From positions 248,001 to 312,000 of the forward strand of contig CBFFRP010000378.1 in assembly GCA_965644295.1 (NCBI GenBank): a stretch of DNA of 64,000 nt, given 5' to 3'. Positions 1 through 64,000 of the stretch are shown in pieces. The stretch comes from Paraphysomonas bandaiensis (taxonomy: Eukaryota; Protista; Chrysophyceae). The translations under genes were made by a program, and so were the position numbers. The notes under the pieces are model-generated. The model made no database searches and had not been told where the DNA came from. It saw only the letters and a program-made list of their open reading frames with translations. Numbering within the stretch: the first letter of the stretch is position 1; each line of letters begins with the position of its first letter.

Positions 1-3000
1 GGTTCACCAGTAGGAAGCCCTGTCGGTTGTCCTGTTGGTTGTCCGGTCGGCTGTCCCGTTGGTTGACCTGTTGGCTGCCCTGTCGGCTGACCAGTAGGCT
101 GTCCTGAAGGCAAACCCGTCGGCTGACCGGTAGGTTGTCCTGTCGGCTGGCCCGTTGGTTCACCAGTAGGCAGACCAGTAGGCTGACCGGTAGGTTGTCC
201 TGTCGGATGTCCTGTTGGTTGTCCAGTTGGTTCACCAGTAGGAAGCCCTGTCGGTTGTCCTGTTGGTTGTCCGGTCGGCTGTCCCGTTGGTTGACCTGTT
301 GGCTGCCCTGTCGGCTGACCAGTAGGCTGTCCTGAAGGCAAACCCGTCGGCTGACCAGTAGGTTGTCCTGTAGGTAGTCCTGTTGGTTGACCTGTTGGCT
401 GCCCTGTCGGCTGTCCAGTAGGCAGACCAGTAGGCTGTCCTGTTGGTTGTCCTGTTGGTACACCCGTCGGCTGACCCGTTGGCACACCCGTCGGCTGACC
501 AGTAGGTTGTCCGGTTGGCTGTCCCGATGGCACACCCGTCGGCTGACCAGTAGGTTGTCCTGTAGGTAGTCCCGTTGGTTGACCTGTTGGCTGCCCTGTC
601 GGCTGACCAGTAGGTTGTCCTGTTGGCTGACCCGTAGGTTCACCAGTAGGCAGACCAGTAGGTTGTCCTGTTGGTACACCCGTCGGCTGACCAGTAGGTT
701 GCCCGGTTGGTTGTCCTGTTGGTACACCCGTCGGCTGACCAGTAGGCTGACCAGTAGGCAGTCCTGTTGGTTGCCCTGTTGGCTGTCCCGTCGGCTCACC
801 AGTAGGTTGTCCGGTAGGTTGCCCAGTAGGTTGTCCAGTTGGTTCACCAGTAGGTAGACCAGTAGGCTGTCCCGTTGGTACACCCGTCGGCTGACCAGTC
901 GGCTGACCGGTAGGTTGTCCAGTTGGTTGCCCTGTAGGAAGCCCTGTCGGTTGTCCGGTTGGCTGCCCAGTTGGTTGACCAGAAGGTTGTCCTGTAGGTA
1001 GTCCTGTTGGTTGTCCAGTTGGCTGACCTGTCGGCTGACCAGTAGGTTGTCCTGTCGGCTGTCCTGTTGGTACACCCGTCGGCTGACCAGTAGGTTGTCC
1101 GGTTGGTTGTCCTGTAGGCTGTCCAGTTGGCTGACCAGTCGGCTGACCAGTAGGTTGTCCGGTTGGTTGTCCTGTTGGCTGACCAGTAGGTTGTCCGGTT
1201 GGTTGCCCAGTAGGCTGTCCCGTTGGCACACCTGTCGGCTGACCGGTAGGCTGCCCTGTAGGTTGTCCGGTTGGCTGACCTGTCGGCTGACCAGTAGGTT
1301 GTCCTGTCGGCTGACCCGTTGGTTCACCAGTAGGCAGACCCGTAGGTTGACCGGTTGGTTGTCCTGTAGGTTGTCCTGTTGGCTGACCAGTAGGTTGTCC
1401 TGTTGGCTGACCTGTCGGCTGACCCGTTGGTTCACCAGTAGGCAGACCAGTAGGTTGTCCTGTTGGCTGACCTGTCGGCTGACCAGTAGGTTGTCCTGTC
1501 GGCTGACCCGTTGGTTCACCAGTAGGCAGACCAGTAGGTTGTCCTGTCGGCTGACCCGTTGGTTTACCAGTAGGCAGACCCGTAGGTTGACCGGTTGGTT
1601 GTCCTGTAGGTTGTCCAGTTGGCTGACCAGTAGGTTGTCCTGTTGGTTGCCCTGTCGGCTGACCAGTAGGTTGTCCTGTCGGCTGACCCGTTGGTTCACC
1701 AGTAGGCAGACCAGTAGGTTGTCCGGTTGGTTGTCCTGTAGGTTGTCCAGTTGGCTGACCAGTAGGTTGTCCGGTTGGTTGCCCAGTAGGCTGTCCCGTT
1801 GGTACACCCGTCGGCTGACCAGTCGGCTGACCGGTAGGTTGTCCAGTTGGTTGCCCTGTAGGAAGCCCTGTCGGTTGTCCGGTTGGCTGCCCAGTTGGTT
1901 GACCAGAAGGTTGTCCTGTAGGTAGTCCTGTTGGTTGTCCAGTTGGCTGACCTGTCGGCTGACCAGTAGGTTGTCCTGTCGGCTGTCCTGTTGGTACACC
2001 CGTCGGCTGACCAGTAGGTTGTCCGGTTGGTTGTCCTGTAGGCTGTCCAGTTGGCTGACCAGTCGGCTGACCAGTAGGTTGTCCGGTTGGTTGTCCTGTT
2101 GGCTGACCAGTAGGTTGTCCGGTTGGTTGCCCAGTAGGCTGTCCCGTTGGCACACCTGTCGGCTGACCGGTAGGCTGCCCTGTAGGTTGTCCGGTTGGCT
2201 GACCTGTCGGCTGACCAGTAGGTTGTCCTGTCGGCTGACCCGTTGGTTCACCAGTAGGCAGACCCGTAGGTTGACCGGTTGGTTGTCCTGTAGGTTGTCC
2301 AGTTGGCTGACCAGTAGGTTGTCCTGTTGGCTGACCTGTCGGCTGACCAGTAGGTTGTCCTGTCGGCTGACCCGTTGGTTCACCAGTAGGCTGACCAGTA
2401 GGTTGTCCTGTTGGCTGACCTGTCGGCTGACCAGTAGGTTGTCCTGTCGGCTGACCCGTTGGTTCACCAGTAGGCAGACCAGTAGGTTGTCCTGTCGGCT
2501 GACCCGTTGGTTCACCAGTAGGCAGACCCGTAGGTTGACCGGTTGGTTGTCCTGTAGGTTGTCCAGTTGGCTGACCAGTAGGTTGTCCTGTTGGTTGCCC
2601 TGTCGGCTGACCAGTAGGTTGTCCTGTCGGCTGACCCGTTGGTTCACCAGTAGGCAGACCAGTAGGTTGTCCGGTTGGTTGTCCTGTAGGTTGTCCAGTT
2701 GGCTGACCAGTAGGTTGTCCGGTTGGTTGCCCAGTAGGCTGTCCCGTTGGCACACCTGTCGGCTGACCGGTAGGCTGCCCTGTAGGTTGTCCGGTTGGCT
2801 GACCTGTCGGCTGACCAGTAGGTTGTCCTGTCGGCTGACCCGTTGGTTCACCAGTAGGCAGACCCGTAGGTTGACCGGTTGGTTGTCCTGTAGGTTGTCC
2901 AGTTGGCTGACCAGTAGGTTGTCCTGTTGGCTGACCTGTCGGCTGACCAGTAGGTTGTCCTGTCGGCTGACCCGTTGGTTCACCAGTAGGCAGACCAGTA

Positions 3001-6000
3001 GGTTGTCCGGTTGGTTGTCCTGTAGGTTGTCCAGTTGGCTGACCAGTAGGTAGTCCTGTTGGTTGCCCTGTGGGCTGTCCCGTTGGCACACCTGACGGCT
3101 GACCAGTAGGTTGTCCTGTAGGCTGACCCGTTGGTTGTCCAGTTGGCTGACCAGTCGGCTGACCAGTAGGTTGTCCTGTTGGTTGCCCTGTAGGAAGCCC
3201 TGTCGGTTGTCCGGTTGGCTGCCCAGTTGGTTGACCAGTAGGTTGTCCGGTTGGTTGTCCTGTCGGTTGACCTGTTGGCTGACCTGTCGGCTGCCCAGTA
3301 GGTTGTCCTGTTGGTTGTCCTGTAGGTTGTCCAGTTGGCTGACCAGTCGGCTGACCAGTAGGTTGTCCGGTTGGTTGTCCTGTAGGTTGTCCAGTTGGCT
3401 GACCAGTCGGCTGACCAGTAGGTTGTCCGGTTGGTTGCCCAGTAGGCTGTCCCGTTGGCACACCTGTCGGCTGACCGGTAGGCTGCCCAGTAGGTTGTCC
3501 TGTTGGCTGACCTGTCGGCTGACCAGTAGGTTGTCCTGTCGGCTGACCCGTTGGTTCACCAGTAGGCAGACCCGTAGGTTGACCGGTTGGTTGTCCTGTA
3601 GGTTGTCCAGTTGGCTGACCAGTAGGTTGTCCTGTTGGCTGACCTGTCGGCTGACCAGTAGGTTGTCCGGTTGGTTCTCCTGTTGGTTGTCCAGTTGGCT
3701 GACCAGTCGGCTGACCAGTAGGTTGTCCTGTTGGTTGCCCTGTAGGAAGCCCTGTCGGATGTCCGGTTGGCTGCCCAGTTGGTTGACCAGTAGGTTGTCC
3801 TGTAGGTTGTCCTGTCGGTTGACCTGTTGGCTGACCTGTCGGCTGCCCAGTAGGTTGTCCTGTCGGCTGGCCCGTTGGTCCACCAGTAGGTAGACCGGTC
3901 GGCTGTCCTGTTGGTACACCCGTCGGCTGACCAGTAGGTTGTCCGGTTGGTTGTCCTGTAGGTTGTCCAGTTGGCTGACCAGTCGGCTGACCAGTAGGTA
4001 GTCCTGTTGGTTGCCCAGTAGGATGTCCCGTTGGCAAACCCGTCGGCTGACCGGTAGGCTGCCCAGTAGGTTGTCCAGTAGGTAGTCCTGTTGGCTGCCC
4101 TGTCGGCTGACCAGTAGGTTGTCCTGTAGGCTGACCCGTTGGTTCACCTGTAGGCAGACCAGTTGGTTGTCCGGTTGGTTGTCCTGTAGGTTGTCCAGTT
4201 GGCTGACCAGTAGGTAGTCCTGTTGGTTGCCCTGTGGGCTGTCCCGTTGGCACACCTGACGGCTGACCAGTAGGTTGTCCTGTTGGCTGACCTGTCGGCT
4301 GACCAGTAGGTTGTCCGGTTGGGTCTCCTGTTGGTTGTCCAGTTGGCTGACCAGTCGGCTGACCAGTAGGTTGTCCTGTTGGTTGCCCTGTAGGAAGCCC
4401 TGTCGGTTGTCCGGTTGGCTGCCCAGTTGGTTGACCAGAAGGTTGTCCTGTAGGTAGTCCTGTCGGCTGTCCTGTTGGTACACCCGTCGGCTGACCAGTA
4501 GGTTGTCCTGTCGGCTGACCCGTTGGTTCACCAGTAGGCAGACCAGTAGGCTGTCCAGTAGGTTGACCTGTAGGCAGACTAGTTGGCTGACCAGTTGGTT
4601 CTCCGGTCGGCTGACCTGAAGGCAAACTAGTGGGTTGACCTGTAGGCTGTCCTGTCGGCCGACCTGTAGGTATACCAGTGGGCTGTCCTGTCGGCTGACC
4701 TGAAGGTTGTCCTGTTGGCTGCCCAGTAGGCACACTGGTAGGCTGTCCTGTAGGTTGACCTGTAGGTTGTCCAGTAGGTTGTCCTGTTGGCTGCCCAGTA
4801 GGCACACTGGTAGGCTGTCCTGTTGGTTGACCTGAAGGCTGACCTGTAGGCAGACTAGTTGGCTGACCAGTTGGTTCTCCGGTCGGCTGACCTGAAGGCA
4901 AACTAGTGGGTTGACCTGTAGGTTGTCCTGTCGGCTGACCTGTAGGCAGACTAGTTGGCTGACCAGTTGGTTCTCCGGTCGGCTGACCTGTAGGCAGACT
5001 AGTTGGCTGACCAGTTGGTTCTCCGGTCGGCTGACCTGAAGGCAAACTAGTGGGTTGACCTGTAGGCTGTCCTGTCGGCTGACCTGTAGGTATACCAGTG
5101 GGCTGTCCTGTCGGCTGACCTGAAGGTTGTCCAGTAGGTTGTCCTGTTGGCTGCCCAGTAGGCACACTGGTAGGCTGTCCTGTAGGTTGACCTGAAGGCT
5201 GACCTGTAGGCAGACTAGTTGGCTGACCAGTTGGTTCTCCGGTCGGCTGACCTGAAGGCAAACTAGTGGGTTGACCTGTAGGTTGTCCTGTCGGCTGACC
5301 TGTAGGCAGACTAGTTGGCTGACCAGTTGGTTCTCCGGTCGGCTGACCCGTAGGAAGACTAGTTGGCTGACCTGTTGGTTCTCCGGTCGGCTGACCTGAA
5401 GGCAAACTAGTGGGTTGACCTGTAGGTTGTCCTGTCGGCTGACCTGTAGGCAGACTAGTTGGCTGACCAGTTGGTTCTCCGGTCGGCTGACCTGTAGGCA
5501 GACTAGTTGGCTGACCAGTTGGTTCTCCGGTCGGCTGACCTGAAGGCAAACTAGTGGGTTGACCTGTAGGCTGTCCTGTCGGCTGACCTGTAGGTATACC
5601 AGTGGGCTGTCCTGTCGGCTGACCTGAAGGTTGTCCAGTAGGTTGTCCTGTTGGCTGCCCAGTAGGCACACTGGTAGGCTGTCCTGTAGGTTGACCTGAA
5701 GGCTGACCTGTAGGCAGACTAGTTGGCTGACCAGTTGGTTCTCCGGTCGGCTGACCTGAAGGCAAACTAGTGGGTTGACCTGTAGGTTGTCCTGTCGGCT
5801 GACCTGTAGGCAGACTAGTTGGCTGACCAGTTGGTTCTCCGGTCGGCTGACCTGTAGGTAGACTAGTTGGCTGACCAGTTGGTTCTCCGGTCGGCTGACC
5901 TGAAGGCAAACTAGTGGGTTGACCTGTAGGTAGACTAGTGGGTTCGCTTGTAGGTTGTCCTGTTGGTTGCCCAGTCGGCTGACCAGTTGGTAGACCTGTA

Positions 6001-9000
6001 GGCAGACTGGTAGGTTGTCCAGTAGGTTTTCCTGTAGGCTGACCTGTTGGTATACAAGTGGGCTGACCCGTAGGCAGACTAGTGGGCTGTCCAGTAGGTT
6101 GTCCTGTTGGTTGCCCAGTTGGTTGCCCAGTAGGTTGTCCTGTTGGTAAACCTGTAGGCAGACTGGTAGGCTGTCCTGTAGGCTGACCAGTAGGTTCTCC
6201 AGTCGGCTGACCTGAAGGCAAACTAGTGGGTTGTCCTGTAGGTTGTCCAGATGGTTGACTAGTCGGCTGACCTGAAGGCAAACTAGTGGGTTGACCTGTT
6301 GGTTGACCTGTTGGTTGTCCTGTCGGTTGGACTGTTGGTAAACCAGTGGGCTGACCCGTAGGAAGACTAGTAGGTTGACCAGTAGGTTCTCCGGTCGGCT
6401 GACCTGTAGGTACACTAGTGGGTTCACCAGTAGGTTGTCCTGTTGGTTGACCTGTAGGTTGTCCTGTAGGCTGACCACTAGGAAGAGATGTAGGTTGACC
6501 TGTAGGTTGTCCTGTAGGCTGACCACTAGGAAGAGATGTAGGTTGACCTGTAGGCTGCCCGCTCGGCTGACCAGTAGGAACACATGTCGGTTGACCAGAA
6601 GGCTGGCCAGTCGGCTGACCAGATGGCTCACCCGTTGGAACACAAGTTGGTTGACCTGATGGAACAGACGTAGGTTGACCTGTAGGTTGTCCTGTAGGCT
6701 GACCAGATGGTTCACCGGTTGGTACACATGTTGGTTGACCAGAAGGCTGGCCAGTCGGCTGACCAGATGGTTCACCCGTTGGAACACAAGTTGGTTGACC
6801 TGATGGAACAGACGTAGGTTGACCTGTAGGTTGTCCTGTAGGCTGACCAGATGGTTCACCCGTTGGAACACAAGTTGGTTGACCTGTAGGCTGTCCTGTA
6901 GGCTGCCCGCTCGGCTGACCAGTAGGAACACATGTCGGTTGACCAGAAGGCTGACCAGTCGGCTGACCAGATGGTTCACCCGTTGGAACACAAGTTGGTT
7001 GACCTGATGGAACAGACGTAGGTTGACCTGTAGGCTGTCCTGTAGGCTGACCAGATGGTTCACCCGTTGGTACACAAGTTGGTTGACCTGTAGGCTGTCC
7101 TGTAGGCTGCCCGCTCGGCTGACCAGTAGGAACACATGTCGGTTGACCAGAAGGCTGGCCAGTCGGCTGACCAGATGGTTCACCCGTTGGAACACAAGTT
7201 GGTTGACCTGATGGAACAGACGTAGGTTGACCTGTAGGTTGTCCTGTGGGCTGACCAGATGGTTCACCCGTTGGTACACAAGTTGGTTGACCTGTAGGCT
7301 GTCCTGTAGGCTGCCCGCTCGGCTGACCAGTAGGAACACATGTTGGTTGACCAGAAGGCTGGCCAGTCGGCTGACCAGATGGTTCACCCGTTGGAACACA
7401 AGTTGGTTGACCTGATGGAACAGACGTAGGTTGACCTGTAGGTTGTCCTGTGGGCTGACCAGATGGTTCACCAGTTGGTACACAAGTTGGTTGACCAGAA
7501 GGCTGGCCAGTCGGCTGACCAGATGGTTCGCCCGTTGGAACACAAGTTGGTTGACCTGATGGAACAGACGTAGGTTGACCTGTAGGTTGTCCTGTGGGCT
7601 GACCAGATGGTTCACCCGTTGGTACACAAGTTGGTTGACCTGTAGGCTGTCCTGTAGGCTGCCCGCTCGGCTGACCAGTAGGAACACATGTCGGTTGACC
7701 AGAAGGCTGGCCAGTCGGCTGACCAGATGGTTCACACGTTGGTACACAAGTTGGTTGACCTGATGGAACAGACGTAGGTTGACCTGTAGGCTGTCCTGTA
7801 GGCTGCCCGCTCGGCTGACCAGTAGGAACACATGTCGGTTGACCAGAAGGCTGGCCAGTCGGCTGACCAGATGGTTCACCCGTTGGAACACAAGTTGGTT
7901 GACCTGATGGAACAGACGTAGGTTGACCTGTAGGTTGTCCTGTAGGCTGACCAGATGGTTCACCCGTTGGTACACAAGTTGGTTGACCTGTAGGCTGTCC
8001 TGTAGGCTGCCCGCTCGGCTGACCAGTAGGAACACATGTCGGTTGACCAGAAGGCTGGCCAGTCGGCTGACCAGATGGTTCACCCGTTGGAACACAAGTT
8101 GGTTGACCTGATGGAACAGACGTAGGTTGACCTGTAGGTTGTCCTGTAGGCTGACCAGATGGTTCACCCGTTGGTACACAAGTTGGTTGACCTGTAGGCT
8201 GTCCTGTAGGCTGCCCGCTCGGCTGACCAGTAGGAACACAGGTCGGTTGACCAGAAGGCTGACCAGTCGGCTGACCAGATGGTTCACCCGTTGGAACACA
8301 AGTTGGTTGACCTGATGGAACAGACGTAGGTTGACCTGTAGGTTGTCCTGTAGGCTGACCAGATGGTTCACCCGTTGGTACACAAGTTGGTTGACCTGTA
8401 GGCTGTCCTGTAGGCTGCCCGCTCGGCTGACCAGTAGGAACACATGTCGGTTGACCAGAAGGCTGGCCAGTCGGCTGACCAGATGGTTCACCCGTTGGAA
8501 CACAAGTTGGTTGACCTGATGGAACAGACGTAGGTTGACCTGTAGGTTGTCCTGTAGGCTGACCAGATGGTTCACCCGTTGGTACACAAGTTGGTTGACC
8601 TGTAGGCTGTCCTGTAGGCTGCCCGCTCGGCTGACCAGTAGGAACACAGGTCGGTTGACCAGAAGGCTGGCCAGTCGGCTGACCAGATGGTTCACCCGTT
8701 GGAACACAAGTTGGTTGACCTGATGGAACAGACGTAGGTTGACCTGTAGGTTGTCCTGTAGGCTGACCAGATGGTTCACCCGTTGGTACACAAGTTGGTT
8801 GACCTGTAGGCTGTCCTGTAGGCTGCCCGCTCGGCTGACCAGTAGGAACACATGTCGGTTGACCAGAAGGCTGGCCAGTCGGCTGACCAGATGGTTCACC
8901 CGTTGGAACACAAGTTGGTTGACCTGATGGAACAGACGTAGGTTGACCTGTAGGTTGTCCTGTAGGCTGACCAGATGGTTCACCCGTTGGTACACAAGTT

Positions 9001-12000
9001 GGTTGACCTGTAGGCTGTCCTGTAGGCTGCCCGCTCGGCTGACCAGTAGGAACACATGTCGGTTGACCAGAAGGCTGGCCAGTCGGCTGACCAGATGGTT
9101 CACCCGTTGGAACACAAGTTGGTTGACCTGATGGCACAGACGTAGGTTGACCTGTAGGTTGTCCTGTGGGCTGACCAGATGGTTCACCCGTTGGTACACA
9201 AGTTGGTTGACCTGTAGGCTGTCCTGTAGGCTGCCCGCTCGGCTGACCAGTAGGAACACATGTCGGTTGACCAGAAGGCTGGCCAGTCGGCTGACCAGAT
9301 GGTTCACCCGTTGGAACACAAGTTGGTTGACCTGATGGCTGTCCTGTAGGCTGCCCGCTCGGCTGACCAGTAGGAACACATGTTGGTTGACCAGAAGGCT
9401 GGCCAGTCGGCTGACCAGATGGTTCACCCGTTGGAACACAAGTTGGTTGACCTGATGGAACAGACGTAGGTTGACCTGTAGGCTGTCCTGTGGGCTGACC
9501 AGATGGTTCACCCGTTGGTACACAAGTTGGTTGACCTGTAGGCTGTCCTGTAGGCTGCCCGCTCGGCTGACCAGTAGGAACACATGTCGGTTGACCAGAA
9601 GGCTGGCCAGTCGGCTGACCAGATGGTTCACCCGTTGGAACACAAGTTGGTTGACCTGATGGAACAGACGTAGGTTGACCTGTAGGTTGTCCTGTAGGCT
9701 GACCAGATGGTTCACCCGTTGGAACACAAGTTGGTTGACCTGATGGTTGTCCTGTAGGCTGCCCGCTCGGCTGACCAGTAGGAACACATGTCGGTTGACC
9801 TGTAGGCTGACTAGTCGGCTGACCAGATGGTTCACCCGTTGGAACACAAGTTGGTTGACCTGATGGAACAGACGTAGGTTGACCTGTAGGTTGTCCTGTG
9901 GGCTGACCAGATGGTTCACCCGTTGGTACACAAGTTGGTTGACCTGTAGGCTGTCCTGTAGGCTGCCCGCTCGGCTGACCAGTAGGAACACATGTCGGTT
10001 GACCAGAAGGCTGGCCAGTCGGCTGACCAGATGGTTCACCCGTTGGAACACAAGTTGGTTGACCTGATGGAACAGACGTAGGTTGACCTGTAGGTTGTCC
10101 TGTAGGCTGACCAGATGGTTCACCCGTTGGAACACAAGTTGGTTGACCTGATGGTTGTCCTGTAGGCTGCCCGCTCGGCTGACCAGTAGGAACACATGTC
10201 GGTTGACCTGTAGGCTGACTAGTCGGCTGACCAGATGGTTCACCCGTTGGAACACAAGTTGGTTGACCTGATGGAACAGACGTAGGTTGACCTGTAGGTT
10301 GTCCTGTGGGCTGACCAGATGGTTCACCCGTTGGTACACAAGTTGGTTGACCTGTAGGCTGTCCTGTAGGCTGCCCGCTCGGCTGACCAGTAGGAACACA
10401 TGTCGGTTGACCAGAAGGCTGGCCAGTCGGCTGACCAGATGGTTCACCCGTTGGAACACAAGTTGGTTGACCTGATGGAACAGACGTAGGTTGACCTGTA
10501 GGTTGTCCTGTGGGCTGACCAGATGGTTCACCCGTTGGTACACAAGTTGGTTGACCTGACGGTTGTCCTGTAGGCTGCCCGCTCGGCTGACCAGTAGGAA
10601 CACATGTCGGTTGACCAGAAGGCTGGCCAGTCGGCTGACCAGATGGTTCACCCGTTGGAACACAAGTTGGTTGACCTGATGGAACAGACGTAGGTTGACC
10701 TGTAGGTTGTCCTGTGGGCTGACCAGATGGTTCACCTGTTGGTACACAAGTTGGTTGACCTGATGGCTGTCCTGTAGGCTGCCCGCTCGGCTGACCAGTA
10801 GGAACACATGTCGGTTGACCAGAAGGCTGGCCAGTCGGCTGACCAGATGGTTCACCCGTTGGAACACAAGTTGGTTGACCTGATGGAACAGACGTAGGTT
10901 GACCTGTAGGTTGTCCTGTAGGCTGACCAGATGGTTCACCTGTTGGTACACAAGTTGGTTGACCTGTAGGCTGTCCTGTAGGCTGCCCGCTCGGCTGACC
11001 AGTAGGAACACAGGTCGGTTGACCAGAAGGCTGGCCAGTCGGCTGACCAGATGGTTCACCCGTTGGAACACAAGTTGGTTGACCTGATGGAACAGACGTA
11101 GGTTGACCTGTAGGTTGTCCTGTGGGCTGACCAGATGGTTCACCCGTTGGTACACAAGTTGGTTGACCTGTAGGCTGTCCTGTAGGCTGCCCGCTCGGCT
11201 GACCAGTAGGAACACATGTCGGTTGACCAGAAGGCTGGCCAGTCGGCTGACCAGATGGTTCACCCGTTGGAACACAAGTTGGTTGACCTGATGGAACAGA
11301 CGTAGGTTGACCTGTAGGTTGTCCTGTGGGCTGACCAGATGGTTCACCTGTTGGAACACAAGTTGGTTGACCTGTAGGCTGTCCTGTAGGCTGCCCGCTC
11401 GGCTGACCAGTAGGAACACATGTCGGTTGACCAGAAGGCTGGCCAGTCGGCTGACCAGATGGTTCACCCGTTGGAACACAAGTTGGTTGACCTGATGGAA
11501 CAGACGTAGGTTGACCTGTAGGTTGTCCTGTGGGCTGACCAGATGGTTCACCCGTTGGTACACAAGTTGGTTGACCTGTAGGCTGTCCTGTAGGCTGCCC
11601 GCTCGGCTGACCAGTAGGAACACATGTCGGTTGACCAGAAGGCTGGCCAGTCGGCTGACCAGATGGTTCACCCGTTGGAACACAAGTTGGTTGACCTGAT
11701 GGAACAGACGTAGGTTGACCTGTAGGTTGTCCTGTGGGCTGACCAGATGGTTCACCTGTTGGTACACAAGTTGGTTGACCTGTAGGCTGTCCTGTAGGCT
11801 GCCCGCTCGGCTGACCAGTAGGAACACATGTCGGTTGACCAGAAGGCTGGCCAGTCGGCTGACCAGATGGTTCACCCGTTGGAACACAAGTTGGTTGACC
11901 TGATGGAACAGACGTAGGTTGACTTGTAGGTTGTCCTGTAGGCTGACCAGATGGTTCACCGGTTGGTACACAAGTTGGTTGACCAGAAGGCTGGCCAGTC

Positions 12001-12120
12001 GGCTGACCAGATGGTTCACCCGTTGGAACACAAGTTGGTTGACCTGACGGCTGTCCTGTAGGCTGCCCGCTCGGCTGACCAGTAGGAACACATGTCGGTT
12101 GACCACTAGGTACAGTTGTT
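1..12120. repeat. 12-bp coding tandem repeat with higher-order structure (204-bp units at ~6540-12110; ~924-bp duplication near 1011/1935)
   Basis: Shadow ORFs recur every 204 nt (e.g. 7923, 8127, 8331, 8535, 8739); the shadow ORFs at 1011 and 1935 begin identically. Confidence 0.95.
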
Positions 12121-12197
12121 GGGGCTGAGGTCGGATGTACAAATAGCAATGTTGTATGCAGGAGTATACAGTGCAATAACACAGTCGCGATTTTCAT
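1..12197 (-). CDS. Giant secreted mucin-like Pro/Thr/Gly/Gln tetrapeptide-repeat protein (5' part; runs off the window's left end, >4,065 aa)
   Basis: ATG at 12197 reads [45 protein letters not shown]..., a hydrophobic signal-peptide-like start followed by P-T/S-G/S/C-Q/E/V/L repeats. The 12-nt phase is unbroken (every 60-nt line from 1 to 12121 starts with gg, the Pro codon on the - strand). No stop seen; missing from the ORF track because the stop lies outside the window. Confidence 0.9.
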
Positions 12198-14206
12198 GCT
12201 ATATTATTCGGAAATTGGTCAAGATATGCTACAAAACGTAATCTTTATGGCTCTCTGATTAACTTCATTCTCTAATAATCAATTCTAAAACTGTAATACA
12301 CAACTATTGTACGTATGGAATGGATATAGTTATCCAGATAATAATATTAACACAATTAATAAGAAATCTCTATAATATCGTCGTGTAGTGTCAACAGTTT
12401 AGAGTAAAATAAAGGGAATTAAGATATACCCACTTAGAGTATCAACAATATTAGAATTTAGATACACTCTTGTTTTCAGTGGTCATATATTAAAACTGTA
12501 ATGGATATAAGGATTAGTGTATAGTTTAATAGAACTAACTGTATGGGTACTTATACAATACTGAAAGTTTAGTTAAGTTTATGTTTCAGTCCACTTCCCT
12601 TCTTACGATATGTTCGTATACAGCAGTATACTGCTGTATACTGCTGGTGTTTGTATATATGTACTGCTCTGTAGATATTCACACAGTACTGTGCTGTGGA
12701 ATACTCTGTATATCATCATACGTCGTGCGGTCCGTTGATCTGTTTTTTGGGTTTTCTTCAATATAAAACAGGGGTTTCTACAGAATCAACACCATGGAAA
12801 TGGGTTTTGGGTTTTGGGACATAATCCAAACAGCAACAATTTGAACCTACGATTTAAGTGATATAGAGGCCCTATTGACATTGAGTATTGCCTGAGTGAT
12901 ATCGTTATAGTATAGTTGGGTGCAGTGAAGGATTACTATAATTGAAGTTGATATTCGTTGAAATTGAAATACACTTGCTTCAGACAAAGGCACTGTACCT
13001 TTGGGTTTAGAAAGTATTCCTTAGGAGAGGAAGTGAAAAGCTAACGCTGTCAGAAAGCTGCGAGGAGTAGCCAACAAGGTTCAAGGGTGGTTGGGGCGGT
13101 GAGAAAGTAGAACCAGCTCGTAATCTTAGTGTTTTATGCGTGGCGTAGTGGATCCTGGACAAAAGGAACACTCGGAATGGAGAATGGTGATTACTAGTAA
13201 AGGATAATTCACTTGTCAACGTTTTAATAGAATCCAAAGCTAAAATCTTTTTGAGCTCCAATGTGTTGTTATGGTATTGCTACTATTTACACCATAACCT
13301 TCTCTCGTAAACGTTAGATTGAAATCATAAAAGTGCATATATCTACATCATCTTGACGAATGGCAAGGCTAATTGAGTTATGGAACCACTTGCTGAAGCT
13401 TTTCAAAGCAGTGTTAGAAAAATATTTTATTTCAAAGATCTACATATTTTATATTTACCTCATAAACTCAAGTGCTGGTTATATGTCATATGTCTATATA
13501 ATCTCTTGCTGTTAACTCGCAGTAGTGTTATAATTTAAATAAATAAACTCTAACTGCAACCTACTTCGCTTTGATGGTACTCATATGAGAGATATTGTAC
13601 AGTAATGTAATAGACTTGCTTATTGCCTGGCTGGTTGAAAATTGAAAAAAGCTACTTGTTATTTCTTTCGTGAGCATTATTTTGGGTAGGTCAGAGCTTT
13701 CGCAAGTTCATGGTGAATGAACGGAGAGTGCTTCAAACCAAAGATGTGGTGCGTGTACTAAGTATAAAGCAACTCTTACTAGTAATATTATAAGAGCTGA
13801 GAAGATTTTCAAAATTCAGATAATGACGAAGAATTCATTACCAAAATGAATGCTAGCACGCATACGTAGAGTATCATACAACGAAGATACTTTATCTCCA
13901 CTACTTATGTTGTATTGTAAGAGATTCAATTTTAAGTACTACGCGACAATCACAGCGTCAGGTCGTACAAAGTGTCGTGTGTATTGTCGGATCGAGGATA
14001 CTTCTACTGCTGAAGCCACTTTGCAGAAAAGTGAATAATAGCAGCTTATAAAACTGAGCTACAAACGTACTATCCGCGGCTTCAATCAAACTAGAAATTA
14101 CCAGATCTAGTGGTAATAGAAAACAAAGGGAGTACCAACAACAAAACGACTGCGAGCTTTCTCCAAAGTAAGCAACCCAAGTTAGACTTATTAGTTACAC
14201 AGTAAT

Positions 14207-14570
14207 TTAGATATCGCTGCGTGTAAGACCAGGTGGAAGAGATTGGGTCAGTTTCTCGGCCTTCTCCGCGTCTGTGACCTTGAGGGTGTAGAGGTACTGT
14301 GACATAGACATTACATTGAAACATACCAGAAAATTAACACCGTACCCTAGAGCAGCGAATCTTGAATTTCACGGCACCATCACTCTTCTTAATCTTTACC
14401 GACTTGGCATCCTTTCTAATACATATATCGTGATGAGAATGAGGTGACGCCAAACCTCTGAAACATTACCTGCGTGCCTTCTGCAGAAAGTCGCGAATAT
14501 CACTGATAAGCTTCGGCTACAATAGAAAAAAGTTCAAAATCACATAAAATAATATATCATATATTACCAT
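14207..14570 (-). CDS. RPL38: 60S ribosomal protein eL38, 4 exons (14570-14568, 14516-14470, 14415-14346, 14296-14207)
   Basis: Manual splicing across three GT-AG introns gives [69 protein letters not shown], matching the eL38 family pattern. Confidence 0.93.
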
Positions 14571-15043
14571 AACTTGGGTCTATGTATAGCAAAGTGCTAA
14601 TTAATATTGATAATATTCGTTTATTTTATTTCTCTTACTTGATATGTATGTATATACAAGAACGTGATATGGCGTATGGTATATATGAGTGTTGCACAAA
14701 GAATGGCCATCACTCCACAGACTCTATAAGAAGTATCTTTAAAAGACAATTTCAGTTTTCATTACAATAGATAATATTCTTATAAAATACTAAAATAAAA
14801 ATAGAACTGAAAAAAAATGGGGTTTAAATGTTGTATAACGGCTCCCTTCGAAGGGTTTTGTATATGAGGGTTGTGCATATATATACTGTCTAAAAATAAC
14901 TCCCAGCTAAGATGCTCATATATGTATGTATATACACGTCTATCTAATGATCAAAGATAAAACCTAGTAGAGTATAGACATACACACTAAACACTACTAA
15001 ATATTATAATTATTGTAAATTACGGTATCATATAAATAGCCAT

Positions 15044-18000
15044 ATGACTTCCGCGACAACCTCGTTGTCTTTTCGTCATATATTTGGCGTAAATGGCGCA
15101 GTCAATGATAATATATGCTTTGCTGATGATGATACAATTGTTTATATTGCTGGACATAATGTAGTACTATATAATCGAATTGAAAAAAAACAGAGATTTA
15201 TATATGGATCAGAAGCATCAGAAGGAATCACTGCATATGCTGCCAGTCCAGGAAAAAGGTTTAATACACTGTATGATGAGATATATATGTAACGATGAGA
15301 TAAACAGGTACATTGCTGTTGCTGAACGCAGTGATCGAGGAGCACAAGTGAATGTATTTGATTTGAAAAGTTTTCGTAAGCGAAAGAGTCTACTGAATGC
15401 TGAATCAGCGAGCAAGGTATATATCCAAGGATTCATCCATATTGTGTTAATAGTTTTGTCAGGAATATGTTTGCATGCAATTCAGTGAAGACAATCAACT
15501 GCTGTTGGCCCTCACAGGAGCCCCTGACTGGACTCTTCAGTGCTGGAATTGGACCAAGGCAAAAGTTGTAGCATCGATATCAGCGTCGGATGGCTTGCCA
15601 GTGTCTAAGTGTTCCTTCAGCCCAACTGATGCCTCTGTGGCATGCTGCAGCGGAAAAGACAGTATCAATTTTTTTCGAATATCTGACCGTGAAGTTCGAG
15701 TGCTACATGAAACTAACCTGGAAGGGAACAACTTTACGAGTCATATATGGCTGCGAACGCCTGAAGACCATGTAGTTGCTAGTACGGATGCTGGTGATCT
15801 CTTAGTTTTTCGATCAGGGGAGTATATTTGCCATCTGGCCTGTTCACCTGGTACTGGGTGCCCAATATATACGATGCTTCCTCTGTCACAAGGGTTTGTA
15901 GCGGGATCTAGTGCAGGGTCATTTCTTTTCTTCACCTACATCGGGGACGGAGATAGCTGCTCGTTTACTGCATTTAACTTAGATAACCAATGGGCAACTG
16001 AACTTACACAAGGCTCAATTGTTGCCATGGCTATATCTCCGAGTGAAGATCTTATTTGCTCTGTTACATCAGATAATCAACTTTTAGACATGGCAGGTGT
16101 TTCTCCTGGAACCCTGACAAACGATTCTGTAAAGTATGTAACATGCTCATTTCATGGACCCAAAGCGATCACAGGCATGGATATATGTTACCGTAAGCCT
16201 TTAATCATGACGTGTTCACGAGATCAATCACTTAGAATTTGGAATTTTCAAACAATGGATCTTGAGCTTCACAAACTATTCCCGGAGGAAATGCTCTGTT
16301 GTGCCCTGCATCCATCAGGTCTTCATGCTGCCGTGGGGTTCGGTGACAAACTTCGTATATTCCATATACTTGTGGACGAGCTACGTCCTGCCCAAGAGCT
16401 TTCAATCAAAAATTGCAGAGAGGCAAAATTCAGTGGTGGGGGTCATATGTTGGCCGCTGCAAATGGAAATTCCATAAATGTTTTTGACTTCTATACTGGA
16501 GAAAAAGTAGCTGACCTCAGGGGCCACAATGGCAAAGTACGCAGCATATTTTGGTTGGATTCTGGGTCTCAAATATTAAGTTGTGGTCAAGATGGAGCAG
16601 TGTACTTATGGGATATAGATGGCAGCAAACGAACTGGAGAGTTTGTTCATAAAGGCACCTTATACACATCAGCAGTTTGTGCAGGAGATACTGTATTCGT
16701 TGTGGGTAGTGATCGCATGTTGAAAGAGCTTGAGCTCCCAGATCTGAGCCTGACTAAAGAATTAGATGGCGGCGGCGCACTACTCAACTTAGTGTCTCTA
16801 TCGACAGCGAAATCAGCTCTTTTTGCAGGAACTGCTGATCCAGGAAAGCCGGGAGTGGTGAGGGCGTATGCATACCCTGTAACTGGTGATTACTTAGAGT
16901 ATACGTGCATGAGTTCTGCTCTCTGTCGTCTAGGATTATCTCCTGATCAAGGTTTTCTTGTTGCAACTGATGAAAGCGGTTGTATTTGTATATTTGAGTT
17001 GAAAGATCGTTCTGAGCGTTATCAGAGAAATATTAATGCGTCAGCCGGTGATGCGCTTGGAAATATGCCTGATTGGGTGGACGAAGCATTAGTAACTCGG
17101 GCTGAAATTGAAGACCGAAATCAAACTGTGTTGGAATTGAAGACTAAAGTTGATGAGTTAAAGTTGCACAATGAGTATCAACTTAAGTTGAAAGAAATGA
17201 ATTATTCTGAAAAGATAAAAGAGGTGACAGACAAATTTGCACAAGAGTTGGAGCAAGCGAAGGCAAAATTCGAAATTCTGAAAGAAGAACGCGCGGATAG
17301 TGAATTTGAGTATGTGCAGCGACTGAAACAGAAGGAAGAGAAGCACCAACACGATATGCAAGAAACTGAAACTGAATTTCAGACCAGAATCATGGAAGAA
17401 GTGGAAAAATATCAGCATCTTGTGAGAACTCGTGACGCTCAAATGGAAAGGCTGACTGCCCAGCGCGAGGTTTTAATTGAAACGCACGAACGTTACGTCG
17501 ATGAGTTGTCTTCTGATTTTGAACGTAAAATTGACGAAGATAGGCAGCTGCGCCTTCAACTGGAAGATGAAAAGACAGAATTGTTGAAAGAGTTGAATGA
17601 AATTCACCACCAGTTGGAAGATGATGTCGACACTGAAATAGAGAATATAAGGTTTCAATACGATGAGAAATTAAAAACAAGCCGAGAAGCCACTCTGAAG
17701 TATAAAGGTGAAAATGGTATTATGCGAAAAAAGTTTGCAGTTCTTCAAAAAGAAATCGAGGACCAAAAAGAAGAAATTAAATCTCTGGGCGATAAGGAAA
17801 AAGAGCTACACGAACAAGTGAAAGTTCTTGAAAAAGAAGTGTCTGCTCATAAGAGAGAGATAAAGAATAGAGATGTATCCATTGGCGACAAAGAAAAGCG
17901 TATTTACGAGTTAAAAAAGAAAAATCAAGAGCTGGATAAATTCAAATTTGTACTTGATTTTAAAATTCGTGAACTCAAGCGTCAAGTGGAACCACGCCAA

Positions 18001-18804
18001 GCGGAGATCGCAGGTATGAAAGATCAAATTAAAGCGATGGATGCTGAGCTCGAGAGGTACCACAAAAGCAATGCCGGCCTGGATGAAATGATTGGAACGC
18101 TTCGCCAGCGCATTGATGAAATACAGTCGGAAATAGTGTCAAAAAGAATGCGTGCTACTCAGTTAGAACACTTGAATGCTGGATTCAAAGGGGATCTGCA
18201 GCGTGCTGTTACACTGATTTTAAACCCCGACGAGTTGCTTGAAGCTGTATCGAAACTTGTTTCAAATTATGGATCCCAAGAAGCAATGAAACCTCGCATT
18301 GACCCTGATGTAGAAAAGGAGTATGTGCGACACAAACAGTTTTTACTCAGATCAGTAGCCCAGCTGAAGAAGTCACTTAACGATGAGACAGAGGCGCATG
18401 AGCAAACTAATAGCAGTTTGCGAAAGACAAATATGGATCTTATCGAAGAAATTAATGCTCAGAGAGAACAGAATCGTGCGCTTAAAATGGCTGTTCAAGC
18501 AGATTTAGGTCGCTTGCAGCATATGGCTCGCGCTGGTCAAAGTAAGAAGAACGCACAAAATGGGCGTACTACTGGCCTCGTTGCCTTAGAAGCGGCCCTT
18601 GAAAGTTCGAGTAATGAAGAAGTTACCAGAGCTGATACTTCAGCGTTAAACGATTTAGATAAAAACAGGCGAAAGATAGCCCTATTGAGAGAAAAGATTT
18701 CTGAACTTGAGGGCAAGCTTGTTAATCAGCGCGCTTATTCCCGTGAGGTATTGCCTCCGATGGACGGAGGAAGAGGAAATATTCTTCCGTCGTCACTCAC
18801 ATAG
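15044..18804 (+). CDS. CFAP57: Cilia- and flagella-associated protein 57 (WD40 repeats + long coiled coil); introns 15259-15307 and 15417-15462
   Basis: N-terminal RHIFG/YIAVAE motifs, WD repeats, then a coiled coil with KKKNQELDKFKFVLDFKIRELKRQVEP typical of CFAP57/WDR65. The two short introns join the ORF pieces in frame. Confidence 0.9.
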
Positions 18805-19282
18805 TATGTATTTGTTTTCTGTTGAATCTATATTTCCATCAATCTCAGAAGTAGTCATACACGTTTCATCGCATAACTTAATAATGTAACATTAGTACAT
18901 AGAAATGTAAACTCTGAACCAAGCTCTCCCTATCAGCACAATGATAGATTCAGAACACATTCCCCATCATTGTACAATAAGAGGCTCTCTCGTCGACTGT
19001 GCCCGTAGACCCCACTACTCCAAATTACTTACTGTTAAGCATTCAGCTCTGCTGCATGATCTAATATGTATTGTGCAGTTCAAGAGGGTTAACAACGTGC
19101 AGTCGATGAAACGAACTTATACTAAGAGTCAGGAATGGAATATATACTATATACTATTTCAATGCACTCGTAATGTAAAGAATGTAAGAAGTACACATCC
19201 TGTAATACTGGAATACTTGATTTTATGTATATATATATATACTATCCCACAACACAACCAAGCACCTCACAGAAAGTAGTAG

Positions 19283-21212
19283 TGAATGTCTAATTATTTA
19301 GCAATAGGCGTTGAGACCTTGCATCAATTAGTGGCTAGAAGAATGCTAGTCATCACAGAAAGTATCACCACAGACTGAACTCTACTGCTCGCAGAACTGA
19401 AACAATCAAAGCCAAACAATAGACTGATATCTACAACTTGTACCACGAATTAGACTTGTAAAACAACTAGGATCCTTCAAGATGATGTTTATAACAGGTC
19501 GACTGGAGAAGAGTAAAGTACCATAAGCTTCAGCTCTTTCAGAAATAATGACGCAGTTTGAAAGATGTATGTGATAAAAAGTCCCTGTGACTAGCTCAAG
19601 TTCATTCCATTTAATATATTCTTTTTAGTGTGCATTCATACCACACATATCCACCTTACACCCTCCTCGGGAGCGTATTAACACTAATACAAAGCTTTGT
19701 GTCTTTTCAATTCTGATAAAAGTACTATGCCTTAAACACCTATTGCTAGTATTCTTCTTCCATTTGGATGCTCTAAGACAGAGGCCAATACTACACCACC
19801 CGTCACATCTCCCTATATGACACAACAATATTATTCACAAAACATCTCCCTCCGACAGAAGAATTCCCCAAGTCCTGCACCCAACCCAACCATCTTCAAA
19901 CTTCAAAGAATAATATCTACCATGACCCCCATCTACCCCACGAGCTTCATCACGGCCATACCCTGATATTCCATACCGCAGACAACTACTGATTAACCTC
20001 CGCTCTCAACCACATATATCCAGTGCGAACTTAGAACCCATTGATCTACAGACACACCTAAAACTCACACGCCTCCACCAACAAAAAAACCGTGACACTC
20101 AAGTCTCACGGTTGCACCATGGTGCTTACAGACATGCTCAAGAAGTTCCGGAATGAACTTATAAAACTACAAAACATATAATTACGTAGATAAGAGTGCA
20201 TGAGAATATTATCAGCATCCACATCAGAAGAGCTCAACCGTCTTCGGAATGAGGTGGCATCCAACTCTGCTGTCTCTAGAAGTTCTGCTCGTATAACTGT
20301 GCCTGAGAGGAGCCTGCGAAACATCCCACCAGCAGATCGTGGCAGCAATAATTAAGGGGAGACTTTTAGATAAAGATGGAATGATAAATTCTTCGGAGGA
20401 GCAAGTTGCTGTGTTGGAGAACAGGGTTTATTTAAAGTTATCAACACCCTTATTTAGTGTTGCTCAATAAAAAGTACTCAGGTGACAACCACCCCTAGAA
20501 TTCTATCCTCCACAAGAGTCCGAACCCGACAGAGGCAAGCACAACCACTCCGGAAACAACTCATCCTTACTTGTGGCCGAAACCCGACCTCGACAACCAG
20601 CACCATCTCCACCACCGACTTACATTCTCACCTACATATCGCCCCATCCACTCCTCACTTAATCTGTGGCACAGGTCCGCCAGACACGTTGCCCAAAGGT
20701 AGACCCCCCGACTAACTTCACCACAAGGGACGGTTGCACCATGGTGCTGGCAGCGATGCACAAGCAGTCCCGAGACGGTTGCCCGCCACTAGTAGTATAT
20801 AGCAAGTCCAGTTAGTTAGTCTATAGATGTAAAACTAGTTTCTGTACACAACCGTTCTCATGTAATAATCAGACTTTCTTATATTATCTGTATCATGTAT
20901 CGAAACATTATTCTCCCATATCTACAAAACTCTGACTCTCCCTTAAGCTTCGCGGTCCCTACCCCAAAGGGCATCCCCCAGATTAACCTCAAATTGACAC
21001 CAAAGAACTATACGTCCGTGGGCAGCTCCAACAATTACTCGAGAACAAAAGTGGTTGCACCTTGGTGCTTGTGGTGACGCACAAGCAGCTTTCGTAGTGC
21101 TAAATAGTAGGATATCAGAGTAAAGCACAAGACACTCTTTTGCTGTTAAGCACTAGTTAGTTATATTACAGTGCTAAATTTGCCCTAGTTCTTAAACACC
21201 TATTGCTAATAA
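19283..21212. repeat. Cluster of degraded copies of a dispersed repeat, probably 3' ends of a non-LTR retrotransposon
   Basis: gaatgtc..tttagcaataggcgtt at ~19283; its reverse complement cctattgcta at ~19739 and ~21199; ggttgcacc(a/t)tggtgct at ~20110, ~20732 and ~21053. Homologous to 30931-31120 and 47557-47700. Confidence 0.55.
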
Positions 21213-21717
21213 TAATATATTCACTACTCTGTATCATGTACACTGAACATGGTAAATTGTCTTGACTATTAGAAGGAAAGACAGTTGTTAGCAAACAGGG
21301 TATTAGGTATTAGTACCTCCTGTCTTATGAGGATTGCGATTGCCCCAAAGTCGAGGTCATCCCCTAATGCGATTATGTGTTTATTGTTTATCACCGGATA
21401 TACCATGAACTGTCAGAGATTGGGAGTTACGATGACACAACAAACATAGAATAGATCAAAGTGTGTGGCTATGAAACCGAATATTCTGGAATATCTAAGA
21501 ATATCTAACCCTTCAAAGTACACTTGCTGTGGAATTTGAAAACGGAAAGATCATCGAAAGAATTTGGTAACGAATATACTCGTGATAATAAACCAACTAT
21601 CGGTATATGGATTACTCCAATACTTTCAAGTAAATAGTCGCACCACAACTGCAAAATGTTCTTTAAACATAAGGCCTTGACTGAATGTACTCTCATTTTC
21701 AAAGTATAAATTAAATG

Positions 21718-24700
21718 TATTGAACTACAACCAACTCCTACGTGCGTACTTGAAGTTTGGTAAAGTCAATCGCTAGTAGTTATCCTGTATTCTATGTAGC
21801 AATGAAATACAGAATATACATGACTACAGTATAGGAGTAGCTATTACAAGTATACAAAGAAACTGAAAATATAGTAGCTGTTAAAGATATGATTTGTAGA
21901 ACAGAATGTTGATGTTGGTGAATGACGTGGTTCCTAACTCACAGGGCTACAACATCATAAACTTACTATATCTCCTATAATATCAATCAGTCAATATTGC
22001 ACTAACTAAAAGCGTAAATTAATATGGCAGCGGATGGAAATTTCACGAATGTCGCCTCAGGCTCAAAGGTACCTCCCTTCGAGGAACTGAACTTCAAGAA
22101 ATTCAAGAAGTTCTTCACCTCATTCCTCATGAGACACAATCGAGCTCATCTTGTCCTCTCAAAGGATAAACCAAGGCACATTCATGATCTAGACTCTACA
22201 GTCCCAGCGGGAGCTCATATGACTGATGCACAGAAGAAGCGACTACGCAAAGCGAAGAAACTCTGGAACACCCGGAACGAGACCGCGTACTCCTTCCTGA
22301 TGGAAGTGTGCAATGCTCACCCAAAAGCAGGCACAACAGCGGCTCTCTACGAAGGAAGTACAGCAAAAGGGTTACTACAGGCACTGGAAGAGAGATTTCT
22401 CAATGTTGAAAAGAATACAGTACAGGCAGAGGTCACAAAGTTCAATTCAATGAAGATTACCTCAAGTCAGTCAGGAGCAGAGTTCGTCGACAGCGTTGAA
22501 GCCCAGGCCAAGATTCTCGAGAATCTAGGTCGTGAAGTCACGGAAGACGACAAGCTCACTCGACTAAAGGAAGGTCTCACAGACAAGAGATATTCCCAAC
22601 TAGCACACAGCCTGTATACAGCAAACGATGTGACATACGCAAGAGCAAGCAGCCTAATCAAAGGGTATGAAAACACATCATTCGGCAAGCATGCGTTGCA
22701 AAATTCAGGGGAAGACAGTGTCAATCAAGCAGTGGATGACAGTAAATGGAAAGAGCACAAGAGAAAGGGCAGATGCAATAAGTGCAAGAAACTTGGCCAC
22801 TTTGCTAGGGAGTGCAAGACTCCAGAGCATGTCATAAAGAGGATGAAGGGGACAAGATCACAGAGAAAAGATAGAGATCACAGAAACAGGGGTGATAACA
22901 AAACAAAGCTACCTGTGTGTGAGATATGTGACATCCCAGGCCATCAGACTAAAGACTGCTTCCACTTGAAGACTGCTAAAGCTGCAGTGGTCAGTTCTAA
23001 ACGGGGGCGAGACTCTAGAAGGGAAACGGCACCCTACAAGAACAAGAAGAAACCGCGAGTGTCTGTACATGATTCAGAAGATGAAGCGGGATACGAATCG
23101 ATGATATGTGTGGAAGAAGAGGTGAATCTAGCACAGAGCATGTCAGATGTTATTTATTTAGACAGCGGGTGCAACAAGATGATCCTTACCTCCAAAAACC
23201 ACATGACCAACCTTCAGCGCGCTGATAGGCAGATGTCCACAGCGAACAAAGGTAAACTGTCAATACACAGTGTTGGCGATGTAGGAAGCTTTAAAAAGGT
23301 GTACTACGCACCTGAAGCAAGTAAGAACCTCGTAGATATGAAGAGCATCACAGATAGGGGTTGTGTTGTGACGTTCGATAATGATGAAGTCGTCATTCGA
23401 AATAAGACTACGAACAAGACACTCATTAGACAGAGAAGTGTTAATGGATTATATCCAGTTCGACTCGAAGACTTACTTCAGCTTGGAGAAGAATCCTCAG
23501 CAGCACTTGAGGAGCAGGGGTTTGATGACCAGCGAATTCTATGGCACAAAAGACTTGGCCATGTCAACTATGATAAACTGACTGAGTCCGACCGCCGAGG
23601 CCTAGTTGATGGAATAAATCTGGACAAGAAATATTTCAGAAAAAAACACAAAAAAACGATATGCAAATGTAATACCTGCATGCGATCGAAACTCACGAGA
23701 AAGAACTTCAGGACTCCACGCCAGTTGATGAACTTAGACAACAACCCAAAGGAGAGAGGGGTGCTCAGTGCAGATACGATGGAAGTCCTAAACACGCCAT
23801 CGATGGAAGGCTACAAACATGTGTTACTATTCAAGCACAGTGATGCAAAACATGTATGGGCTTATGGGTTGAAAAACAAGACTGGGAGTGAAGTGTTAAA
23901 GTGTATGAAGGACATGGTAGAGACCCAACTTGTCAAAGAAGGATTGCAACTACGACGATATCATGCAGATGGCGCAGGAGAACTAGTAGGGCAACATGTC
24001 AGGCAGTACTTACGTGAAACCACCAGCACAAGGACTGTACAGGTTACTTGGACTCCACGTGACACACCCGAAATGAATTCGCTATCGGAACGCACTAATC
24101 GTACAGTGAAGGAGATGGCCCTTGCTATATTGCTCGATAGTGGCATGCCATCAGTATTTTGGTTCAAAGCAGTCTTGCATGCTGTATATCTGATCAACAG
24201 GTTACCTACGAAGACAACGAAAGGATACATCTCACCTTTTGAGTATATTACTGGAACCGCACCAGATGTGAGTGACTTGAAGATCTGGGGCTGCAAGGCA
24301 TGGGCTATTGTGCCGAAGGAGCAGCGCCGCAAAGAGTGGAAAGAAAAGGGAAAACCTGGATACTATATGGGACAATGTCAACAACCTGTTGGACACCAAA
24401 TATATATTCCAGACCTGAATGCTATTATTGTTGCAGTCAATGCACAGTTTGATGAGTCAATTCCAGAGCGTTCACAGGAGTATTTCGACGAAATAGATAA
24501 TCTACAAATCGACACCTCAGAAACAGCAGAGAGTGTAAATGACTATCAGTACCTGGTGGGCCTCAGACATCTTGATGGACACCTGTGTTATGTTACCACC
24601 AGAGTGATAGAGAGAAGAGGAGTCATTGTTGCATATAGGAGATTAGATATGAAAGGAAATACTACCGAGGAGCAAACTCCAATTCATATCAAAGATGTAG

Positions 24701-26896
24701 TAAAGATGACTCACTCTACAAAGTGTCAGACCGACAAGTTTAATAGTTTGCGAAATGAGTTGGATCAGACTTGTAATGACAGTGACAATGAACAGAGGAC
24801 TCCTGACCGCTCAAATCGGGGCGCATCTTCAACAGGTGGGGCAGATCGAAATCCCAGAACTGAAAAACGACCTCGAAAAAAACGGCACATTGTTAACGTT
24901 GGTGTCCTCGGCGATGTCTCATTGTTTCTTGATTCCTCCAACAGCACAATTAAAGAGCCACAGACGCTGGCAGAAGCAAAGAAGACTCCACAGAGAACAT
25001 ACTGGATTGAAGCTACCAGGAAGGAGGTGCACAAGCTTGAACGAAGGACATGCTGGAAGATTGTCCGAAGGCCGAAACACCGAAAAATCATAAAATCTAA
25101 ATTGGTCTTTAAAGTAAAGCGCGACCATCTTGGAAAAATTAAGAAGTTCAAAGTTCGACTTGTGGCGAAAGGGTTTACTCAAGAACAAGGAGTCGACTAT
25201 AATGAGACATTCTCCCCAGTAGCTAAAGGTGTATCATTTAGGCTAGCACTGGCACTGGCTCTGCGATACAATCTGCAACTCCGTCAACTCGATGTAGAAA
25301 CGGCATTTCCGTATGCAGATCTGGACGAAGACGTGTTTATGTCTCCACCTGCAGGAATAGATATTCCACAAGGCTGTTGTTTGAAGATTCTGAAGAGTTT
25401 GTATGGCCTAAAACAAGCGCCTCGAAATTGGCATTCAATGCTGAAGGACAGTATAAAGGCGATGGGGTATAAACAATGTGTTCTTGACCCATGTTTATTT
25501 GTACTCAAGGGTACTGATGATAACCTACATATGATACTTGTGTATGTAGATGATATCATTGTGCTCAGCTCTGACAGCCGTCATATTGAAGAAGTCATCA
25601 GCGCCTTTAAGACTCAATATGCCATGCAAGATATGGGGGACCTTAAGCATTATTTAGGTCTTACCATTGAGCGTCATAATGGCCAGATTAAGTTACATCA
25701 GTCTGCATATGCTAAAGATGTTGTGGCCAGATTCAATCACTTGTTGTCAGAAAAGAAGAGACGGTGCAAGGCAACCACACCTCTACCACCTGGCCTAAAG
25801 TTGTCCAAGGATGCAAAAGAGGAAGAAACTCGAAAACAGAGAGAATACGTTGATGCATTTCCCTATCAATCTGTTATTGGTGCCTTAATGTATTTGGCAG
25901 TGCATACTAGACCAGACATGGCATATACAGTAAATCTTCTCTCCCGGTTCACCACAAGACCCACGTACGCTGCATGTCAAGCTGCTCTGCATACTTTATT
26001 GTATTTAGAAAATACAGTTGATCAAGGTATCATATTTCCTAATTTCACAGATGAAGACCCTCTATGTGTGTACTCTGATGCAGATTGGGCCGGAGATCTG
26101 GATACATGCAGATCCACTACAGGGTATATCGTATATCTGTGGGGTGCTCCAATTGCATGGCAGTCCAGACTGCAGCCAACAGTGGCTACGTCGACTATGG
26201 AAGCTGAATATATGGCTGCATATGCTGCAATTCAGGAGATTGTATGGATACGAGGGGTGATGACAGAGCTCGGAATTCGTGGATTTGAGCTCAGTAAGAA
26301 TGCGTCTCCAACAATCTTGAATATGGACAGCAAGAGTGCGATTGATCTAGCTCAGAACCCGGTAAATCATAAACGTTCCAAGCATATTCGGATCAAGTAT
26401 CATTGGATTCGAGAGCAAGTGGGAGGCTGTATCGTCAGGCTGAATCATGTGCCAACGGCAGAGATGACAGCAGACGTGATGACTAAAGCCTTGTCCGAGA
26501 AGCTGCACTATCAGCATGTGCACACTATGGTATCGCACTAAGTAGACTTGCTCATCACAGTATATTCTGATATGTTCATTGAGTGGGAGTATTGAACTAC
26601 AACCAACTCCTACGTGCGTACTTGAAGTTTGGTAAAGTCAATCGCTAGTAGTTATCCTGTATTCTATGTAGCAATGAAATACAGAATATACATGACTACA
26701 GTATAGGAGTAGCTATTACAAGTATACAAAGAAACTGAAAATATAGTAGCTGTTAAAGATATGATTTGTAGAACAGAATGTTGATGTTGGTGAATGACGT
26801 GGTTCCTAACTCACAGGGCTACAACATCATAAACTTACTATATCTCCTATAATATCAATCAGTCAATATTGCACTAACTAAAAGCGTAAATTAATA
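21718..26896 (+). mobile_element. Intact Ty1/copia LTR retrotransposon; 307-bp LTRs (21718-22024, 26590-26896), 5-bp TSD AAATG
   Basis: Direct repeats look identical; TSD aaatg at 21713-21717 and 26897-26901; PBS tggcagcggatgg at 22025; PPT gagtgggag at 26581-26589. Confidence 0.97.
22024..26541 (+). CDS. Copia Gag-Pol polyprotein (Gag, two CCHC knuckles, protease, integrase, RT, RNase H)
   Basis: CNKCKKLGHFAREC and CEICDIPGHQTKDC; YLDSGC protease; WHKRLGH pre-integrase; RLVAKGFTQ, SLYGLKQAP and YVDD in RT; YSDADWAGD and KHIRIKYH in RNase H. IN-RT-RH order is copia. Confidence 0.97.
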   Translation: MAADGNFTNVASGSKVPPFEELNFKKFKKFFTSFLMRHNRAHLVLSKDKPRHIHDLDSTVPAGAHMTDAQKKRLRKAKKLWNTRNETAYSFLMEVCNAHPKAGTTAALYEGSTAKGLLQALEERFLNVEKNTVQAEVTKFNSMKITSSQSGAEFVDSVEAQAKILENLGREVTEDDKLTRLKEGLTDKRYSQLAHSLYTANDVTYARASSLIKGYENTSFGKHALQNSGEDSVNQAVDDSKWKEHKRKGRCNKCKKLGHFARECKTPEHVIKRMKGTRSQRKDRDHRNRGDNKTKLPVCEICDIPGHQTKDCFHLKTAKAAVVSSKRGRDSRRETAPYKNKKKPRVSVHDSEDEAGYESMICVEEEVNLAQSMSDVIYLDSGCNKMILTSKNHMTNLQRADRQMSTANKGKLSIHSVGDVGSFKKVYYAPEASKNLVDMKSITDRGCVVTFDNDEVVIRNKTTNKTLIRQRSVNGLYPVRLEDLLQLGEESSAALEEQGFDDQRILWHKRLGHVNYDKLTESDRRGLVDGINLDKKYFRKKHKKTICKCNTCMRSKLTRKNFRTPRQLMNLDNNPKERGVLSADTMEVLNTPSMEGYKHVLLFKHSDAKHVWAYGLKNKTGSEVLKCMKDMVETQLVKEGLQLRRYHADGAGELVGQHVRQYLRETTSTRTVQVTWTPRDTPEMNSLSERTNRTVKEMALAILLDSGMPSVFWFKAVLHAVYLINRLPTKTTKGYISPFEYITGTAPDVSDLKIWGCKAWAIVPKEQRRKEWKEKGKPGYYMGQCQQPVGHQIYIPDLNAIIVAVNAQFDESIPERSQEYFDEIDNLQIDTSETAESVNDYQYLVGLRHLDGHLCYVTTRVIERRGVIVAYRRLDMKGNTTEEQTPIHIKDVVKMTHSTKCQTDKFNSLRNELDQTCNDSDNEQRTPDRSNRGASSTGGADRNPRTEKRPRKKRHIVNVGVLGDVSLFLDSSNSTIKEPQTLAEAKKTPQRTYWIEATRKEVHKLERRTCWKIVRRPKHRKIIKSKLVFKVKRDHLGKIKKFKVRLVAKGFTQEQGVDYNETFSPVAKGVSFRLALALALRYNLQLRQLDVETAFPYADLDEDVFMSPPAGIDIPQGCCLKILKSLYGLKQAPRNWHSMLKDSIKAMGYKQCVLDPCLFVLKGTDDNLHMILVYVDDIIVLSSDSRHIEEVISAFKTQYAMQDMGDLKHYLGLTIERHNGQIKLHQSAYAKDVVARFNHLLSEKKRRCKATTPLPPGLKLSKDAKEEETRKQREYVDAFPYQSVIGALMYLAVHTRPDMAYTVNLLSRFTTRPTYAACQAALHTLLYLENTVDQGIIFPNFTDEDPLCVYSDADWAGDLDTCRSTTGYIVYLWGAPIAWQSRLQPTVATSTMEAEYMAAYAAIQEIVWIRGVMTELGIRGFELSKNASPTILNMDSKSAIDLAQNPVNHKRSKHIRIKYHWIREQVGGCIVRLNHVPTAEMTADVMTKALSEKLHYQHVHTMVSH

Positions 26897-26929
26897 AAAT
26901 GACACAAAACTATAGTAAAAGAAACAAGT

Positions 26930-28093
26930 CTACAATCGTGCTTCACATAACTCAGCGTATTTAGTACGAAGAATATGTAGAAGTTCTATGGGCCTATTAC
27001 TAATAACAGCATCTGCCCCAGCATCCAGAGCCCGCCACATCATATCCTCTGTATCTACAACCCATGCGACAACTGGATCAGCATTCGTGTCACCATTCCG
27101 GGTAAACTTGTAGGGAGCATGTCCCAAGCGGCTAGCTGGAAGAAGTAAATGCACGTCTGGCATGTTAATCTGACGGATCAAGGGGGCGCTAAAACTTCCA
27201 GGTGTAAAAGTGCGGACGGATATATCGAGATGGCGGGGTAGCATTGGCGGGGCAGCACCAGGAATAAGAATAGATGGCACTGGCCATGGGATATCCGGAT
27301 TGATTCTTCCAGGAGATGGAGTGGAGTGGAAAGCTACTGCTACTGGAATTGGCGCTTCTCGTCCGTGTAGTCGATGGGTACCATCCTCATATTTCCGCCA
27401 GCGCTCCTTGTAAAACTCCTGTACAGCATGTAATGTTACCATGTCTCTTACTATGACTGCCGCATGTCCTGTTTTCCCCATTACAGACGTATCTACAGTC
27501 TCTAACAATGAGAGAATGTCACTAATATTATCAAATTTGGGTTCTAATGTAACGAAAGGATCAACATGTCGACTCATTCCAGAACTAAAGTATAAAGGAT
27601 CCATACAATGCATCACTTGCATTAAAAATGATTCAACAGTTTGATAATCATTTAATTTGATTGAATCTATTAATACAGTAGGATTTCCTACTATAAATCT
27701 TGATCCAATGAGTGATATAAGATGATGAGGAACTATACTGATATCAATATCAAAATTACATATACCTTCAGACATAAGTTTAGATACTGCTACAGTTGAT
27801 CCATCATGTTCATTATTACCATATTTTGCATGATTTGACCATATAATTGATGGTAAATGTTCAGGATGATATGAACATATATGTCTAGAACTGTATCGTG
27901 ATAAGATTGGAGATAATAACATTTGTGGGATTGTTGGTGTGATATGTTGTGATCTTAAAGTAGATGATGATTGTTTTTTAGAGATTTTTGTAGATATTTG
28001 TCGTGAAAATACGCAATATATTAATATAAACCATCCCATTAACATAGAAAAACAGCATATTATGATATGTCTTTTACGTATTTTACGGGCCAT
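26930..28093 (-). CDS. Type II membrane-anchored PLC-like/GDPD-superfamily phosphodiesterase-like protein
   Basis: 387-aa ORF; N-terminal TM helix after a basic stretch; C-terminal VVAWVVDT...ALDAGADAVISNRP matches the GDPD end motif; FDIDI and LEPK motifs. Confidence 0.65.
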   Translation of the reverse strand: MARKIRKRHIIICCFSMLMGWFILIYCVFSRQISTKISKKQSSSTLRSQHITPTIPQMLLSPILSRYSSRHICSYHPEHLPSIIWSNHAKYGNNEHDGSTVAVSKLMSEGICNFDIDISIVPHHLISLIGSRFIVGNPTVLIDSIKLNDYQTVESFLMQVMHCMDPLYFSSGMSRHVDPFVTLEPKFDNISDILSLLETVDTSVMGKTGHAAVIVRDMVTLHAVQEFYKERWRKYEDGTHRLHGREAPIPVAVAFHSTPSPGRINPDIPWPVPSILIPGAAPPMLPRHLDISVRTFTPGSFSAPLIRQINMPDVHLLLPASRLGHAPYKFTRNGDTNADPVVAWVVDTEDMMWRALDAGADAVISNRPIELLHILRTKYAELCEARL

Positions 28094-28379
28094 AGTGGAA
28101 TATATATACTTTCTATAGTATGTGAATTATATATATAAAGATAGTGAGAAGTGAGTCATATGGAGTAGTAGTGATATAGTAGGATACGATTAAATGATTG
28201 TAGGGATATGAAGAGAAGTTAATATGGCAGATATTGATGTACTCTGGTTTGAACCATATCCATATATTTATTGCTTAATAATAATTGCATGCAACAAACA
28301 TATACAATACATGTGTATTGGATTACTTAAAATAATTACTATATATTATATAAAATTTGAGCTATTGATATCAACGGTA

Positions 28380-28480
28380 GCGGGTTTAGCTCAGTTGGCT
28401 AGAGCGTCGGTCTCATAATCAAATCATCAATACGACGATAAGCTATCCGGAGGTCGTGAGTTCGAGCCTCACAACCCGCA
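28380..28480 (+). tRNA. tRNA-Met(CAT), elongator type, with a 27-nt intron (28418-28444)
   Basis: GCGGGTT/AACCCGC acceptor stem, GCTC/GAGC D stem, anticodon CAT at 28414-28416, intron after position 37, GTGAG-TTCGAGC-CTCAC T arm, downstream T-run Pol III terminator. Confidence 0.93.
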
Positions 28481-28798
28481 CCACTTCTTTTTTTGTCCTA
28501 TCTACAGATACAGCAGATATATATACTGGAAGTAGCCCGATTGATATTTTCTACCGGATATAATCATTTCGATACGTGATATACGTAGCCGGTTGATCTG
28601 GTGATTGTGCAGTGCTATACACATAGATGCACATCATGCATAATAATAAGCATATCTGCTGGCAGTGTCATAATTTATGTATACTAATAGTGCATTCATT
28701 AAACTATTGAACATATCAATCCTTATAATCATATTACTATTTATATAACATCTTCTTATTGCCTATCATATGACCATATATTAAGATCACGTATCATA

Positions 28799-30481
28799 AT
28801 GAAGTACTGTGTTTTTTCATGCCTATTTATGGTTTATGTGGGTGCTATACTCCCTACAGGGGTCCCTAGATTTCAAGTTATGGCACAGAAAGTATATCAA
28901 GCTAATAATGAAGTTATCAAAGAATCAGATTGTAAAGTCAGCACTTCATCTGGTTGTGATGTCCCTCATAATGGTGGACACGTGCCATCTGTGCTGGATG
29001 TCAGAGGTGGAGGGGTTTTAGGTACAATACATGTTATCAATCACTATACGCATACTGTGATGAACGTTATGTCGCAGAAACCATCTCAACTCCTATGCTT
29101 AGCATTGTTGAAAACGGAAAGCTCTCTTTATTATCCATCAAGGCCCTATTACAGGTATAGTTTACCCTAAGTATTGTTCGCGATTTAATTGACTTTGTTT
29201 TGCAGCTGGGGTTGACGCTGCTAAACATTGTCTGCTGGGCGATCCCCATGAGAAACCAAAATATATTCAAAAACGATCAAGCACTCGGAATTGCAAACAC
29301 CTTTGCTGGTGGGATATTTCTGATGCTGGCGTTTAGCCATATGATACCGCACTCCATATCAGTACTGCAAGCAAATGGCTTGGATTCGTCTTATGCTTTC
29401 AAATTCACTATGCTCGGATATTTACTTATTTTCACCATCGAAAAGATTATATTTGACTCTCATGCAATTATGCACAAGGCGATGGGATCAGGCCATAATG
29501 ACACCTTAATCCAGTCTCATAAGAAGGATCATCATGGTGCCGAGAAACATACGCACCCTACCAGTCCTACAACTTCACATGCTGTTGCTGACACAGATGG
29601 AGAAGCAATATCCGGCAAATCTGCGGTTGTACTACTGATAGCTATGGGGTTACACAGGTATGGATGGAGTATACACTCTTAAAGCCGTCAGTAGCGTGTA
29701 ATACCTGTATGTGCATGCGGATATTAAGTTCCGTACATCAAAGTTCTAGTCGGCTACATTCTATTAGTCAGTAACAGCGTATTTTACCACACAAATACAC
29801 TCTCTGTATTCGAATATAATATATATTTGCTCAGCTTGTTCGAGACAATGGCTTTGGGAATGGCGTCAGACTTACCTTCAGCCTTGTTAATGGCTGCATC
29901 CATAGCACTTCACCAACCAGCTGAAAGCATTGCTTTGCTAGTTGCTCTCGTGAAGTCATCTATGAAACAGAGAGATGTCATTCGATGGCTGGGTTTATTC
30001 AGTCTAGTGGGACCAATTGGGGTTCTGTTAGGCGGGTACATCAATGAAATTGCATCGCCACTGGTGGAAGGGGCATTGGTGGCAGTAACGGCTGGAACCT
30101 TCTTATACGTGGGAGCCACAGAGGTGTGTACTGTGAAAAAGCATGTGCGTTGCTTTCTTGCTGTGGCATTCAGTAAAACTATTGACCTCACACATGTGTT
30201 GGTAGTGTGCACGTGCATTGTGAATCACCCGAATATAATGTACTATGATTTTTGTTGCTTGCTATGACATTCAATCGTGTTTATTGCAACTGATTACCTA
30301 CGAGTAGATTGTGGCAGAAGAGTTTGAGAGTGTACAAGGCGCGGAAAAAATGAGAAAATTTCTTGCCTTATGTGTCGGTATATTAGTGATAGGAGTAATA
30401 TCAGAGTTTACTTCAGAAGATTGTGCTACCGGCCATTTGGGTGATGGCGTAAATATTGCACACTCCCACCAAGAACTGTAA
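28799..30481 (+). CDS. ZIP-family (SLC39) zinc/iron permease, about 5 exons
   Basis: NTFAGGIFLMLAFSHMIPHS, His-rich loop, MGLH(S)LFE, IALHQPAE, VTAGTFLYVGATE; last exon IVAEEF...HSHQEL ends at TAA 30479-30481. Confidence 0.88.
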
Positions 30482-30930
30482 GGTAGTTCCTCTTTAAGCG
30501 ACATTGTGATCGAATGTTTGTTAATAATGATAATTTCTTATATACCATAACATTTCCAGTGAGCTGTCATGGTGCTAACATGCATTGTGGCAAGCAAGTA
30601 CTAGCTCATTGAGCCAGGACCTCTGTTTAATACATGTGATTACCATAAACTACTAATATTTCTTCATTAAGAGCTTCTTTTGGTACATGAAAAGTAAAGA
30701 CAGTAAAAATTAATTGTAAAAATTAATACAAGCATTACATTCAGATAGCATTAAGAGTAACTTAGTCATCCCCGCATGTTATGACAGTCAGTAAATATGC
30801 TAATATATTTCTGCTCATACTTCATGCTAGCTAGTTCTACAGCTTCACAGCACAGGACAAAGAAATGCATTACGGCCAAAGATATAAATTTCCTTGTTGA
30901 GTCACTCTGTTTTCTTTTCTCTACTCTTAT

Positions 30931-31120
30931 ATTGAATGTCTTTTTATTTAGCAATAGGCGTTCAAAACCCGCTCCGATATAGCGGCTAGTTGAATACTAG
31001 TCTACTAGTTAGACCTCTACCCATAACTAATCAGCGCAAATTCTATTATCCTACTATTTAACGCTACAGAAGCTGCTTGTGCGTCGCCGCAAGCACCAAG
31101 GTGCAACCACTTCCGTTCTC
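30931..31120 (-). repeat. Copy of the dispersed repeat (putative LINE 3' end)
   Basis: Matches 47568-47700 directly and 21041-21112 in reverse complement. Confidence 0.6.
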
Positions 31121-32227
31121 TACTCTTACATCTTTACACTGTATGTAGTGGTATAGTGGTATACTAATGCAACACTGTAGCTGGAACTCTCCTACGTCCA
31201 CATGAAGGCCCCAAGACTTTCATAGATTGTCTGCTTGACTTCACACACAGCTGATTGTTTCTTATCCGTTAACACTCTCACAGCTTGAAATCAAGTTGTA
31301 CCAGAGTATCGTTTTTGGATGGAGTGGAGACGAATGAAAAGGGATGACTTTCCTCTGTAGTTAGTTTCATGCCATATTTTTTCTTACATACCGTTTCGCT
31401 GAATAGTTCGTTGTCATTAGCATGGCTCACTTTGTATGTTTACTGTCGCCTGAAACAGATAGCATCTGGGAATTGGGGTTCTAATCATCTGGGACGCATA
31501 TATGAGTCATAATGTGTTTGTAACGGCCGAATATTTGGCCATAATATCTGTGTATATATCTATATACCACAGATCCAGTTCTACAAGTGGTGAAGAGATA
31601 GAGATATTATGCATCCTCATCCCAATTACAAATTTGATCTAATTTAATTGGTTCACATAGCTATCTAAAGTGCAACGAATTCCAGGGAATTGCTCATTGT
31701 GTGTGTTGTATGCATATATAGATATCTTGCAATGGCTATGCGATCTTTTATAAGGATCGATCCGCCTGTTGACCACCACAGCAGTTTGTGGTGAAAATAT
31801 GTCGACCAGGCCAAAATATCCAGAGTTTTTCGTTATATTCTGTTTTTTTGATGGTTATATTTCACAAATAACTGAAAAAGGGTGATTTTTTAGCCTGATC
31901 ATATGAATACAGGAGTATACATGCTGTATATAGCAGTAAAATATGAGCCGTTAGTTAATGTGTACACAGCAGTGTACATACACATACATACATACACACA
32001 TAGAGCAGTGTGGTATCCATCTCTCTATAAGTCATCAGTATCTCTGCTATAACATTATGATGTCCTCATGCATCAGAGACCCCATACATCTACCTATCTA
32101 ATCTATTGTTATCTAACACCCTCTCAAGTCTAAGCCAATCATATCTTCTCATCTCATGAAGGCAGCCTCTACTCATGCTAAGGTACATACATATATACAT
32201 AGTTCAATAACATATCAATGTCTCACT

Positions 32228-34352
32228 ATGACTATACAGAGACGCAACAGTGTCAAAGCATTAGCAACATATAAATCAGAAAAAATAGACAAAGAAAAAC
32301 AACGAATGAAAGAATTATCTGAGAAATATCCGTGTTTGTTCCCTACAGAGAAGGTACAGTATATGTCATATCGGAAGAGTGAACTACTTGCTCCTACAGT
32401 TAGACGTGAACTTGTTCGTAGACAAAGTGAGAATTATAATCATATGGATGAAGAATTGACATGTGAAGAAGACAGCAGCCCGAATATTGCCACAAAATCA
32501 GAAGAAATGGACAAAAAAACACAACGAAGAAAAACATTATCTGAAAAGAAACCAAAATTGAATCCTTCAGAAAAAATGAAGTACACATCAAAACGAAAGA
32601 GTGAACTGCTTCCTCCCACAGTTAGACATGAGCTTCTTGAAAGACAAATCGAGAATTATGGCAGTGTTGATGACGAGTTAATATGTAAAGAAAACAGTAG
32701 CCCGAATAACATTTGCAAATCCAAGAGAAAAACTGAGCCAAAGAAGTCTCTAGGAAGGACGGAACGAGAGAAAAATGAAGGTAACCGTACTAACATTAAT
32801 CCCTTATATAAAATATCAGTACAGGCTGCAACAAACTCGTTGAGCATAATGATGAGAATGGAGTGAGCCCACAAACATTTACTGTCACCGTCGGTAAAAA
32901 AGAAATTAAAATGACAGTTGCCTTGTCTTACAACAAGAAGGAAATTTCCTCTGACTGCAGTGAAGATCATTCCACGTTAATTCAAGATGCTATACGTGCA
33001 CTTCACGAACGTCACGCCAGAAACCACAGTGGGTACTGTTCAAGTAAACGAAATATCTTGACCACAGTGCCTGTTGATGTTATGTCAACAGTATGTACTC
33101 AGACAGATGGACTGTGTGGGGATGTTACGTCAACGGCGTGTACTCAGACAGATGGACTGTGTGGGGATGTTACGTCAACGGCGTGTACTCAGACAGATGG
33201 ACTGTGTGGTGATGTTATGTCGACGGCGTGTACTCAGACAGATGTATTGTGTGGTGATGTTACGTTGACGGTGTGTACTCAGACAGATGGACTGTGTGGT
33301 GATGTTATGTCGACGGTGTGTACTCAGACAGATGGACTGTGTGGGGATGTTATGTCGACGGCGTGTACTCAGACAGATGTATTGTGTGGTGATGTTACGT
33401 TGACGGTGTGTACTCAGACAGATGGACTGTGTGGTGATGTTATGTCGACGGTGTGTACTCAGACAGATGGACTGTGTGGTAATGTTACGTCGACGGTGTG
33501 TACTCAGACAGATGGACTGTGTGGTGATGTTATGTCGACGGTGTGTACTCAGACAGATGGACTGTGTGGTAATGTTATGTCGACGGTGTGTACTCAGACA
33601 AATGTATTGTGTGGTGATGTTACGTCGACGGTGTGTACTCAGACAAATGTATTGTGTGGTGATGTTATGTCAACTGCAAAGAGGAATTCAGACATCCCGC
33701 TTGCTGCCTTACCTTGTCCAGGAAGTACTTTTAGTGAGAAAGACTCCTATGTGGCATTCGGCCTCAGTAACGGGTCTCTAATGTTGAAGGTTACGCGAAG
33801 AGACACAACCGACGTATGTGTGTTCTACGAGTTATCTATGTCGGTACAGATGCAAAATGGAGTAAAAGAATGGCAAGTACACCGGAGGTACAGAGATTTC
33901 CTTGCATTGCATACGACACTTAAAAGCCTAAATATCATCGGTATAAAATCTCTTCCCTTTCCTAGAAAACAATTAGTCAGGTATGTGTAATGTAATGCTG
34001 TTTGATGACAACAAGTCTATTTCTGCGACATGCATAGTCTGACTTTTGTGCATACATTGCGGTAGATGTTCCGATGAGATGATGTATTTATACTTCAATG
34101 TACTTGAAAATATATATCTACATGGTATTAATTTGCAAAGAAACTAATGGTTTTTCTTGGTTCAGTTGGGGGAGTAATCGTTTTCTTGATCGTCGACAGG
34201 AGGCACTTAACGTTTACTTCAATGAGGTGATATCAATAGCGACTAATAGTATTAGAAGTACCGCAGATACACAGCACTCCGCGTGGTCTCTGATTGCAAA
34301 AGAACTGGATACCTTTCTTTCGGTAGAATGGACCAGTGTTGATAAAATATAA
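32228..34352 (+). CDS. PX-domain protein with a duplicated N-terminal ~75-aa segment and 13 tandem 15-aa TQT repeats; introns 32781-32824 and 33981-34165
   Basis: Splicing joins three ORFs in frame (NE|GCNKLV...GVSPQTF; QLV|SWGSNRFL). PX motifs WQVHRRYRDFLALH, LPFPRK and FLDRRQEALNVYF. The start could instead be 32156. Confidence 0.8.
33076..33675 (+). repeat. 45-bp coding minisatellite, 13 units (DVMSTVCTQTDGLCG)
   Basis: Directly visible tandem array. Confidence 0.95.
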
Positions 34353-34947
34353 GTCAGAGTGTGCCACTACGAGAAAGTGGGCGAGTTATATGAAGTTTAT
34401 TTTGACATATGTACTTTTTACCACACACTTTATCGTCTTGGATTTTGACTATTAATACAAGAAAGTTTAAATCTAGATATCAATCCGAATATTTGAACAT
34501 AGAACATAGCTTGATAACAGTAATTAGGAGTAATGTAAAGCATACTTGCTTCAGATTTCAAATGCTGTTTTCATCCCCGCATTGTTAGAGACTGGCTTGA
34601 TTCTGTATGCTATACTATTTAGTAGATTTGTAGTGCTTACAATCTGATTTTGCTTATTTCCTATCTGTGTTGACCGCATACCTAGTACAACCTCGTTTCA
34701 CATATTGCACGCCATTCATAATTATTATTGCCGGTATGCCCAAGAAACTACAGGAGGAAGCTATTTTATAAAGTTTTGTTTCAGTGAATAAGTATTGAAG
34801 GGTATGATTCATTTAGAACCAATAATATGTTTAAGGATATTTTCAGACACAATAGGGTTGATTATTAATTACACAGTACATTTCCATATATCACACGATA
34901 TAAGATTGAGGCTTACTGCTCAAACAACAAGGGAATACAAATCGAAC

Positions 34948-36318
<1,371 letters not shown>

Positions 36319-36819
36319 TCAGAAAGAGATGTTGAATCATAGAATTACCTTGTTTTACTTGTGTTGTTATGTTGTTGAGAAGTTATGATTGTGTGATGAT
36401 ATCAAATACATACATATATAATCAATCTATGCGTTATAAAAATGTAACTGTCATAATATAACTGGTATAGAAGTGTGTGTCTCTTCAAGATACTTCAAGT
36501 AACCGTTTTTTAATCATAATATTTTTTTTTTTAAATTTTTTAAAAATAAATGAAAATTTAAAAAAAGTCTCTTTAAGATATGCCGTTTTTTTTATATATA
36601 TATCAAGATGAAGTTTGAAAGTGTTTTTATGTTACGTTATATGATTGTAGTCTGTCGATATACTGGACATCTTCATACATTAGCAATCTACTTGTTTCAC
36701 TCTATTCATAGTATCAAGACAACATCAAATACAGAGTTTGATCAGATAACTTATCACTAAACAAGGTAATTCTATGATTCAACATCATTTTCTGATATAC
36801 TGATAGTGTTTTTCTATGA

Positions 36820-38166
<1,347 letters not shown>

Positions 38167-38551
38167 GTGTTCTCTTCATCGTGCTAATTGGCTGAGTTGA
38201 GTCGTGCTTCTAATTGATAGCGTTTGCTGTCGTATTGCCAATTAGTTATTTATTGTGCTTTTAGCATACAACACGTCATTTGTAATAAGGAGCACGTTTG
38301 AAAATTGTTTAATCTTTCGGGATCTCCAGTATTAGTTGTTTGTATTGTGGTTTCTTTAATTCATACACGATACAAGTAGTGTCTGTGGTTCTGAATCTAC
38401 TTGTTGGTTTGTGATTGCTATATACCATAATGCAATTAATATTCAGATGTGTGTCCATTATCGATATTTCATTTTTATCTTACTGTTTCTTCTTACAGCA
38501 AGCAAGTTTCAAATAGCTATACATTCTAGATACTAGATATATTGTGTATAC

Positions 38552-38613
38552 CAGAGCCTGGTAACCATTAATGGCCATTAATGCCATTAACGGTTACCAG
38601 GCCCTGGGCCCTG
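38552..38613. mobile_element. 62-bp hAT-type MITE (hairpin) with 8-bp TSD GTGTATAC
   Basis: gtgtatac at 38544-38551 and 38614-38621; ends CAGAGCC...GGCCCTG; interior is an almost perfect inverted repeat. Confidence 0.7.
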
Positions 38614-39287
38614 GTGTATACTGTATACGGACTTATATTTTCCACCGTACATTAAGCAGTTATATTGCAATATATTGTGAATTACCTTAACCGTAAACAT
38701 ATTAATGGAATTTTAGGCCGGTTCACCAATCCTGGCCCTGTGGTTAAATATAACTATCTTGTACATAATATGTTTAATCATTGTTCTGATGATATTCGCT
38801 TGTTACCAGCTCTATATAACTTGCTATTACTAAAGCTTTTTATTGCGGATGCAGCGTATTAACTTTTTAAATATTTGGACGGTTATGACACAGCCAGGTT
38901 TGATAACCAAGGCTGTGCAGCAGAAACAAACACAATGAGTTAACCAGAGCTATATGTACGTCTGATTGCAGGAGAACAGGATGATTATTACTCTAAACAG
39001 TATGTCAAGCGTTGCAAGCTTGTACTAGTGACTCCCTCCAAGAATCACCGCGCAAACCCCACCTCCAGTGAAGTCAGAACACTAGTGTACAAACAGAACA
39101 ACACTTAACAAAACACTGAGCTGTAAAGCAATGCAACATAGAACAAGCACAACACACCACACTCGCGATGACACCACACACCACACTCGCCAGTTTGTAA
39201 ATTAGCCGTTGAATACTGCGTATTCAGAGTACTGCTACTGTATTACAATGGACCAACATGTATGTGAGTGTGCAGCATACCGTATGA

Positions 39288-39803
39288 TGCTTTTCCTACA
39301 TCTACTATCTCAGACTAAGAACCAATGTCCACATCAGATACATACATCATATCCATTGCTGCATAAACAATGTCTGCCACTACAGATCCACCAACCCTCA
39401 GGGCGATAAGCCTGAACAGCAAGGTTTATTCTCCTTACAGGATTTGGAGCTAGGACTGCGTTTCTGCCTCTACAGCGGTGAAGTGTATACCTCCCGTCCC
39501 AGCTGGGGAGCATATATACTTGAGATGGCTAAGGACTTCTATATAGATGCGGAGCGGGACACTCGGGACATGGGTTACCTTTGGCCGCTGGGGTCCCAAG
39601 CTTATTTGGCCCGGGTGCCTCATAATCATGGTAGGTATATAAACACGGTGTATCCTTCTGACCATGCTGCTGGCTGGCGCTTCAACTGCGAATTTGTAGT
39701 AGATGAGTCCGGCTTGGACGTGGTCTGGGTGCAGACCACTCGGGCAGTTGCGGCCGGCGAAGAGCTGTTGGCAGATTATGGGAAATTGTACCTCCAGTCC
39801 TAG
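39288..39803 (+). CDS. SET-domain lysine methyltransferase-like ORF inside the 3' LTR, antisense to gag-pol; start unresolved
   Basis: Open frame from 39288: ...VCHYRSTNP...QGLFSLQDLELGLRFCLYSGE...YIL...IDA...NHGRYINT...NCEF...VWVQTTRAVAAGEELLADYGKLY. All SET motifs are in order, including the GEELxxDYG catalytic Tyr. Confidence 0.8.
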   Translation, partial: CFSYIYYLRLRTNVHIRYIHHIHCCINNVCHYRSTNPQGDKPEQQGLFSLQDLELGLRFCLYSGEVYTSRPSWGAYILEMAKDFYIDAERDTRDMGYLWPLGSQAYLARVPHNHGRYINTVYPSDHAAGWRFNCEFVVDESGLDVVWVQTTRAVAAGEELLADYGKLYLQS

Positions 39804-40125
39804 TGCTAGTTCTTCAGTAATCTGTAGCGTAATAATGATATGTTTCTGATACTTCTATCGTCTCTGTCTTCATCCCGTAGTTAGTAGTTTTGCACTTACT
39901 ATAGACACGTGACTGAGGCATGTGAAATGCCACGTGGTCACATTGCCCCGCCTCCCTTTTTTTTTTTTTTTTTGTTTGATATAAGTATTATGCGAAATGA
40001 TGAAGACGGGCGTCACTCTGCGGCCCACAAATTTCAACGGAACTAAAAATTAGCCATCAAAACGAAGGTGCAGCAGAGGAGCGTTGGAGTTGGAAGGTCA
40101 CGTGTAAGTTGATTGGTCCCGTGCT

Positions 40126-43100
40126 CTAAGCGGACTCAAGGACTTGAGGGTAGCGTGTAGCCAAGTCCTTGTCGACGAGTACCATAGTGCTAGTGTCTAG
40201 TTCAGGGTGAACGAAACAATGCACGAGGTAGTTGTCATAACGGTAAGTGCGGAGAGTGAGAAGATCCTTGACGGATAATACTCTCCTAGAGCTTCGATGA
40301 TACCAGTGTGTGAACTGGATCGGAGCTACATAGGTCAGTAAGTGGGAGTCTGGTAACTGCAGTCCGTCGTACCATACGTCGCCATAAATGCGTAGGTCAA
40401 CATATGCATGGTCACCGGGTTTGAACTGAGTGATAGACTGGCGTCGGATGTCCGAGATATATTTCTTGGCACCCTCCGCTGGATAAATCAGGTGGTAGAG
40501 GTACCGTTTGCTGGAACAAAAGTCCGCGTAAGGCACTGAGTCAAAAAGGTCCTTGCTATAAGGCACTTCTCTGACATCACCATCCTGAAATCTCACAGTA
40601 AAAGTCAAAGTGGAGCGTGACTCTCTGTCACCCCGATAGTAGAGAATCTTGTCAATGACATGCTGATCCTGGTCTCGTAGAGCCATGCTGTACGCAGTTT
40701 CTCTATCACCTGGAAACAGTTTGACGTCTGTCACTGAAACACGTACCACTTGCCCTGTAGCAAGGTGCTGACAATCAATGTCATTTTTGTACTGGGTCTT
40801 AACAACAAAAGGTCCCATGTATCGATGTGACATCTTGGGATGAACCTTGGCGCCTTTGTCAAATAAAATGAAGTCGCCCGGTTGATATCGGTTCTGCTTG
40901 TCCGGGTGAACTCCCTCCCCAGCACGTTCACTCGCTAACTGCTGCTGGTAAGTTTTGGAAGCCGCCCGTAGGCCTTCTAACTGTTCATTAAGAGCAGTCA
41001 GTCTGGCGTGTGCACGCTCAGGCAAAGTCTGTATATTCATAGTTAAATATTCCAGATCATTAGAGCCAAAAGTGAGCTCAAAGGGTGAGTACCCCGTCTC
41101 GGATGAGACTTCTGAATTCAGAATGTATTGAGCGCTGGGTATCCAGCTGGGATCCTCAAAAACATCCTTTCGTTCTACACGCTTGCTGTTTTCATATACT
41201 AGGGCACGCAAATGTCGGACCACCTCACCGGTGATGCGTTCACAACCATTAGCATGCCTGTTGGCTATGCTGAAGGTGTGTCGGACGCCCATATATTCAG
41301 TCAGTTGTTTGAAAAGATCGGAAGTTAGGTCAGGACCCTGATCTGAGATGATAAGATCAGTGTGTCCGTAGTAACTCCAATACTTCCATACCGTGTTTGC
41401 CAAGTTGAGGGCAGTCACTCCTTTGACTGGCTCAAGATAAACTAACTTGGTGAACAGGTTGACTACGACATTAATGTGCGTGTATCCATCAGCACCATGG
41501 GGTGTGATTTCTACCGCATCAATACCAATAGCACTCCGAGCGCTCGGAGGCTTAAGGTTTCGGACTATAGGGATCAGCGCTTCTTTCATCGCCAATCTAG
41601 TCTTAACACAGTTTGGACACTTCGCAATGAAGTCTTCGACTACTTTGTAAGGAATTCCATGGCCGGGGAATTGCTTATTAAGTCGAATCCAAGTGGCTCG
41701 CCCACCGAGATGTCCAACTCGGGCATTATGTACTTGTTGCAAGGCATCCTCGGGAGTGACTGAACTTTGCGCATGAGGAGATACTTCCCTGTCTTCTGGG
41801 TTCATAAAATTGCCCAAGAAGTTAAAAAATTCATCCTCAGTGCAGTCCTCTCCAAGGAAGTAGGCATCGGCATAGTCTTCATCTAAGAATATACCGGACA
41901 ACGCCGCAACTTGATGCTCCCGAGATAACCAATCGGCTAACCAATTCTTGGCACCCGATATGTGTTTAATGCTGAAGTTGAAAGATTGCAAGAAAATTCT
42001 CCATCTTGTGATCTTAGGTACTTCAGACGACTCCATCCACAAGAGATTATTGTGGTCAGTCTCTATAGTGAACTGCTTCCCAATCAAATAGTACGCTAAG
42101 TGCTTGACACTGTAGTAAATACCATAAGCTTCTTGCTCTATCGTAGCCCATTTCTGAGCCTGAGCTGAAAACTTCTTTGATAGGAAGGCAATGGGTTGCA
42201 ACTGCTCTGTTCCATCTGCGAGAATCTTTTTCTGCAGAAGCACCGAGCCGATTCCTAGCTCACTAGCGTCAGTACGCAGTGTCCACTCCAAATTGTAGTC
42301 TGGGTAGAACAATTCGCAGGAATCTTGCAGGCCTTTTATGAAGCGACGATATTCAGCCTCATAATCGTGCCGCCACGTAGTCTTGTCCCAATTGAATTTC
42401 GATTTGGTCAAATCTGTGAGATGAGCAACCAAGTCTGAATATCTAGGGGTAAAACTGGAAAAGAACACGCCCTTGCCAAGCAGAGACCTCGCTTGTTTGG
42501 TGTTGGTAGGCATTGGGATTTTGCCTAGGGCTTCCTTCTTCTCAGGATTGACTTCATAGGATTTGTGTCTGCATACGTATCCGAAGAAGTCTACTTTTCT
42601 AAATCCAAGCCAACTCTTTGGCATTTTCAGTTTGAGATTCCTCTCGATGCATCTGTCAATCACTTTCTCAAATTTCTGATACGCATCTTGAGGGTCGTTG
42701 GCCAATATCAACATGTTGTCAAATATTACAATGGCCCAGTCAGAAAAATCTTCAAATATTTCCCTGACTACCTCTTGCAGAATTCCAGTAGCCGGCGCAA
42801 TACCTTCTGGCATGAACTTTGGCGCATATTGGCCCCATGGCGTCTGGATAGAAAGCCTCTCTGATGTTTCTTCCGCTAGAGGTATCTGATGGAAAGCGTT
42901 GGTCAAGTCGATATCCATATACAATGGGAAATTGATGATCTTGTCCAATTCATGCTTGACATTGGGAATTGTATAATTACCCACTTGCATGTGCTTGTTG
43001 ATGTTAACGTAATCCCCGCAGAATCGGATATAAGGTGGAGTAGCCTTGGGAGCAACCACCAAGCATGAAGCCCAAGGAGATCTGCTCTTCTGGTAAAAAT

Positions 43101-44091
43101 AACCACATAGTCTCCTGAACTCCTTTTCGGATGCTTCCCAGAGCTTAGGGTTGATCGGCCTGGCTCTGGGTTTCATTCTTTCAGGTAAAGTTTCTTTCCA
43201 CTTAAGAGTCAAAGGGTCAACACCTCGGACTCCTGTCCACTCATCAGGCACGAATACCTTCTCAGCTTTGGAAGATAAGAGATCCATAATGTTGGTCTCT
43301 TGTTTCATCTCCTGACTGACGTGAGTTTCTATTTGTTCATAGTAGTCTTTAAGAGCTTCCTCTCTAGACTTTCCGAGGAATGTCAAAGCATCTTTGAATT
43401 GAACGGGTAACTCAGTCTCGTTATCTTCTGGAGCGATAGCATCATTCGCTTTACTCCAGGGACGTCGGTGTTCCTCTCTGGATTCCATGTCCTCATTTTG
43501 TAGGGCACTCAAATTATGGTTCCCTTGAGCCGAATCTTCGAGATGATTCTCATGGGCCTGCTCCATGACAGCACACATGAAAGGATATAGCTTCCCAGTG
43601 AGGGCTGGTAGTCCCAAAATAATGTCATTAGATGACATGTCGATCACGATGAACTCACCAGTGTACTGGTAAGTGTGACTCTTGGGATCGGTAAACACTA
43701 AGTTCAATCGAACCCCTTCGTCAAGATCCTTTACGGTTCTACTGTCTGCCAAAACCACACGGTGTTTGACCTTGTAGAACCTGCTAGGTTCTAGCTTGGT
43801 ACGCAATCTATCCACAAGATCACGTGCTACGTAGTTAGCGGATAGGGCTCCTGTGTCACATAAAACTTTCACTAATTCTTCCACTCCGAACTTCTTGTCT
43901 ATAATTACTCTACCTACTGTATGTGCTGATGAAAATTTCTTGGCTGAAGGATATGAAGCATACAGCTTAGCTCCATCCTTGAAATGGACCTTTGAAGAAG
44001 TAGTATTCAATGTTTTAGCCTCTGGGAGATAATCACAATCATCATTCCCATCACAAACACTGATCACATGTTCTTCTAGGTCCTCAATCAT
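40126..44091 (-). CDS. Gypsy Pol (protease, RT, RNase H, integrase, GPY/F, chromodomain-like, C-terminal extension)
   Basis: LCDTGA protease; DLTNAFHQI, MPEGI and IFDN in RT; TDAS, EQEA, TDHNNL and ADWLSR in RNase H; H-x5-H...CPNC, IDAV, SDQG and CER in integrase; YMGPF; VIDKIL...FTVRFQD. Confidence 0.96.
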   Translation of the reverse strand: MIEDLEEHVISVCDGNDDCDYLPEAKTLNTTSSKVHFKDGAKLYASYPSAKKFSSAHTVGRVIIDKKFGVEELVKVLCDTGALSANYVARDLVDRLRTKLEPSRFYKVKHRVVLADSRTVKDLDEGVRLNLVFTDPKSHTYQYTGEFIVIDMSSNDIILGLPALTGKLYPFMCAVMEQAHENHLEDSAQGNHNLSALQNEDMESREEHRRPWSKANDAIAPEDNETELPVQFKDALTFLGKSREEALKDYYEQIETHVSQEMKQETNIMDLLSSKAEKVFVPDEWTGVRGVDPLTLKWKETLPERMKPRARPINPKLWEASEKEFRRLCGYFYQKSRSPWASCLVVAPKATPPYIRFCGDYVNINKHMQVGNYTIPNVKHELDKIINFPLYMDIDLTNAFHQIPLAEETSERLSIQTPWGQYAPKFMPEGIAPATGILQEVVREIFEDFSDWAIVIFDNMLILANDPQDAYQKFEKVIDRCIERNLKLKMPKSWLGFRKVDFFGYVCRHKSYEVNPEKKEALGKIPMPTNTKQARSLLGKGVFFSSFTPRYSDLVAHLTDLTKSKFNWDKTTWRHDYEAEYRRFIKGLQDSCELFYPDYNLEWTLRTDASELGIGSVLLQKKILADGTEQLQPIAFLSKKFSAQAQKWATIEQEAYGIYYSVKHLAYYLIGKQFTIETDHNNLLWMESSEVPKITRWRIFLQSFNFSIKHISGAKNWLADWLSREHQVAALSGIFLDEDYADAYFLGEDCTEDEFFNFLGNFMNPEDREVSPHAQSSVTPEDALQQVHNARVGHLGGRATWIRLNKQFPGHGIPYKVVEDFIAKCPNCVKTRLAMKEALIPIVRNLKPPSARSAIGIDAVEITPHGADGYTHINVVVNLFTKLVYLEPVKGVTALNLANTVWKYWSYYGHTDLIISDQGPDLTSDLFKQLTEYMGVRHTFSIANRHANGCERITGEVVRHLRALVYENSKRVERKDVFEDPSWIPSAQYILNSEVSSETGYSPFELTFGSNDLEYLTMNIQTLPERAHARLTALNEQLEGLRAASKTYQQQLASERAGEGVHPDKQNRYQPGDFILFDKGAKVHPKMSHRYMGPFVVKTQYKNDIDCQHLATGQVVRVSVTDVKLFPGDRETAYSMALRDQDQHVIDKILYYRGDRESRSTLTFTVRFQDGDVREVPYSKDLFDSVPYADFCSSKRYLYHLIYPAEGAKKYISDIRRQSITQFKPGDHAYVDLRIYGDVWYDGLQLPDSHLLTYVAPIQFTHWYHRSSRRVLSVKDLLTLRTYRYDNYLVHCFVHPELDTSTMVLVDKDLATRYPQVLESA

Positions 44092-44106
44092 GTTAACCTC
44101 CTTATC

Positions 44107-45909
44107 TCAAGGACGAGAGTCGCCGAAGCGATCTCTCCTTAAAATAGCAGGAGGTTTATCCTGAGACCCCGAAGTTGAAGAAGTGGTCTTCAAATAAGCT
44201 TGGGATTTCTCAGCCAATTCCGAAGCGGTATTGGCGAGAGCTCTAGGATTATGGCTATAACGACAATCACTCTTGTCGCACTTGCCATACATGATTTTTC
44301 TCATGCACCCATACTTCTCTTGTTTGGGTTTATGAGATGGATTCTGGCCATCCATAGCTTGCAAAGCTCCTTCTGAGTCGGATGTATCTTTCTCTTCAGA
44401 AGTTTCGGTCGCTGGCTCGCCATTAGGTTTGCCGCCAGTAGGAACATCGGTACTGTGGTTGTTGCTTTTCCATGTATCCCCATAGGCATCCCATAAATCT
44501 TCTTCATCATGAGAAAATTCATTGGAAGAAAAAGAAGCCCGTTCCTCTTCCATGTTAAATAACCTGGTAGAAGAGTGGGTGCTAGTGGAATTCTTTGCCA
44601 CTCCAGACTTAGGTCTAGAAAACATTTCACGCTTGCGCTTCATGTATTCCTCATACTTCGCCTGATGTTGCACGGTTGCTTTGAAGGGCAACTGTTTATA
44701 AGCAATCGTGATCTGGTAATGGTCTAACAGTACCTCCGTATATAGTTTGAAGAAGTCTTCCATAAAGTCGAACTTCTTCTTCGGAATACAACCTAGAACA
44801 AATTTCACATATGTGACGTCGTTCAGGGTTTTAAATAGCCTAATAAGGCCGTATTCCTTGTCGTCAGCCTGTGGACACCAACGCCTGTTGCTTTCATTTT
44901 CCAACATGATAGACAACATCCTTTTAAAGGATTCTATCAAACGAAGTTGTTGAAAATAGAAGGCTTCAAAATTGACAGCGTTGACATTGTCCCACTCCAT
45001 GACCTTCATATGGCTGAGAGATTCTTTCAGCTCGTTGTAAAACCCAACACAGCTGAAAACTTTCGTCTCTAGGGCTACGATTCTCATGAGGTCAGATATG
45101 TCCATGCTAGCTAATTCTGCGTGTTGAATATCATAGACGGAACGCAAGTGATCCTTCAGGTTTCTAGATAAAACTTTCTGGATGCGGACTTCTGTTTCTT
45201 CCTCTTCTTGGAAATCCAGAATCTCCTTGATCGCCCTTGAAACTCTACCAAGTTTGAATGTCTCGATCCTGACGTGACACTTCTTCTCCAGCCTAGTTAT
45301 ATTGACAGTCTTAGCTTGGGCCACCTTGGCGCTGCGTTTCAAATTCCGGAAGAACTTTCCTGGACGTTTCTCTCCAAAAACACTGGCAAGACGCCCCAAA
45401 TGTTCTTCTGCCTCTTCCTCAAGCTCTGAGTCGGAGCTCTCCTCACTCAGTTGCTCTTTCTTCTCTGGCAATCTCCTGAATGTAGCCAGATCTCCTAAAG
45501 TGGAATAACGGGGTTTTGGTCGGTCTTTCTTAGCACGCTTAGTGACTCCCCTGGGTGTGGTATTTGCTTTACTGCCCTTGCTGCTGAATGAATCAGGTGT
45601 GTCATCACTCTGGGTGTCTGATGAATCAGGTGTATCTGCTCTCTTAGAACTCTCCAGAGCTTGTACCCTACTGTCTAGGTTGGATATCGCAAAGGCTACT
45701 TGTCCCAGGGTGCCTTGGATCTCCTGTACTGAGTCCAGAATCTGTTGGGTTGCTGAGGATGCTGGGGCAGAAGGTGAAGGTATCATGGGCGCTTCTTCGT
45801 ATTGACTTTCATCTATTTTATCTGGTGAGTCCTCCTGTACCACTGGTTTAGGACGCCGTGGAGCAGTGGACGGCTTCTTGCTGGTCCTTTTGCCACTAGG
45901 AGTAGACAT
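44107..45909 (-). CDS. Gypsy Gag-like protein with a C-terminal CCCH zinc finger
   Basis: 600-aa ORF between the 5' LTR and pol; N-terminal coiled coil; CMRKIMYGKCDKSDCRYSH. Confidence 0.85.
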   Translation of the reverse strand: MSTPSGKRTSKKPSTAPRRPKPVVQEDSPDKIDESQYEEAPMIPSPSAPASSATQQILDSVQEIQGTLGQVAFAISNLDSRVQALESSKRADTPDSSDTQSDDTPDSFSSKGSKANTTPRGVTKRAKKDRPKPRYSTLGDLATFRRLPEKKEQLSEESSDSELEEEAEEHLGRLASVFGEKRPGKFFRNLKRSAKVAQAKTVNITRLEKKCHVRIETFKLGRVSRAIKEILDFQEEEETEVRIQKVLSRNLKDHLRSVYDIQHAELASMDISDLMRIVALETKVFSCVGFYNELKESLSHMKVMEWDNVNAVNFEAFYFQQLRLIESFKRMLSIMLENESNRRWCPQADDKEYGLIRLFKTLNDVTYVKFVLGCIPKKKFDFMEDFFKLYTEVLLDHYQITIAYKQLPFKATVQHQAKYEEYMKRKREMFSRPKSGVAKNSTSTHSSTRLFNMEEERASFSSNEFSHDEEDLWDAYGDTWKSNNHSTDVPTGGKPNGEPATETSEEKDTSDSEGALQAMDGQNPSHKPKQEKYGCMRKIMYGKCDKSDCRYSHNPRALANTASELAEKSQAYLKTTSSTSGSQDKPPAILRRDRFGDSRP

Positions 45910-46840
45910 TTTGAATTGCGGTCTTATTAATTACAGGACAGCTTGGGCTCAGGTTTATTGGAGCTATCGCAAGATCAAACTATGTAGATATTGCTGTACA
46001 AGTATTTCGCAGGCAGTCAGTTGTCTATGCGATAAAATTGTATTGCAAGTCTCTTACAAGGTCTATCTCACCCACTCAATAATTGAGGTATCCACTCATT
46101 TCGCAGACGGTCAGTTGTCAATGCGATAAGAGCAGTTTTCCAAAATGTTGAGTTTGTTGCAGTGTTCAAGGTACACTCTTAACGACGCAGTCTAACGGAG
46201 TCCGCGCTCACGGATATGTATTCTCAAACACTGCAAGATATCACTCCTTAATTCCTAAGCTTGCACTGGTATGCAATCTATAGACTCTAAGAACTATTCG
46301 AATATGAGGAGGCTAATAAAGGCCAAGCTCAGTATTCTAATGTGCAAGAATAACAAGTGTTGCAAATATTGCAAAATGAGTTGTATGTGTAACAATTACT
46401 ATCAGCGCTGATCTGCTTTTTTCAGTAATTAATTACTATGACACAGCCAGGTTTGATAACCAAGGCTGTGCAGCAGAAACAAACACAATGAGTTAACCAG
46501 AGCTATATGTACGTCTGATTGCAGGAGAACAGGATGATTATTACTCTAAACAGTATGTCAAGCGTTGCAAGCTTGTACTAGTGACTCCCTCCAAGAATCA
46601 CCGCGCAAACCCCACCTCCAGTGAAGTCAGAACACTAGTGTACAAACAGAACAACACTTAACAAAACACTGAGCTGTAAAGCAATGCAACATAGAACAAG
46701 CACAACACACCACACTCGCGATGACACCACACACCACACTCGCCAGTTTGTAAATTAGCCGTTGAATACTGCGTATTCAGAGTACTGCTACTGTATTACA
46801 ATGGACCAACATGTATGTGAGTGTGCAGCATACCGTATGA

Positions 46841-47356
46841 TGCTTTTCCTACATCTACTATCTCAGACTAAGAACCAATGTCCACATCAGATACATACAT
46901 CATATCCATTGCTGCATAAACAATGTCTGCCACTACAGATCCACCAACCCTCAGGGCGATAAGCCTGAACAGCAAGGTTTATTCTCCTTACAGGATTTGG
47001 AGCTAGGACTGCGTTTCTGCCTCTACAGCGGTGAAGTGTATACCTCCCGTCCCAGCTGGGGAGCATATATACTTGAGATGGCTAAGGACTTCTATATAGA
47101 TGCGGAGCGGGACACTCGGGACATGGGTTACCTTTGGCCGCTGGGGTCCCAAGCTTATTTGGCCCGGGTGCCTCATAATCATGGTAGGTATATAAACACG
47201 GTGTATCCTTCTGACCATGCTGCTGGCTGGCGCTTCAACTGCGAATTTGTAGTAGATGAGTCCGGCTTGGACGTGGTCTGGGTGCAGACCACTCGGGCAG
47301 TTGCGGCCGGCGAAGAGCTGTTGGCAGATTATGGGAAATTGTACCTCCAGTCCTAG
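46841..47356 (+). CDS. SET-domain ORF inside the 5' LTR (identical second copy)
   Basis: Same translation as the 3' LTR copy, offset by 7,553 bp. Confidence 0.8.
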   Translation, partial: CFSYIYYLRLRTNVHIRYIHHIHCCINNVCHYRSTNPQGDKPEQQGLFSLQDLELGLRFCLYSGEVYTSRPSWGAYILEMAKDFYIDAERDTRDMGYLWPLGSQAYLARVPHNHGRYINTVYPSDHAAGWRFNCEFVVDESGLDVVWVQTTRAVAAGEELLADYGKLYLQS

Positions 47357-47556
47357 TGCTAGTTCTTCAGTAATCTGTAGCGTAATAATGATATGTTTCT
47401 GATACTTCTATCGTCTCTGTCTTCATCCCGTAGTTAGTAGTTTTGCACTTACTATAGACACGTGACTGAGGCATGTGAAATGCCACGTGGTCACACGGTG
47501 ACATAACTAATATCTTAAGTAGCTGAAACTGAACTTACACAATAATCAGTTAGTAT

Positions 47557-47700
47557 ATTGAATGTATTGAATGTCTTATTATTTAGCAATAGGCGTTGAA
47601 AACCTGCACTAATTAGTTGCTAGAAGAATACTAGACATACTATTTAGACCTCTACCCGTAAATAATCAATACAAACTCTTTTATCCTACTATTTAACATT
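47557..47700 (-). repeat. Copy of the dispersed repeat with (ATTGAATGT)2 terminal repeat
   Basis: attgaatgtattgaatgtcttattatttagcaataggcgttgaaaacc... matches the copies at 30931 and 19283. Confidence 0.6.
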
Positions 47701-48842
47701 TTACGAAATCAATGAGTTATAATTATACTCAACATCTCTTATAATTCATTGACATTCAACAAATTTGTATTCTTGTCCTGCTGTTATTACCTACATTACT
47801 GTATTATTTAACTAACTTGCACTTAATTGCATACAAAGAAGCACTGCTCAACACAGCGATTTGTGCTTCGTGCTAGAGTTTGATTCATATGTAATTGGGT
47901 TTATAGCTTATTATTGACTTATAATCTACTATACATACTAGACATTTAATTGTAATATAGTGCGATGCATCTTCTAGATGCTGTTTAGATACTTTGTACT
48001 GTTAGTTTTGGGTGTTGGAGTACAAAATATATATCATGAAGCTTACTATTTGTGAGAATAACACAAGAGGTATGCATCCTAACAAGTATTTCTCATCGTC
48101 AATCATTGAATATTCTACGTTGAATATCTCACTTCAGACAATCAATAATATACAGTCTTCACAAGTCACGATCACACACAGTAGCAATATTTCAGTTTAT
48201 CTGCACTAACGGCATGAAACTTATGTAGTACAAAATTGAACTGCAGTATATTGTATATATATAGAAGCGGTTATAAACAAAACCTTAGACCACGCATTTA
48301 AATGTCTAACTCAATAGCCTTAACACGTACAAAAACAAGAACTTTTCTTACCTGACTATTCACCTAAAGTGAATTAATACTCTCAAAATATTTTCCAAGC
48401 TCACATATACTTTCAGTGCTGTAGTTTGCAGTGATATAGTGTACCTCTAACCTCTAAGGCAAGTGGTAGTATGAAAAGTGGTGTCGGCCAAATCTAGCGA
48501 TAGCGACACTAATTAAGAAAACGGTCATTTGACTTATTAAATGTATAAATCACTAGCTAATTGGGATATTGAATAACGATTAATGCTTAACTGACTGTTT
48601 TGACGCTTGAGAAAAGATATCAAAAAGTGTTATAACAAAATATACTATATAAATATATACCGACATACTATTTGCGTCTATAGCCTTTTCAAGTGAGTAT
48701 AGCAAAACATTCCTTATTATAGCAGAATGATACTACTAAGTATGCTATAAACAAGTGCAGATTACATTATTTGATAGTAACAAACGACAAAATCATCACA
48801 TATACTCCAAACGTATAATATGTACCTTCGTATCATATGTTA

Positions 48843-49993
48843 TCACTGCAACTCTAGGACACTTCCAAATCGTTTCACTATATCAGCAGCTGGTTCAATG
48901 GATTTAATTCCAGAAACTCCTTTTCCTGCCTGCCAGAGCTGTACATTATCATCGACAACAGCTTTTTGGTAGTTTTTAACGGCATTATTTAGCAAATACA
49001 TGCGGGCATATCCCTTCGTTGATGGTTGCCGGAGCAGGAATGATATCAGCCAGTTAGTTCTAAGTCCACCCTCTTCTATCATAGGGGTACGGATAACAGA
49101 TGACTCCGTTCCCGCTAATTTGTTAGTAAGTACGATATCATCAGCAGATGATTTCACGATAGCATTTTTGTACGCTTTGGAAATTTGACATTCATCTGTT
49201 GCAAGGAAACGGGTTCCCATTTGTACACCCGCGTACCCCATATTGAGGGCAGAGGTAAAAGCGTCTTCATCTCCTACGCCGCCAGCACAAAGAAGAGGCA
49301 CATTAAGGTCCAAGCTAGAGACTTGTTTGACAAAAGTATCTGCGGGAAGAGATCCGGTCTGGCCACCCATGGAATCATTGAGAAGATTTAGCCCATCTAC
49401 ACCTGCACCAACTGCCCGACGAGCCAGCTCTGCGTTGTGTACATCATGGTACACTTTGATTCCATGCTCATGTGCACGTCTGTAATAGCAAATTCAATGA
49501 GTTAAGCTAACCAAAGACATATACACAACATAACAGCATCCACTCACACTCCAGATAAACATACTTACTTCACAATATTATCAGGTTTTCCCAAACTAGT
49601 TAAAAAGAATTTCACACCTTCATCAATAGATATATCCATCCATTCATCCATCATTTTTTGATATTTTTTATTAGGTAATATCGTGAAATTCACACCAAAT
49701 GGTTTATTATGACTGAGTTGTTTAATCAGTCGTAAGCCATCACGAAAATTATGACGATATAAATGCGTTAATGAGAGTGGTTGAACTATTCCCATACCAC
49801 CAGCTTTACTAACAGCAGCAATAAGTTCAGGATTACTACCAGGATACATTGGTCCACAGAATAATGGGATAGATGCACCAGTATCTTGTAGTAGTTTCTG
49901 GATATCTGGACGAGTTGTGATTGATTGGGATAATGAGCGGGTAGGGAGATAAGTAGAATGGAGTTTACGAATGTGTTGAAATGTAAGATTCAT
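48843..49993 (-). CDS. Nitronate monooxygenase / 2-nitropropane dioxygenase-family FMN enzyme; intron 49480-49568
   Basis: PLFCGPMY, LIAAVSKAGGMG, PFGVN, MGGQTG, PLLCAGGVGD, GYAGVQMGTRFLATDEC and WQAGKGV; N-terminus resembles a mitochondrial transit peptide. Confidence 0.88.
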
Positions 49994-50061
49994 TGTATGA
50001 TTGTTTGTATAGGAAGACAGTGTTAATGCAACCTTAACAACATCCTCTGCACAGCTATCGA

Positions 50062-50497
50062 CCTACCTACACACTGTATACCTACATACATACATACATA
50101 CTGTATACATACATACATACATACATACATACATACTGTATACCTACATACATACATACATACATACATACATACATACATACATACATACATACATACA
50201 TACCTACATACATACATACATACATACATACATACATACCTACCTACCTACCTACCTACCTACCTACCTACATACATACATACATACATACATACATACA
50301 TACATACATACATACATACATACATACATACATCTACAAGTGCCGGTATATACTGCTGCTGTACATACATACATACGTACATACATACATACATACATAC
50401 ATACATACATACATACATACATACATACGTACATACATACATACATGCATACATACATTCATACATACATACATACATCTACACACCTACCTACCTA
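50062..50497. repeat. (TACA)n/(TACC)n microsatellite upstream of the NMO gene
   Basis: Directly visible. Confidence 0.95.
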
Positions 50498-52185
50498 TAT
50501 GGTATACATAGGTATACGTGTGCGTATATGGAGTATATCTCTGGGTGACTTCGAAGTGCTGAATGTGATGTGGATATATGCATATACGAGTACATGATTC
50601 AGAGGCTCTGCTGCTGCCTCTACTCACAGACACGAGTGAGGACTATCAACAGTGTGTGGTCATAGTGGTGTATAGTGGTGTGTGCTCCTCATGAGGAGAG
50701 AGACTCGTATGATCATATGAATAATACCGCAGCAGATACACACACATACATGCAGAACACCCACACACACATACATGCATAGACCGCATGGAGCACCCTG
50801 AATAGCCATATGACTGAACCAGAAGCGTTCACTACAAATGCGCCTCTGAGTGTGTTATTTTATACGGTGTATCTGCATTAATGGTGCTGTGGAAGCATGT
50901 GTATCCGTTAGAAGACTGTGACGCTGTTGCTAACCGCTCTGGTGGTGATCATCCATACTGCATCATCTCGTTACGATCTGATGTGTGCTGTATATTCGAC
51001 AGAGGTTACATGTATGTATGAGATGAGGGTGCTGTGCAGACAAGAGATGAGTGTCAGTGTGTCGTATACCACACACTGTTGTAGCGTATGAACTTGTATG
51101 CAACACTGGACTGATTACTTAATCTACAGATAGTGTTATACAAACTACGGTACGACACTGTGCTCTGTTGACCTCATTGCCAATAGTGCACCTGCCCAGA
51201 CCTCCTGTCAACCTTACTGGAAAGTATTTCCAGCAACCATCTAGAGACAGGCCATTATCATTGACAATAATGCAGTATTGTTGGTACATCACGTTGTAAA
51301 TTTGGAGTATGGTTTAAATTTTACTGCTTCTAATATGTTTAGTTGGGACTGTTTTGTTTTACCTGTATAAAGTTCATAGAGCGTTAAATTTCCTAAACTT
51401 ATGTTTATATCATATGAAATATTATCTTTCGTATCTGTGCACACTTTTTCCTGTGGTCCTGTGGTTCATTATTTATACAATTGACTTTCTACTTGCCACT
51501 TCAACAGGTGTTTGTACTTCGTCAGTATTCAGTATAGTTGAAATGTATCGTGGCACGTGACACTAATAACTCCCAGCTAACATTTTTCATGACGACCAAT
51601 TCATCACAATGCTGAAAAAATGGAGGGTCTACAGAATTACGTTGAGCTAATGTCCATGTCGATATTGTTCTATTATTGAATGACCTTACCTGAGCAAAGC
51701 TGCAACAGTTTGATCTCACTGCTATGATGTCGTTGTTCTGTTAGGCATAGTTATGTAGCTATAGGCGAGCATAGTTGACTAGTTCGAAATATTATTACTT
51801 TGACGAAACCAAGTCTAGTTCAATCTTATTTACTAGGTTCCATAAGGTATCTCAGCAGCAACGGTAATGACATGCTGTAGAATACTCTTCCTAATGATGT
51901 CCTACATCTGGAGCATCCTACTCTCAATTTCTCGCTCAACTTCAGACATTGTAACTAGAATGACTCTTCCAATTCGACATGCATACCTCATTGCAGTGTG
52001 TGCCTAGTAGATATGTTTAACCATTTAACCAACATCATGAGTTCCCACGAAAATTAGCACACTGTCATTGATTGTGCCATCCAAGATGGCCATCATACAT
52101 ATTCAAACAATACAGACGTATTCGTCGAGCTGTGAGTTGAGTTTGGTGTCCACCTTTTCAACAGCACCGCCGGCGAAAGACTGCC

Positions 52186-52698
52186 TCAAGCTCTTGTACT
52201 CCTCGCTCTGTCCATGAAGAGCAACTTTTTCAGAGAATTTATTTCCCGTTCAATCTCGATCAACTTCATCTTATGATCGGATGTCCCCTCTAACATCTTC
52301 TTCTGGCGTTCGGATTTCTCCTCTGACAACTTCTTCTGGAATTCGGATTTCACCTCTGACAACTTCTTCCGGCGTTTGGATATCTCCTCTAAACACTTCT
52401 TCTGATGTTCGGTCTCAATATTCATGAAGACAATAGTATCTATAGTGTATACACTGTAAGATACAATGATTACAACAGCCAATGTATATCCACTAAGAAA
52501 AATCCAACCCCTGCTATAGTTACGAGCAACTTGATAAAACTCTCCAATAGTTTTTCTTTCATTTACCCAGAAAGAAGATAATTTTCTGCTGGTGGTTTGT
52601 TGAACACCATGAATAAAACGTACACTTAATGGTGATAAACGTATCATTATTATGTATAATATTTCTGACGTGATACCAAAATGGTTTGCTTCACTCAT
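52186..52698 (-). CDS. Hypothetical single-TM + coiled-coil protein (possibly mitochondrial; may start at the MIRLSP Met)
   Basis: 170-aa ORF with a basic transit-peptide-like start, a hydrophobic segment and 11-aa KKLSE repeats; no family recognised. Confidence 0.45.
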   Translation of the reverse strand: MSEANHFGITSEILYIIMIRLSPLSVRFIHGVQQTTSRKLSSFWVNERKTIGEFYQVARNYSRGWIFLSGYTLAVVIIVSYSVYTIDTIVFMNIETEHQKKCLEEISKRRKKLSEVKSEFQKKLSEEKSERQKKMLEGTSDHKMKLIEIEREINSLKKLLFMDRARSTRA

Positions 52699-53139
52699 TC
52701 ATTCTAATATACGAATTGGTACACTACAAGAAGAACTGCTGTACGTATACATACCGGATACCTACCTATATATACTTACATAGACACTCTGTATGTATAT
52801 ATCATGGATATACGTGTACCGATCTAATCCAACCCCATTTCTATAAGGAAAAAATCTAAGATCCTAAAAATCTGGGTATTTATGCACAGGTGACAGCCTA
52901 AAAATGGCATAAAATTCATAAAAATAGCATAGTAAAGTACGAACATTCATATGCATCGCTGTGCTACTCTGTGCTATTATCATATACGTATGCATCCTAT
53001 TTTTCGGAAATAAATTGAAGCAAATATACTCTATATAATTGCAAGTAAAACAACAGCTAAAATAGAGACAGTTTTTATCTCAATATTAGAGGCATCTTTG
53101 AACAAAAATACACAAAGGATGCTAATACGTATATCCACA

Positions 53140-53192
53140 CATATATCCATGCATATCCATACATATCCATACATATCCATACATATCCATAT
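53140..53192. repeat. Short (CATATCCATA)n 10-bp tandem repeat
   Basis: Directly visible. Confidence 0.8.
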
Positions 53193-54639
53193 GGATGAAC
53201 TGTTAAGAGTAAAGAATATATCGAATATAGCAACTATCATCTACTAATAGTCAATAGACAGACATTTCATACTACATGAATGCAACTATCATAAGTATAG
53301 TGTGTGGAGGAGATGTCAGATAGCAGCATATGCACTGAATCGTTATGATATATCAGTCATATAGATATAATATTGCTGAACGTATGGGACTTAATCAAGT
53401 ATTAGTTAGGTACCCACCCGGCCCCCACCGGGATCTATCTAAGTACACGCTCAGAATGGGGCACCTACGAGAACATTGATTACATAGAGTTGTTTTGATG
53501 GGTTGCATGAGGTAACAACAACAAGAACACATGCTGATGATGATGCAGTAAGCAACAAAATCGGCAGGTGATGATGGGAAATCGTGGATCATCATCTGTT
53601 ACTTCGCCTGCTACCCCGTCTCTAACTTTGCATTGACCTGATCTATGCTGCGTTGGTTTCACTTTGCCTACTGTGCAACTTTATTGTTCTGTAATGCATA
53701 GGTATATGCGAGTACAATTTATGACTGTTTTTTTTGACTAAAATAAATTGGGTAGGTTGAGCCATTTATTACTTAGGTATATACACATAAAATAGTGTGA
53801 CTAGGTAATTCTACCAATTTGACTAGGTTGAATGATATTTCCCAAACGCAATCCTTAAGAACAGTATCTTATAAGATTGATGAGTTATTATGACACGTTG
53901 AAGATACTCTCTCTAATTCAGTTCATGATATATTTCATTGAGCATCATAATTCATATATACTATCTTATATTAAGATAAATCCTAGTATGACTGTATAAA
54001 AGCATGAGTGTCTACGATTGTGATAGTAAAAGAATCAGATTAGCAAGTTGAAGTGATGATGAGAAATAGTTATTTCAATTTTAATTATTGAAAGTAATGT
54101 ATACAGAGTTCTGTTAACTTCCTCTAAGGGCCGAAGTGTCATTTCCTGATAAACAGTACATATTGCAAACAGTAGTTATCAATATATTGTACAAAATATA
54201 TTGTATAATAAAGTTCCTTATCCCTGATGTATATTGGGCTAGTAGTATCGGATTAAGTATATGAGCGACATAATTAGAATTCGGATTCCGATAATTAAAA
54301 GGAAACTCGAAAACAATTGAAAAAAGGCCTTATATCAAACCTTGGTCCCAAATATACTAGACTCTTTTCATAGTTTCGACAATTAGAACGCTGCCGAGGA
54401 AGATTTTGCTTCTAATTAGGTGTGAATTGCAAGCTTTCGCTAAATCATTATTACAACTGATCACGAATTGAATGCACAAATATTACACTATATTTCGTTG
54501 AATGGCCCATATCAGAAATTGCCATATGATAATTCATAGCAACGAACACAAAAAACACTAATCAAATACAGCAAAAACTTTTAAATAATAGCCTCTATAT
54601 ATATCAGCACATCACCAATCGTCAGGAAACGACAGCTAT

Positions 54640-57600
54640 TCATCTGGTGTCCTGCTTATAAACTCCCGCCATGCCACCTCCAGCAGTGGATCTTGTTCGC
54701 CGTGATACCTGCTCGATAATTTTGGGTATAGGGGGGGTTCTGCCTTTCTCCATCTGCTGGAAAAGTTAGAGCTACAATACATATGCGCTATTGGAGCAAA
54801 ATTTTGAACTCATTGCTCAGACAGAATACACTTCCAGCATGTATGGCCAGCACTTGTTGACTTACCCCAAGTGGAACTACAACTGGAGGCAATGCCATCG
54901 CATTCTTTAGCACCACAACGTCATCTTCGTTCTTTGAGTCAACAGCGGAGCTTGATGTAGGCCGCTTTATGGGAGAATATATATGAGGATCAAGCGCTTT
55001 GTCGTAGCCTGTACTGGGACGAATAGGACTGTCCGTGTTGGAGGAAACAGGCTTGTCACACACCAAGCACTTATGCATCGCAGCAGCAGTACTTGTGTAA
55101 GGGTCACCAATGATATTAGTCAAACTCTTCACCAATCTGAAAATATCGCACATCACATACATCAGAATTCAACGTTAATGATATTTTATATCATATGAGA
55201 ATTAAAAAACGCTGGCATGAACAAATAAATATCACAGTATACAACATTGAATTCGCAGATAGCGATACGCGTGTATCACTTTACACTTTACATTATACAA
55301 TACTACTACTTCGTACCTGTCCACTTCTCTCTTATCAGCCTTTTTATCGAGTCGCTCGTCCAACATACTTGGTGTGATCATCATATTACGGGTTTCCATG
55401 CTTTCGTCCCGTAATTCTCTTATCGCTCTCTCCGCATCACGTTTCGGCAAGAATCCCCCTAGTTGACTCTGTATTTTTTCCAACACGTTTCCTACCTGAG
55501 AAAATCTATCTAACACTTCGTCCTTGGGCAACGTTTTGGCACTACTATCAGAAATCATCTGATAGGCTGTTGTGGCGTTTTTCGCCATCAATTTACGGGT
55601 AGCGTCTATTTCGTCGTCGACATGCTCACGAAAATGCTTCATCAAAGCAGAAGATGCCTCCTGCTGGGAAAAGCTATCTCGTGTGAGCTTATCAGAGTTC
55701 ATAGAAATATCAACTCGCAAATCTTGAATCATTTTTTCCAAGGATTCTACGCTAGCCTTGTTCGCTAACTGCTCTTCTAGCTCCTCCATTCTCTGTTGCA
55801 CGAACATGCGGTCGATTGAATGATGCTCAAATCCCAGATAATCTTCATCTTCGGTCATCGCAACATCAATTTCTGCTGAAACTGTTTTCAGTGGGAGTTC
55901 TTTAATCGCAAGGTTCGTATCATTTATGCCCTCTACTGAAACAGTTTTCGTTGATTCTTCGATCACTATTTCAGGTGTATTAATTTCTGGTGAAAGTGTT
56001 GCAGCGTTTTCTGAAACGGGGAGGTTCTCACTCGTCGTGAGTGCTGGTCTATCTACTGCAGAGAGTGTTTCACCACTGGCCTTGGCATCACTTTCACCGT
56101 CCAAGCAACTCGATACTGGTGGAGATTTCTGTGTATTTTGTAATGATGCCTCCATATCTGATTGCAACTTCGTTAATACAGACGATTCCTTCTTTTGTTG
56201 CATGCTGAGCTGTTTTAACATCCGATTAATATCGGCTACTTTGCGTCCCAAGTCTTCAGTAGCCCGTTCCCATGGTTCCTTTGTTGAGCCAACAGACGCT
56301 CTACGCTGCGGAGCAACTGCCACAGGACGAGATTTCAGTTCTTCAGTGGTTACACTCAGGTCTTTAATTGCATCCATAATAATTTGCATCTGATCGCGTG
56401 TCTTATAATATGTCTCTTCCTGTTTGATTATCCTGTCTTCAAAACAATCTACACGTTGTAAGAGCACATCATCGGTGTACCTATGAGGAGATGTATTTGA
56501 TGGCATACTATATGAATCTACTCGCACATCAACGGGCAAATCTTTCACAGGGCTTGACGGCTCGGTGGCTGCTAGAGAGTGCGACAACATCTGATGATGC
56601 ATTTTCATATGAACCGGTGATTGAGGCTTCACTACAGGTGACATCACACCGTAACTGTCAACTGTTGACTTTCTTGTTATCTGTCGAGATGAAAGTACAG
56701 GCCCTACAGGTTGATTATCAACTACTACCGGCTTCGGAGGCTGGTCCAAACTTATAGTATCCAATGGTGTGGCACTAATTTTACTCGTGTGCGAAGAATT
56801 AGGACTCACATGGTTCGATTCGGTATTTCTCTGGGGCACAGATTGATCGATAACCCCACCATTGCCCTCATGTTCCAGTAAGATTTCACTATTTTCAAAA
56901 TGCCTATGTAACACTTCTAGAGCAGCTTGTAACTGTGAGTTGATATCGTGTGATAAGCGCTCGTTGGCCAATATTCGCTGCTTCAATACTCCATTAGTTT
57001 TTTCCAATAAATCAATTTTCTCCAAAACGAACTCATCCACCACAGATAGAGATGTTACGGAGCCAATGTCACTAATATTGCCGTCATCATCAGCAGGCAT
57101 CACAGCAGCTGTCGTAACAAGGCTTGAATTACTAATGCTAACATTGCTTCCACTTCGTGCTCGCCTCAGAATCTCGGGAAATCCGGATAATGATGAGTCT
57201 TGAGTAAGTTGCTCAGATGGTCTCTGATCAGAGCTATCAAAAATAATGAGCGATTGGGGCGTAGCACCAACATTGTTTGAGGATGCCAAAGCGTTACTGT
57301 TAGAAAGTTCTTCCGACTCAGATTTGTGGCCGTCACCCTTATCAGTTCCAATCAGAGAAATGCCATCACCTGGGTGAGTTTTAGGGGATGACACAGAGGA
57401 TGTAGCGAGACTCGTGGCAGGCAATAAATCGCCACCGCTGTCACTCTTCCGTGTAACTGATGAGTTAAGGACATTAGAATACTTAGTACAGACAGGTGGG
57501 TTCAGACCATTATTTGAAGATTCACCTCCCTTCGGGATATGAATATTCTTTCCGCCCAAAGCATTTACAGCGCCCAGAAGTGTCTGCAACTGATCATACA

Positions 57601-59825
57601 TTGTCCTGGAATTGGCTTCCGCTGAATTAACTCGTGATTCCAATTTAGCGTTTGCCTTGAGTAGCAGCTGTACCTTCTCGGCTAAAACATCTTTCTCCCT
57701 CGGCGACTCTCTTGAGGTGCTCTTCACTGTATCATTGGCAGTTGATTCACATTGACCAACTTCAATATCCGGGGTCCTGTTGCTGGTCTTGGTTATGGAT
57801 TGTGCAATGTTAAGCTTAGGAACCACTAATTTACTGGGACTCTTGCTAACCTCGTTCTCTTTCACACCAGAAACAATCTTAGAACTATTAGATTTTGTAT
57901 GCAGCTCGACAGAACCAGGGTTGACATTACTTCGAACTTCACTAGGCATTTCATCTGCGCGTGAATCATGGCTTCGAGGCGATTCATTTCTCGCAGTGCG
58001 TATTATTTCAATCAATGTGGACGTCGCATCACTGCGCTTCATATTGTTGCATTGTAACTCCTTGTGTATTTCTGACAAACTACTAGAAACACCTTCAACA
58101 CGCTCTTTTAAAGTCTGTTGTGTTAAGTCCATATACTCCACTTTATCATGGAGTTTGTTGTACGAAAGCATTCCCTCTTCGTGAGAGCGTTCCAGTTCGG
58201 ATAACTTCGACTCCAACTGATCAATACTGTGATAAACGAAATTTCAATTAGACAAACCAGAGCAGCAAAAACATATTCTATTTTAGGTTTACACACACGC
58301 ATCACTAGATTGGACAATCACTGGTTCCCTTACCGGCTAGATTGGGCATCAGTAATAGATGAAAGAGCTTTTTTCATAGCTACATTGGCCACCTCTTGCT
58401 TCATCATCTTTGATTCCAAGCTCTCAACGCGCTTCAAAAACAAGGTCATAACTTCATCAGCACTCATATCAGAGTCAATGGGAGGGATATCTTTATTCGA
58501 TATAGAGAGTTTATCTATCAGAGATTCTACAGACTCTGTCAGCTGTACCTATACGAACGCGATGAGAAGAGAATTCTTACAATAACAGACAATAGACAAC
58601 AATTGCACTTGACAGTCTCTCTATGATGTATAGTATATCTACACATACAGTCCATACATATATATGATGTATAGTATATCTACACATACAGAGTACATAC
58701 ATATATATGATGTATAGTATATCTACACATACAGTCCATACATATATATGATGTATAGTATATCTACACATACAGTCCATACATATATATGATGTATAGT
58801 ATATCTACACATACAGTCCATACATATATATGATGTATAGTATATCTACACATACAGTCCATACATATATATGATGTATAGTATATCTACACATACAGTC
58901 CATACATATATATGATGTATAGTATATCTACACATACAGTCCATACATATATATGATGTATAGTATATCTACACATACAGTCCATACATATATATGATGT
59001 ATAGTATATCTACACATACAGTCCATACATATATATGATGTATAGTATATCTACACATACAGTCCATACATATATATGATGTATAGTATATCTACACATA
59101 CAGTCCATACATATATATGATGTATAGTATATCTACACATACAGTCCATACATATATATGATGTATAGTATATCTACACATACAGTGTCTGTATACCTCT
59201 AGTGTACCCTGTAATGTAGCCATATCACTCTTAGTTGATACTTTCAGATCTTCCAACTCTCTCTGTATATTCCGACACTGTAAATTAGTTGCTGATAAAG
59301 CCTCTTTGTTGGACTGAGTTTGTGAAGAAAGTACAGCATATTCTCGTTTCTGTTCTGTGATAGCTTTATCCAGACCCTTTAACGATTCATATATTATGTA
59401 ATCATAGAAGTATATGTATGTATATATATGCATGCATGTGTATATGTATGTATGTATGTATGTAGAGAGTGGTATATGTATATAATATACGTATGTATTA
59501 CCTTAATTAACTGGGTATGATTACTAACACTTCCACTGATCTCCTATGAATATATACAGTGATATTCATACATACAATACATACACACATATATATAGAG
59601 AGATGAAGTCATACCGAAGTGCTTCCAGTTACTGTTTCACGTAATTTTAAATCTCTGTATTATAATTAGCAATATCTTAAAGGGACACTATAAAAGTTCA
59701 TACAATGTACGAAGAATGTGTATCAGTAGACCAGAAAAATCACTTATTTTATGAATATCTGATGGATTTAACATATCTTCGGGTTCTTCATATGGAATAA
59801 CATCCCCTGTATCTGTAGTGGGCAT
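54640..59825 (-). CDS. Large multi-exon coiled-coil/low-complexity protein with C-terminal KADK...CLVCDKP motif (DUF4795/QRICH2-like)
   Basis: Manual exon chain MPTTDTGDVIP... | ...GLDKAITEQK... | VQLTESVE... | long exon of the 994-aa ORF | LVKSLTN...CLVCDKP | ...QDTR*. The family assignment is from motif resemblance only. Confidence 0.65.
58622..59187. repeat. Intronic 41-bp minisatellite, ~14 copies
   Basis: atgatgtatagtatatctacacatacagtccatacatatat repeated with a period of 41 (e.g. 58801 to 58842). Confidence 0.93.
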
Positions 59826-60572
59826 ATTGGACAATATAGTGTCTCTACAAGATACGATACACTTCACAAGTAAGTGAATTAGACAGTAATATCATGCATG
59901 AGAGTAGTATGAATGAGAATGAGAGAGAAGGGATAGTTACAGTACTATAGTTACTATGGTGTCCAACCAGCCCAATCATACTGTAGCATTACATCCATAT
60001 AAAACATGTACACTGCTGCTGTATACATACGTACAGAGTCCATATACAATATATGACTGTAGTTGCATATGGTATACATACATATATACACATGTCACCT
60101 AAAAAAAGAAACGTCAAGACTACAGTACACAATACGGCATGGAATACTGTCTCAAAAAATATTCTAGAAACCCCATATCTTTACATCTTTACTCTTCCAA
60201 AATCGATAGTTTATATGCCTGAAAATAAGTACGTACATGTATGTCCATATATGTACTGTACTGTAGACTGTAGGTGTAAGACGTACTGCTGTACTGTACT
60301 ACTGTACTACTGTACATGGGTATCAAGAATACTCCTACGATCTCTTCATATACTTCTATCTGCCTACTATACTGCTGTATGTGACTAGGATTAAGTATGA
60401 TATACTGCAGATTCCTGCCTCCAACACCACCACACTCTAACTAACTATCCTTATGAACAGTATCTAATAATCAAACTCATTGTTAGGGTATCTCAGTAGC
60501 CCATATCTCTGTATCATATCTCTTCTCTCCCTTATAACACACACACATACACATACATATATATATATATAT

Positions 60573-63109
60573 ATGACCTTTCAAATCACTGAATTTCAAT
60601 TACCACTTGATATTAATACATTTTGTAATTCATTTTGGTATTCTACTGATTGGTATGAACGATTTTTAGTTGATTGTTTAAAGGATACGAATGTTCATAT
60701 TGGAGAATGGAAGGATCACGAAGATTCTGGGAAAATACGAGATATTAAGAGTGCTCATCCATCTACAGTATCTTTTCCAGGTTTACCAAGTCATGCAGAT
60801 AGTTTTAAAGTACAAAAATTGATATTTAATTCTGACAATTTAAGAATGACGATATTGGAGAGTAATACTTTCAATGGAATACCGATGTCAGATTATTTTC
60901 GAGTCGATACAATGTGGCACGTCGAGGAGCTCAATAGTAAATCAGATTGTTCTAGTAGTAACCATAATGCAACTGTACAAATTCATATCACTGCCGAAGT
61001 TGTGTTCACTAAGAGTACATGGTTAAGAGGCACAATAGAATCTAATACCAAGGCAGAACTGCAAGTAGTCTACAGTACGTGGAAGGATGAAGCATTACGC
61101 TATATAAGAAAATGTTCTGAAACGCCAGAAATGATGAGGCAGCCATCTGAGCTGCGTTTGCCACCTCTGTTTTCATTAGCGGAAGAGGATTTGGAAGTTC
61201 GATCTCCAACTAATTTATCACGGGTCCAATCAATGGGTAGCCGCCTGGACTCGGAGGACGAATTTTATGACTGTGAAGAGGGTATTGATAATTACGATGA
61301 TGGTGATGGTGGAGATGAGAAACAGTCGTTATTACACGATGTCTTTGTTCGACAGCGATTGATGCGCTTGACGAGCCCATACTTGCATCCCCCAGGTGAT
61401 GACGGTATCCCAGGTGCACGAGACACTGTGCGCCCCGTACTGTCGCGTCACTTATTAACCCCACAAGAGTTGATCGATATGTACGGGACAATAACAACGG
61501 GTACAGATTCGAACGGGTTGCAAGATACCACTCGAATCGAAAAGCCGTTCGGTCGGTATGTGGCAGCAACTGTGGCGGAAGTTCTATTTGTATTGGTGGA
61601 AAGTTTATTCTGGCAGGTAACCGCCAAATCATTAGTTAATTCAATGTGTTGACATTGTTATCGTATGCTGTGGGACAGTTGCATAACATATACAAATACG
61701 ACCTTAAGGAGTTGTTTGTTGTGGATCCATTAGAGGTAATTCGTCGCATGCTTTGTTCATTTGTTCCTGGTACTGCGTCGTCGCTGCTAGTATCTCCAGA
61801 CCTGTATGGACCTTGCGTTGCGGCGTTTGCACTCCCACAAGTTCTTTTGTTGGCAATGGATTCTTCGCATCACGGCTGTTCGAGGTCGTCGTTATTGGGT
61901 GATGCTGTGGTCGTGAGTTTGTGCTTATGGGGAGGCCTGTCATCATTCTATAGGCAAGTCCTTTATTGGTATTATATGTGGCTACGGATAGTTGAATATA
62001 TTAGTAGAATGCAAGAGAATGACAAACGTACAATAATTTGACGAATATCATGCTTTATATGCGTGCCTGTACTTTGTGGATTACATCCATTGGTGTTAGG
62101 TTCTATGCTTGTGTAGTGTGTGTGTACAGTGTATGTTACTATCTAGTTTAATTGGATATGATACAGGTTGTTTGCATTCTTAGTTGCCCCGTCGCTGTCT
62201 ATGAAGCACTGTCTCTGTTTAACGGGCTATAGTATGTTCTCTTGGAACGTTGCACTGTTAGGATCGTATGCATTGGATACACATAGGGCCTATCTAGGAC
62301 TTCATCCCAAAATTGCACTGGTTCTTTTCGGCATTCCCGCGGCTATTGCACAGGTATATGTTGCAGATATATCAATATATTTTGTTTTGCCCATCAAACA
62401 CTTGCTGACATTGTCTGTGTGTATAGGGTTATGTATTTTGGCAATTCACCCCTTTGTCGATTAATCCGCGTCACCTTCCATCATCGTGGCAGCGACTCGC
62501 TGATCAGCACAGTAGAGTAGCAGATAGAGTATTTTGGGCAATTCCAAAGGTATCCGAACTTATACTAGCTATTTCCCCCCTAATATTGTTGTTCTTGCAG
62601 TTGGTTGTCCTAATAATAGTGGCAGGTACGTTATATACTGTATGTAAATTATTTTATACGTATTTCGAATGCTGTCTCAGAAGTTTTATGAATATATGTT
62701 TGAATTTGATGAATAGTTTGATGCTACTGGTCTGTATTGTTAGGGATTCACATGTCCTTGCTTTATCATTGTCATGTGTTGAAAGTCTAATCTGTGATAT
62801 GTAGTTACTCATTATCAATTCCTTTGGTACGTGGCAAGAGTATTCCTACCGGGTAGGAAACATTTCTGTCGCTTATCAGCCCTAATGAATCCAGCCAGCT
62901 ATGCTGACATTTTGTCTCAAAAGGTAATTGAACTCTTTGTGATATATATTATATATGTCAGAGCTACATCTGATTTTATCATGCTGATATGAGTATATAT
63001 TGTGAAGCAATAGTCACGAATTATTTGTACGTTTCTGAAGTTGTGCTTTTAGGAATTACGACAATTTACAATGAATGTTCTGAAGAGGGGTGTGGAGAAG
63101 GCGTCATAG
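60573..63109 (+). CDS. VASt (StARkin sterol-transfer) domain fused to a Yip1-family multi-pass membrane domain; ~7 exons including a GC-AG intron (61954-62166)
   Basis: VASt: IGEW...R...HP, GIPMSDYFRVDTMW, VVFTKSTWLRGTIESNT. Yip1: LFVVDPLEVIRRMLCSFVP...PDLYGP, LCLTGYSMF. Exon 1 joins exon 2 in frame across intron 61617-61678; the last exon ends ...EKAS* at 63109. Confidence 0.75.
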
Positions 63110-64000
63110 TTTCGAACATGATCCGACAGTTTGTGAGTAGAATGGAGATAGTGTACAGTATATTTGCGAAATGATCGTAGTACCAAAAGAGCCTCCAGTA
63201 AATTTCGAATAGCAATAATAGATAAACTGGAGGCCGTAGTATGTATGTAACTGCAATATTACTATTGTAAAAAGACGTCATCAAGGACATCAGAGAACTA
63301 GCACTGCTATGGAAGAATTTTCTTGTTCTTGTCTTGACGTTAAACAGAGCAATTCTGCAGTAGTTATGTAGTTATTGACTTCACCGCTATATCTGTAATG
63401 CGTAGCTATATGAGAGCATAATTGATGAGTAGGTATTAATAACTCGTTTGAATAATTTACTGTCTTGGGAGACTAATCCCAATAATTTACTATGACGAGC
63501 CATTTCAACCAAATTGACTTGGTTCAATAATATATCTCAAATTTAACGCGCACCACACGAGCATCTAGAGGAACTACCGGGGACAATACCACAAAGCCAC
63601 AGGAACCACAAGTAGACAGTAATATGGATGATTTAGACCTGCTTTTACAGTCAGAAGTGTACATATATATAAAGGAATCGAGTCCCACTTACGAGTTGAA
63701 CGAAGTATTTTAGTTTCCACGACGCATACATTAATAATTTTTCTTTCTGCTTACACCATAGTACCTGGCAGAAACAAAAATAGTTTAACACCAAATATAT
63801 TCATCTTAAACAGCACACGAAGTATATAGCAAAACTATAATGATAAGTGAAAAATATATCAAGAGCACGTGAATTCACCTACCACTGTGCAAGAGTATCG
63901 TGCGGCACACCAATGGATCTCCCGAATATTACTATCTATTAAAGTGTGCATAAATAAAGAGGAAGTACATCGTAAAACGTAATATAGAATACAGCGAGAT

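Follow-up and report, generated by a model that had tools for sequence, protein, structure and literature searches.

The window (the whole stretch of 64,000 nt that was analyzed) contains a Ty3/Gypsy retrotransposon on the minus strand in which the LTR pair, the TSD, the PBS and polypurine tract sides, gag, and pol are all present (Table 1). The order of pol is RT-RNase H-integrase (Pfam RVT_1, RT_RNaseH, rve, and Integrase_H2C2). The canonical YxDD motif is absent from the window RT, where the motif is IFDN, as it is in five related pols (about 50 to 85% identity); elements of the IFDN type have nevertheless been recently mobile. The preliminary description of this locus read it as a Gypsy element with a SET-domain gene inside its LTRs and suggested a partnership with an integrase chromodomain. 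Pfam detected no chromodomain over the C-terminal 370 residues of pol with E values allowed up to 5 (a very divergent one could escape), which speaks against such a pairing. The LTRs are identical and the TSD is intact, as first reported, and the element, together with what its LTRs carry, is a recent insertion. An RNA contig places the element-sense poly(A) site after base 38966, 82 nt from the LTR edge, on the basis of a 22-A loose end behind L031:2636 that was mapped via the first 510 nt of the LTR, which are collinear. This site supports the earlier assignment of the SET frame to U3.

Table 1. Features of the retrotransposon and of its LTR-borne SET gene (positions are those of the window)
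Feature	Position	Strand	Basis or remark
TSD CGGT	38880-38883 (left); 47496-47499 (right)	.	Flank comparison
3' LTR, 1,059 bp, deleted form (variant A)	38884..39942	-	100% identical to 46437-47495
Inferred U5, 82 nt	38884..38965; 5' LTR counterpart 46437-46518	-	Poly(A) site mapping
Stop-free frame with TAG stop at its end	39288..39806	+	Frame of the preliminary description; whole SET domain
SET gene start remnant	39370..39453; second copy 46923-47006	+	Comparison with intact ORF
Junction of 301-bp deletion, CCA microhomology	39388..39393; second copy 46941-46946	+	Comparison of LTR variants
AATAATGA motif after SET stop, candidate poly(A) signal of SET mRNA	39831..39838	+	Inferred by homology
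Polypurine tract, inner side of 3' LTR	39943..39975	-	Read from sequence; junction recurs in sister copies
pol, 1,321 aa	40126..44091	-	Pfam matches
gag-like ORF, 600 aa	44107..45909	-	ORF list and weak CCCH zinc-finger match; conserved in related elements
PBS side of internal region, adjoins 5' LTR	46417..46436	-	Junction also in sister copies and contig L062
5' LTR with second broken SET copy (frame 46841-47359)	46437..47495	-	1,059 bp, identical to 3' LTR

Because gag and pol are on the minus strand, the SET frame on the plus strand is antisense to them. The frames at 39288 to 39803 and 46841 to 47356 are stop-free and identical to each other, and they contain the SET motifs listed for them in the preliminary description. 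From about position 39391, the window frame encodes residues 108 to 244 of a SET protein, with 99% identity to the intact protein encoded by sister copies. Against Pfam PF00856 the window frame gave an E value of 6.5e-5 and 23.7 bits, above the cutoff of 22.4; the intact 244-aa protein gave 21.2 bits, below the cutoff. Pfam support is thus marginal for single sequences. PF00856 is precomputed for many relatives, and Protein Atlas look-ups returned generic SET clusters only, which gave no clue to where the gene came from. A family profile of 53 sequences matched solved SET enzymes with E values of 7e-9 to 1e-6. The AlphaFold model of the protein has a pLDDT of 93.8 and a pTM of 0.85; the top 50 Foldseek matches are all SET enzymes (probability, 1.00), and the top PDB matches are all SET methyltransferases. 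VIA-align paired the model with SET methyltransferases at Z scores of 11 to 12 (rmsd, 2.2 to 3.5 A over 112 to 139 residues), and 341 chains had a Z score of at least 8. The intact protein is predicted to combine a basic, NLS-like N terminus with a single long helix and a compact domain of the SET fold; it has no pre- or post-SET zinc clusters. Profile and predicted fold together indicate that the antisense LTR frame is a real SET domain, and with the anatomy and the Pfam matches they bear out the original reading of a Gypsy element with an antisense SET gene inside both LTRs.

The window LTRs are 301 bp shorter than sister LTRs in the same genome (1,059 versus 1,360 bp). The 1,360-bp LTRs hold an uninterrupted, unspliced SET ORF of 244 aa that starts with ATG; the intact ORF used as the reference is L007:1640-2374. 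The window remnant consists of the original ATG (39370) and 7 original codons, after which the frame is shifted and runs into a stop, for 27 codons in total. In both window LTRs the deletion takes out residues 8 to 107 and shifts the frame, so the window element cannot make the SET protein. The deletion junction does not have GT..AG ends on either strand, and an identical 301-nt skip, with ends CA..GC, is found in RNA contigs. It had been pointed out that there is no in-frame ATG after the TGA at 39285, and this is true; the reason is the 301-bp deletion and not splicing. Thus, for the window itself, the SET copy is dead and its missing start codon is simply explained: this copy is SET-null, yet it has recently transposed.

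In the genome, the family to which the window element belongs has 6 intact SET copies versus at least 15 broken ones. (The copies that we viewed in genomic context leave out the divergent C51, C656, C206, C364, and C491.) Insertion of the deleted form occurred on at least three separate occasions (two with TSDs, CGGT and AGCC, and one at a third locus), which shows that the SET gene is dispensable in cis. The element at C589, which has a single intact TSD (CCTG), carries the intact gene in its 5' LTR and the deletion in its 3' LTR, and the latter has zero differences from the window LTRs. Since the U3 of progeny is copied from the 3' LTR, the configuration of C589 is the one that a founder of the deleted lineage should have had. 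Because most copies of this young family are mobile yet have no ORF, whatever benefit the gene brings is dispensable in cis and may be modest. The preliminary description also expected that solo LTRs would scatter free-standing SET genes. Both solo LTRs that we saw have broken SET copies, but open SET ORFs persist in one tandem arrangement of two LTR fragments that has neither gag nor pol, so the idea is upheld only in part.

Outside this young family the gene is well preserved. Other lineages in the same genome have pol identities of 73 to 85% and an antisense SET identity of 58%. In 10 of 10 metagenome contigs, SET is antisense to and convergent with a Gypsy pol, 110 to 330 bp apart; SET identity in these contigs ranges from 30 to 96% and pol identity from 48 to 100%. 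The two sets of identities are correlated (r = 0.86, from pairs that are not independent). Between lineages dN/dS is 0.09 to 0.18, with dS saturated. The SET frame stays open down to 30% identity, and between families the similarity of LTR DNA is confined almost entirely to the ORF and the LTR tips. At an E value of 1e-3 or less, the SET family comprises 366 protein clusters, most of them full length. In contig L062 the SET ORF lies between the PBS-side and polypurine tract-side junctions, and therefore it is inside the LTR; L062 was used for this purpose because the LTR boundaries from contigs L072 and L073, where the repeats are assembly wrap-around, were discarded. These comparisons show that the SET gene diverges together with pol under purifying selection, as was to be checked for this frame, and is an old, conserved part of the element lineage rather than a chance frame. 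Because the sister copies and a whole clade of related marine elements keep the gene intact, such elements seem to come with a candidate chromatin enzyme of their own.

The only SET transcript that was found is one assembled contig, L068, with six terminal A's. This polyadenylated MMETSP contig is 98.8% identical to, and collinear with, a copy of a sister lineage that is present here without gag or pol. Its six A's are not in the genome and lie about 25 nt past an AATAA-rich motif; the AATAATGA motif also follows the SET stop codon in L062, and in L068 the poly(A) tail lies about 25 nt beyond it. An antisense spliced transcript had been envisaged, but L068 is unspliced, since it is collinear with genomic DNA. 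Poly(A)-selected metatranscriptome contigs, from which strand, ends, and level are not readable, also contain LTR sequence, and the form with the 301-nt deletion is among it. Metatranscriptome depth over the LTR is 10- to 15-fold above that over pol, which may reflect copy number. We rejected read depth as a measure of expression, since all of the runs consisted of contigs.

Overall, we consider it likely that the window contains a recent insertion from a clade of Ty3/Gypsy elements that have a separate small gene in U3, opposite gag-pol. The intact gene is an unspliced ORF of about 240 aa, and its product is probably an active SAM-dependent lysine methyltransferase that is made from an antisense mRNA of its own. 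The chances are about even that the protein enters the nucleus and acts in trans, with a histone tail or some other protein of chromatin or of silencing as the target of methylation. Such methylation would change the silencing or expression of the family copies to the benefit of the element family, and SET-less copies, the window's included, would use protein supplied by the intact ones. The sequence does not tell an activating from a repressive mark. A complex prediction for the SET domain with the host histone H3 tail and SAM gave scores of 0.52, 0.13, and 0.04, which speak neither for nor against binding. We rate as less likely than not the larger picture of a marine-protist Gypsy clade in which an active histone lysine methyltransferase, encoded by a complete antisense gene in U3, writes a mark that alters the silencing of the family, SET-deleted elements such as the one in the window are parasitic on SET-competent ones, and gene-bearing LTR fragments can turn into free-standing host genes that are expressed.

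The main competing explanation gives the protein a SET fold without enzymatic activity; it would bind to or act as a decoy for other molecules, perhaps by occupying histone tails or by sequestering a host silencing factor. Every member of the family has Thr where the NHS motif has its His, so the NT in place of NH that was noticed at the outset is real and conserved. In addition, the family has no post-SET region, and some members stop right after D-Y-G-K. Methyltransferase activity is for these reasons not assured, and the marginal Pfam scores of single sequences point the same way. However, the family retains the motifs that serve SAM binding and catalysis (GxG-type, Y-x-G-E, R-Y-I-N-T, and E-E-L-L-x-D-Y-G, which includes the catalytic Tyr), and conservation in the 53 sequences is at least 90% for the Tyr, the motif III Asn, Y-x-G-E, and the GxG-type motif. 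Moreover, the best profile match (E = 7e-9 against the PDB) is LegAS4, in which the motif is RYINFS, likewise without the His. LegAS4 does methylate histones, and PRDM9 likewise has activity without the His. We therefore think a noncatalytic role unlikely, although it deserves more weight than the three explanations that follow.

It could be argued that the antisense RNA, and not a protein, is what matters: the RNA would regulate the overlapping transcript of the element, for example via double-stranded RNA, and the ORF would be incidental. The LTR is common to the SET gene and the element transcript, and antisense transcription has been proposed as a regulator of plant LTR elements (PMC7264820). 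This explanation is very improbable given the constraint at the protein level (a low dN/dS together with saturated dS), the frame that is still open at 30% identity, and co-variation in the alignment strong enough to yield a model of such high pLDDT. The preliminary description favored expression of the window copy from an upstream ATG spliced to the SET frame or from a non-AUG start, and the frame is indeed open from 39288, with candidate donors and acceptors in the sequence. But the gap is a deletion with CCA microhomology and without GT..AG ends, intact copies need no such device, the only transcript found is collinear with the DNA, and the product would be without residues 8 to 107, i.e., the conserved basic N terminus and the first part of the fold. 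There is little chance that the window copy works in this way. Finally, the broken state of most young-family copies, the window's among them, is what would be seen if the frame were a recent host gene fragment in neutral decay with no role in the element. That account is largely refuted, since the frame has the same place and orientation, and is intact and selected, where pol is only about 50% identical, and since the nearest SET matches outside the family in the genome are only 27% identical.

The element-encoded SET protein that we propose resembles chlorovirus vSET, the SET proteins of giant viruses, and Legionella LegAS4/RomA in being a small SET protein that is free of zinc clusters and belongs to a genetic parasite. 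In fold comparisons the SET model is matched by giant-virus SETs, with E values of about 1e-7. The differences from these viral and bacterial proteins are an identity of only 15 to 25%, a conserved basic, helical N terminus of its own, and a retrotransposon carrier. Retrotransposons of dinoflagellates and charophytes have captured DNA methyltransferases, the genes being internal and in the sense orientation. Those, too, are retroelement lineages that keep a gene for an epigenetic writer, but the enzyme class differs: cytosine methylation there, predicted protein lysine methylation here.

Other elements use their LTRs for accessory genes. MMTV sag is in U3 and HIV nef overlaps U3, both on the sense strand; HTLV-1 HBZ is antisense and has a promoter in the 3' LTR, and it starts in the LTR although its coding sequence is mostly outside. 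To our knowledge, none of the three is a methyltransferase. The SET gene is like them in using the LTR for coding or for an antisense promoter and unlike them in that U3-R seems to accommodate the whole of promoter, ORF, and poly(A) signal in the antisense direction. The antisense promoter of HTLV is mentioned in a study of antisense ORFs in plant Ty3/Gypsy elements (maize Grande gene23, rice RIRE2, and Silene Retand), which are near the 3' end of the element, have their own promoter, and sometimes have a nuclear-localized product (PMC7264820). The shared feature is an extra conserved ORF opposite gag-pol. However, the plant ORFs are internal, between pol and the 3' LTR, and have no recognized enzymatic domain, whereas the gene in the window is within the LTR itself, in both LTRs, and has a clear SET fold. 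A gene that is wholly inside the LTR is present in two copies per element and survives in solo LTRs.

In the literature we found no description of a SET gene in LTRs or retrotransposons (Repbase, Dfam, and GyDB were outside the scope of the search). Transposons are usually viewed as targets of chromatin silencing and not as carriers of histone-modifying enzymes, and LTRs are normally thought to be regulatory only; here a complete SET-type gene under selection lies inside an LTR. If the protein is active, the lineage would provide a natural system for studying how a mobile element controls its own chromatin, whether by manipulating the state of that chromatin or by imposing it, and the many natural deletion variants that still transpose would serve as a built-in comparison of gene present versus gene absent. 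The host genome contains silicon-transporter genes. A diatom host was considered on their account and rejected because there were no matches to light-harvesting proteins (PF00504) or PsbO (PF01716) in 62.5 Mb of the host genome; a nonphotosynthetic, silicon-transporter-bearing marine protist is the better description. The SET family is abundant in ocean metagenomes and metatranscriptomes, and so many environmental "SET domain proteins" may be retrotransposon genes.

The Gypsy element in the window is bounded by a 1,059-bp direct repeat, the two copies of which are the same at every base, and is flanked on both sides by a 4-bp target-site duplication (TSD), CGGT; the preliminary description had noted identical-looking LTRs and an intact TSD. 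Because the polypurine tract (PPT) adjoins the low-coordinate LTR and the primer-binding (PBS) side adjoins the high-coordinate LTR, the element lies on the minus strand, where gag and pol also lie, and the plus-strand frame in each LTR is antisense to it. The antisense orientation proposed for this frame was thus correct, and the SET motifs listed for it were present in both LTRs. The reverse transcriptase (RT) motif in pol (42715-42726, minus strand) reads IFDN instead of the usual YxDD. Because IFDN is the same in five related pols (on the retrieved contigs L062 and L072 to L075), the C-terminal regions of which are ~50 to 85% identical to that in the window, it is a trait of a clade of elements that are clearly still mobile. 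The window also contains an intronless tubulin gene, the end of which lies ~720 bp upstream of where the element inserted, and a Ty1/Copia ORF, which is a second retrotransposon unrelated to the Gypsy element.

Positions of the element's parts and of neighboring features in the window
Feature	Position	Strand	Remarks
3' LTR	38884-39942		1,059 bp
5' LTR	46437-47495		1,059 bp
gag-like ORF, 600 aa	44107-45909	-	ORF between repeats
pol, 1,321 aa	40126-44091	-	RVT_1, RNase H, integrase zinc finger, integrase core; Ty3/Gypsy order
SET-motif frames	39288-39803; 46841-47356	+	open, same sequence in both LTRs
Deletion junction	39388-39393		CCA microhomology; frame shifts here
Stop after frameshift	39451-39453	+	follows deletion junction
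Tubulin gene, 447 aa	36823-38166	+	intronless
Ty1/Copia polyprotein ORF, 1,505 aa	22024-26541	+	RVT_2, gag_pre-integrs, zinc knuckle

By itself, the Pfam SET match of the window frame was marginal (E value, 6.5e-5; 23.7 bits against a cutoff of 22.4). A family profile of 53 members matched solved SET enzymes with E values of 7e-9 to 1e-6; these included LegAS4 (the best match), EHMT2, MLL3/4, EZH2, and SETD8. An AlphaFold2 model of the intact protein, made from the 53-member alignment, had a mean pLDDT of 93.8 and a pTM of 0.85. The top 50 Foldseek matches of the model in the PDB were SET lysine methyltransferases only (probability, 1.00), and VIA-align matched model residues ~50 to 244 to SET1/MLL, SET7/9, SETD8, and ATXR5 (Z, 11 to 12; rmsd, 2.2 to 3.5 Å; 112 to 139 residues aligned). 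Giant-virus SET proteins were matched when the model was compared with predicted viral structures. The SET assignment in the preliminary description therefore held up in both the profile search and the structure prediction, and the window frame encodes a SET domain.

At least 90% of the 53 sequences conserve the Tyr and Gly of Y-x-G-E, the Asn of motif III, and the G-E-E-L-L-x-D-Y-G block, which includes the catalytic Tyr. Together, the model and the alignment show a predicted SET fold in which the catalytic motifs are kept. The usual His after the motif Asn is replaced by Thr in all nine family members aligned. LegAS4 is an active enzyme without this His (motif, RYINFS), and the change therefore does not argue strongly against catalysis.

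When the window's own genome was searched with the LTR, several length variants were found. A 1,360-bp variant (for example, L007:1501-2860, a retrieved stretch) is collinear with the window LTR and has 301 extra bases at LTR position ~510; with these bases present, the frame is a complete ATG-started ORF of 244 aa (L007:1640-2374). The window counterpart of that ATG is at 39370 and is followed by seven original codons and then by the deletion junction. Because the 301-bp deletion shifts the frame and a stop follows, both SET copies in the window are broken, and the gene there is a dead derivative. On neither strand is the deleted segment bounded by GT..AG, and contigs from RNA libraries skip the same 301 nt, with ends CA..GC. 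The deletion explains the missing ATG, and the splicing that the preliminary description had invoked is not needed. Further LTR variants have different deletions within the same SET ORF; in the young family at least 6 SET ORFs are intact (two on contig C70 and one each on C218, C496, C589, and C242) and at least 15 are broken, both counts being lower bounds.

Three loci, each with its own flanks, carry the deleted LTR: the window, contig C645 (TSD, AGCC), and contig C589. The C589 element (G000:C589:2028-10942; also retrieved as L079 and L001) has gag and pol frames free of interruptions and one TSD, CCTG, which is intact. The SET ORF is open in its 5' LTR, which is of the 1,360-bp form; its 3' LTR is of the 1,059-bp form and matches the window LTRs at every base. 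Apart from the deletion, six substitutions separate the two LTRs of this element. These are natural copies compared as found. In LTR replication, the 3' LTR of the parent RNA supplies the U3 of both progeny LTRs, so a deletion arising in the 3' LTR after insertion would yield an element of the window type. The C589 element thus likely shows how the deleted form originated. The deleted form is evidently mobile, and the SET gene is shown to be dispensable in cis.

Two apparent solo LTRs of the family, on contigs C120 (L015; TSD, CACC) and C309 (L026; TSD, AAAC), have SET ORFs broken by deletions. At G000:C70:1-14739 (L031, L033, and L056), LTRs with intact SET ORFs alternate with internally deleted elements, which lack the first 392 gag residues, at a spacing of 6,143 bp; this arrangement looks like a tandem array with shared LTRs.

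The SET gene is a property of the clade and not of one family. At the loci L046/L047 of the same genome, a pol C terminus 85% identical to that in the window is followed by an antisense SET ORF at 58% identity; in L049 the values are 73% for pol and 58% for SET, and more distant open SET ORFs elsewhere in the genome have 40 to 46% identity. Five relatives were found among 5.8 billion proteins, and an exhaustive profile search gave 366 clusters at E values of ≤1e-3 (100 of them at ≤1e-10), most of which were 230 to 330 aa long and matched the whole profile. Both Tara Oceans metagenomes and MMETSP contain relatives of the element. On all 10 of the relatives' contigs inspected, the SET ORF was convergent with a large opposite-strand ORF 110 to 330 bp away, which carried RT, RNase H, and integrase families or was 48 to 100% identical to the window pol. 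In the Tara contig L062, the LTR (603-2033) lies between PBS-side and PPT-side sequences, and so its SET ORF (1149-1886) is also inside an LTR.

SET and pol identities were correlated across nine contigs (r = 0.86, from nonindependent pairs), and LTR DNA similarity between families was nearly confined to the SET ORF and the LTR tips. Pairwise dN/dS, a check proposed in the preliminary description, was 0.09 to 0.18 between lineages, with dS saturated, and 0.29 to 0.47 within young families. The correlation, the confined similarity, and the low dN/dS indicate that the gene was acquired once, long ago, has since been inherited vertically along with the element, and is under purifying selection at the protein level.

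In the host genome (62.5 Mb in 669 contigs), at least seven loci encode silicon transporters (SITs), and neither light-harvesting proteins (PF00504) nor PsbO (PF01716) had a match; a diatom host is therefore unlikely, and the host looks more like a colorless (nonphotosynthetic) silicifying protist.

The MMETSP transcript contig L068 (915 nt) contains a complete 237-aa ORF and is collinear with, and 98.8% identical to, a genomic copy (L061:2802-3710). Its 3' end is six A's, where the genome differs, and an AATAA-rich motif lies ~25 nt before them; this motif is conserved, following the stop codon both in L062 and in the window (39831-39838). L068 is only one assembled contig, its tail is short, and its 5' end may mark where the assembly stopped, not where transcription began; it indicates an unspliced, polyadenylated mRNA in the SET sense. 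The matching genomic copies, on contig C338, are LTR fragments without gag or pol beside a hydrolase-like host gene. At this locus (G000:C338:268762-275400; L061, L045, and L048), two open 237-aa SET ORFs lie 5.5 kb apart within a tandem segmental duplication (~92% identical, with no gag or pol in between). The copies keep the LTR's terminal 43 bp and lack the opposite LTR end, and they may be LTR-derived free-standing genes.

For the window family, word depth in contigs of poly(A)-selected marine metatranscriptomes was 50 to 124 for the LTR versus 2 to 8 for pol, a difference that carries no strand information and is perhaps due to copy number. One contig has 22 A's behind L031:2636 on the element-sense strand, which places the poly(A) site of the element itself at window position 38966, 82 nt in from the end of the LTR, and the SET gene in U3, as had been presumed. 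The SET ATG and the element's start site must be within ~400 bp of each other, so a divergent promoter common to both is plausible. In one metatranscriptome contig, 50 nt are skipped at L031:2256-2307, in the interval from the SET start to the poly(A) site of the element. The skipped bases have GT..AG ends on the element-sense strand and may represent either a very small intron or an indel that varies from copy to copy.

Retroviral genes in or across U3 (MMTV sag and HIV nef) are known, HTLV HBZ is an antisense gene starting in the 3' LTR, and some retroelements have captured DNA methyltransferases, which come closest as a precedent for cargo that writes epigenetic marks. The antisense extra ORFs of plant Gypsy elements are located in the stretch from pol to the 3' LTR, and no domain is known in them (PMC7264820, which also mentions the HTLV antisense promoter), whereas here the gene is inside the LTR and has a SET fold. 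The full-text literature searched did not describe a SET gene either in an LTR or in a retrotransposon; the repeat catalogues Repbase, Dfam, and GyDB were outside this coverage. Accessory genes of LTR retroelements are known; the LTR location and the enzyme class are apparently undescribed. What the preliminary description observed is confirmed, and its interpretation was partly right. Although the copy in the window is a dead derivative, the finding is real at the level of the family.

The SET protein would be an active lysine methyltransferase that is imported into the nucleus and, acting in trans, targets a histone tail, a chromatin protein, or a silencing protein to the benefit of the element family; copies without SET would then be free riders that exploit the intact copies. 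All lineages keep a basic N terminus with K/R runs. For binding, a predicted complex with the H3 tail of the host spoke neither for nor against. In SET8 and MLL1, the product state is set by the residue two positions before the catalytic Tyr; among the close relatives aligned, this residue is Ala or Val. By analogy, and speculatively, a small residue there would permit more than one methyl group.
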